Below are positions 1-64,000 of a stretch of DNA of 64,000 nt, piece after piece; the stretch's first letter is position 1, and every line of letters begins with the position of its first letter. Where the stretch lies: NCBI GenBank assembly GCA_964016885.1, contig OZ024745.1, positions 132,370,001-132,434,000 of the forward strand, read 5' to 3'. Source of the DNA: Eledone cirrhosa (Eukaryota). The notes under the pieces are model-generated. The model did not search any database and was not told the origin of the DNA. It saw only the letters and a program-made list of their open reading frames with translations. A program made the translations under genes and the position numbers.

Positions 1-288
1 AATAAAAAACACAACATATAAATATACATCCATCACTATATATACACATACACACATATATATACATACACACACATATACTCACGTATATATATATGTA
101 TATATTTTAAAAAGTCCGAACTGTATATATATATATTTATACATATATATACATATATACATATATATATCTATATATATCTATATCTATATATATATAT
201 ATATAACATTTTAAGTACACTGAGATGCTACCAGTACCTAACAAGGAAAACTTATGCTAGTCCCGTTAACCTCTTATTATATATATAT

Positions 289-370
<82 letters not shown>

Positions 371-677
371 AATATGGCATTTGAAAGTCGTATGTAACTT
401 GTATATTTTTCCGACTTCTGTGCTCTACGTTCAAATCTTTCTCCTGTCAAACTTCTCAACAATCCTGTTGGAACGAGCTTTATTAAAGCATCTGTTGAGG
501 TACCATGTCGTATCTATTTCGGTTCTGTGCTTTCAGATTTTAAATCCCACCCCCTTGTCACCGGAAACTCTGTGATAGGCTTGAGAATCTTTAAACGGCC
601 AGCCAAGTATTCTAGGTGATTACACACCTGTTAAAAAATAATCAAGTAAGACTGCCATGGCCTGTACACGCACTTCA

Positions 678-714
<37 letters not shown>

Positions 715-1293
715 TGGCATCAAAAGTAGATGGTAATACATGACCAGCGACATATCCCCACGATTTCCATAACTAAACCTAAGATGGTATGAACATGTGA
801 TGAAGTCACATGCATAACCATGTAACAGAAATATACATCATGCAATGAAGCAATTAAGGTGAATCAACGACGTCTTAACAACTTTTAATTAATATATATA
901 TATGTATATATATATATATCGAATGTAGAAAAGTAACACACGAGTTGATATAGATAAAAACAAATAGTAGAAAGGAAAAATATCTTTTCAGTAGAAAATG
1001 CTGAAGAGATTCTTTCAGTGTAATATCAAAACATTTATATATTTTTAAAGAGGATATTTCCGCGTTTAATAATGGCACCGGTCTCAGCATTATATGCATT
1101 GTCAACTGCGGATATGCATAATATGGTTATGTTCCATATTTATACAAATAATAATAATAAAAAGGGGAGGAAAAATTATTAATTTTTACATACATATTTA
1201 GAGAGGAGAGTTCAAATCTCTGTCCGCGTTTGTCCTTTTTACTCTGTTAGTTGGCTGATATACATGAAATTAATAAATGAAACAATCAAAACA

Positions 1294-1368
1294 CGGTTAT
1301 ATTAGGTTCATACTTGATGGAAATGGCCCCCCCCCCCATTTCCATCAAGTATGAACCTAATATAACCG
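1294..1368. repeat. Perfect inverted repeat (33-bp arms, poly-C loop) abutting an HHR
   Basis: cggttatattaggttcatacttgatggaaatgg / ccatttccatcaagtatgaacctaatataaccg. Confidence 0.95.
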
Positions 1369-1372
1369 GGGG

Positions 1373-1406
1373 TCGACGTTTCGGACAGAAGTCCTTCTTC
1401 TGGAAA
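1373..1406 (-). ncRNA. Minimal type I hammerhead ribozyme motif (variant core CAGAAGA), stem I truncated
   Basis: Minus strand: TTTC-CAGAAGA-A-GGAC ttct GTCC-GAAA-CG-T-C|GA. Palindromic stem III ACGT, GUC site; broken 2 nt after the site by the junction. Confidence 0.65.
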
Positions 1407-2219
1407 GTTAGGATAAGGATAGAACAGATACAGGTAATTGTAGTTAGAGAAAGTTAGGAAAGGAAATTGAATTTAAAAAAAAGTAAAAATGAAAAGTAAT
1501 AGGCAGGGGGGACGATGGTGGAAAGTAGCTGGGTTACTTAGGTGTGTTGTGTGTCGAATGCGAGAACGTGTGCGTATATGTAGCTATACAAACTAAAGAA
1601 ACGCGTACTCTACTTATTGTATGAGTTTATATTTATTTGCTTATAGTAACAGTATGATTCAGAATTGTAATACTTCAGAACTGTAGGAAATACTCTCGTG
1701 ATCGTTAAGTTCCGATCGAAAAGGCTTTGGCAGCTTCTAAAGAATGTTGATACTTATTGAATATTGAGTAAGGTTATATCAGATTACGTGGTGATATCAA
1801 TGTCTAGCTAATGCAGCCAGCTTCCGTTGGTTTCTGCTTGACCGAACTGTTATTGAACCAAACTCTTGACACGACAACCACCAACTACTGCTGGACAAGA
1901 CTGCTACTAGTTTTAGCGCAGAGAGGTGTTAATGGCTGCTGCTCGGATAAATCTAAATTTACAGACAGCTACTGAATAGGACCTTTGCCACAATCAGCAG
2001 AATTAGTTTTCAATATGTCAAATAGGTATTTTAATGTCATTATTGAAAGTTTCAGTATCGGAGCAGTGTTGGCTGCCCACTCGTGCGAGCCTCACAAGGT
2101 GGAGTAGCTGTTCCAGTGCCCCTTCCTCTCCGTCCTCCGGAGCAATGTATTCTCCATCCTGTTGGCCGGGACCCAGAGTTAGTTGGTGGTGGAGAATACT
2201 CGTTCGGGCGTCACACATT

Positions 2220-2775
2220 TCTTATATTTGGAAAGGTCTCAATTGTTTTCTAGTCAGTTTCAGTAATGCGAAGAGAAAACAACTTCTTATTAAGAGATAT
2301 AACTAGCTGCTACAATATATCCAGCCTCTCGTTGAGGCAAGATAATACCTGTGGGTTAACGGGGATTAATGAAAGCTCTACCCTATCTTATAGTAAACAT
2401 ACGATATCTCTGTTTTCGGAAAGTCGTGTCACAGGCTGACAAGGGAGTGTTTTCTCTGTTTCTGGATCTGAAGTAATGTATATGATGAGTGAATATTGAC
2501 ATCACATCATTCGCTCTACCTAGAGTGTATTACCTAGAGTTACCATGAGGTAGGACAAGAGTTGGTGTGTAAACCACAACTTGTAAATGCAAAGTCCTCT
2601 CAGTGGACAGGTGGTTCAACTCCTCCAGCAGGAAGTAGGTGCTAATTGTAAATCTCATAAACCCTTAGCGTTACTAAACAAGCAGAACGAATCAACCTTA
2701 TTTAAACGATGTTAAAGGTTTTTTTACTCAAAATCTCTCGGGAGAATATTTTCTACCTCCTGGAATCTTTAAGTA
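2220..2775 (+). mobile_element. Possible highly decayed Penelope-like RT N-terminal region
   Basis: Motif-like fragments in the expected order: KGLN (about 2235), ADKG (about 2435), FYLL (about 2752); many stops. Confidence 0.25.
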
Positions 2776-2837
2776 ATTTAACACTGGATTAAACTGTTTC
2801 ACAAACTAATATATACATATGAATGGAAATAGCCGGA

Positions 2838-2966
<129 letters not shown>

Positions 2967-2971
2967 ATATA

Positions 2972-3026
<55 letters not shown>

Positions 3027-3028
<2 letters not shown>

Positions 3029-3192
3029 GGGGTGTAGCTTGGAGTTACCTCAGGTTCACCCGGGAGAGCACGCGATGTTTAGGTTCACTTCTGTAATGAG
3101 GTGTAGAGCTATGAAGAGTGTAATATATTGAAAGGATAACAAGGACGATTGGTTACTCCTTCATTACATTTATTGGTATGTGACGCGTGTTT
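3027..3192 (-). mobile_element. Penelope pLTR-like 3' end, inverted, abutting (TA)n
   Basis: Homologous to 8722-8890; begins at an HHR 3' remnant (AAA-CACGCG-TC). Confidence 0.6.
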
Positions 3193-3868
3193 TAAAGGGT
3201 CCGTAGCACGCACACACACAAGATAGCAGCTACAATACGTAGAGACGGACCATAGAACGATACAGACCACATCAGAACACACAAAACCCTTGCGACTGAC
3301 CACAGCACCACCATGCACGCACCAAGCCATAATAACCATACTAAACGCCGCAAGGCCAGAAGTCGAATGGTGAATTGGTACAACGCCCCATACTCGATAC
3401 ACGTCGCTACTAATATTCCAGGAATCTGCTTCATGGCCGTTGACGAATCTTTTCCACCCATACACAAATACCAGAAGCTTTTTAACATACATTCAATAAA
3501 ATTCTATTTCTCCACTGCACCCAACCTAGCTGACACCGGAGGACCAAAACATAACCAGGCACCTCAATCAATATTTAATACAACAGAAAATAACAGCATA
3601 CAAACCATACACAACATTGAACACTAACACACCAACACTGACCCCATTGAGACAGACCAGCTCCAACAACATGCCACTAGCACAACGATTGATAGATGCA
3701 ATTGCAAAAAACGAGTGGAGTGCCCATTGGGAAACGGGTGCCTTAATAAGAACATCGTCTACCAGTGTGATGCTGTGACTAACCAGAAAAAATAGACTTA
3801 CATCGGTGCAACATCAAATACATTTAAGGAGCGGCTTTACAACCACAGAACCTCCTTCAATAACAGAT

Positions 3869-3870
<2 letters not shown>
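3193..3870 (+). mobile_element. Penelope-like element (Naiad-type) linker and GIY-YIG endonuclease remnant
   Basis: RKARSRMVNWYNAPYSIHVATNI...FPPIHKYQKLFN (ORF 3313-3627), then CNCKKRVECPLGNGCLNKNIVYQC...K*TYIGATSNTFKERLYNHRTSF (about 3698-3860): CxCx5C motif plus IVY/YIG/R/H; ends in (TA)n. Confidence 0.88.
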
Positions 3871-3904
<34 letters not shown>

Positions 3905-3967
3905 GTAAATAAAAAGAATTTGCATAAAATTAGCAGTTGAAAATTGCGAACAAATATCGTCAGCACC

Positions 3968-3972
<5 letters not shown>
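3905..3972 (-). mobile_element. Tc1/mariner-like terminal fragment
   Basis: Minus strand starts TA|CAGGGTGCTGACGAT, a Tc1-like terminus inside a TA tract; no partner TIR seen. Confidence 0.35.
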
Positions 3973-4047
<75 letters not shown>

Positions 4048-4986
4048 CAGAGGCACTCGGCGTTGCTGCTCCGGAATGAAAGTGTTCTTTATATATATTA
4101 GACGGAGAAAGCAAACATGTATAGAAATTTGTTATTCTAAATTCCATTTATTCTTCAACTGAGGTACATGATGAGATCAATTCTGAATTCGGGGAGATAA
4201 ATTATATCACTTAAGTTGAAAGAAATTACGTAACAGCTTCTGGGTAAACAACTTTCTTTTGCTTTATGGTTCGGATCATAGACAAATAAGTCTTGTAAAC
4301 AACCCACCCTGGAGCAACCAACATAAAGTTAACCATGAGAAAAGGAAGATTAATGTAAGTGCAAACCAGTAGATTTCAAAGTCTGACCTTCAGCTTTATT
4401 GATAGACATTGTGAAGCAATGTCGCACTGGAAATTGTATTTCAAATGGCATGTCTATTGGTTTGATTGGAATTCTTGTAACGAAAACATCTTCCCCAGAG
4501 GGACACCCAGTGATGATGGTAGCTTCTATTACATTAGGTGATAATGTCTTCGCAACTAACCTTGTCCTATTGCATAATTTAGGCGGATCTAAATTTCTTA
4601 AACGCATTATTGAGACTCCAAACTGCAGAAAAGTTTCTGGCTTCAGGAGTTTCAGAAGTTTCCAAATTTCAGGAACATTTTCAGGAAAAGTTCCAGGTGG
4701 CTCAAGAGAAATAAAAAAGAAACTGTCAGGTAGTGGACAGCTTGATATTCATCAAAGAGTGAATCAATTAATTTGTACTCCTAATTACTGTTGGAATCTT
4801 ATCATTAGCTCATGGTTAATCTTTTGCTACTGTCTCATTTTTGTGGAGCAGTGATTGCCCTTTCACACAACAGTTTGTGTGAATTATAATGATTACTTAA
4901 GTCTGGAAATACCATGTTCTTCAATTCAGCTGGTGAATCCATCATGCTGGCAATATGAGCCAAGTTGATATAACCATTACAAACAA

Positions 4987-5633
4987 CTAGCAGAAAAACC
5001 ACTCTTCGGGTGGTTTTCCGCTAGCATGTGTAGTATGTATATTGATATTATACGCAAGTATATATGCATGTAGATATGATACATCAAATAAAATCGTAAT
5101 TGACAATATACACAGAAATTGAAGAGAGACTGTGTTACACTGTATTCTGTAATCAGTAAAGTAATCCATGATACATTTAAAAAAAGACGATATTATATAT
5201 AAACTGCATTAGGAGAAAATTAGCGAGAAAATTAGCGAGAAAATTAGCGAGAAAATTAGCGAGAAAATTAGCAACTGAAATATATGCGATATTTTTATAA
5301 GTGTTATAATATAACGGCCGCTAACCGGAAGTGTTGACATTTGAAAATGTTAAAGAAGTGAATTTTAAAGATCTTTAAATAAGCTATAAAATATATTTAA
5401 TCAACAGCCACGAAATTTAGCACATAACTTATGTAATATTCATTCTAACTTTGCCTTTCATCCTTACGGGGGTCGATAAAATAAAGTACCTGTAATGTAC
5501 TGGGATAATTGCGGACCTTGTGCCAAAAGTAGAAACAATTATTCATTCAAAGTAATCCAACTTATTTTACAAACGGGGTAAAAAATTATATACTGGATGC
5601 AATCCCGTACTTCTTTCTTTATTATAGTTAAGA
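4987..5633 (-). mobile_element. Non-autonomous Helitron nested in the helicase gene
   Basis: A|TCTTAACTATAATAA 5' end at 5633; 3' hairpin GAAAACCAC..GTGGTTTTTC followed by CTAG|T at 4987; removal restores the host frame (GNGAVL-I-VCNGYINL); contains a 12-bp tandem at about 5210-5272. Confidence 0.85.
5446..5543 (+). mobile_element. tRNA-derived SINE, 5'-truncated
   Basis: ctttgcctttcatccttacggggtcgataaaataaagtacc...gtagaaacaatta; same family as 49093-49279. Confidence 0.9.
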
Positions 5634-8398
5634 TTAGTACTGCTCCATTTCCTATTTGAAGGAGTCGGGTTGAAAACTGTTCTGTACATTGGTTCCAGTG
5701 TAATAAAGCTCGTGTCTTAGTATTGAAGGAGAACGTCTGTACTTTATTCCATTGCAGTGAAGGCGTAATGACTGTTTTTATTTCATCAGCTCTTGTTTCT
5801 CTCGGAATGACTGGTAATGTCTCTCTGAAGTCTCCTGATAAAACTAATGTAACTCCTCCCATAGATGTATTGATGTCTCTTATGTCTTGTAAGGTCTTAT
5901 CAAGACCTTCCATTGCACCTCTTTCTGACATAGTGCATTCATCCCAAATGATCAGGTGACATTGGCGCAACATTTCTGTTGAACTTGTGCCTTTGCTTCT
6001 GTTACAAATTGGACTGTTAGTTGTGACCAGGTTTAGCGGTAATTTAAAAGCAGAATGAGCTGTTCGTCCTCCTGCAAAAAGGGTAGCAACAATGCCAGAC
6101 TGTTCTACAGCAAGTGAAAGTCATTACCTTGGAGGGAAGCAATGTTGTTACAAATGCCTTTACCTGTGCCATCTGGAGCATCACGAAAGAAAATAATTCT
6201 GACTGAAGAAATGATTTCATAATATTCCCAGCGTTCTTCTGGAAGACGTTTAGGCACAGATTCATTCACAAATGCATTCAACTTTGTGATGTTATAATTT
6301 GACGGTTTGTTTTTGGCAGTCCCGAACCAGACTCATGCAAATTCTTGCCTCCCATGACCTAAATTGATCCTCAATTTCAATCAGTGTTTGATTGAAAATT
6401 TCTTCACAGAAGTGAACAATATTTATACCTGGGTTTGCCTGTTGGACTGCATTCTTCAAGCCCCCATCCATGGCCCCTTGATATTTCAGTCAATGCAAGG
6501 TCCTAATGATCATCATTTTCTAACAAGCCTTTTTGATAGCATGCTACCCTATAAGTTTCACACTCATGACCATTTACTTACCTCAAATCTTGGAATGATT
6601 TGGAACCCCGTACCTCATGCAATATGATCAGTTGAATGATGGCTGGGTGTCTGTCATGAATGGGAAAAAGATGCACCAAAACATTTCATTGTTACTGATG
6701 TATCTTCCTCTCTCCTACTGAGCAACTTCGTCATTTTTATTTATCTGCTGACTGACATTCTGCATAAGGGTGTATGTTGCAGCATCTAAACCTTTGTTTA
6801 TATATTTGCAAACATACTTAATAGACTTAACAAAATTGCAGAAATCAACATTGATATGGGCTTTTTGCAAGAGGAGGACAGAAGGGTATAAACCATCGAT
6901 TGTCAATGATGAATTCTTGCCCATTTCTCCTTATTTTTTCGAAGTGAATCATCCTTGTACAGGTTTTCCTCTCCTGTAAATGGGGTAGCCATATTTTCCA
7001 GTTTTGCTTTTTGCCTAGGAGGTCATGGGTGGTTCTTGATACACATTTTGTCCCTCATGCATGGTGAGGATCGATTAATTGAAGTACAGTGCACCTGAAT
7101 CATCTGCGATCTGACATTTTCATGCAGTAAAGGATATTATGTAACCAAACCAAAATGTGGGCATGTGGCAATCCTTGTGTTTGCCATTCAATTGTGTACA
7201 TGTCACGTTTGATTGGTCCAAAGTCTTTGCTCTTTTTTAGGAAATCCATCAGATTTTGACTTTAAGTCTGAACACCCTAGCTATAATATCATGGCGATCT
7301 TTGGGTTCTTGATGATGATAAAGCTCAATCTTTATTTCATGGCATGTTGGGTTACATGTCAATGTAACGAAGAGGTCTGGACGACCATAGTGTCTGACAT
7401 GTAAGTGCATTTTGGGTACACTTTTGCATATACCGTGGACTTCTTGTAAATCTTGATGGAAAAATGTCACACAGCCTCTCAAAGATATCAGCAGCCAATG
7501 CTCCTCCATTACTGATTGCATCTCTCAGGTGAATGTAGTATGATGCATGGAAATCTTAAATATAAAGACGCCTTTCTTCCTCAATTTTTGCATACATATC
7601 AACTGCAAATTACTGGAAGAGCTCACGTGAACGAGGAAGAATATTGAAGTCTTACTCTCCTAATATGAAAAGGTAATCATAGAATTCCATGCAGCTTACA
7701 GATTTAGTCAGAGCAGGAGCTCTTGTTTTAAGATTTACTTGTTCAATACTAAAGTGATATCCATCTTGGTCACCAAATACACAGATAAATACTGGAGTAC
7801 ACCATCGGTCAGGTACATTTCTCTACTGCAACTTATATCCTTTTCGTTGAATAACAAAATCTCTCCTCCTATACTCCTCCAATAATTGCTGCTACTTCAG
7901 CTTTATTTATTATATTTTAAATATATTTTATATATTATCTTTATACCACACTATAATACAGTCCACTTACCCCATATTATTACAGACAATAATATACAGT
8001 CCATTTACGCCATATTATACTACACACTATAATATAATTTTATTTAATCACTCCCCCAATTTATGTATATATTTATTTATTTAATTATTTGCCAGCATTT
8101 AACTTCTATCATTTATTTCTTTATCTTCTTCATCCCCAAATATTCTTACTCTCATCACTTTTCTCTCAATGACACCGACATACTGGACATTCTATCTACC
8201 CCCCCCCCCCCATCACTCTCCTCCTCCAAACCCACCTCTAATAATAGATGTGCCCCACCATCATTTATTTATCTTCTCAATATCTTTCGTCTTTCTACTA
8301 CTTCCGCTCTCCTCTCCCAGATCCTCACACATTATTTTCTCCCCAAACCACCAATCAAAAGTAAAATTGACCACCACATATCAATGAGAACACACACA

Positions 8399-8487
<89 letters not shown>

Positions 8488-8678
8488 TATCGGTGTACGG
8501 TAATCATTCCGTCATCATTAATCTAACAGAAGTTTGATGAACTTTTGATTCCAGAGTCGAATAGATAGAGATCGAACCTTGAGCTGATAAATCGCAAAAC
8601 GTGCATCACACCTGAATGAACTTAATGAAAATTTGACACCTCGTCCATACTTATTATACACACAGATACACACACACA

Positions 8679-8721
<43 letters not shown>

Positions 8722-8723
<2 letters not shown>

Positions 8724-8890
8724 AGGAGTGTAACTTGGAGTTACTGTAGGTTCACCCGGGTGAGCACTCGATGTTTAGGTTCACTTCAGTGTCGAGATGT
8801 AGAGCTAGACAGAGTATAATATATTGAAATAGAATAACAAGGACGATTGGTTACTCCGTCATTACGCTTATTGGTTGGTGACGCGCGTTT
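8722..8890 (-). mobile_element. Second copy of the pLTR-like end at 3027-3192
   Basis: Colinear similarity to 3027-3192; also follows (TA)n and stops at the same HHR remnant (AAA-CGCGCG-TC). Confidence 0.7.
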
Positions 8891-9020
8891 TGCCACTGAC
8901 CAGATCAAGGTTCGATCTGTATCGATCTATCCCAACTCTGTAATCCGCGGCTCCTCAGACCCCTTACAATGGTGATGGGAAAACGAATATATATATATAT
9001 AGGTGTGTGTGTGTGTGTGT

Positions 9021-9053
<33 letters not shown>

Positions 9054-9147
9054 TATCAGTGTCTGGATAACGGCTGAGTGAAAGAGCTACTCAGTACCGA
9101 ATTAGAATTTTAATATTCATTTTTGTTAAGGCTAAAAGGTGAGTCCA

Positions 9148-9233
9148 GTTACTCTGGAGTTTCACCTGTTTATGACGACAGGGTGATCAGAGTTTGATAA
9201 CCCTGTGATAAACAAGTGGATCTCCAGAGTAAC
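9148..9233. repeat. Imperfect 86-nt hairpin
   Basis: gttactctggag..cacctgtttat..acagggtgatca / tgataaccctgt..ataaacaagtg..ctccagagtaac. Confidence 0.85.
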
Positions 9234-9399
9234 AGAGAGTGCCGTGCCATTACTTCAATATTATCTCGCTAGCTTCCAAAAACGTAAATAGATCTTCGTT
9301 GGTTTCAACGATGCGTATTAAATTGTTTAATCAAGCGAATAACGGTTTAAGGGGCTGAGTATTTGATAGACGCGGGTAGACCCTTAACAAAATCCTTAG

Positions 9400-9680
9400 A
9401 CAGGATCCGTGTGACGCAGTGGGCGGCAACTCTGGGCTGTTGTATTACAGGTATAATCCATCCAGTAGCTTCTGTTCAATTCTGGGCCATCCACATTCAG
9501 TCACGAGGCACGTATCAGCTTGAGGCAATGGTAAATAAACAACAACATAAAGAAAACAAAAAATACTTGCTCGACATACTAGCAGTGTGATGGAACGCAG
9601 GGCCGTCTGTTTGAGAAACAACCTTATTAAACATTTCGCCATGCTGCGTGCATGATAATTTCCTGAAGTCATATAAACTC
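9400..9680 (-). mobile_element. Possible Tc1/mariner DDE transposase remnant
   Basis: Minus-strand VVSQTDGPAFHHTA (cf. FQQDGAPxHTA) and PELNRSYW (cf. SPDLNPxDY). Confidence 0.3.
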
Positions 9681-9690
9681 TCTCACACTA

Positions 9691-9743
<53 letters not shown>

Positions 9744-9892
9744 ATTATTTCTGAAGACGGCATATATGTGTGTTTGGTATGTATATTTAATCTTGATAGT
9801 TTGTATAATTTTGTATAATTTTGTACATAGATCTGTTGAATATGCATGCCAATTCTAACACATATATATCCTAGAAACGATCGTTAAATAAT
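9744..9892 (+). ncRNA. Type I hammerhead ribozyme motif with a very long stem-loop II
   Basis: Stem I ATTATTT/AAATAAT; CTGAAGA 9751-9757; stem II ggcatatatgtgtgtt/aacacatatatatcc; GAAA 9874; palindromic stem III ACGATCGT; H17=U. Confidence 0.75.
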
Positions 9893-9969
9893 GAACTTTT
9901 TTTGTTTAATATAAGGAACTGTTTCATTGTTTTATTCATTATTTTTTTAATATTTTATATATATATATA

Positions 9970-10318
9970 TATATTAATAAAAGGAATTCCAACTTTGTCT
10001 GATTTACTCGTTTTATATACAATCCTTTAAAATTTATAATGGTATTAGAATGAAATAGTATTGTAGAATATTAAATGTTAATTGAACAAGTACTTTCATG
10101 CTTTCGCAATCTTCAGGTTCATATTGTGTGGTGACAGTCAAGTTTACAATTTTCAACTAACAGTTGAAAATTGCAAACTTGACTGTCACCACACAATATT
10201 GTTCAATTAACATTTAATATTCTACCATACTATTTCATTCTAATACCATTATAAATTTTAAAGGATTGTATATAAAACGAGTAAATCAGACAAAGTTGGA
10301 ATTCCTTTTATTAATATA
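9970..10318. repeat. Fold-back element, about 155-bp arms, with a 32-nt bulge in the left arm
   Basis: Near-perfect inverted repeat centred at about 10160, flanked by (TA)n. Confidence 0.95.
10083..10121 (-). ncRNA. Minimal type I hammerhead ribozyme
   Basis: TGAAC-CTGAAGA-T-TGC gaaa GCA-T-GAAA-GTAC-T-T|GTTCA: 5-bp stem I, palindromic stem III AGTACT. Confidence 0.85.
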
Positions 10319-10345
10319 ATCTTCTATACACAATCATACACACCC

Positions 10346-10387
<42 letters not shown>

Positions 10388-11064
10388 CTTTTCTCTCTTT
10401 CGCCCCCCCCCCCCCCCCTCTCTCTTTATTTTTCTCTCCCCCTCTAATGACAAACGAATCCCATTATAAGGATACTTATACTGGAGAGATAAAACGCACC
10501 ATTACAGGCAATCAACCGCCCCCTGTTATTGAGACATTAACTTGACCAAAAGTCAATGGAATTGAAACAATGGAGGAACACCGCATTAAATACCTTATGG
10601 CACTAACTTCCACTTTCTACGTTTTCAGTTGAAATCTTTTAATCTAAGTTGGGTCGATAAAATGCATATCAATTTTGCACTGTGGTCGATTTGATCGATT
10701 ATACCACGCCTTATATATTTATTACCATTTACTTGAAGTAAGAAATCAATATTCACGTTAATAAGGTCAATAGGGCACATTAAACAAAGCGCTACAGCAG
10801 TTAGTTTACAGTTTCGATATCCATGCTTCAACTCTCACCTAGGTCGATTTAATTTGGCATCAATTAAATATGTATCAGCGATAGACTGTAGTTGATTCTG
10901 TAGATTATATAACCTTCTCCAATAACTATTGACCTTGTATCTAAGTAATAAATCAATGTAATCGTGACCATGTCAGGAGCGGTGTAATAAGATTGTGAGA
11001 GACTGCAAGTGGCGATCTCGACTCTCTCGCTATTTATTGTTAGAGGCATGTGAAATGAAATTCA

Positions 11065-11104
<40 letters not shown>

Positions 11105-11108
<4 letters not shown>

Positions 11109-11320
11109 AAAAAGGGATGAAATCGAAAATGCAACTGAAGTCTTATTTTTTTAAAAAATATATATATTTATTTGGTTCCTTTACCGGTTTCGCAGTTCTT
11201 CTGCTTTTCAAAAGGTGAGTTGAGATGGAGGGTCTGTGGTTTTTCATCTTTATACTTTCACTCGTGTAGGACACCTCGGTTATTTTTCATTTTGTAAAAA
11301 AAACCTCACTTTCTAACATA
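11105..11320 (-). mobile_element. pLTR-like element with a degenerate HHR at 11178-11215; same family as 45612-45920
   Basis: CCTT-TTGAAAA-GCAG aagaa CTGC-GAAA-CCGG-T-A|AAGG (core has 2 mismatches); lies between TA tracts. Confidence 0.7.
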
Positions 11321-11330
11321 TATATATATA

Positions 11331-11538
11331 TAGGAACGAGTAGGACCCCGACGGCTGAGCTCAAGCCGTTTCGACGGTTAATTCTGGACTTAGCCGTCAT
11401 CCAGAATTAGCCGTCGAAACGGCTTGAGCTCAGCCATCGGGGTCCTACTCGTTCCTATTACCCATTCTACAACCCTAAGTATTGAGTACTTTGGTGCGTT
11501 ATGGTCCACCTGGTTCCTTACCACATTTCCTCCGTTAT
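11331..11538. mobile_element. Fold-back pLTR-like element (family C) with HHR stems II and III
   Basis: Inverted repeat 11331-11457; GACGGCTAA..TTAGCCGTC-GAAA-CGGCT tgagctc AGCCG-T-C|GGGG; copies at 18463 and 54344. Confidence 0.85.
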
Positions 11539-11858
11539 ATATATATATATATATATAATAAAAGTGGAAAAATAAAATTAATTTCAATCATATTATTCCA
11601 TACCATATATCAGCACAAATCTGTATTTTGCATATATATATATATATATATATAAATGGAATAGAATGAAACGAAATTTCATTTCTCACTCCTAACACGG
11701 CAGTTACTTAATCCGGGCTGTTTGTTTACAAACAAACCGAGCATTAGAATAAATGTTCGGTAAACCGATACGTGCATGTATATATGTGTGCATGTATGTA
11801 TATATATTAATGCTGCTGTACGTTTGTATACATATATGTATGTACGTATACATACATG

Positions 11859-11934
<76 letters not shown>

Positions 11935-11936
<2 letters not shown>

Positions 11937-12015
11937 AATAATAATAAATTTGAAGACTAAAATCCAAAGAGGGCTCGATAAAGATAAATATATATCAAAT
12001 ATATAAGAACCATAT
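11935..12015 (-). mobile_element. Short pLTR 3' end, inverted copy of 13807-13890
   Basis: Reverse-complement similarity (gaagactaaaatccaaagagggc); abuts (TA)n. Confidence 0.7.
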
Positions 12016-12027
12016 ATATACACACAC

Positions 12028-12472
12028 GCCTCTTCATTGCTGTAGTGGAGTCTATGCTGCTGTACGGGTCTGAGACATGGATACTGACCACGAAACTTAC
12101 TCAGATGGTGGATGGGTGCTACACGAGAATGCTGAGGATGGCTCTGAACATTAATCAGTATACACTGAGGATGAAAAACTCAGAGCTGTATGGGAGCCTC
12201 CCAAAGGTCAGCTCAAAAGTGACAGACAGGAGACTGAGGTTAGCTGGACATGCTCACCGACATCCAGAGTTGACACTGCACTCAGTGGTCCTGTGGGAGC
12301 CCCTACATCGACACACTGGAAGAGGAAGACCAACGTTAACGTATGTTGATGCCCTAAGGGCAGACACTGGTATGTTGGAGACGCAGGACATGGCAGCGAT
12401 AATGAGGGACAGAGACCACGGGAGAGAACTTGTCCATGGATCTCAGGAATTTTACCCGCCGTAGAATAGAAT
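12028..12472 (+). mobile_element. 5'-truncated LINE (RTE/RTE-X-like) C-terminus with short repeat tail
   Basis: ORF 12045-12464 ESMLLYGSETW...DGCYTRMLR...RRLRLAGH...LWEP..GRGRPTLTYVD; tagaatagaat tail. Confidence 0.9.
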
Positions 12473-12480
12473 ACACACAA

Positions 12481-13431
<951 letters not shown>

Positions 13432-13736
13432 TATATATATAAGTTTTTATCTTTGCGAATGACGAATTATCTTCGTTTTGTTTCGTTCATTGCCAGAAAA
13501 CGTCTCCACTAACCACCTAAAGAGAATATTAGTCTACGACTTCATTTATACCATAAACGGGATTTTGTCTTTCCGTGTAATTGTTATCAACGCTCCAAAT
13601 AATGACGTATTATTTTCGTTTTTTCCCGTTCTCTGCCATGGAACGTTTCCACGAAACAAAATATCGTCTTCCTGTTTTCCTTCTGTTGCAACGTTTTTCG
13701 AAATATTTACTTCTGCGTTCACAGATTGATTTTTTT

Positions 13737-13787
13737 AGTTTCAGAAGATCCCGTTAAGGATGAAAGCAGCGATTTTTTGCTTAAACT
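13737..13787 (+). ncRNA. Type I hammerhead motif (variant core CAGAAGA) within a pLTR-like segment at about 13440-13890
   Basis: AGTTT-CAGAAGA-TCC cgttaa GGA-T-GAAA-GCA..TGC-T-T|AAACT. Confidence 0.7.
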
Positions 13788-14055
13788 TTAATCTGTTATT
13801 TGCTCTATGATGTTTATATATTTGATATATATGTTATCCTTATCGGGCCCTCTTTGGATTTTAGTCTTCACGGTTATTATTATTACTATATATATATATA
13901 TATTTATATTGATTAAAATAATTTATTATTATTACTATATATATATTTATTATAATAATTTATTATTATTACTATATATATATATATATATATATAAACA
14001 ATAGTAATAAATGGAAAATATCACTATAGCATCATATTTATTTTTTATATCTATT

Positions 14056-14130
<75 letters not shown>

Positions 14131-15785
14131 GTGTGATAATTTCTTTTAAGTTTATTCATTTCATATCGTTATGGTTTATTGTTATTTATTTCTCTCACAT
14201 ACTAATGGAGCTAATTGGTGAAAATAGCTCGATAGTTTAGTGAAGAGAGGTATATATAATCGGAGAGAAGAATCTTGGTCGTATCTTATTGTTAACATAG
14301 GTTTCAGGGTTGCTTGAATTATCTTGTGTTTAGTATTCTTATAAAGTTACACAATCTATGATTCTCATTGATTTTGTTTTTGTTAGTATATCGTTACTTG
14401 TAATATATTCATACAGGTTCTTCTGTAAATCTCTCAAGCTGACATATTTTAGACTGATACTGTGTCCAAGTCTTACTGACATAGACCAGTATGAAAAATC
14501 CAACAGCCAGGCACACTAAAACGTATGGTTTTCGAGTTATGGTGATGAAATTCCGTGTAAGAGTGTCTGTGAATTCATCAATTCCCCACCGATATAGTCA
14601 TCCTCCGGTTCTGAAGATTTACTATTTGGAGTTAAAGACCCGAAGATGTGACTGGCTTATTGGCTATACCTTTTTATGCACCATTGAGAAACAAATTGGC
14701 AGATAATTACGACATTGGCCATATGTCTTGTTGCTGATCTGGTCCCTCATGAATTTTCTAATATTAAAATGAGTTTTCGTTTCAAGGCTTTATCTATCAG
14801 ATGTAGAGAGGTGAGCGTGGAATCGACGATTAAGTTGGTTACTTTTAACTGTTTTCTTCATAAAAGGACGTCTTGAAACTACATCGTCTTATTTTTACTA
14901 TTTCACAGATATACAAAACAATAACTTACTCATTTTTGTATTATTAGTCGAAAGTTGGTATAAAACAATTCAATTAACTACTAAGGAATGAATTTAAGCG
15001 TTTATTTCTTATACAACTTAAACCTCTCATTACAAGCTATAATTGAGTAAATTGATTATTTATGGCTAAGTCCAGTTTGTTAATAGATTCAATTTTGTGG
15101 TGATTGGTAATCAACTAATACAATCTCTCAAATTTGGTAAATAAAGAGAATATAATTTCTCAAGAATACGATAAAAAGTTGATTGCTTTAATGGGTATCA
15201 AGCCAATTATTTGTCTGTCGTTTATACAGACAAATATATAATTTACTGAAGCGATATATTACAGGTTTACATTTTATGAATGTCAAAATTATTAAAAAGG
15301 AAATGTTAAGCACTTAAATTTGCGGAAACCGGAGCTAAACTACAATCTTCGTTGTGGCGCGGAGAATTGTTCCATTTTAGCACACACATAGATTAATAAA
15401 TGTGATATTGCGGAACTAAAGTAGAGAGAATGAAATTAGAAAATATCAACTCTATTTAACATAGGGAACTGACCAAAGAATGGGTTAAATATTTCACTTT
15501 GCACCACAGCGTGGTTTCCAGTTAGATTCAAATGCACGGCAATTCGTGAGTTCCAATTTCATTTTAAAGACGTTAGTTGTTGACAATACATCACATGTTT
15601 CACTAGAATTATGATAACACAGTGACATTAACACTATTCCATTAGCTGGCAACGGTGATTTCAATTAGCCTCATAGTAGAAACCTATATTTAGTATGTCA
15701 GGTCACTTTAGTAAACATGCAATAATACATTCAATTGGAATTTTGTCGAATACTTATTCTATCGAGGCCCATTTGCCGAAACATT

Positions 15786-15866
<81 letters not shown>

Positions 15867-15868
15867 GC

Positions 15869-15960
<92 letters not shown>

Positions 15961-18255
15961 TGTGTGTGCATCCTGGGTGAAATCGGAGGTAAACACGATT
16001 AGTTCTGTGGATCGTATAGTGTATGTCACTATGTATTCTCTTTCGACTGTCTCACTAAACTCCGAAGTGTTGTAGAAGAAACAATATTAACTTGATTTAT
16101 AATGGTTGCAATCAATATTGTTAATTGTGTATTTTACTTTTTGTCGAAAGAAACTGTAAGTTATTTTTATAAACATTTATATTTTATTGGAGGAATCTAT
16201 GATTTTTTCTATAAAAATCGTAGGAATCATCATCTCCTCTGCTTATGCTATCGGGATTAATGAAACTCAGCATACTAAACCAGTGAAATAGACATTAGTA
16301 TTATAGTATTTACTGTTGTAAGCCATTTCTTCTTCCTACTTCACGCTAAGTTGACACATCTGTTCAGTTGTTTAGCTATTGAGTGAGAGGAGCAGAACCA
16401 GTGAACAGATGCAACTAAATCTTCGAATGGTTCTACAATATCCTGTTAATGTTCTAATTTGTGGCCTTATATTCAGGAAATCATACCTTAATTTTATATT
16501 TGATGCTTAAAATTCGATAGAACCCAACACTAATGATAATATCAAATGCTAATCCAATGTTAAACGTTCTTCTGCTATTTATACAATACTATCTGCTCTT
16601 CGAACCTTATTGGAACTATCTCAGCTCTTTGTTTGAACAAGTTGCTCAACTGTTTCAGTTTCCTACAAACTTCAACTTCTTTTATTCAGAAGCAAACCTA
16701 TAAATTTACACAAATATTATACAAATCGTAATGGCGCTTGTTTGCCTACTCTCTCTCTATCTCTTATTAATTAAATAATTTTCAAATTATTTGATTTCAA
16801 CGCACCAAACATTGCTCCTTTCTCGTATCTTCCTTTCAGCATGAATGGTTAGAGTTTATAGCCTAAACTTGCTATCTTAAAGGTATACTTTAAACCCAAC
16901 CAAACAAAGAAAATGACAAGTAAACACTAACACGTTAGAAGTTGTAAAAAAATATTTGAAACCTGTGTATCTGCGGCGAGGTAATCAACATTGACATTTA
17001 AGTTACAGTTTACATAAAGGTTAACATTTACAACAAAGCAGTTTCATGAAGAAGGATTAGTTTTGGTTTGAAATAGAGCATTTTATCAATTCTGCATTAC
17101 TATTGAACCGATGCATGAGCGCATTACGACGTCCCAACAGGTGGTAATAAATAAAAGGTTGTATGCTCTTAGCGTTAGAAAATCATACAATAGGAAATTG
17201 AAAACAAATGAAGATATCTTATACAGGAACATAATCCTTGAAAACAAAAGAAAGTATTTAAAAGAAAGTTAGAGGAATTTCGTTCATTCTGAATTAGCAA
17301 ACTTCAGATACTCAATAATGGGTATGGTGAAATCATTATATTGTCTTTCTAGTTAAACAATTTCTATTTCTATTAGCTCTTTCAGATGAACAGAACCATT
17401 TGAAAAATATAATGGCCAATAAAAGAAGCCATTAAACGTAATTGGAGAATACATACCAGTATGATGTCTAAGAAATATCCATATAAATTGAAATTATATT
17501 TGAGCAGATAAAACATTCCATCTTATATGTCGATTTTGTATATTATAAAATATAGTTATTTTTCATGTTTCCAACAATAACAACAACAGAATTTGCGTTA
17601 CAGGGATGTAATAAACATCTTCATTTTGAAATATGTTATGTTGGAAGACATTTTCATTTCAGCAACAATCCTAAATGATTTACGTCGGTGGAAGAGAACC
17701 TTTCTTTCAAATTTTATATCTGCTGAAAATATTTCAGGGAGACCCCTTTAATCGGTAGCAATCTTGAATACGATATCAAATGTTTACCGAGTTAAAATAT
17801 CGGTTTCCCATCAAAGAAAGACAAAAGGCGGTATATTGAACCTTTTTAGAGGTACATTATTGCTACCATCAAAATATGCAAAATTATTTAAATTTTCAAG
17901 GTATAGTACTTCTTAAAATTTTTGTCTGCAATATATATATGCGGGTGATAATCAATCAATCAATAAATCATTTAATCAATTATTTGATAACTTTTTAGAC
18001 AAAAGGTTATGGAAATTCATGAAAGCTGCAATTCTTTCTTAAGTTTGCTGTTTCATTCTTCTACCCCAGCGCTTCAATTATTTCCAACCATCACGTTTAT
18101 TGCACACTACAATGTCTGATCTTAGACGAGTACTGAAATATTTTACATAATGAACGTAATTAAAATTTTAACTAGAAATAATTATACAGTGATGAAAAAA
18201 CAATATTTGACAATAACTAATATTATTTCAATTATTTAAACAAGTACAAGTAGAA

Positions 18256-18361
<106 letters not shown>

Positions 18362-18427
18362 GTATATATCTATATATGTATATATATATGTATATATGTA
18401 TATATGTATATATATATACACACACAC

Positions 18428-18459
<32 letters not shown>

Positions 18460-18462
18460 GTA

Positions 18463-18720
18463 TAACGGAGGAAATGTGGTAAGGAACCAGGTGGACCATA
18501 ACGCACCAAAGTACTCAATACTTAGGGTAGTAGAGTGGGTAATAGGAACGAGTAGGACCCCGACGGCTGAGCTCAAGCCGTTTGACGGCTAATTCTGGAC
18601 TAATTTAGTCCAGCTCAGCCGTCGGGGTCCTACTCGTTCCTATTACCCACTCTACTACTCTAAGTATTGAGTACTTTGGTGCGTTATGGTCCACCTGGTT
18701 CCTTACCACATTTCCTTCGT

Positions 18721-18722
<2 letters not shown>
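18463..18722. mobile_element. Fold-back element, family C, about 110-bp arms
   Basis: Near-perfect inverted repeat within (TA)n; right arm lacks the stem II/GAAA segment; inner hairpin ctggactaa/ttagtccag. Confidence 0.92.
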
Positions 18723-18785
<63 letters not shown>

Positions 18786-19115
18786 CCTCTACAGCGTCGC
18801 AATGTTATTAAGGAGTGGCAGTTTCTGACCACACCTTCCCTAAACCATCTATCAGTACTCGACGGCTGCCTTCTCACAATACAACAATTTTATTACAGGC
18901 AATCCCCGAGTCGAATTTTAACTTTAAATTTCCTACTCCCTTTTCTATAAGTTTGGATTCAACGTAACCCTATCATGTAATTCTGTGGAAGGTATTTGAT
19001 GAGATCAACATGTCTTGCGTTATATATGGATGATGGAGCTGGACCATTGAAACATGTATAGTGATTTCACACAATTAAAGTTTTGAAGCATAACTTCCAA
19101 CCCGGCCTGTTGTCA

Positions 19116-19144
<29 letters not shown>

Positions 19145-19147
<3 letters not shown>

Positions 19148-22100
19148 ATACTTGATGAACCATGATAATGTACGAATTATTGGCAATAGGGACTCTGGAA
19201 CTGATGCTGTAAGGGTCTGGCCCGGCAGCTGTCCTATGGCACCACAGCATGGGACCGGTTGTCATCCTGCCACTGCGAAGAAATTGAAACCTATGAATAT
19301 AGGTTGCTGGAACATCCGGACCTTATTAGATTAGGTGTCTTCAGAATCACCATCAGAAAGAAGATCAGCTCTTGTTGGCAAAGAGCTGGGACGATACAAT
19401 ATGGATATTGTTGCCTTATCTGAAACAAGGCTACTCGAAAAGGGTCATATCACTGAGATGTCCAGTGGCTACACGTTTTACTGGAGTGGCAGAGCAGCAG
19501 GATGCAAAAGGAAGGCAGGTGTGGCTTTTGCAGTGAAAATGTCTTTGTGTCGACACCTGACCAGTTTCCAAGTGGCATCAATGATCGTCTCATATCAATG
19601 AGGATTCCTGTGATGTACAATCGCTACTCTACCATTGTCACTGTTTATGTCCCGACGATGATCTCCAATGATGACGAGAAACTTGCCTTTTACAGGTCTT
19701 TGAAGGAACTTGTCAAAATGATTTCTTCAGCAGACAAAATTGCCGTACTTGGTGATTTCAACGCACGCGTTGGCAGGGATTATGAGACTTGGGATGTGAT
19801 CTGCAGACATGGCATAGGGAAATGTAACAGCAATGGTCTCCTCTTGCTACAGATGTGTGTGGAATTAAATTTGTTCATTGCAAGTACGATCTTCCAGCAA
19901 AAGCATAAGTTCAAGACAACATGGATGCACTCTGGGTCGAAGGTATGGCATCTGATCAACTATGTTCTTGTGAAGAAACTTGACATGCAGGATATCAAGC
20001 ATGTGCGTGTTCTGCGTGGTGCAGAGTGACTGACGAACGTCTGGTGCGCGCCAAGGTAAACTTCGTGATCAAACCTCAAACAAGCGCAAATGGTGTCAAA
20101 ATTCCAAAGTGCTTGAATATAGCTCGTATGAAAGATAAGGGTGTCAAGGAAGAGCTGGGTCACAGGGTTGAAAACATTGACTGTGCGAACAACTGGAATG
20201 ACTCCAGGAGCTCGGTCTATGAGGCTTCAGCAGAGGTCCTTGGCTTTGTCACAAGAAAACACAGCGACTGGTTTGATGAGAATGACCGGGAGGTCAAGGC
20301 TCCGCTGGACAGAAAACAAAAGGCACTCGATGCAGTTATTAAAGTTAGTAGCTCTGTTGGTGACAATTATGAGTGTTACAGACAGGTAAAGAATGAGGTG
20401 TAGGTGAAACGCAGTGTCATGCAAACTATCTGGTGGAGCAACAAAGCAGATGAGGTTCAAGCGGCATCTGATTGCAACAATGTGAAACTGTTGCACACTC
20501 TACTCAGAGAGGTGTATGGTCATTTCAGCCCATCAGTGACACCATTGAGATCAAAAGATGGGAAGCAGTTACTGCGCAATCCAAAAGACATACTCGCCAT
20601 ATGGAGAGATCACTTTGATGAGCTCTTAAACCAACCATCCCAGGTTGATGATGATTTCATTTGCTCCATTCCTATTGAACCAGTGAAGCATGAGATGGCT
20701 GATGTACCTTCTCTTGCAGAGGTGACTGCTGCTGTACATAAGCTGAACTGTGGTAAGTCTCCTGGTATGGATAGTCTGAGTGCAGAGGTTTTGAAGTGCG
20801 GTGGTGAAAACTTCACCAGCGCCTGACTGACCTCATGAAAAAGGTGTGGGAAGATGAGAATATCCCACAAAATTGCAAGGATGCACTCATGGTGATTCTC
20901 CATAAAGAAAAGGGTGGGAAGGACAAATATGCCAATTACCATGGCATATCACTTCTGTCAGTAGTTGGTAAAGTCATGTGTCGAATTTTGATGGATATAA
21001 TGATCTCAAGAATTGCTCTGGGTGTGTTGCTTGAGTCGCAGTGTGGGTTCAGAAACGAAAGAGGAACAGTGGATATGATCTTTTCTGCTCGGCAGCTGCA
21101 AGAAAAGTGTATTGAACAATGTATGGACCTTTACCTGGTTTTTGTTGACCTGACAAAGGCCCTTGACACCGTCACTCGAACTGCATTGTGGAAAATTTTG
21201 AAAAAGCATGGCTGCCCTCCAGGGTTTGTAAAGATTCTGCGTCTTTTCCATGATGACATGATGTCTTGGGTCAGTATTTGTGGCAGCATCTCTGAACCAA
21301 TATCAGTTTAAAATAGAGTGAAGCAGGGGAAAATTCCGGCTCCAACTCAGTTTTCCTTGTATTTTACGATAGTGTTTCTCATGGCATTCAGGAAGAATTG
21401 TTCGCATGGAGTTTACATCAGGTATCGCACTTCAGTAAGGTTGTTCAGCATCAGGCGCTTTGGTGCAAGCACAAATGTATTAACATCTATAATCCGAGAG
21501 TTTTTGTATGCAGTTGACTGCGATCTTTTTGCATGCAGTATATTATGAACTATTTTTCTGAAACTTGCAGCACTTTGGGCCTCATAATAAGCTTGGAAAA
21601 GACTGTTGTGATGTATCAGTTAGCACCCTGAAAGAAATACACTACACTAAGTGTGTACGTGTACGGAAAGAGGCTAAAAGTTGCTGACAGGTTTGTTTAC
21701 CTTGGTGGTACGTTGAACAATTCATGCGCACTTGATGATGAAATATCTTTAAGAATCAAGAAAACCAGTGATGCTTTTGGACGGCTGCATGAACGTTTAT
21801 GGTCCCAATGAGGTATCACTATTGAAACCAACGAAAAAGAGTATCTGACTTGTGTCGTCTCCTCTTTGCTTTATGCTTGTGAAACGTGGGTCACATAGAG
21901 AAAGCACCTCAAGGAACTGGAGAGGTTTCACCAACAATCTCTTCGTAACTTACTTGGGGTGCGATGGAAAATGTTTGTCAGTGATTTGGAAGTTCTCGAA
22001 CGGAGCAGGTGCATGATTACGGAGAGCATAGTCTTTCGGCACCGGTTGAGGTGGTGCGGACACGTGGTCCGGATTTCTGATGATCGTATGCCAAAGCAAC

Positions 22101-22690
22101 CTCTCTACGGAGAACTGTGTGAAGGAAGGTGACCACCACACAAACCAAAATTGCGGTGCCGGAACTGTATCAGAGGCACCTTGGCTTGTGCTGGAATTTC
22201 ATCTGACGAATGGGAGAAAATGGCTGAGGAGGAGTGAAGTGGAGACGTTTGATCAAGTCAGGTAGTGAACACCTTGAAACTCGTCTAACACTGAAAAGAA
22301 AAGTGAAGAAAAGAGACTGTTCTCAACTGCCTCATATTGGACATCATCTGATTTGACAGCATTGAGGTCGAATCTGCCTGAACAAAGCTGGTTTGATTAC
22401 ACACGAACAAAGTCAGATCAGTAGACCTCATGTAGATTATGATCTGAAAAGGTGTAAGGAATATGGCAAGGAATATGCTAGCATGGGATGTCTTAAAAGA
22501 CACATGAGAACACACAGCCAGAACAAAGCAATCGAAAGACCCAGAAGAGCCTACAGTTGCCATGTATGTGCCAGAGGGTGCAAATCTTTAGCTGGTTTAA
22601 AGAGCCACATTCGTGCCTCACATTTTTGTGCATTTTATCGGGCGATGGCAATGCTTGAACACGACTTTGCAGCCATCATGTATGTATGAA
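19145..22690 (+). mobile_element. Near-full-length decayed RTE-clade LINE (APE endonuclease, RT, C-terminal C2H2 fingers)
   Basis: GCWNIRTLLD, RRSALVGKELGRYNMDIVALSETR, LGDFNARVG, KTTWMH, GKSPGMD, YHGISLLSVVGK, ESQCGFR, FVDLTKALDTV, FLYAVDCDL, FVYLGG, LLYACETW, RLRWCGHV; (TATG)n tail; many stops and frameshifts. Confidence 0.97.
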
Positions 22691-23867
22691 TGGATAAATA
22701 TATGCTAGTACGTACTTATGTATGTGCATATGTATGTTTGTATGTATGTATTTATGTAGGTATATATATATATGCATGCATGCATTTATGTATATATGTA
22801 TGCACGTATGTATGTATGTTTGTACTTATGTGTGCATGTATGTTTGTATGTATGTATATATGTATCTATGTATATATGCATGTATGTAAGCTTGTATATA
22901 TATGATTCCACGAATTAATGAATACATAATTTTATTTGTCTTTCTCATATTCAAAACAGTTCCGAAGTCCTTTAAGGAATCACTGATACCTACGTGATTG
23001 ATCAGGAGATGAAATATATATCGAACTAAAATTAAGAAGACTTAGTCACCGCAATGTCTCGCATTTAACTGACTGTGTCACGTAAGTCAAAAGTGTCATT
23101 CCTACTGGGACTGGAAACTTAGGAAACATACATATATGTGTATCCTGCCACGTGTAAACTTGCCAAGCAGTCACTTGATAAATTTGTATCATATAAGCAA
23201 TGTTAAGTCATTAAAAAAAATGAAGAGATAAATTATAGCTATGAGATTAGTTATGTTTGATGTTAATATTTAGTGGAAATTATCGAAAATGGAAGCAGCT
23301 TCAAGCATTTGTTGGGATTCTGTTGCTTTTGATATAATAGAATAGCCATTAACCAAAATATCAAACAACTAGTTTGATTTAGTATCTTGTAGCACTACTC
23401 ACTTCCTGCACATTGAAGACATCTCTGAACCCTCAAAACCCTTTGACCTACCAACTAAGCAATCAAATTTAGTAATTATCTTGCTATTCATCCATTTATT
23501 TCAGATTTTGAAATAGCTTTTTTATTGCCTTCTTTGTTGTTTTGTGATGTGTTTGTATATCGGAGTTATCCGGGTTGATCAGAAGTGTTTTCTGATATTC
23601 AATTAAGTTAGCTACCTTATTACTGAAGCAAGAGACTATTATGGTTTGATGTGAGTGATATTTCACACACACACACACACACACATTCACACATACACAT
23701 ACACACACATATACACACACACCCACACACACACTCAGATACACACACACACTCACACACACACACACAGACACACACACACACACTCACAGACACACTC
23801 ACACACACACACACACACACTCACGCGCATATACACACACACATACACACACTCACACACACGCACT

Positions 23868-23899
<32 letters not shown>

Positions 23900-24014
23900 C
23901 ACACACTCACACACAGACTCACACACACACACTCACGCGCATACATACACACACGCGCACGCGCACACACTCGTATATATATGTATATATATATATGTAT
24001 ATATGTATATACAG

Positions 24015-24066
<52 letters not shown>

Positions 24067-24786
24067 GAAAGATTTGAATGGATACAGTTTAGTTGAAAGG
24101 AATTTATTGACACGTGTTTCTATAACAGTTACATAACCTAAAACAGCTATATACAAACTTTTAGTTATGCAGACATTCAATATTTCAATGTTATTATTTA
24201 CTGTCATTTCATCAGAATAATATTACTGAGGACCTATTTAGTTTTTATAGAGAATATTAGGAGGGAGGGGTGAAGTTGTTAGAAGAATAGTTGAAGGAGT
24301 GGTTTTTCGATAGCAGTGAGAATTCTTGGTGGCAGTGAGTAATTAGATTCCCATCTGTTGTTTTGACATTTTTTATAGAATATATTATTGGTTATTTTTC
24401 TAAATCTATAGAAGGATTAGAGATAGTAAAGATATGCGTGGTTGGTTTTGTGTTTGCACTTAATTAACATTCAGACTTAAATTTTTCTTTCAAGTGTACG
24501 TATCCTTTCACCCACGCATTCACACACAAATATATTTGCACACCACTACAAAATACATATACTCACAATTCACATATTCATACTTACATATATATACACA
24601 TGCATACACATATATATACACACATGTATTCATATACATACATACGCGCTCATGTGTATACATTTTCATACTCAACTTATCTTTATATACACACGTATAG
24701 ACACACTCATATACACATACATACTCTAGTCCATGTGTACACACATACACATACTTACACATCCATATACACATATATACATACAT

Positions 24787-24861
<75 letters not shown>

Positions 24862-25494
24862 CATATATACATACACATACATATACACATATATACATAC
24901 ATATATATATATAAGCACTTTAATACATGAATACACTTACATCTAACTATACACATCAAACATATATATATTCACTTATTTATATACATTTTCACATATA
25001 TATACATACTTATGGACGTTTTTAGACACATTCATTATCGCATATTTGTACCTATTCTCATCAGCATATCTTTTCATTATTAGTATGGTAATTTAAGGTT
25101 ATTAATATATGTTGAGAAGAGATTGTTTTTATATTTTTCTAACTAGATTAAGGTTTATATAGTTGGGGGATGTCCCTCTTTTATGTAATATTCGGCTTGT
25201 AGTGGGAAAAAAGGGTTTTAGTTCTGTGACGGCAGAATAATGTTCGTTCAATTCTGTTATTCAGCAGTTTCTTCTTGTGTGTGATTATGTAATAAATCTC
25301 AAGATTACACAATTTGCAGAAATTTTGGCTCCTGGAAAAGCTTTGGGTTTTAGCTAATTTTTCCCATTTTAGGGTAAACTTTTGGTCGCTATCCCTGAGC
25401 GTCCAAGCTTTTTCTGCTAAAGTTGTTACATATATATATATATGTATATACAGTATGCATATATATATGTGTGTCTGTGTGTGTGTGCGATTGT

Positions 25495-25660
25495 GTGTAT
25501 CCCGGGTCCATGTGGGTAACCACAGTAAGTAAGGTACTCAATACATAGTAGAGTATACATGTTTAATATAGAAATGTCTTCTACAGGACTAGAACTGTTT
25601 CATTCGAAGGAAGTCATCAGGGCTTCCGGATGATTCCTTTCAAATGACACAGTTCCTGCC

Positions 25661-25665
<5 letters not shown>
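25495..25665. mobile_element. pLTR-like element with a head-to-head HHR pair (inverted repeat 25582-25665)
   Basis: Minus: CTGATGA-C-TTC cttc GAA-T-GAAA-CAG..CTG-T-A|GAAG. Plus: degenerate CTTC-CGGATGA..GACA-CAG..CTGTA. Related sequence at 61045-61105 and 32120-32185. Confidence 0.75.
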
Positions 25666-25735
<70 letters not shown>

Positions 25736-25825
25736 CATGTATGTATGTATGTATATATATGTCTGTATGCATTATGTAAGTATATATATATATGTGTATG
25801 CATATATGAATATATATACATATAT

Positions 25826-26666
25826 TGTTGCAAAATGTGGTATTCAACAACAGCACGGCTCCAGCAGCCAGAAGTCAACGGCTGGGAAACTGTAATCCTG
25901 CTCAGCTAACTAACTTGCTTAGAACTGAAGAATTAGACTCACCAGGTTGGATGTCTTGTGCAGTATTGTTCATTGCCGCCCATGTTCACGTAGAATATTC
26001 ACGTCACCCATTTTACACCGATTGTCTTTACCACGTCACCAACCTCAGACAGACTGTCTTTACCACGTCACCCACTTTACACCGCATGTCTTTACCACGT
26101 CACTGACCTCAGACATACTGTCTTTACCACGTCACCAACCTCAGACCGACTGTCTTTACCACGTCACCAACCTCAGACCGACTGTCTTTACCACGTCACC
26201 AACCTCAAGCAGACTGTCTTTACCACGTCACTCACTTTACACCGCATGTCTTTACCACGTCACTGACCTCAGACATACTGTCTTTACCACGTCACCAACC
26301 TCAGACCGACTGTCTTTACCACGTCACCTACCTCAGACCAGCTGTCTTTACCACGGTGCTGACCTCAGACAGACAGTCTTTACTACGTCACTGACCTCAG
26401 ACCTACTGTCTCTACCACGGTGCTGACCACAGACCGACTGCTCTCGCTACCAACCTCACCCCGAATCCCCGTATTGGCAACTCCAGGTGTTAAAATATTA
26501 TACCTCCAGTAAAAGTCACAAAAACCAGTGTATCATGCTTCCAATCAGTCACGTGATCCATTGTTCTATTTTACCTTACCCCCTTCTGTAGATCTGGGGA
26601 GCAATGTTCAAATTGGAGTGATACCATTTGCAGGCGAGGATTGACTTTACAATCTCCTTCCTAACA
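25826..26666. mobile_element. Probable solo LTR (841 bp)
   Basis: Termini TGTT...AACA with ATAT on both sides (25822-25825, 26667-26670). The TSD is weak evidence in a TA-rich context. Confidence 0.6.
26010..26440. repeat. 32-bp minisatellite, about 13 units, with about 160-bp higher-order repeat
   Basis: Unit ctgtctttaccacgtcaccaacctcagaccga; variant units recur 160-161 bp apart. Confidence 0.95.
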
Positions 26667-26682
26667 ATATATATATATATAT

Positions 26683-26933
26683 ATAGTTATGTAATAAACA
26701 ACATAAGGCAATTATTTCATTTACCAGTGGTTTCTTAAAAGCAAACAAATGTTGCTTTCAATCGTCAGAATGAAAAAATCCTGGTGTATTTATTGGCATT
26801 CAATAAATACACCAGGATTTGAAGAAACCACTGGTAAATGAAATAATTGCCTTATGTTGTTTATTACATAACTATTAAGCTCTGTTACCTACATAGAGCA
26901 CTGTTTTTTCCTGCACTTTTCCGACGGAATTAC

Positions 26934-26937
<4 letters not shown>
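26683..26937. mobile_element. Fold-back element (inverted repeat 26683-26875) with a 3' extension, between TA tracts
   Basis: Outer arms about 54 bp, inner arms 20 bp, about 40-nt bulge on the left arm; related 3' end at about 51845-51910. Confidence 0.92.
26716..26774 (-). ncRNA. Type I hammerhead ribozyme
   Basis: TTCATT-CTGACGA-TTGAAAGCAA catttgt TTGCTTTTAA-GAAA-CCACTGG-T-A|AATGAA. Confidence 0.88.
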
Positions 26938-27005
<68 letters not shown>

Positions 27006-27872
27006 AAGAGAGAGACAAAGAAAGACAGAGAGAGATGAGGTTAGAGAGATAGGGGGATGCAAATGAAAGATGAAAGACTGTTAGAATAAGAGAGACTCTC
27101 AGACAATGGGAAATGAAGAGACAGAGATAGAAGAATATAAAAGAATGAAGTAGACTGAAACAGCATCAAAGAAGAGCATTCTACTGCATCTTTAAGTAAA
27201 GTATTATTAAAGTATTTTTGTTTTATTGGAGGAAAAGTAGGAATACGGAAAAACCTCATTTCATTACTCCATTTAATTGAAGTCAGATTAATTACGGCAA
27301 ATTAATTATGATGACAATTTAAGCTCCGATCTTTGTGCATCGCCGTCATTGAATTTTCGATGTTATTCTTATAACTCTGTGACGCAATACTATCAATGGC
27401 TCACCCATTCCACGTATCTGCAGCAGAGCAATATACCTACAAATAGAACAGAAAAAACTAGGAACCACTTGACGTGGCAAAGTCTTATTTACCAACATTC
27501 GCAATGAGGTTGTATTTTGACTCTATGACTGATTGTCTAATGTTTTCAAATGGAATATCTAATTATCACCAATATCTATACAGAATTACTTAGGTGAGCA
27601 TCAAACGTTCTAGGTGGGTTCTCAACGTGTTGAAAATAGCAGTCAAATGTATATAGAATCCTATCATATATTCTTAGAAACGAGGATATAGGATAATGTA
27701 GTCCTCGGAAAACAAAACAAGAAATATGTGATTTTGTTACAACAGAGTACCGTTTTCTCCTATCACTGCTGGAACAGGGCGGAATCAAGAATACAATCAG
27801 CAACATCATATGCTTTCTTCCTTCTTTCATCAGCGTGGTATTTCACTAAGCGGTATGAGTATCAAGCGTGAA

Positions 27873-27947
27873 GGCGCGTGGCTTTGTGGTTAGGTTATTC
27901 GGCTCGCAATCGTAAAGTCATGACGTCGATTCCCCGCGACGCTTTGT
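27873..27947 (+). mobile_element. tRNA-derived SINE head
   Basis: A-box-like GTGGCTTTGTGG and B-box-like GACGTCGATTCCC; no complete cloverleaf. Confidence 0.6.
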
Positions 27948-28370
27948 TACGACTTTGTTCCCCAAAGTTGTAGAGGAGTAAGTTCTCGCTTCTTTCATGG
28001 TGGTAGATCTCACTTTCACTGTTCTGAATACTTTAACCTCGAGCAATGTTGCTTTTTTCGCTCTCACACTCACAAAAAGATCCTTTTGGATGTTTGGTTC
28101 AATGGCACGTTTGACCTACCACCACTTCATTATTACTGTCCCAGAGCGAACTGTTAGGTGACATGCATAATTAACTACTCCTTTTGGGGTGTGGAAGGTG
28201 AACCCATAGCCATTTATGTTTTACCATGCGCCTGGCTTACCAGGTCTTCGTCAAGGGATTCTTTCTCCATGAGTTGGGCTGTACAAGGGAAAGGTTCCCT
28301 GGCTGGTCAGTGGCTGGCTGACATATTAGGTTCTTGTCTTGCTAAACGGCTTGGAATTTTGCTGACTAGT

Positions 28371-28650
28371 TGATTGGTTGTCAGATTGTCTGGCTGGTTG
28401 ATTGGCTGTCAGATTATCTGGCTGGTTGATTGGTTGTCAGATTGTCTGGCTGGTTGATTGGTTGTCAGATTGTCTGGTTGGTTGATTGGCTGTCAGATTG
28501 TCTGGCTGGTTGATTGGCTGTCAGATTGTCTGGCTGTCAAATTGTCTGGCTGGTTTATTGGCTGTCAGATTGTCTGCTGTCAGATTATCTGGTTGGTTGA
28601 TTGGCTGTCAGATTGTCTGGCTGGTTGATTGGTTGTCAGATTGTCTGGCT
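28371..28650. repeat. 28-bp minisatellite
   Basis: Unit tgattggytgtcagattgtctggctggt, about 10 copies. Confidence 0.95.
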
Positions 28651-28689
28651 CGTTGAAAAAAACCCAACAAATGTCACATTTAACCTGAT

Positions 28690-29080
28690 TCTAAAAGTGA
28701 GTGCCTTCTCCCAGTTGTTCTCCAATCTACAGGTGTATACTCGGAGCATACCCATTCACTCGGCTCATTCTAACTACTCTCCTACACTTTTCAACACATT
28801 TTCGGTAAGGCTGTACGTCTCTCTCCGCCCTCAATTTTCTTTCCATGTGAAACCTGTAGAAGTCCTTGACCATTTGTCCTCAGCCCTTTCAATCTCGTCC
28901 ACCACACAGCCACATTAGTCATAACCACTAAAGATTTAAAACTTTCTGCCTTTCCCGGCAAATGGAAGGCCATGAAGAGATCTTTGCAATGGATTCAGCT
29001 GATAGCGAGATCTGTCCTACACAAGATAGCAGCTGTTCGGTATAACCCTATATGTCAGCAATGCTCGGTCACTGGATTAA
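28690..29080 (-). mobile_element. L1/Tx1-clade LINE 3' fragment, diverged copy of 36090-36490
   Basis: VAVWWTRLKGLRT matches EIVWWTRLKGLKT; colinear DNA similarity. Confidence 0.8.
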
Positions 29081-31773
29081 TCCAGAACAAAAAGAGATGG
29101 AAGACATATACGTAAGATCCAACGATGCTGCCAAATCAGCACTTTGTGTGCATACATATAACAGTGTCAAATAACTATATAAACATCTTGACTGGTGAAG
29201 ACAGTAGCAGGTGTAAAAATATAATGATATTGCAATCATATATTTTTATATACAGCAGTCAATATTAAAACATTAACAGAGTGAGTAGAAAAGGATATCG
29301 CCAAACGGTGTCTTGGTTAGTCACTTTGTGATAACGTAACCCGGCAGATGTTACTTGTGTAATAGTAATTTCAATACTGAGGCGGATGAGAAATAGTTAT
29401 ATCAGTCGATCAAAGTGTAGCTCATTGTCTGAAGATCAACACAACACCATTTTAATGTCATTCGTCTGCATGATATCCTATTTCTTCGACTATTAACCTG
29501 TAATCTATTATAGAGCGTCACTTATAACTGATGTAGAATTTATCCTCTCTTGTATTTGATCTTCTCACATGCGTCTTTGCCATTTTATATTTCCGTTCCC
29601 TAATGTTGTATGATATAAAAAATCTTGTAAAGTTTTGTTCAACCTTTCTCCATATCTGGGGAATGGAACGTTTCGGGTGCCTCATACAACCTTTCTCATG
29701 TCGTAACATATCCGATTTCATTTATTGACACCCAGAAGGATAAAAGTCAACGGTGACTTTAATCGATTTAAAGTTTGGGAGCTGTTAATAGTACATCATT
29801 CTATTCTAGGTGCTAGCCATTCTGCCTGTTCACTGCAGTAATATGATATTCCCTACAGCATATGAATTCAATTTATCTCCTGCTTTTTATTGGTGATAAA
29901 CTGTATTTTCCATTGGTGGTTTTAGCGTATAGATATAATTGGTATATGAAGAAACATCTATCTAAATCGGATCATTTCTAACTCATCAGGTTCTTAACAT
30001 ATTGTTGATGTTTCTTTTTACTTGTTCTATAAAAATGATGGAACGTATTCACTAGAATGACTTCAGGCCATTTTTCTAGAGACCATAAATGAAATAAAAT
30101 CTCAGAATCAATTATTTTCGGTCGAAACGTAGGAAAGAGTGAATAGAAAATATGCACCAATTCTTACCCCTCCCCCATAAACACTTCTACACTCACATAC
30201 ACAAACTCACACTTGATACACATATGTACACGTAACATACACATTGTGGCTGTATGATACGTGTATGTATGTATGTGTAAAAAATTCTGTCATGCAAATA
30301 AATATGTAAAGCAAAAAATAATAATAGTGGCGAGGCAAAACCCGAGGGATTTTTTCTTTGCTCATTATTGATATATGTTCATTTGTGTGTTAAGATTACA
30401 CGTGGAGATAAATACACGCATGGATTCCTTAACAGAATTAATTGATCATGAACTGTAATAGAAACTAGTATAAATAATCATTGAATCAGAAAATCACCTC
30501 TCATTTGGCCTTCAACTGTTCACTGTTCATATATGTTATCTGGAATATCACTAACACATCATAGTGTTTAGTCTACTAGATATTAAATTCTAAAATTTAT
30601 ATCCATTTATTTAAAAAGATGTCTTTTGTTGATATAATGACCGCCTGTGGTTTGAATTGATACAGACTGTTCGCCTTTTGTACTGAGTATCAGTCTGGTT
30701 GTTCAATATTCGGCACACATTCTCTGTGTTTTTCCAGTTGTTAAGCAATCTATTGTGACAGAGGTAATCAGGACTGCCTTAACACAATTTCAATACTAAG
30801 GATAGCAACTTAGATATAGAATAACAATAAAAAATCATACAAAACTCCCACAAAACATTAACTTCAATGAATAACAACCGAAATATATACTAATAACTTT
30901 AATATTCAGTGATAAGAAAGATAAAACTAATAAATATAATCACAGAGAAATTCATTTATCCATAGTGAATATTCTTTTTTATCAGATACAATGAAAATAC
31001 AATAAAATACAATCAGCACCAAAATATAAAGAACTAAATCCGTGAAACTAAGAGGTGGAGCTTAGACCCAAAGTGAATTCTATAAAAGTAACTAATCTCA
31101 TTATGAGGTATTGGAAAAGCAAGAGCGAGGCGTTGAGTAAAACCCATACAGACAAACGAAGAAAAAAATATGAACTTGTAGGTTTCGGATCAATAAAATT
31201 ACTGTGCAATAGATATAATGAGTTTTGCTGAATGCAGTCAATAATGAGAGATAAAATATTCTCTGTAACAAGCGAGGCATTACATTAGAAAAATTGGAAC
31301 GCTTCGAAGATGAAAATACCAATTCATTAAAAAAATAGTACTGTTTTATCTATATTTTTTTATATAGTTAGTTATATATATGTAGAGTTTTGGATGATAT
31401 CATTTTTCTAAAGTCTGAGATGTAAAAACACTTTATTTGTGCTAATCTTATCACAAAGTTGGAATGTTTGCTTTGAGTGTGATAGTGTAGTTATAATGTA
31501 ATGTATAAGTTATTATGTCAAAACCAGTCTTATTGGTGTATGCCGCATATTTCAGCATACGAATAAATTACAAATTGGAATATGATTTACTCATTGTAAA
31601 CATGTTAATTTTAAAGCAAATTTCTAAATCTCATATAGGAATACTGAGGTAGCTGTGATGTAGCCATACCTTAAAGTACCCACAGCAAGACTATGGGATT
31701 TTTGATACGTAAACATATGGTATTTTGGGCTATGGACGCCTTTGTTCTGAATCAAACTTCATTGGTCGTATCA

Positions 31774-31858
<85 letters not shown>

Positions 31859-32065
31859 TAAATTTCTTTAAGTCGTTTGGAAGCCTCGACAATGCAGATG
31901 GGTAAATCTCCGGGTAACAAGATCCGGTGGTGGAGAGAGAGATGTATGTGGGTGTACGTTGAGATGCGTGGCGTGTACAAGACTGTAACGTGTAGAGGAA
32001 TGAAGGAAAGAGCGTAAAGGATAAAAATAAAAATAACAACACGAGAAAGAGTTACCTTGGGAGAG

Positions 32066-32121
<56 letters not shown>

Positions 32122-32519
32122 AGGTTAATATAGAATTTGAGTACCTTACTAACTGTGGTTACCCCCGATTTAACCCGGGGCACATACACAAACACACACA
32201 CATATGTATATATATATATGTACAGTGAAACAGTACACACTTTATACATAGCTTTCCATGGACTCCGAGACAGATACAGACATAAAATGCAAACACTTAC
32301 GAGACTAATTAAAACATTAGTGAGTGGTTCTTTGAAATCCGGTCTGTAATCTACTTAGTAAATACCAAACAGTTGACACCAATATGAATTAAAAACATCT
32401 TAATACATTTTACATGGAATAACTACAAAACCAAAAAAAAAGGTGCAGCATATATCTTACACAAATGAAATACTTCATGTGGTCCTGTGCCCCATCACTA
32501 TATAGACCCTATTATATAA

Positions 32520-32685
32520 TGATTTCTGATTTAGGTACAAGGCCAGCAATTTTTATGAGCGGAAGGGAAAAGTCGATTAAATCGACTCCAGTGCATTACA
32601 GTGCTTTATTTATCGACTCCGTAAGGATGAAAGACAAAGCTAATCTCGGTGCGATTTGAACTCAGAACGGAAAGGGCCGTAACTG
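32520..32685 (-). mobile_element. tRNA-derived SINE
   Basis: tatcgactccgtaaggatgaaagacaaag...atttgaactcagaacg. Confidence 0.85.
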
Positions 32686-33250
32686 TTTGTCACAAAGCAT
32701 GTTATATAACCCTCTACCAATTTTTAACATTTATATCTGTAATTTTTAACATTTATATCGGTAACACCTTTACCAGTTTCTTGTATTTTGGCACTACTCG
32801 ATACCAACCACAGGCACAGATACTGAATTGTTCAGATCAACGTAACGCCGAAAGAATATCAAATAGTGGTTATAAATATGAAATTCTATGACCTTTAACT
32901 TTTAAACTTTCTCAATAACTAACATGGAATTTCAATCAATCATTCTGAATAGAATGGTTTGTAAGAAATTAATTTTTCCCCGTGAAAATAAATATTTATA
33001 AACTATTGTTCTTGTGGAATACAGATTCTGGTTTGAATTTTGAAGAAGAAACTGGAATTGTTATGCAAGGTATAATTTAAGGAACGTTTAATTATCCTTC
33101 ACTCACATTCCGAAAACGAAATGAATTTCGAAATATCATAAATCACACAATATGGCGGTAGATTGATAGATACGTCAATATATAAACTTAGATATGGGAA
33201 TATCTAGCTATCTATTTGATCACCAGTCTGTTTGTCTGTCCGTTTGTCTG

Positions 33251-33328
<78 letters not shown>

Positions 33329-33379
33329 CAACCATACATCTATCCATATAACTATATATCTATCAATAAATATCTATAT

Positions 33380-33780
33380 ATATTGTTTTACTTTCGGAAG
33401 ATCATGCTACCAATAAAAACACACGCTCCTGTTGGTTTTCTCTTTAATTTATTACAAATTTCCGGTTGATTGTTTAAATAACTGGATGGTTGTTTATATA
33501 TTGTCACAACATCCCAAAACAAGATGGTGTAAAGCAGAAAAAAGGAAGACACAAAATAACAAATCAATCACTGAGGAAGTTACAGAATGTGTGACGAAAT
33601 ATCTTTGACAATATATAAACAACCATCCGGTTATTGAACCAACCAGAAAAATGTAATAAATTGAAGTGAAAACCAACAGGTGCGTGTTTTTATTGGCATC
33701 ATGAGCCTCCCAGAGTATAACAATATCTGTTTCAACAGATGTTTTCAGATAAGAAATCTTGCAAAAAAAAAAATAAATCC
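33380..33780. mobile_element. Fold-back pLTR-like element (arms 33380-33506 and 33606-33726) with an HHR in the loop
   Basis: Diverged inverted arms; a non-palindromic family member lies at about 52280-52495. Confidence 0.88.
33568..33608 (+). ncRNA. Minimal type I hammerhead ribozyme
   Basis: TCA-CTGAGGA-A-GTTAC agaatgt GTGAC-GAAA-TATC-T-T|TGA. Confidence 0.75.
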
Positions 33781-33804
33781 CAAAACAAAATATAAATACC
33801 TTTA

Positions 33805-34112
33805 CCCCGGCATTTGCGGTCCGGATTATTCATGTAATTTTCCTTAGAACATAACTAATAATTGTTCGTGGAAACCACCGAATATTCGCGGAATCGTAAA
33901 TATCTTCCGCGATATTTTGTTTCTTTTCGTAGCAATATATTTTTTTTCACGCTTTTTAACGCCAAATTATTAACAACAATAAACCGTATTGCCCGCCGGT
34001 ATTTTACGTTATGTTTTGACGTTTATAGGCATTTTCATGCAACATGTCCAATTTTCGCGGTTTTTCACACTTCGTAAGTTGTCTAGGAGCGTAACCACCG
34101 CGAATAACGGGG
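33805..34112. mobile_element. MITE, pogo/Tigger-like
   Basis: Imperfect TIRs ccccggcatttgcgg / ccgcgaataacgggg. Confidence 0.55.
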
Positions 34113-34124
34113 AAAACATATAGA

Positions 34125-34456
34125 AATAAAAGAAAAGCACAAACAAGAGAGAGGTCCCTTCTTCAGTTGTCTGCTGGATGTCCCCGATATTTCAACACAT
34201 TAAAGACAATATGTCTATCTCCAGTGTGTCAATAACTTTTGTAAGTTATTGGGGGAGGAAAAAAGGAGAGAAAATAAATTAAATATTTAAACATTATTTT
34301 TAAGTGAGCATGATTTAAAAAATATTTTGAAGTGAACGTGACCTAACGGTCTAGTTTGGAAATAAACGGAAAGCACAAACAAGGGACAGGTCCTCCCTTT
34401 ATTTGTCTGCTGGGTGTCTCGGACATTTCAACGCAATAAAGACAATATGTCTATCC

Positions 34457-34462
<6 letters not shown>
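34125..34462 (-). repeat. Two direct copies (about 235 bp apart) of a pLTR-like unit with a degenerate HHR
   Basis: aagcacaaacaag...gtctgctgg...tttcaac..taaagacaatatgtctatc occurs twice; third diverged copy at about 58115-58215. Confidence 0.65.
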
Positions 34463-34488
<26 letters not shown>

Positions 34489-34610
34489 CCTTCCATATAC
34501 TGTACCGATTGTGTTGTTATTTCTGTTTACATTTTACATACATACACACATATATATATATATATAGAGAGAGAGATTACAATAATCAAAGTTCAGTTTA
34601 AATCATTTAT

Positions 34611-34660
34611 TTGCTTACAATTGTTTCCTCCAAACCGAAGGTTTGGATTCTTCGGAGCAA
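34611..34660 (-). ncRNA. Type I hammerhead ribozyme (core CCGAAGA)
   Basis: TTGCT-CCGAAGA-A-TCCAAACC ttc GGTTTGGA-G-GAAA-CAATTG-T-A|AGCAA. Confidence 0.8.
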
Positions 34661-34762
34661 CTATATATATATCAACATGAATGGACCTATTATTTTTACC
34701 TAAAGACATTTTTTCCAATTCCATCCCGCCCATCACCTTAATCTATTTTATTTCTCATTCTT

Positions 34763-34798
34763 TCTTGTGATGAAGGACTAGCGTCCGACACGGTAAGA
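34763..34798 (+). ncRNA. Degenerate hammerhead motif
   Basis: TCTT-GTGATGA-A-GGAC tagc GTCC-GACA-CGGT-AAGA; two core mutations. Confidence 0.5.
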
Positions 34799-34902
34799 CA
34801 CTCTTCCTGCTATATCAAGCGTTAACCTAATATATACCTTCAATATACTGTACAGATTGTGTTTTTATTTCTGTTTACCTTTTACACACAAACACACACA
34901 CA

Positions 34903-35034
<132 letters not shown>

Positions 35035-35449
35035 CATATACATCTTTAATTTGCGTTAGCACTAAGAAGATAATTTTGAAAAAAGACGTATGCAATATGT
35101 TTCCGTATACTAAAGATAGATTTAGTTCCGCTGTGACTACTCATGTTGGAAACATGTCAGAGTAGTTCCAACTATTTGAGTAACAACGGCCAATACAATT
35201 CGCTATTGTTATAGATTCCCGCGGTTCGCCTACTTACGCCTGGATGCTGAAGTATGAAAGATACATCTTCTCATAGGATTCTGTGAGTAAAACATTTGTA
35301 GCGAATGTTTATTGTCACTTCCTGCATGCTTGACAAAATAGATTTAATTAGCAGTAGCATTAATATAACATGATTTAATATAAACACATATATGAACAAA
35401 CATACAACATTTTTATATCCAATGAACATATATATTATCTCAGTTTCAG

Positions 35450-35650
35450 AGTTCAAGGTGTGAAAATGTCACAGCTTGCTCCAGCAGCGAGGACAAGATC
35501 GGTAAATATCCTTCATTGTCGTTATACATTGTCATTGCGCAGTTAGTTACGCTTGAAGAAATATATATGACAATGTATTTTATATATTTTTTCTAGGATT
35601 TTGCAAGCAAACCACTCATAGTAAATGCGGATTTGCATTTCGTCTAAGCA
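35450..35650 (+). other. Candidate pair of small Cys-rich exons (35450-35501 and 35597 to about 35650)
   Basis: tttcag|...|gtaaat, 95-nt intron, ttttctag|; spliced frame SSRCENVTACSSSEDKIGFCKQTTHSKCG. Confidence 0.2.
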
Positions 35651-35696
35651 GTAAACTGAATCTCGCTCTGTTGCTAGATTTATTAATAATAATAAT

Positions 35697-35835
35697 AGTT
35701 TCTACTTTAGGCACAAGGCCAGCAATTACCCAGTACATTACTGGTTCTTTATTTTATCGACCCCGTAAGGATGATAGGCAAAGTTAACCTCGGCGGGATT
35801 TGAACTCAGACCGTAAAGAGACGTAACTATGCTGG
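35697..35835 (-). mobile_element. tRNA-derived SINE
   Basis: Family core tatcgaccccgtaaggatga..gcaaagttaacctcggcgggatttgaactc. Confidence 0.9.
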
Positions 35836-35844
35836 AAAGCTAAT

Positions 35845-36822
35845 AATAATAATAATGCTTTCTTTATTAACCACAAGGGTTTACACAAAGTAGATATTAA
35901 GGATTATACAGGACAATACAGGACGGTACAAGTGGGCATGTCTGCGTGTAAAAAAAAAACAAAAAACAGAGGATGTAATAAAAAAAGAACAAGGAAAAAT
36001 TCCCCAATAGGGGGAGACTTCAGAAGGCCATCGTGGAGAAAGCCCATTAAAAAATAAAAGCCACAGTGACCCTGACCACCAGGGCAAGTGCCCTCTCCCA
36101 GTTTTCCACCTTCAATTTACAGGCATATACTCAGAGTAGGCCCATTCACTGAGGCCATTCTTGCCTTTCTCACCCATCTTTCAACAAAATGGGTGGAAGT
36201 GAGCACTTCCCTCTCTACCCTGATTTTCCTTTTGAAATGAAATTTGAAAAAGTTAATCAGGGCATCACCGAAGAGGTAAGTGCTTGTCTTCAGCCCTTTC
36301 AAACGTGTCCACCATACTATCTCTTTCGTCTTGGCCACCAGACAGATAAAAACTGCCTGCCTTTCCCGGCTAAAGGAAGAGGGCGGGCAATCCTCACGAT
36401 GGACTCAGCTGATAACTGGATCCGTTCTACACGCGACAGCAGCTGTTCGACATAAACCCACACGTCAGCAATGCTCGGACACTGGACACGAGTGCATGCA
36501 GGATGGTTTCGTCGCCCTGCGCGCATCTCGGACATGCCCAGCTGACGGCACTTCCGCGCCTGTAGAGTTTATCTCGAACTGGCAAAGCTCCTCGGTAGCA
36601 TTGCCAGGCCAGGGATTTCTGGAAATTGTCCATAGGTCCCGGCCCGAAAGTTCTTCCGAAGAGATTGGCTAGTTGATTTTCGTCGACGCCTAGAGTTTCC
36701 CAAAGTACGTCGTCGCTCTTCCCCTCCACTAATCTTCTATAGAACACCAAGTTGGAGTTACCACCGATCACATTGCCAGACTGGTCGAGGGCCGTGAGCG
36801 CCTGAAGACATTCCAGTCTCCA
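35845..36822 (-). mobile_element. 5'-truncated L1/Tx1-clade LINE
   Basis: FQKSLAWQCYRGALPVRDKL..CPRC..DETILHAL (CCHC knuckle), EIVWWTR; 3' UTR, AATAAA and (ATT)n tail; (AAT)n on both sides. Confidence 0.88.
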
Positions 36823-36837
36823 AATAATAATAATAAT

Positions 36838-36937
36838 AATTGTTTCTCCTTTTGGAACAAGGCCAGCAATTATCCCAGTGGTATTACTGGTACTTTATTT
36901 TATCGACCGCGTAAGGATGAAAGGCAAAGTTAACCTA
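36838..36937 (-). mobile_element. tRNA-derived SINE, truncated
   Basis: Family core and tail. Confidence 0.88.
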
Positions 36938-36955
36938 ATAATAATAATAATAATA

Positions 36956-37150
36956 AGGATTTTGAACTGCCATGAAATCAATGTCGTCCGGATTGTCATA
37001 GGCGCACTAGGTACTATCTCAAAGAGTTTCCAAGAATAGTTAAAGAAGATTAGTCCAGCCCCGCTTTTTGGAAAACTTTTGGGAACAGCAAGAACTCTCC
37101 GATACGTCCTGAATGTCTGAGGCTGCAGGTAGTGGCTTGATATTCATTTC
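36956..37150 (+). mobile_element. R4/Dong-like (RLE) non-LTR element 3' fragment next to (TAA)n
   Basis: VVRIVIGALGTISK...LGTARTLRYVL, typical RLE C-terminus. Confidence 0.78.
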
Positions 37151-37914
37151 AACAAACTTTCAGTAAAATAACATCAATGACTGAGACTCAAAGAACAATA
37201 ATAATAACATGCAAAATATAGAAAATAATAGGAATGGCCTTTCTAATACCTTCGTACGCGATGTCATAAGGAAATATATTCTCAGATGAGAGCAAGAACA
37301 CATCAAATTAACACCAACACCGACGCCAAAGAGTAGGGACGATTCGCCAATAACATAGACCTTAGCTCCCATTCCATCACAGAAGAGACATTCAAACGAC
37401 TCTACCAGCCTTATTGCATAAATGGTTGCAATGTTTTATTGATGAATGTATATGTGTATGGATATCTGGTAGTGGAATCGTAAAAGTAGATCAGGAATGT
37501 GTCGGCCTCTGATATTGGAAACAATGCATCAAATTATTGATCTATTTCAAAATCGGAGACATAGATCGAAGGATATAACGCAGATACGGCATTTCTAAAT
37601 ACATCCAAAAGAGAGTCGTTGGAGAAAAGCGGGTGTTTGAGTAAATCTACTAATCAGGAATGCACACAATTATCACTTACAAGGTCGAGGGGAATCTATG
37701 TTTAGCAATACTCGAAATAGGTGACTAATAATGGCATCATATAAAGAAAGATGTCATAGCTTTTAATCACATGGTCATTTTTGCTATAATATATTTATAC
37801 ACCTTTTTCCCGTGTGATGAATAAAACCTACAAATCTATCTATCTATCTATTATCTATCTATTTGTCTGTCTGTCTGGTTGTCTGTCTATTTACCCATTT
37901 ATATCCCCCTCTCG

Positions 37915-37950
<36 letters not shown>

Positions 37951-38095
37951 TTACACACACACATCAAAATAAACAACAGAATCCCGGACTAGTGATTAAC
38001 TAGAAATTTAATTACAGAACCACCAGCTCTACTTATTGGTAAACAGTCTAACATAAATGGTATATATATGTTTACAAGAATGGTCAACAAGTAAA

Positions 38096-38288
38096 TAATT
38101 GTTTCTACTTTAGGCACAAGGCCAGCTATCACCCAGTGTATTACTGGTACTTTATTTTATAGACCCCGTAAGGATGAAAGGCAAAGTTAACATGCGGCGG
38201 GATTTGAACTCAGATCATAAAGGGACGTAACCCTATGCTTCAAAGCATGGTGTCCGACTCTCTACCGATAATGCCAATCCACCGCCTT
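38096..38288 (-). mobile_element. tRNA-derived SINE, full length
   Basis: Head ggcggtggattggcattatcggtagag through to the gtagaaacaatta tail. Confidence 0.92.
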
Positions 38289-38949
38289 TCAACAAGTAAA
38301 TAATGATATATATTAGATATTATTAGAGATTAGATATTATTTCAAAGCTTGTTATAGTTGGAAAGGTGTCTTAACCTGTTGAAGGTTTCTGTTTCATTGG
38401 AGAATAGGGTGAGAGGGAGAAGAAAGAAACGGGAAAATATTTTTAGGAGGAAAACAGGTGTGTAGTTAGTCAACCAGTTTTGAAAGGTGCAGATTAGACG
38501 GGACTCATACATAAGAAAAGTGGAGATAAGCATATATAATATATATTTTATCAATACATCTCTTGGCCAGACACTTAGCATACCAGGGATGTTTGACAAG
38601 GAGACGTCTCTATAAGTTGAATCTTCCTTGTCTCTCTTTTGGGGATTATCTCCCTTGATTGCCATTGCTTAGTTTACTTTTCCTGACATCCGAGTCATCT
38701 AGCACACACAAGACAGAATGCTTTCTATATTTAAGGCCTTTACCATCTCGGACCGAATTTCGTCCCTTCAGAGGCCTTGTCACATTTAGGCTCTTTAATT
38801 ATTCTAGTGACCACAGATAGATTAGTCTTCGCTCTCAGATGCAGCTCATGTACATCAGAAGATGTTGAGACCGGCTTTAGGAGATCAGCAAACTATTTCT
38901 ACCACCTCGCGAGGAGGCACTTCTCAGAAGAGAGAAAACCTAAGATTCT

Positions 38950-39465
38950 TTCCCAATATCATGATTGGAGAAGGACTTCTTATTACGAAGTCGCAAGAAT
39001 TGGTGCTGGAAGCAAAATGTTATTGGCTAGATGTAGTCGGAGGTTTCCGCAATAAAGTTCCGTGGCTCTTGTACTATATATTTACCGAAATGATGGCAGA
39101 AATGACTGCCCGGAAGGGAGTGATGGAAGTCACAAGTCTCCGGTTACTGAATTGTGTTGTGGACAGGATCTCATTGGGCGGGAAGATTTGTTCCTTGAAG
39201 CTTAAACTGAAAGGTAGGTTTCTGTGGGTGGTGCAAGTTTATGCGGCAAACAAGAGTCTGAATACAGATCCTTCCTTGATGAGGTAATGAAGCGTTAGAT
39301 GTAGTTAAGACTGAGTCCTTTATCCTAATGGGGGATGTTGGCACTGACCACCTGATATGGAAAGGAGTGACTGTATGTAACAGCAGTCCCGAACTAAATA
39401 CGAATGGAGAGGTCTTAGACATCTTTTCTAGTCATGGCTCATTGTTTAGAACATCCTCCTGCACA
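38950..39465 (+). mobile_element. Decayed RTE-type APE endonuclease fragment
   Basis: ICSLKLKLKGRFLWVVQVYAAN; FILMGD(..)VGTDHLIWKGV...PELNTNG. Confidence 0.75.
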
Positions 39466-39495
39466 AAGCCATTCTTAATTTATACATATATACAT

Positions 39496-39551
<56 letters not shown>

Positions 39552-39923
39552 GTATATATATATGTATACATACATGTATATATGTATATATGTATATTCA
39601 TACGCTCACACAAACACATACACACACACATGAACTATAGAATATATGTTTACACGTGTGTATATATATATGTGTAGATATCTGTATGTTATTGTGTTGT
39701 TTAATCATGCTTGCTATTTTCTAATGCTTCTTTTGTTTCAGAAAATTACAAATTGAAAGGAAATGTTATTTTATTTATCAAAATTTCTTCTTCTTGTTTT
39801 CACTGATGTTTCTTGTTTCTCTTCAGTCTTGTAACTATTGTTGCTGTTCTATGGCTTACCACCGTTACTTAGTTTTATTGTTACTAGTTTTTATAGTTGT
39901 TATTATTTTAAAAGTCTATATTT

Positions 39924-40567
39924 TTGTTGTTGTTGTTGTTGCGATCGAAGCTTAAACTGCTGTAATTCTTGCTGCTGCTGTTGTTGCTGCTGCTGTTGCC
40001 GTTGTTGTTGCTGCTTCTGTTGCTGCTTCTGCTGTTGCTGCTTCTGTTGCTGCTGCTGTTTCTACTGCTTCTGTTGCTGCTGCTTCTGTTGCTTCTTCGG
40101 CTGTTGTTGTTGTTGCTGCTTCTGTTGCTGTTGTTGTTGATGCTGCTACTGTTTCAGCTGTTGTTGTTGCTGTTGTTTCCGCTCCTGTTGCTGTTGTTGT
40201 TGTTGTTGCTGCTGCTGCTGGTGTTCTTGTTCCTGTTGTTGCTGTTGTTGCTGCGATCGAAGCTTAAACTTCAGTAATTCTTGCTGCTGTTGTTGTTGCT
40301 GTTGTTGTTGCTAGTGTTGCTGTTGTTGCTACTGTGTCTGCTGGTGGTGCTGCTGCTGTTGTTGTTGGTGTTGTTGTTGCTACTGTTGCTGCTGTTGTTG
40401 CTAGTGTTGCTGCTGCTGTTGTTGTTGGTGTTGTTGTTGCTACTGTTGCTGTTGTTGCTACTGTGTCTGCTGGTGTTGCTGCTGCTGTTGTTGTTGGTGT
40501 TGTTGTTGCTACTGTTGCTGTTGTTGTTGCTACTGTTTCTGCTGCTGTTGTTGTTGGTGTTGTTGTA
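39924..40567. repeat. (TGY)n trinucleotide low-complexity tract
   Basis: TGT/TGC mosaic; gcgatcgaagcttaaact duplicated at about 39941 and 40253. Confidence 0.95.
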
Positions 40568-40736
40568 GATGATGTCTTTATTCTTGCTATTTTTATTATA
40601 TTTTTTTTTATATTTTTAAAAATTATTTAAAAACATTTACTTACATTTACGCTAAAGGATTGGGGAGGCTAGAAAACACAATATTTCGATCTTTTGGAAA
40701 TCTGATTAAAATTACAGCTTACTACTGGATGGCGGC

Positions 40737-41168
40737 CACCATAGCTACCATCAACAGCAGCACCACCACCACCACCACTACCACCACAACTACCACCACA
40801 ACCAATACCCCTACCACTACCATAGCTACCATCATCATCAATACCACCACCACCACAACTACCACTACCACTACCGCCACCACTTCCGCCACAACCATTA
40901 CCACAACCACCACAACCATTACCACCACCACCACAACCACCACAACCATTACCACCACTACCACCGCAACCATTACCACAACCATAGCTACCACCATCCA
41001 CCACCACCACCATCGCCACCACTACCACCACCACTACCACCACAACCATTACAACCATCATAGCTACCATCATCATCAACACCATCACCACCACAACCAC
41101 CACAACTACCACCATTACCACTACCACCACAACTACCACCACAACCATTACCACCATCACCACCACCA
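40737..41168. repeat. (ACC/CAC)n trinucleotide tract
   Basis: Direct observation. Confidence 0.95.
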
Positions 41169-42477
41169 GATTACTATCACTCTTTCAAAAGTTATTGACT
41201 CATGTTATTCCACTTTGTAATTCTCTGCTGTTTTTGCTCCGTTTCCTCTACACCAATTTCCAGAACCCTTTAAACTTTCCTTTCATCCTATTTTAATTCT
41301 GCTCAGTTCTATTACACTTGCCACTTCCATTATTTTCTTGTTTGCTGTTTATTGTTAGCTAATTATATTTCTTTGTTGTAGCTTTTATTTCTGTGTGTGT
41401 TATATATTTTTTAATTGTTCCTTTCCCTTCGTAAGCTTATGTCTATTTGAAGAGCATTCGGATCTTTATCTCTAGTTATTTCTGTATCTCCCGCTGATGT
41501 TTTCCGCAGTGTTTGATTTGCGCTGAAGCAAAAGGCCAGCATAGTGGTAGCTACATGAATGGAGGCAAAACAACAATAACTATGATAAAAAATAATGTTG
41601 CAAGAATAACAATAGCAACATAATAATTGGCTTTGCTAGTTAGACACTCACATAGATGGACCTTTAACCTCTTGATTGCAGTAATGATGTAATGTCATGA
41701 TACATTAATTGCTCAATTAGATAATTATCTGTTCTAGGATTAGCCATATTTTAAACGTTCATTACTATTTTCCATTTCTCCGTCTACTAATATTTTCATA
41801 TCGAAGGAAACATTTTATTCAAATCAATGTTTTCTCTCTTATAGAACCAGCTTAGGTGAATTTGATTTTGAACTCAGAATTTAAAATTTTGTTGAAATAT
41901 AACCAGTAAAATTAAATCTTAGTTAATTAACTGGTCTATAGTTAACACATTGTGATATATTTAAGCTTAGAAAAATATAGCAAAGTTAAATCTCAGCAAA
42001 ATAATCACTTTAACAGCAGAATAACACTATCATTATAATAATTATCAGCATTATCCTCATGATTAGAAATAAGACTATAATTAACAGCATTCATTTTTGT
42101 AAATATTTGTCTTGTCGACATAGACCTTGCTATGTGTTTACTATCTGTATCGCACGCAATTCTTCCGTCTAAGGTTTTATTGCCATTTCATGACTGCCTT
42201 ATCCTTGAGGGTATATCTTCTTCGTCACATTAGGAAGATAGCTTTAACTACTTTTTCAAAGTCTATGCTTTCCTCTTCAGATATTTCCATACCAATATTC
42301 TCATGATAAATATCGTTTTATTACAAAGTGTCATAACCTCTATGTATCTGAGATATAGCTATCTCAAATGTTAGCCTTTTAAGAGGAGTATTTAATGTAT
42401 CTTCATTGAGCAGCTATGGTAGCAGCTTCTGTGTATATTGGATATGGTAGCAGATGATAGAGCTTTAGAGCAACATT

Positions 42478-42590
42478 CTTCTTTTACTGGTTAGAGGCAT
42501 TAGTTTGAGGCCATGCTGGGGCACTACATTGAATGATTTCCACGGCCATATCAAGCCCAGTGCTTATTTAATCTAGTACGTAATTTATGC
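42478..42590 (-). mobile_element. SINE 3' part (second family)
   Basis: ttttactggttagaggcattagtttgaggccatgctggggcac resembles a recalled octopod SINE tail. Confidence 0.5.
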
Positions 42591-42824
42591 TTTATATGTA
42601 CAAAATACTGTTTCTCAAAAGACATATGGCTCTTTCTCTCTATATATATATACATATACCTTTTAATTTAAATTATTGATGCTCTGAACAATATATATAT
42701 ATATAAATATATGTATATATATAAATATACATATACGCCCGCGCGATCGTGTGTGTGTGTCCGTATGTGCGTGTGTGTGCGTGCGCGTGTGTGTATTAAA
42801 ATGAAAACCAAAGTGTTTGTAGGA

Positions 42825-42908
42825 AAGAATCTTCTCGAAACTGCCATGCAGTGGAAACTGAACCCGAAACTACATGATTGGGAAGCGAACTAGATAACCA
42901 CACAGCTA
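42825..42908 (-). mobile_element. tRNA-derived SINE head
   Basis: Minus strand TAGCTGTGTGG (A box) ... GGGTTCAGTTTCC (B box). Confidence 0.6.
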
Positions 42909-43641
42909 TTAGTTTATGATCTTTTATACACACAACTGAGTGAAGTAGAGTAACTAAGTCTTCCGTTGAATAATCTCAATTGAAAAACACTGAAATCGTT
43001 GCAGGGTTTCGACAATATATAAAATCTGGTCTAGTTTTAATGTATATCTTTTCGGCCAACAGCATACGTCACTCATTACGCGGCCACGTCATAACCACTA
43101 CTCACCCACAACTAACATTGCCAGTAGCACCTGTGCCATCACAACTAATCCTGCTACCCCAGCACCATTACCACCTATATACATATATATTTATATCATC
43201 TAGATTACTTGGAATTGTAAAGTTTAAATACATGAACATAAAGTATAATTCAGCATGTATTTCTTATATTTCTATTTGTCCCATAATTATAAGATTTCAT
43301 TTCATAATCCCTACCGGATATATAACCTTATTGCATCCTATATTCTACTTAATATTGCTACTCCAAGTAGTTTACACAGAAAAGAATATGGTAGTGGATC
43401 GTTTATTAACAACAGAAAACTACATTCGTGCGGGAACGGACAGCTATTGATGCCACGGGAAGACCCTAACACTTAGCGTCATATTAAGGACATATTTGCT
43501 GATTATAAAGTCCTAGCTTCACGTAAACTGGCAAACTGTGCAATGTGTGTTCTTAAACTTTATTACCCATAAAAAACAACAGGTTCTTATTTAAAGCGAA
43601 GTCATTTGGCCTACACTTCAGACCTGAGAAATCTACGACTA

Positions 43642-43935
43642 ATAATTGTTTCTACTTTTGGCACAAGGCCAGCAATTACGCCAGTGCATTACTGGTACTT
43701 TAAATTATCGACCCCGTAAGGATGAAAGGCAAAGTTAACCTTGGCGGGATTTGAACTCAGAATGGAAAGGGCCGTAACTCTATGCGTCAAAGCATGGCGT
43801 CCACCCTCTACCGGTACTGGCAATAATTGTTTCTACTTTTGGCACAAGGCCAGCAAATACCCAGTGCATTACTGGTACTTTATTTTATCGACCCCGTAAG
43901 GATGAAAGGCAAAGTCAACCTCGGCGGGATTTGGC
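43642..43935 (-). mobile_element. Two tandem tRNA-derived SINEs
   Basis: aataattgtttctacttttggcacaaggccagc starts at about 43642 and 43822. Confidence 0.92.
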
Positions 43936-44611
43936 CAATAATATTAGAGAAACATGCTTCTCAACATTAGTATTGATATGTCAGCATGACATACGCCATT
44001 TCAACTGACAAGATTATTTTAAAAATTAATAAAAAAAAGAGGAAGATGGTGGAAAATAGTAGATAAGTAATAGACTAATAATGACATTGATGAGGATGTT
44101 AATGATGAGGATGAGGTGGTAGATAAAAAACATTCTAGTGAAAACAGTCTATCTATGTAATTTACATTTGTGCTAGCAAGTCATACTATATTGTGCAAAT
44201 TGTATTGTGAGACCTGATCATGTTCAGATACGAACGTATATTCAGACTTGAGATTTTCTCGTTATCAAAAGAGAAGCTTTCCTTCGATCCAATTAGGTTA
44301 ACTCTCAAAGGTAATTCAACTGAATTTCTTCACTATTTACTATATACATGAATAATCAATTTTATCAATATACATATGTTCCTGTGGGGCACATAACCCC
44401 TAATTTGGCAATTTATACAACTAATAATTTGGAAATTCTTTTCTTAGCACATGAATGTATGTGCTGAGATTAAATAAGTTGTGTCAGGATTTGTTGAAGA
44501 GGGAGAAAATACTCACCTTTGTGCAGTATCTTTGATTAAAAAATATATTATTTTTTGGCAAGTGGAGTCTGTTTCAAAGCTGAAGGAACAACACAGTCTG
44601 CCATTCTATCC

Positions 44612-45077
44612 ATCTAAATCTAATACATACACTTCTAAATCTAATACATGTACTTCTAAATCTAATACATGTACTGCTAAGTCTAATATATGTACTTTTA
44701 AATCTAATACATGTACTTATAAATCTAATACATGTACTTCTAAATCTAATATATATACTTCTAAATCTAACACATGTACTTATAAATCTAATATAAGTAC
44801 TTATAAATCTAATATAAGTACTTCTAAATCTAATATAAGTACTTCTAATTCTAATACATGTACTTCTAAATCTAATATAAGTACTTCTAAATATAATACA
44901 TATACTTCTAAATCTAATATAATTACTTTTAAATCTAACACATGTACTTCTAAATCTAATAATGTACTTCTAAATTTAATGCATGTACTTCTAAATCTAA
45001 TACATGTACTTCTAAGTCTAATATATGTACTTCTAAATCTAATATATGTTCTTCTAAATCTAATATATGTACTTCTT
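44612..45077. repeat. 21-bp minisatellite, about 22 units
   Basis: Unit tctaaatctaatacatgtact. Confidence 0.95.
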
Positions 45078-45611
45078 TCATGAAACAAATGGAAATCTGA
45101 GTGTAAAGGTTTTGTGTTTTTCACATGATAAACATAACTGGTTCATATTACATCTGGTAAATAATTGTTTTGATGAGTCTTATAATTAGAGATTCCCTTT
45201 ACATTGTGAAACACTCAAATAGTACGGTGTATAATTTTTAACTAATAAAAAAGAACACGTTGTAACATATAACAATATAGCTACCCTCGACTCTTATACT
45301 TGAAATGGCGTTAAAATCTTAATAGCACAACCAACCCTTAAGGGCCTAGAGAGAATTCTGTCTTATAAAGGAAATATCTAAATGATGAATAAAATATTTT
45401 TTATATATAACTAGTATTTAAGTATATATATATAAATATATGTATATATATCAATATACATATACGCCCGCGCGAGCGTGTGTGTATCCGTGCGTGTGTG
45501 TGTGTATGTATGTGTGTGTGTGTATGTTGTGTGTGTGTGTGTGTGTGTATGCATATATATATATGTATATGTGTATAGTTATATGTATATATATATGTAT
45601 ATATATATATA

Positions 45612-46038
<427 letters not shown>

Positions 46039-46574
46039 GTATATGTGTGTGTATATATATATACATATGTCCCCAAAGTACCCTTTTAATGTAGCCACCT
46101 ATATTAGTGTTGTTTACCTTTGGCAAGGTGACAGGACAAGGTCCGTTGTTTTGAGCTGCGACCATCCATAACACTATCGTATAGTGCCAAGATATTGTAT
46201 AGAACGTAATAACTTGGACATGTATGAAATACGTATTAGCTAGATTTTGGCAATTTTAAACGAACAGTAAAATAGTGAGATAAAATCATCCCAAATAACA
46301 CAAAACAATATATAAATAAATTAAAGATGAAATAGTTTATTCTTTATGAAATGGTTTATTCTTTATTATCAGCAGACAAAGCAACGGAAATGAAATGGTT
46401 GTAAAATCTGCCAGCTTAGCTATTAGAACTTGTTAATGGGTGTTTAAATCTGAGTTTATTTATTGTTCAGCCAGTTACTAGTGATGTCACTTTTAAAGCT
46501 TTGTTAGGAAGTACGAAGGAAAAAACAAAAGTAAGAACATATTTTTTAACTCATAAAAAGTAAGAAGGAAAGAC

Positions 46575-47000
46575 AAAGAGAGGGTGGGAGAGAAAGAGAG
46601 GGAATAGAGAGAAAGGAGGAGAGAGAGAGGGAGATAGGTAAAGAGAGAGAGAAAGAGAGGGAGATAGGTAAAGAGAGAGAGAGAGAGAGCTAATGAGAAA
46701 GAGATAAAGAGATAAAAGAGAGAGATAAAGAGAGTGATAGAGATAGAGAGGCAAAGAGAGAGGGACAGGTAGAGAGATGAAGAGAGGGAGAGAGTAATAA
46801 AGAGAGAGATAAAGAGAGAGACAGATAGAGAGATGAAGAGAGAGAGAGAGAGTAATAAAATGAGAGAGAAAGAGAGAGAGAGACGTATAGGGAGATGAAG
46901 GAAAGAAAGAGTGAGAGAAAGAAAGACATAGAAAGAGAGAGAGAAAGGAAGAAAGAAAGAGATAGAGAGAGAGAGGGAGTGAGAGATAAAGATAGAAAGA

Positions 47001-47033
<33 letters not shown>

Positions 47034-47050
47034 AGAGGGAAAGAGAGAGT

Positions 47051-47084
<34 letters not shown>

Positions 47085-47192
47085 AAGAGAAAGAGAGAGA
47101 GTGAAAGATAGAGATAGAGAGAGAGAGAGAGGGAAAAGAGAGTGAGAGAGAGAGAGAGAAAGAGAAAGAGAAAGAGAGAGAGAAAGAGAGAG
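46575..47192. repeat. GA-rich polypurine tract
   Basis: Direct observation. Confidence 0.95.
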
Positions 47193-47314
47193 AACTTATA
47201 AATGAGACAATGTGGAGGTAGAAATAAGAAAAAAATCTAATAAATATAAGAAAGAAAGGAATGATAAAAAAGTGAGATATTGAGTGAATGGCGGGGAAAA
47301 TAGAGCAAAAGATG

Positions 47315-48675
47315 AATGTGTTACATGTGACATAGACGTGTTACATGTGGTAGAGATGAGGGTGTTACATGTGGTAGAGATGTGTTACATGTGACAGAGA
47401 TGAGGGTGTTACATGTGATAGAGATGAGTGTGTTACATGTGGTGGAGATGTGTTACATGTGATAGTTATGAGTGTGTTACATGTGGTAGAGATGAGTGTG
47501 TTACATGTGATAGAGATGTATTACATGTGATAGTGATGTGTTACATGTGACATACATGAGTGTGTTACATATGGTAGAGATGAGTGTGATACATGTGATA
47601 GTGATGAGTGTGTTACATGTGATAAAGATGTGTTACATGTAACAGTGATGTGTTACATGTGATAGAGATATGTTACAAGTGATAGAGATGTATTGAATGT
47701 GACAGTGATGAGTGTGTTTCATGTGATAGAGATGTGTTACATGTGATAGAGATGAGGGTGTTACATTTGATAGATATGTGTTACATGTGATAGAGATGAG
47801 GGTGTTATATGTGATAGAGATGTGTTACATGTGACAGAGATGACGGTGTTACATGTGATAGAGATGAGTGTGTTACATGTGATAGAGATGTGTTACATAT
47901 GATAGTGATGAGTGTGTTACATGTGGTAGAGATGAGTATGTTACATGTGACAGTGATGTGTTACATGTGATAGTTATGAGTGCGTTACATGTGGTAGAGA
48001 TGAGTGTGTTACATGTGAAAGAGATGTGTTCCATGTGATAGTGATGTGTTACATGCGACATACATGAGTGTGTTACATGTGATATAGATGAGTGTGTTAC
48101 ATGTGACAGAGATGAGTGTGATACATGTGATAGTGATGAGTGTGTTACATGTGATAAAGATGTGTTACATGTAACAGTGATGTGTTACATGTGATAGGGA
48201 TATGTTACAAATGTTAGAGATGTGTTACATGTGACAGAGATGAGTGTGTTTCATGTGATAGAGATGTGTTACATGTGATAGAGATGAGGGTGTCACATGT
48301 GATAGAGATGTGTTATATGTGATAGTGATGAGGGAGTTACATGTGATAGAGATGTGTTACATGTGATAGAGATGTGGGTGTTACACGTGATAGAGATGTG
48401 TTACATGTGATAGAGATGTGTTACTTGTGATAGCGATGAGAGAGTTACATGTGATAGAGATGTGTTATATGTGATTGAGATGTGTTGTTATTTCATGTGA
48501 TAGATATGTGTTGTTATTTCATGTGATAGAGATGTGTTGTTATTTCATGTGATAGAGATGTGTTGTTATTTCATGTGATAGAGATGTGTTGTTATTTCAT
48601 GTGATAGAGATGTGTTGTTATTTCATGTGATAGAGATGTGTTGTTATTTCATGTGATAGAGATGTGTTGTTATTT
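47315..48675. repeat. Minisatellite mosaic (about 20/24-bp gtgttacatgtgatagagat[gagt]) switching to near-perfect 26-bp units from about 48480
   Basis: Direct observation. Confidence 0.95.
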
Positions 48676-48817
48676 CTCCGCGGAAGTAGAATCATATGAT
48701 ATGATTCCAGTTCCTCAGAGAAATAACAACACAACCAGGAGCTGGACATATCGATATATTGACGGAGTAAAACACACTTCAACAACATGTGTACCTGTTC
48801 TTCCCACACTAATTCGG

Positions 48818-48872
48818 ACTGCCTGAAGAAGTCACAGCCAATGATGGCTGTCACCGAAATATACATAGCAGT
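48818..48872 (+). ncRNA. Type I hammerhead ribozyme
   Basis: ACTGC-CTGAAGA-A-GTcACAGCCA atga TGGCTGTcAC-C-GAAA-TATACA-T-A|GCAGT. Confidence 0.82.
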
Positions 48873-48978
48873 ATATCTATAATTTATAATAAGCGAAGCC
48901 AAATTTTACATATTTGACTTAATTATCTTATTTTATATGTATATATATAAATATATATATATGCATGTGAGTGTGTGT

Positions 48979-49053
<75 letters not shown>

Positions 49054-49092
49054 TGTGTGTGTATTTACTCACGTAAAATTACAATATTATAT

Positions 49093-49279
49093 GTGGATTG
49101 GCAGTATCGGTAGAGGGTCGGACGACAGGCTCTGACGTATAGAGTTACGGCCCTTGCCATTCTGAGTTCACATCCCGCCGAGGTTAACTTTGCCTTTCAT
49201 CCTTATGGGGTCGATAAAATTAAGTACCAGTAATGCACTGGGTAATTGCTGGCCTTGTCCCAAAAGTAGAAACAATTAT
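49093..49279 (+). mobile_element. tRNA-derived SINE, full length
   Basis: A box TGGCAGTATCGG, B box GAGTTCACATCCC, family core, gtagaaacaatta tail. Confidence 0.92.
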
Positions 49280-49625
49280 ATATATGTATATATACTCGTG
49301 CAAAATATTGATAACAACATATATATTCAATACTACATATATTCAAATACGAAAGAAAAAAGTCCAGACAAAAGTAATAATAAAGTTTATTATGATAATG
49401 AGTAAGTTTGTATATTAGGATGACAAACATTAAAGGTAGCAACTTGAAATATTCAGTAGCAGAAGAACAGATACATTTTGAAAAAACACAAAAAATTAAA
49501 GTCGAATTATTCCAAATACACACGTTTGCTTACGTATGTACACCCCACCCCACAAATATATATTTGAATGAATGTAAGTAATGCGATCAAGTAATAAATA
49601 TAATTATATGTATATATAAATATAA

Positions 49626-49748
<123 letters not shown>

Positions 49749-49879
49749 TGTGTATGCACATATATATGCACACACACATATATATATTTATATATATATA
49801 TATTAGTAATAATAATAACAACATATATATATATGGTGAGGAAGGGAGTCAAAAAGAGGGGTAGAGAGATAGAGAGAGA

Positions 49880-49927
<48 letters not shown>

Positions 49928-50081
49928 AAGAGAGAGATGGGGGAGTTATGAACCAGTGAAGAAAAAATATTTTTGTAATGTACACGAAACCGTTTTATAT
50001 CTAAAGCATAAAATATTCTCAGATACATATATAAACTTTGCCACTACACGTACATACACCTCTCTATACCAATGTTATTTG

Positions 50082-50130
<49 letters not shown>

Positions 50131-50181
50131 GTGTGTGTGTGGGTGTGTATATAGAATTATGTATATGTATGTATATGTATG

Positions 50182-50237
<56 letters not shown>

Positions 50238-50283
50238 TAATTATGTTTATATATATAAATATACTTATGTATACGTATATATG

Positions 50284-50319
<36 letters not shown>

Positions 50320-51751
50320 TGTATACATTCATACAAATACTTATGTGCATTCAAGTACATTTAGACATAGTTGCTTATTCATATGTTCAGATATATACAA
50401 AGTGATAAACACGCATGCGCACATATGCACAACTATATGCCACTATGTGTCTTTATGTGTGTGTATGCTTTCAGTATTTTTTTTAAGAAGTAAGATCTTT
50501 ATAATATAAGTTAAACTTTTGTGTGATTTTCTTTAAGAAACATTTGAAGGTATATTGCTCTTCTCCATTAAATCTTCTAAGTATAAATGGGAAATCTTTC
50601 TTTTTTCTCCCATTTTTTTTTGTATTATAATATTTCCTTTTTATGAATTTAACTTTCATAATTTTACCTTTTACGAAATAGAAAAAATTCAAAGAGACGA
50701 ATCAATGCAGAATATTTATAAAATGATTTTTTTGTGTCAAAATATAAATGAAAAATATCTTTGGAACTAAAATATATATTGAATAAAATATTAATAAAAT
50801 TTTCATTCAAATATGTTTTTACTCGGAGTTCTTAGAGCGATTTCTCTGCTTATGTTTGTAAGTTTGCCTTTCTAGATATTTGCCCTCTAATTAGATGCCA
50901 ATCTAAAACCATGGGAATATTTCATTAGGTTGTTTTTTTTACTAGTACAGGATAAGCCGGTATGTTTACATATTAATACTGATGTTGCTTATTTGGTATG
51001 AGTAAATACTCGGGCGACTTGCAGACTCAATAACCATTTTTCCATACAAGTAAGCCCATCCCCTGTCCTTGGAACACCAGAGTGTCCATCTACATAAGCG
51101 TAATGACTGAAGAATACGATTACATACGCAAATGTAACTCTTACTATATTTGATCTAATTCTGCAGGTATCTAGCCGAAAGTGTTGTGTCTATTACTTTG
51201 CTGTAAACCATGAAACGGTTGATGAAAATGGCAGAGTATAATGTTTCTGTTATAAGGCTCAGCATATAACAATTCATATAACTATGTGCTTGGGATTCAT
51301 TATCTAGCCATAACTAAATATGTTCTAGAATGGCCAACTAAAAAATTATATTTGTATATACTATTAATAGTGTGACTGTATAATATCTTTTTGTTTAGGA
51401 AATTAACAAAAACTACCCCCCCCCCAAAAAAAAACCCCCGTTAAATATCAAAACGAAACAAATAGAAAACTATTGTTATTGAAGATTGAAAAATTTCAGT
51501 TCGACAGAAAAATATTATTAACTCCACACAAAATATATCTTCATTATTAAAAGCAAGAAGATGTATCAGGTCCGATAATCCTAGCCCTTTCAGGTTTCAA
51601 GTTATGTGTTTCACTGACTGGTGTATTTCAAATCTAATGGTACTTGATGGATATGTTGGGATGGTCACAGCTGAAAATACTCATAGTGAAAGATATGGAT
51701 GTTTATTATACATAAATATAGTGTACATGCTTTCATATGTCACTCTCTCCA

Positions 51752-51801
<50 letters not shown>

Positions 51802-51909
51802 CCTCTCTCTCTCTCTCTCTGTATATATATATATATATATTTAATTAAATAGCTCACTTCTATACATAGAGCACTCTTTTTACCTTTGCATTTCCTTTGG
51901 AATTACGTA

Positions 51910-51941
<32 letters not shown>

Positions 51942-52067
51942 GTGTGTGTGTTATATGTGTTTCTTTCTATTGGCAATATTGGCAATATCACCACCACCCC
52001 CAAATATAACAATATATATATATGTAAATATAAATATATATTCATATATATATATATATACATACAC

Positions 52068-52212
52068 ACACAAGGGTCAGCTGAAATGTTCATAGGCCAA
52101 TGAAGTTTAATTTTCAATACAGTCCTCGCAGAGAAACAGTTCTTTAAATATGAGTTGAAACAAAAGCTTACAAGTTTTTACAGCGCAAGTATCATTTCTT
52201 CATAGTCAGCAT

Positions 52213-52215
<3 letters not shown>
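52068..52215 (+). mobile_element. Mariner-like remnant
   Basis: caagggtcagctgaaatgttcatagg resembles a mariner TIR; no full partner TIR. Confidence 0.4.
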
Positions 52216-52248
<33 letters not shown>

Positions 52249-52337
52249 GGCTCTCCTTTTTTCTCTCCTACAGTATGTCCTACACAAAAACACGATGGTG
52301 TAAGACAGAACAAAGGAGAGACACAAAATAATACCTA

Positions 52338-52380
52338 GTCTCTGAGGAGGTCACAGAATGCGTGACGAAAGAGCTTTGAC
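52338..52380 (+). ncRNA. Minimal type I hammerhead ribozyme (family of 33568)
   Basis: GTCt-CTGAGGA-G-GTCAC agaatgc GTGAC-GAAA-GAGC-T-T|TGAC. Confidence 0.75.
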
Positions 52381-52979
52381 AATATATAAATAACCTTCCG
52401 TGTGTTTTTATTGGCAGCATGTCCCTCCCTAAGTATAGTAATATCTGTTTCAACACACGTTTTCAGATAGGAAATCTCACAAAACAAATTCAAATATATA
52501 AATAATGCTTGAATTATATATATTGATCTAATTCTGCAGGTATCTAGCCGAAAGTGTTGTGTCTATTATATATAATGCTTGAATTATATATATATAATGC
52601 TTCAATATTTATTATTAAATTAATCGCCATTTGCCAAACGGGGATGTGCTATTCAGATCTGGTATTGTAAATCTAATTTATTTATGACATAAATAGCGAT
52701 TGTTTTCAGTCCAAGTAGATGAAGAAAGTACAAGAATCCCTTTGAGCAGGCATATTGCCGTGAAATATGTAAAACAATATCTAATACTTTTCTGTGTGTG
52801 AACAGAATAATGTGCATACATTTGTTCCTTTGACAAAACCTGGCTTATAATTTGAATTTGAAGTGTATTTGAATCGACATAAAATTTATCTTTCTGTTTA
52901 GATTTACCTTAATATTCATAGCCTCGTGCACTTTGAAATGCTTTTTCTTTCTGATTTGAATTTTACTTAATGTCAATGT

Positions 52980-53650
52980 TTCGTGCTGTTTGGCTTGAAT
53001 TTATTCTGGTGTCGTAGAATATAAATCTTGTCTATAATTTACAGTTGAGCCTTTTCTATAGTAAATGGCGGTGGCGAGTTGTTTCTATTTAGTTGTAACA
53101 TGGTTATCCAGTTACGAGTCTACAACTTCATTTCTTTCTATTTTTCTGTTGTCTAAATTAAAACTGATATTCAGTGTGTCAGTGAAGGGAGTCGGATTAA
53201 CACGTTTCCCAGTGAGAGGTTTGATGTCATTTATATTGCATGGATTTATCTGTTCTTTGAGAAGGATAATGTTCGAATTTGGTTAATATACGCTGTTCCA
53301 TTGCAAGTCTGCTCGAGCGTGTGGTATATTTTGGTTTAAGTTTGTCGGGGTTATACGATTGGAGATTATATTTGGTGGGTTGGATTGGTTGTGTATGACT
53401 GCAATAAAAGTTGGGGAGTGGTTTTGCAGAGATATATAGAAACAAAAAAATAATATGGCTGCAGTCGGAGGGAACCCGTCACTCCCATACCCGTAATAAG
53501 TGCAGGCTGGTTTGGGTTATATGGGCAGAGATAGGGTGTAATTTTCAATGGAGTCATTGATTTTTACTTCATGTCTTTTGTGGTATTTCTGTGGTGAGTG
53601 TGTTCCAGTGTAAATTTATGGATTGCTTTTGTTGAGATACTGGATAGCAT
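52980..53650 (-). mobile_element. Possible decayed Penelope RT fragment
   Basis: Weak minus-strand motifs GMGVTGS and TLNISFNL; adjoins a fold-back junction and a pLTR. Confidence 0.3.
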
Positions 53651-53750
53651 TTGTTTGGTATAAATTTGAGTGCGTTCAGTACAGTCATTTACACTGTACT
53701 GAACGCACTCAAATTTATAACAAATTTATACTCAAATTTATACCAAACAA
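53651..53750. repeat. Perfect 27-bp-arm hairpin with slipped duplications
   Basis: tataaatttgagtgcgttcagtacagt / actgtactgaacgcactcaaatttata. Confidence 0.93.
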
Positions 53751-54283
53751 TCGGCTCACTATTTTTATACTTGGCGCTTAATAGTTACAGGGTTCCAATT
53801 GAGTTTTAACTCTAATTTTCATATATATTTCTGCTCCCTCACAAGTTGAGCTTATTAAGTTGTGTGTGTTGGACTGTTATTTCTATTCAATACACGCTTA
53901 CCACGTTTGACTAGCGGAGCACGAGGTGACAAATTCATCTTTCTGTGTGAACGTTGGCAAATAGTGTTTGTTGCATTTAATCAGATTCTCTCGCTGATGA
54001 AGCCCAGGATTATCTGTTACAAACACACTCAGGGCGAAACAGATTAGGGATAATCTGTCCGAGAGATATAATGGTTATTGAGGCGGTTTGTATAATAATA
54101 TATCTTTATTTTATCATTCTGTCTGCTTCTTGGTTAAATATTTCAAACAAATGTGGTTTTTCAACCCTTGTAATTTTAGACACACGGTTTACTGTGTTTC
54201 TTACTATATATTATTAATCGGCTCAGTATTTTTATACTTGGAGCTTAATAGTTACAGGGTTCCAATTGAGTTTTAACTCTAAT

Positions 54284-54290
<7 letters not shown>
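53750..54290 (+). mobile_element. pLTR/retrozyme-like unit: about 70-bp direct repeats 467 bp apart enclosing an HHR
   Basis: tcggctca.tatttttatacttgg.gcttaatagttacagggttcc...ttttc at 53751 and 54218, each followed by TA repeats. Confidence 0.85.
53987..54066 (+). ncRNA. Canonical type I hammerhead ribozyme, predicted cleavage after C54059
   Basis: TCTCTCG-CTGATGA-A-GCCC[26-nt loop]GGGC-GAAA-CAGATTA ggga TAATCTG-T-C|CGAGAGA; all three stems and a GUC site. Confidence 0.93.
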
Positions 54291-54343
<53 letters not shown>

Positions 54344-54346
<3 letters not shown>

Positions 54347-54549
54347 AAATGGTATGACCCCGACGGCAGAGCTCAAGCCGTTTCGACGGCTATTTCTGTG
54401 TCCAGATATAACCGTCGAAACGGCTTCAGCTCTACCGTCGGGGTCATACCTTTTCCTATATATATATATATAACGAAGGAATTGTGGTAAGGAACCAGAT
54501 GGACCATAACGCACCAGAGTACTCAATACTTAGGGTAGTAGAGTGGGTA
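54344..54549. mobile_element. Family C fold-back (inverted repeat 54344-54457) plus a separate end fragment 54470-54549
   Basis: Homologous to the 11331 and 18463 elements. Confidence 0.88.
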
Positions 54550-54618
54550 ATATATATATATACACACATATATATATATATATACATGTATATATATATT
54601 TGTATATACACACACCCA

Positions 54619-54732
<114 letters not shown>

Positions 54733-55449
54733 CATACTTATACGTATGTATGAATTTACGTATGTAGAAAGTATGACATTTTAAATAATTATAGATGTTG
54801 AGACCACAATGTCTGGCTTGGATGCTGCAGGATTACCCGCGTGGGTCCCCATTTGCTTATAATAGATAGAGATAATAGGGGAGAGAGAGAGAGTGAGAGA
54901 GAGAAAGAGAGAGAGAGAGAGAGTCTTAAACAGCGAGAGAAAAAGAGAGAACATCAACACTTATTTACTTATAGTCAACTACTATGGAAAATATACATGC
55001 AATAATGTACGTATATTTGTACTTTATATCTCTAACTGACCCTTTTCGATGTTGTCAACACGGAAAGGAAATACATTTCGCTGAGGATATCTAATAAAAC
55101 GGGAACAAGTCCCATATATCACCATGTTGGCTTATAGACAATATCCACTCACACTACAATCGCTTACGCTTTTCTAAAAGGCTTCGATCAGCTATGGCTG
55201 GAAGAGTTATTTATCTAGCTTGTTGTCAATGATCAGAACACCCCTAATGGGAATTTCAGTATTAAACCTACAAAGATATTCTCGGTTGATTGGAAGATTT
55301 CCCTACTCGACAGAGACACTATTTTTACAGTGCTTCCCACGGGCATGTACTTCTTATTCTCTCCCACTCATTCACCCCCCCCCCACCCCCACACATACAC
55401 ACAAACGCACACGCACACACACACACACTCTCTCTCTCCATATATATCC

Positions 55450-55480
<31 letters not shown>

Positions 55481-55553
55481 GAAATACATATACAAACATT
55501 CTCACACAAACACACTCTCTCACTCTCTGTCTCACACACACAGACACATACAC

Positions 55554-55615
<62 letters not shown>

Positions 55616-55648
55616 TTGTGTATGTATGTGTGTGTGTGTGTTAGTGCA

Positions 55649-55680
<32 letters not shown>

Positions 55681-57465
55681 TGTGCATGTGTTTATGTGTG
55701 TGTATATGTGTGTGTGTGTTAGTGTTTGTGTGTGTATGGGTGGGTATGTGTGTGTGTGTGTGTATGTATACATGGAGGCCCTACTTGCAAAACATATCGA
55801 ACGCAATAGTTTCAGAATGACGTCGTGTTCCTATTGATTTTCGTAGATTAAGATTACATGCTATTTAATTTCTGCGTTTGTTTCAAGCATATATATATAT
55901 ATTTTGCTACTGGGCGTCGTTTTATCTATACATTACATTGAAATTTTCTTTGGTCTGGAAGTTATATTAATTTTCAGAGTCTAATGAAGCAAACTTCAAA
56001 ATCGTTAGAAGTCAATGAAATAATTTTGAAACATAGAGATGCTACTGATATAATTTGGCAATGAATGACTTAAGAAATACTCTTTAACTATTTGAAATAA
56101 GATGAAAGCTTCTCAAATAAAAGACAAACCTCATAAAGTTCTTTTATTACAATAACGCGCACGAACATATACGTATTCACACATATACATGTATTTAATG
56201 TATTTATGCATATGTGTTCCTAAGTGTATACACTAAATTGATATGTTTGATTGTGATTTAAGAAATGTGCACCCCCACACACACATACACACACAAACAC
56301 AGACAATTATATATGCGTGTGTGTGTATGTGTGTGTATATGTATGTGTGTGATGGTATATTTTAACATTTATTATGTGTTATTATTGGTTCAATCATTAA
56401 CAAACAAACAGCACATAAAATGCATTACATCCGATACCTACAAGCTGTAGAAAACTCAAAGACAAAATGATCTCATAAAATAAAGTATGAAATCTATTCA
56501 GCCCATCCATAGACTAATATTAGCAAGAGAAACTCTAAAATCAAAATAATAAATTACACCCATATAGCTGACAAAGAAATTACTAATTACCAATGTGATT
56601 TACAAATTTGATTGTAAACAGGAAGTGTCTAAACAGCAAGAGTGTAACACTATTATTAGTTATAAGCACCATACGCCCATACCAACTTAAATTGTATTTA
56701 TAACAAAGGGAATGGAGATTTCTCACAGGCTCTTGAGGATCATAGTTCTATGGATTAAACATTTTGTTTTCATTCAAAGATTTTGAAAACTGTGGATAGA
56801 AAGAATATGTTGCATCATAAGTCTAAATGCCATTTATGGAAAATAACTCTGGTATCGTTTTCAAGCAATATATGTATATTCATATAATATAGTTGAACAA
56901 ATTTGTATAGCTGAGGTTATCGTTGAAGTAAAAATCAAACGACCTTCCTAGCTGTATTTAAAGTCTATGATATTCTCATATTTTATATATGTAAGACTGA
57001 AACGTATGTTTATTTCCTTCAGCCCTATTATTGATATTCAAAAGCAACGTCGTTATTTTCATTCTATTTCTATATATATACTTATAACCGCCATGTTTAG
57101 TAAAGTGGAGACAATAGACATCACTATTAAGATGTTATAATATTGACTAATATCTGTTGTTTCCCCTAGGCGGCTTTCAAGACAAGGTCCCCTCATAAAG
57201 ACATTATTCTTTACACTAAAATTTGTATTAGCTGACATTACGGGAGGTGTTCAGTTTTAGATTTAAAAAAAAACATATAATTAAAAGGATATTTCAGTTA
57301 ACTCAAAGTTTTCAAATTATTATATTACATATATAAACATCAGCTCAAATTCTGTTGTGAATGTTGTGCTGCCCTTTAAACAATGAAGTACATTCTAACG
57401 GTGTCAATTTCTCATAACTTAGTCAGGAGTAGTAGCACCTATGGTCTCTTTCCAGAGCTCTCTAG

Positions 57466-57573
57466 ACTGCTAAGGTCACAATATTTCATGTTATCAATGA
57501 CCAGGTGGAGTTGCTAAACTGGATGTCTGGTAAATCTATTATCAAACGATCACACTTTGCCAATCTTCTGCAG
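57466..57573 (+). other. Candidate 108-nt phase 0-0 exon with a GC donor
   Basis: ctctctag|ACT...CTGCAG|gcaagt; TAKVTIFHVINDQVELLNWMSGKSIIKRSHFANLLQ; no homology recognised. Confidence 0.18.
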
Positions 57574-58018
57574 GCAAGTGGTAATTTATTATGGTACATG
57601 CTAACATATAATCTGTGGTTTTTGTATATTAAAGTTATATTAACTTAACTTAGTGTGATATTAGAGTGAATATAATAAATAAGCTTGAGAGAGAGGGATC
57701 CAGAGATGAGAAGTGGAATACAGACAAAGCGAAAGGATAACATAGGCACGGCACATTGAAATGGAAGGTGTAGCTTACTCTGAAAAGATGCAATTATTTT
57801 TGTGAACTGTATACTACAAAATAGTTTAAAATACAGTATGGCTGATAGTTGAGACTCTGTCTAATTATGAAATGCGAAAAACGCTCATAATTATAGCCAC
57901 ATCGTATTATGCTTTCTTACCCAATATCCCATACTGTTACTGTATCATGATGTGAAATGTACATATCGCTGTATACTATAACCTGTATTTACACAGACGC
58001 ACACGCACACACACACAT

Positions 58019-58106
<88 letters not shown>

Positions 58107-58726
58107 TTAGAAGGTAAAGGGACACAAACAAGAGATGGACATTTTCCCTTCATCAGTTTTCTACTATGGGTTACAGGTGCTTCAGCGCGTTATAGACAAT
58201 ACATCTATCCGTAGCGGGCCCATAGCTTTTAATCAATAAAAAAACTATGAAGGAAAGAAGCGATAGAGAAAAGAAAGACAGAAAGAAAAAATAGAGAAAA
58301 AAAGGAAACTAAAAAGGAAGGAAATATACCAATAGAAGGGGGAAACACAGGACAATGGCACATGTAAGTAAGTAACCGAGAGGAGAGAGAGGACAAAGTT
58401 AAAAAAATGCAGTTGGGTTTACGCAAAGGGGCCCTATTAACAGCAGAGAGATGAGAGAAACATGTATATTCTCAGTGAAAGATGGCGGAAAGAGAAAGAA
58501 AGACGGAGGAAACGGAAGAGGCAAGGTGGTCGTTAAAATAAAGTACCAGTAAACACTGGCGATGAATTAAAGGACTCTATCTCCCTTAAAATTGTTGACC
58601 GAGTACCAAAATCAGAAGCCATTTTTATATTAAGTGGAATAGATATTTGAATGAAGAAATATTTACGAAATACAGGATTAATTAAAAAAGAATTGTATAC
58701 AGAATACAGGTTCCATATGATACATT

Positions 58727-58915
58727 AATTGTTTCTACATTTGGGACAAGGCCAGCAATTATCCAGTACGTTACTGGTACTTAATTTTATCGACCCCGTA
58801 AGGATGAAAGACAAAGTTAACGCCGGCGGGATTTGAACTCACAATGGCAAGGGCCGTAACTCTATGCGTGAAAGCGTGACGTCCGACCCTCTACCGATAC
58901 TGCCAATCCACGGCC
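58727..58915 (-). mobile_element. tRNA-derived SINE, full length
   Basis: Family match. Confidence 0.92.
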
Positions 58916-59147
58916 CCTTTCATCACATGCCCTTTCACATCCCTGATTAGACTATATTCATGATACATTAATTGTTTCTACTTATATAGTCTAATCAGTG
59001 ATGTGAAAGGACATGTTGTTCCACGTTGCTACTGCTTTGTCTGATTATGTGTATGAAAACTCTATATTGATGATTGCATTTTGTATGTGATCGATTACTT
59101 CAAGAGGAAAACTGATGATAGTAGTACACGTCATATTGAAAATATTA

Positions 59148-59330
59148 TAATTGTTTCTACTTTTGGCACAAGGACAACAATTACCCCAGTGTATTACTGG
59201 TACTTTATGTTATCGACCCCGTAAGGATGAAAGGCAAAGTTAACCTCGGGGGTAAATCAGACCGCAAAGGGCTGTAACTCTATGCTGCAAAGCATAGCTT
59301 CCGACCCTCTCCCGATACTGCCAATCCACG
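59148..59330 (-). mobile_element. tRNA-derived SINE
   Basis: Family match. Confidence 0.9.
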
Positions 59331-59365
59331 AACCTTTTGAAATATTGAAAGATTGAAAATAGCAT

Positions 59366-59473
59366 AATTGTTTCTACCTTTAGCATAAGGCCAGAAATTA
59401 AACCAGTGCATTACTGGTACCTTATTTTGTCAACCCTATAAGGATGAAAGGCAAAGCTTACCTCGGCGGGATA
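59366..59473 (-). mobile_element. tRNA-derived SINE, truncated
   Basis: Family match. Confidence 0.88.
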
Positions 59474-59819
59474 TCATAATACCATTAAAACATTGTTATT
59501 TGTGAGAATGCAGTACATAACTTTGAGCGGGATATAGGTTGACTCGGAACTGGTATTTGACTGTTCCTTATTATATCAACTACAGCACGAACATATTTGA
59601 ACTCAGGGTGTAAATAAATTCCTAAATAAGTACCAAAATATTAAAAATAAATATAAAAACAGACACACACAAATACATACACAAATATACACGCAGATAT
59701 CTTTATATATATGTGTGTATATCTATTTATATCTATTGCATTTCAACACATAAACATATGCTTATAGTATGACACTTCATTCTTCACACTCATACATATA
59801 TGAATACTGTATATGAATA

Positions 59820-59880
<61 letters not shown>

Positions 59881-59881
59881 G

Positions 59882-59914
<33 letters not shown>

Positions 59915-60945
59915 ATATGTATATATACATACACACACACACCCACATATATATATATATATATATATTTACACACATATATATATAAATTATAAATATA
60001 TCTATATATATATATGTATAGATGTGTGTGTGTGTATGTATATATCTATATCCGTGTCTGCGTGTGCGTAAGTGTTTGTGTGTGTATGTTAGTGTGTGTG
60101 TGCATGTGTGTGAATGTTAGTGTTTATGTGTGTATTTACATACCTATATGGGGTATTGTTTATTTATTTTCTGTTTAACAATATATACCCGCTTGCTGTT
60201 TGTATATGTTTATATAAGTTATACAATATCATATTTGTCTTACACTGCCTGACTTTTTGTTCCTACGTAAATATGAATTATTGCGTGTCATAAGACGAAT
60301 TCTTATTCACAAAAGAAAACAATAAATATATTGCTTCAAAATAACAATCCAACCTGATATGAAACACGAGTTGTATTGTCAATGAAGCTCCAAAGAAATT
60401 AGTTGGTTATGGAAGAAATGGAAAACAAAATATTTTGATTGAAAACCAGATAATTATTTAATGTTCATTATTCTTTTGCTACTCTTGCACTAATTAGTAT
60501 GATTATATTTCTAACAACGTCTGTTTTTGATTCTCTTCTGGGAAAATACTGGAAATTCTTTGTTTTATCTTCATTTACAAATGTGTTCTTGTGGGTTGTA
60601 TGAAGATTCATCGTGTCATCTATGGTATGCGTATGTGTCTGCATATTTCTAACTGCTCCTATGATAGTGTTTGGTTGTCTGTTTTTGTGTATTTCCATGG
60701 CGGTGTAACCGTATTATCAATATTAGTAAGATAGATTTGATTAAGGGAAAATACCTTCATAAATACAGAGAGAAAATATTGGCGCAACGCAGTCCTAGGC
60801 ATATCTCTAAAGAGGAGAGAGTGAGGTCACAAGTAGAGTACTTTCCATTTTATGTCTGCTCAATCGGAGCCGACATAGAGCTAGACAACGAGATCAGGTG
60901 TAAGCAAATAAACCTAATGAATATAAGTGACCATGCACCCCACCC

Positions 60946-61013
<68 letters not shown>

Positions 61014-61055
61014 ATGTGTGTGTTAGCAGAGTATATATATTTTATACAGAAATGG

Positions 61056-61102
61056 CTTCTACAGAACTAGAACTATTTCATTCGAAGGAAATCATCAGGA
61101 AA
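61056..61102 (-). ncRNA. Type I hammerhead ribozyme (family of 25578)
   Basis: TTTC-CTGATGA-T-TTC cttc GAA-T-GAAA-TAG ttctagtt CTG-T-A|GAAG. Confidence 0.8.
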
Positions 61103-61246
61103 GGTGCTTTAATTAGAGAAAGCTGGTTGATTGAAAATCCCCCGACATTTACATAACAGATGTCAAGCACTCAACGGTTTATGTTTATCCGGAGTTTTCT
61201 TATAATAATAAACAAGTAAGACGGTTACGTTAGTACATCCCTATTT

Positions 61247-61319
61247 ATTTTATTATACGTATTTCAAAGACGTGTGGCTTTTGTATAACATCTGCCAAAG
61301 TGTTCTCTTCAGATAAAAT
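61247..61319 (-). ncRNA. Type I hammerhead ribozyme
   Basis: ATTTTAT-CTGAAGA-[imperfect stem II, TGGC/GCCA]-GAAA-TACGTA-T-A|ATAAAAT. Confidence 0.75.
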
Positions 61320-61969
61320 CAACAGGAGATGTAAATACCCGTTGATACGCTATCGGTTACATGAGTTGTTCGGCGACTGGTCAGCATATGCCTGGACAGA
61401 CTTCATGCAGTAGAACTAGTATGAGTGGAGGATATATCTTACAGTTGCCGATGCTGTTTTTGAACTGGTTAGCGTATCAGGTTACCGGATTCGTCAATTA
61501 GTTCAAAGGGAAGCATTTATGGACTGTTAATCTATTTTTTCTCTTGTGCTAGATTTAATTCACTTACATACTATTTCAAATTTTAGATATTTATCCATAG
61601 ATGCTGACGTTATAATGTAACTATATATTAAAGAATTTTGAATTACTTATTTCACACTCTATTAACTTTATTTACGTTTTAACTAAATACCCTATGAAAT
61701 GACTTATTGATTTTGTGCTAAATATTTCTGATTGTTTATTCACAATTTTATATCTATTGTTTATGATGTGGAGAATCTCTGTGGTACAGAAACCACACCC
61801 TTTAGATATAGAAGCATTTGTGTATGGAAAAGTGTATGAGAGTTTTGGCAAAAAAGTGAGTATTCCACATTATTATTTTAAAGCGATAAAATCAGTTCTG
61901 ACAGGGCCATGCTACATCTTTTATCTTCTCTTTTAAATGAATGACGATGGTTGTACCACCTTTCTTCAT

Positions 61970-62003
<34 letters not shown>

Positions 62004-62117
62004 CGTATGTAAATGCACATGCATATGTTTGCGTGTGTATATATATATACATATATGTATATGTGTATATGCGTATATGTATGTACGTGTGTGTGTATAT
62101 GTACGTTTATATATGTA

Positions 62118-64000
62118 TGTCCTGGGGGGCTTCAATGTACATCTGAGTAAGGAGATCAGTGGAGATCCGTGCTGGTACTTCCATAACAACACCAACCGAA
62201 ATATAAGACTACTGGAGGCGAACTTGATGGCAACCAACCTACAATTAAGGTAGAATCTGGGGGAGATGTGGACCTACATCTCAGATATGCACCTGTCCAA
62301 GTCCCAGATTGATTTCATTCTTTTTAGGAAAATATGTCGGAATAGTGTTCTGAACACAGAACCACACAACTATTTATGTACCCTGGGCAGTGACCACCGG
62401 CTTGTCATAAGTGGGGTCCGGGTGAGCTTAAGAAAGAGCAAGGCTCAACCCCGGAGAGCAATCTATGACTAGGGAGCTTTCAAGATAGATAATAAGCTAC
62501 AGAAGAGGTTCACAATGGAAGTGAGGAACACGTTGAGTGCTCTATGTGGAGAGGCAGAGGAGAGAGAGATTGGAGGGACCGAGGAGAGTGTAACGAGGAG
62601 GTACGGGTACTAATGCAGTGGTGGAAGCAAGTGAGACCCTGCTGCCGAGGAGAAAGAAGAGGAAGCATGTCAGCTCTGCAGACCCAAAAGCGTGTGCAAC
62701 CAGATAACACATGAACGCTGCCAAGGACCAATTCTATGCTGATCCTATTGAGGAGAGGAAAGAGAATATGGAGGTGATAAGGGAAGAGTTCTGTACCGCT
62801 TACACTGAGGCCAGAGAGGAGGCGCTGATAGAGAAGTTCAGAAGTGTGGGGAGACCGGTGGACAGGTCCGGGTAAGGAGAGCTGGATGATCATCAGCGAG
62901 ATCACAAGGAGGAAGAGAAGGGTTTTGAGTCAGATCCAGGGAACAGGGCCCAAGCATAGGACGAAGAAATGTCTGGACCATTTTAGGACCCTCCCAGCCC
63001 AGAACACTGGCGAGTTCGGGCGGCTGTTTGAGCAACTGAATATTGAGACAGGACCCTTCACCAGTGAGGAGCTATAGAGAGCTAAGAATAAGATCAAGGA
63101 GGGCCAGGCAAATGGAGAAGATGGAGTGGCATCAAAGGTGATGAAGAGGTATGATTTTGATGATATCATCCTGGAGTTCTGTAACCAGGCACTGGAGAAA
63201 GGAGTTGCCCCGAATCACTGGAGGATCAGTAACATCGTCCCAGTGCCAAAGAAGGGAGATCTCTCTAATACCAACAGCTACAGGGTGATCTCACTGACAT
63301 CACTTGTTGCAACGACCCTCAACAAGATGATTCTTAACAGGATACAGCCCGAGAGGGAGAAGAAGCTCAGGGACAACCAGAACGGCTTCAGAGAGGGAAG
63401 ATGAACCACCAGTCAGATCCTGACGCTGAGGTGGATATTAGAGGGAGCTAGAACAAAGTGCCTTCTCGCGGACATGGTTTTCATTGACTTTAGGAAGGCA
63501 TTTGATTTTGTGGATCGTCACTGCCTGATGAAGATCTTACAGGCTTATGGAATCCCCAGGAAGATAGTCGACCTGATATCACTGTTCTACACCAACACCA
63601 GAGCCCAAGTCATTACACCTGATGGGATGACAGAGTTCTTTGAGTTACTGGCTGGAGTGCTCCAGTGAGATACATTGGCTCCCTACCTTTTTATCATCGC
63701 AGAGGTCTAGTGTATGTGCCTTGTGCTGGAGAAACACCAGGACTCTGGCTTTACTGTAACACTGGCTCATAGCAGAAGAGTTAAGGCGAAAAAAATATCA
63801 GATGCTGAATGTTCCGACGGCATAGTTCTGGTGAGAAAAACAGTGAAGGATACAGAGGAGTTGATGCAGGAGGTGGAGACTGTGTCGATGAGTGTGGGGC
63901 TGAGAATGAATGAGATTAATATGAAGTATCTGGTAGAAAACATTGAGAAGCCAGAGAAGATTATGAATGTAGGTGGGAAGCCGCTAGAATTGGTTGAGGA
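62118..64000 (+). mobile_element. Decayed RTE/RTE-X-like LINE (endonuclease C-half and RT), runs off the window end
   Basis: LGGFNVHL, SQIDFIL, LGSDHRLV, IVPVPKKGDLSNTNSYRVISL, NQNGFREGR, FIDFRKAFD, GVLQ*DTLAPYLF. Confidence 0.95.

What the first reader, a model, noticed from the sequence alone, without database searches (positions are those of the whole stretch)
53750..54290. Canonical HHR inside a 467-bp unit with terminal direct repeats (retrozyme-like)
This is the best ribozyme in the window: 7-bp stem I, 8-bp stem III and a GUC site, so it should be active as a monomer. It lies between two about 70-bp direct repeats, each followed by TA repeats. That layout could arise from reverse transcription of more than one turn of a circular or tandem RNA, or from a PLE pLTR-plus-tail arrangement. 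No coding capacity is evident.
Basis: partly seen in the sequence, partly recalled or inferred. Interest (0 to 1): 0.72.

Follow-up and report, generated by a model that had tools for sequence, protein, structure and literature searches.

The report
Penelope-inserted hammerhead retrozyme copy
This is one copy of a 467-base non-coding repeat with a predicted self-cutting RNA, present at hundreds of places in this animal genome and likely pasted in by Penelope-type jumping-gene enzymes from a probably circular RNA; it is a new member of a known class (animal retrozymes).

Summary
Observation confirmed. A full type I hammerhead (53987-54066, predicted cut 54059/54060) lies in a 467-bp unit, with a repeat at 53749/54216. 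The locus is a 1.16-unit, 5'-truncated copy of a young dispersed family (333-432 exact probe matches), with arrays up to about 7 units. No Penelope-like element (PLE) ORF continued the unit in register in 115 loci.

The direct repeats are not LTRs. They are the 73-nt stretch between two internal AT-rich sites where insertions end: 52 of 53 two-armed copies with both ends at a site use one of each. That matches the PLE 'tail' between two RT start sites. Copies show no pile-up at the cut site, which fits a circular or uncleaved template. A short motif behind one site is shared with Hydra-clade PLEs (50 of 60 loci), the likely helper.

This copy has one ribozyme, so it cannot release a unit-length RNA itself, and a competing fold may limit cutting. 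No RNA data. It is a new member of the metazoan non-LTR retrozymes; the scan reported the same footprint earlier for other families in this genome.

The parts
53749..54288 (+). Whole insertion, 540 bp = 1.16 monomers, one-armed, 5'-truncated
53822..54288 (+). One full 467-nt monomer, 35% GC; 3 differences from the nearest sampled copy over monomer 10-440
53749..53821 (+).
53821..53828 (+). Internal (AT)4 tract = site B, one of two family end points (inferred RT start site)
53834..53851 (+). CTCC-N-GTTGAGC motif in a small predicted hairpin behind site B, shared with Hydra-clade PLE 5' regions
53964..53971 (+). Stretch predicted to pair with 54019-54026 in loop II and displace hammerhead stems I and II
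53987..54066 (+). Type I hammerhead ribozyme, predicted cut between 54059 and 54060
54205..54216 (+). Internal AT-rich tract = site A, second family end point, followed by a predicted GCTC..GAGC hairpin
54216..54288 (+). Second copy of the tail; 3' end of the insertion at site B
54288..54344 (.). (TA)28 genomic target tract
53650..53750 (.). 5' junction: about 35 nt of flanking DNA copied back in inverted orientation, with a 23-nt internal duplication. The left arm belongs to an older, unrelated repeat.

Best explanation
This is a 1.16-unit copy of a dispersed non-coding hammerhead repeat family (a non-LTR retrozyme) that was likely inserted by a Penelope-like reverse transcriptase/endonuclease, probably of the Hydra clade, copying a probably circular 467-nt RNA. 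Steps: (1) loci with two or more ribozymes would be transcribed and self-cut to monomers (inferred); (2) a host ligase would circularise them (inferred from PMC7229834); (3) the PLE protein would nick a (TA)n tract and start cDNA at one of two internal AT-rich sites 73-74 nt apart (end positions and targets shown; enzyme inferred); (4) copying runs through the ribozyme junction for a variable length (shown at DNA level); (5) where both sides of the break are extended, one arm ends at site A and the other at site B (shown). The window copy ends at site B, covers one turn plus the tail, and joins the flank by a short fold-back. With one ribozyme it is likely a dead-end copy.
For: Dispersed family: 353, 333 and 432 exact matches of three probes, controls 0. 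115 loci: one-armed 3' ends 29 at B, 24 at A, 1 elsewhere. Two-armed loci 61, of which 52 A+B, 1 A+A, 0 B+B and 8 with an end elsewhere. 107 of 115 right ends abut (TA)n. Arms cross the cut site up to 7 times; 2 of 178 inner ends lie within 232-246 against 5.7 expected. Calibrated copies just 5' of the cut are about 420-440 and just 3' about 470-490. Ribozyme conserved across subfamilies: 0 of 79 positions (core, stems, loop II) carry a common variant, against 43 of 329 elsewhere; the core is intact in 50 of 54 segments not selected on it. Rare variants are shared by both opposed arms in 9 loci. Hydra-clade ORFs (RW[KR], DKT, CxCx5C, C-terminal GIY-YIG) have the same pattern of two (TA)n-abutting ends, and the CTCC..GT[TC]GAGC motif lies within 60 nt of the ATG in 50 of 60 loci, against 0 of 30 Neptune-type loci. 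A purified PLE starts RT at two internal sites that bound the tail and extends both strands (PMC11167929).
Against: There is no RNA evidence and no cleavage assay. A long uncleaved multimer transcript would give the same read-through, and the purified PLE preferred unprocessed RNA (PMC11167929). No parent PLE with pLTR-wide similarity to the unit was found, so the Hydra link rests on one motif of about 15 nt plus end geometry. The 60 Hydra loci are only two families; the Neptune control is one family whose true 5' end may lie beyond the 1500 nt read. One subfamily of the unit has a changed motif. Within-locus units are not usually closer than the nearest outside copy (8 of 103 pairs closer, 14 equal), and the 7-unit array L038 is mosaic. 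No A-to-G strand bias (23 versus 38). Loci were sampled by exact probes, which favours young and longer copies.
Confidence: 0.75

Rival explanations
1. Same family and same PLE enzyme, but the template is a linear, uncleaved multimer transcript from a few source arrays; no circle is involved.
For: Arrays of about 7 units exist (L038, L177). A competing fold suppresses the hammerhead in long context. PAc uses unprocessed RNA (PMC11167929). 8 of 9 tested Xenopus dimers did not cleave (bioRxiv 10.64898/2026.07.22.740005).
Against: The ribozyme is conserved across subfamilies, so cutting appears to matter. The circle folds better than all 60 shuffles (z -3.7). Related animal elements form circles (PMC7229834).
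Confidence: 0.3
2. The unit is only the pLTR of an autonomous PLE, and the copies are 5'-truncated PLE ends.
For: All insertion hallmarks are those of PLEs. Hydra-type protein matches lie within 3.5 kb of the unit in 18 of 76 loci, and in L073 a truncated Hydra ORF abuts it.
Against: The monomer joins head to tail with itself, and no shared sequence continues it at a fixed position in 115 loci. 40 loci picked on the motif where an ORF would start gave none. Neighbouring ORFs vary in family, strand and distance, as expected for a shared (TA)n target.
Confidence: 0.08
3. A DNA-level minisatellite spread by recombination or duplication, with the hammerhead as a passenger.
For: Mosaic variants in L038 suggest some later local turnover. 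No RNA-editing signature.
Against: Fixed 3' ends, variable 5' truncation, inverted arms, the A+B rule and (TA)n targeting are retrotransposition marks.
Confidence: 0.03

Closest known systems
Metazoan non-LTR retrozymes (Cervera and de la Pena 2020, PMC7229834; Li, Clavereau, Pollet 2026, bioRxiv 10.64898/2026.07.22.740005)
   Same: Type I hammerhead in each unit of short, low-GC, non-coding tandem repeats; monomers, dimers and multimers dispersed; PLEs in the same genome.
   Different: 467 nt is above the 170-400 nt RNAs of the first paper but inside the 51-972 bp range of the preprint. Stem III is 8 bp, longer than the 1-2 bp forms described there for axolotl. The ribozyme is predicted to be blocked in the circle, which the first paper reports for plant and some mussel elements but not for most metazoan ones. 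No TSD could be read in (TA)n. Expression and circles are not shown here.
PLE pseudo-LTR with tail; Poseidon PAc (Frangieh et al. 2024, PMC11167929)
   Same: Two internal end points bounding a tail, AT-rich target, tandem and inverted 5'-truncated copies, read-through of the hammerhead.
   Different: No ORF; tail 73-74 nt rather than 30-40; start sites are AT tracts that could pair with the target, whereas PAc starts in an AC-rich stem loop without homology.
Hydra-clade PLEs (Craig et al. 2021, PMC8557442)
   Same: (TA)n targeting; in this genome two fixed ends and a shared motif behind the downstream end.
   Different: They are autonomous. No pLTR-wide similarity to the unit was found, and my scan found no canonical hammerhead core assignable to the full-length copies read, although the paper reports hammerheads in the clade.

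Membership tests
Metazoan non-LTR retrozyme | Type I hammerhead in each repeat unit | tested here: met
   (core intact in 50 of 54 and 97 of 101 segments)
Metazoan non-LTR retrozyme | Head-to-tail repeats of a few hundred bp with at least two consecutive ribozymes at some loci | tested here: met
   23 of 176 arms cross two or more cut sites. The window copy itself is a solo monomer.
Metazoan non-LTR retrozyme | Non-coding, low GC, no ORF attached | tested here: met
   35% GC
Metazoan non-LTR retrozyme | Self-cleavage of the RNA | not testable with these tools
   fold prediction only
Metazoan non-LTR retrozyme | Expressed as unit-length linear and circular RNA | not testable with these tools
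   no run on record as RNA was served
Autonomous EN+ PLE (unit as its pLTR) | RT plus GIY-YIG ORF contiguous with the pLTR | tested here: not met
   115 loci
Autonomous EN+ PLE (unit as its pLTR) | Tail, partial tandems, inverted 5'-truncated arm, microsatellite target | tested here: met
Hydra-clade PLE dependent element | pLTR-wide homology to a Hydra PLE | tested here: not met
   no BLAST match to 60 upstream regions, apart from one locus holding a copy of the unit itself, or to 12 longer loci
Hydra-clade PLE dependent element | Shared cis-motif at the insertion end point | tested here: inconclusive
   motif in 50 of 60 Hydra loci and 0 of 30 Neptune-type loci, but short, few families, and Poseidon-type not tested
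Plant LTR retrozyme | Type III hammerheads in two LTRs | tested here: not met
   the ribozyme is type I and lies outside the repeats

The most novel reading that the evidence does not exclude
A dimer of a Hydra-clade Penelope protein recognises a short hairpin signal on one small circular RNA and reverse-transcribes it from both ends of a (TA)n break, one subunit at each of two fixed start sites. The A+B rule would be the genomic footprint of this, and the shared motif would define the helper-parasite pairing of an animal retrozyme.
Probability: 0.4. Interest if true: 0.68.

Novelty: new member of a known kind. Interest (0 to 1): 0.42.

Why it matters
The class is known, and PLE mobilisation has been proposed from co-occurrence and pLTR similarity. 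This family adds footprints that make the proposed route testable: two mapped start sites, a strict one-of-each rule in two-armed insertions, read-through of the cut site, and a candidate recognition motif shared with young, intact Hydra ORFs in the same genome. My searches of the held library listed no title or abstract opening that describes these features for a retrozyme. The scan itself noted the same footprint in several other families, so this locus is a further example rather than a first.

Tried and rejected
Rfam did not detect the ribozyme.

Pfam gave nothing at E<=0.01 for 8 short frames in and beside the unit (one chance match at E 0.084) and nothing for two Hydra ORFs.

Hunt for an autonomous parent found none. 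It used protein searches with two Hydra N-termini and one Neptune-type piece, a motif-B pattern and 12 longer PLE loci. The 2.7-kb pair at L173 is a LINE-associated duplication, not a PLE. The Neptune bait built from L036 was out of frame, so Neptune screening rests on the ORF list (cut in the middle), a second in-frame bait and the shared-flank test.

The PLE fragment after L008 is a separate insertion behind a TA tract.

I first labelled the motif-sharing PLEs Nematis-like and corrected this to Hydra on motifs.

RNA-editing scars, a lead from e1-8803865, were not seen. Within-locus identity did not separate circle from multimer.

No RNA holder was listed. Contigs of four runs of unknown kind cover the unit far more deeply than the flank, but this gives no copy number or expression.

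Stem II and III coordinates were off by one; only one search is used for stem probabilities.

Rows dropped: L058 as a segmental duplicate of L057, two further duplicates of that place not fetched, and four overlapping loci. No supplements were read; those of PMC8557442 (Hydra sequences and hammerheads) and of the preprint may bear on the parent element and on whether this family is already catalogued.

Full report
OBSERVATION. The sequence holds a complete type I hammerhead at 53987-54066: stem I 7 bp, CUGAUGA plus one extra A, stem II 4 bp, GAAA, stem III 8 bp, and GUC ending at 54059. A strict scan finds it once in the window and never in 100 shuffled windows; Rfam misses it. An 80-nt direct repeat at 53749 and 54216 is 98% identical with spacing 467. 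The first copy is followed by an internal (AT)4, the second by (TA)28. No protein family matches the short frames.

THE FAMILY. The window lies in a 3.0-Gb genome; cephalopod-like is my inference from its microsatellites and the scan's notes. Three exact probes give 353, 333 and 432 matches, with reversed controls 0. Calibrated by match rate this is roughly 420-800 unit copies depending on position, a lower bound for diverged copies. I fetched 76 places from the first 100 matches and 40 places; after dropping one duplicate, 115 loci were analysed. Copies are head-to-tail arrays of under one to about seven units, in several subfamilies up to about 10% apart. The window copy differs at 3 positions from its nearest sampled relative over monomer 10-440, so it is young.

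ENDS. Outer ends fall at two internal AT-rich tracts about 74 nt apart: site A (window about 54211-54216) and site B (54288). One-armed copies end 29 times at B, 24 at A and once elsewhere. Of 61 two-armed copies with an inverted 5' arm, 52 have one end at A and one at B, 1 has A+A, none B+B, and 8 have an end elsewhere. 107 of 115 right ends abut (TA)n. Its 5' junction is not in TA; about 35 nt of the flanking older repeat are copied back in inverted orientation. Frangieh et al. (PMC11167929; parts 1-2 of 4 read) showed that a purified PLE nicks and extends both strands of AT-rich DNA and starts cDNA at two internal sites that bound the genomic tail. Craig et al. (PMC8557442; passages and section 11) describe partial tandems, inverted arms and tails as PLE hallmarks.

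NOT A PLE TERMINUS. No shared sequence or ORF continues the unit at a fixed position. Hydra-type protein matches occur within 3.5 kb in 18 of 76 loci, but in varied families, strands and distances, as expected for a shared target.

TEMPLATE. A linear monomer cut at both ends would stop cDNA at the cut. Instead only 2 of 178 inner ends lie near it (5.7 expected), arms cross it up to 7 times, and calibrated counts change by about a tenth across it. This fits a circle or an uncleaved multimer and does not separate them. Rare variants shared by both opposed arms in 9 loci fit one template molecule. However, within-locus pairs were closer than the nearest outside copy in only 8 of 103 comparisons, and no A-to-G bias was found.

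RIBOZYME. None of 79 hammerhead positions carries a common variant (the extra base after the core, which varies A/U, is left out), against 43 of 329 other positions. For the part not fixed by the probe the count is 0 of 44. This suggests selection on cutting. The fold is favoured in isolation but displaced by pairing of 53964-53971 with loop II in longer context, at a cost of 2.6 kcal/mol in the circle. The circle folds better than all 60 shuffles. Activity is untested. With one ribozyme this locus cannot release a monomer; the 23 of 176 arms with two or more could.

HELPER. The genome has many young PLEs with intact ORFs. Those with RW[KR], DKT and CxCx5C motifs are Hydra clade. Two such families also end at two fixed sites abutting (TA)n. 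They carry CTCC-N-GT[TC]GAGC just behind the downstream site in 50 of 60 loci, as the unit does at 53834; two further families show it, and 0 of 30 Neptune-type loci do. No wider similarity was found, so Hydra is a likely, not proven, helper.

COMPARISON AND VERDICT. The element meets the sequence-level definition of metazoan non-LTR retrozymes (PMC7229834; passages and Discussion read; bioRxiv 10.64898/2026.07.22.740005, parts 1-3 of 5 read). Expression, cutting and circles could not be tested. The scan has reported the two-site footprint and a Hydra link for other families. I had seen the two sites and the shared motif before reading those notes; the A+B count and the Hydra assignment came after them. 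Verdict: real, a new member of a known kind, interest 0.42.

Noticed in passing
window 54345-54456 and about 54474-54549: A long hairpin, MITE-like element and a second short repeat, both set in (TA)n right after the insertion; both recur beside other copies.
   Followed up: partly
window 3352-3858 (+) and 25187-25453 (-): Fragments of Hydra-type PLE ORFs.
   Followed up: no
window 53430-53690: Old repeat fragment, 13 other matches at about 70% identity, into whose end the unit is joined.
   Followed up: partly
L067:1500-2950, L080:1400-2480, L045 (oriented coordinates): A different 465-466-bp tandem and inverted family with a minimal hammerhead (3-bp stem III); it may be the 467-bp family of e1-8803865.
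   Followed up: partly
L052 and L086: Another hammerhead-like repeat with 483-bp spacing in L052 and a long stem II.
   Followed up: no
L100:4900-5750 (oriented, minus): A two-armed element with both AT-tract plus GCTC..GAGC sites like the unit's, but no hammerhead found by my scan; L087 and L110 hold further diverged relatives.
   Followed up: partly
L080 (= L006), 5' junction: The unit is joined at site A directly to the end of a Hydra-family pLTR at that family's own end point: a template switch or a nested insertion.
   Followed up: partly
L213-L224: Full-length Hydra-clade PLEs (709-785 aa) without a canonical hammerhead core in my scan, although the clade is described as carrying one; another ribozyme type is possible.
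   Followed up: no
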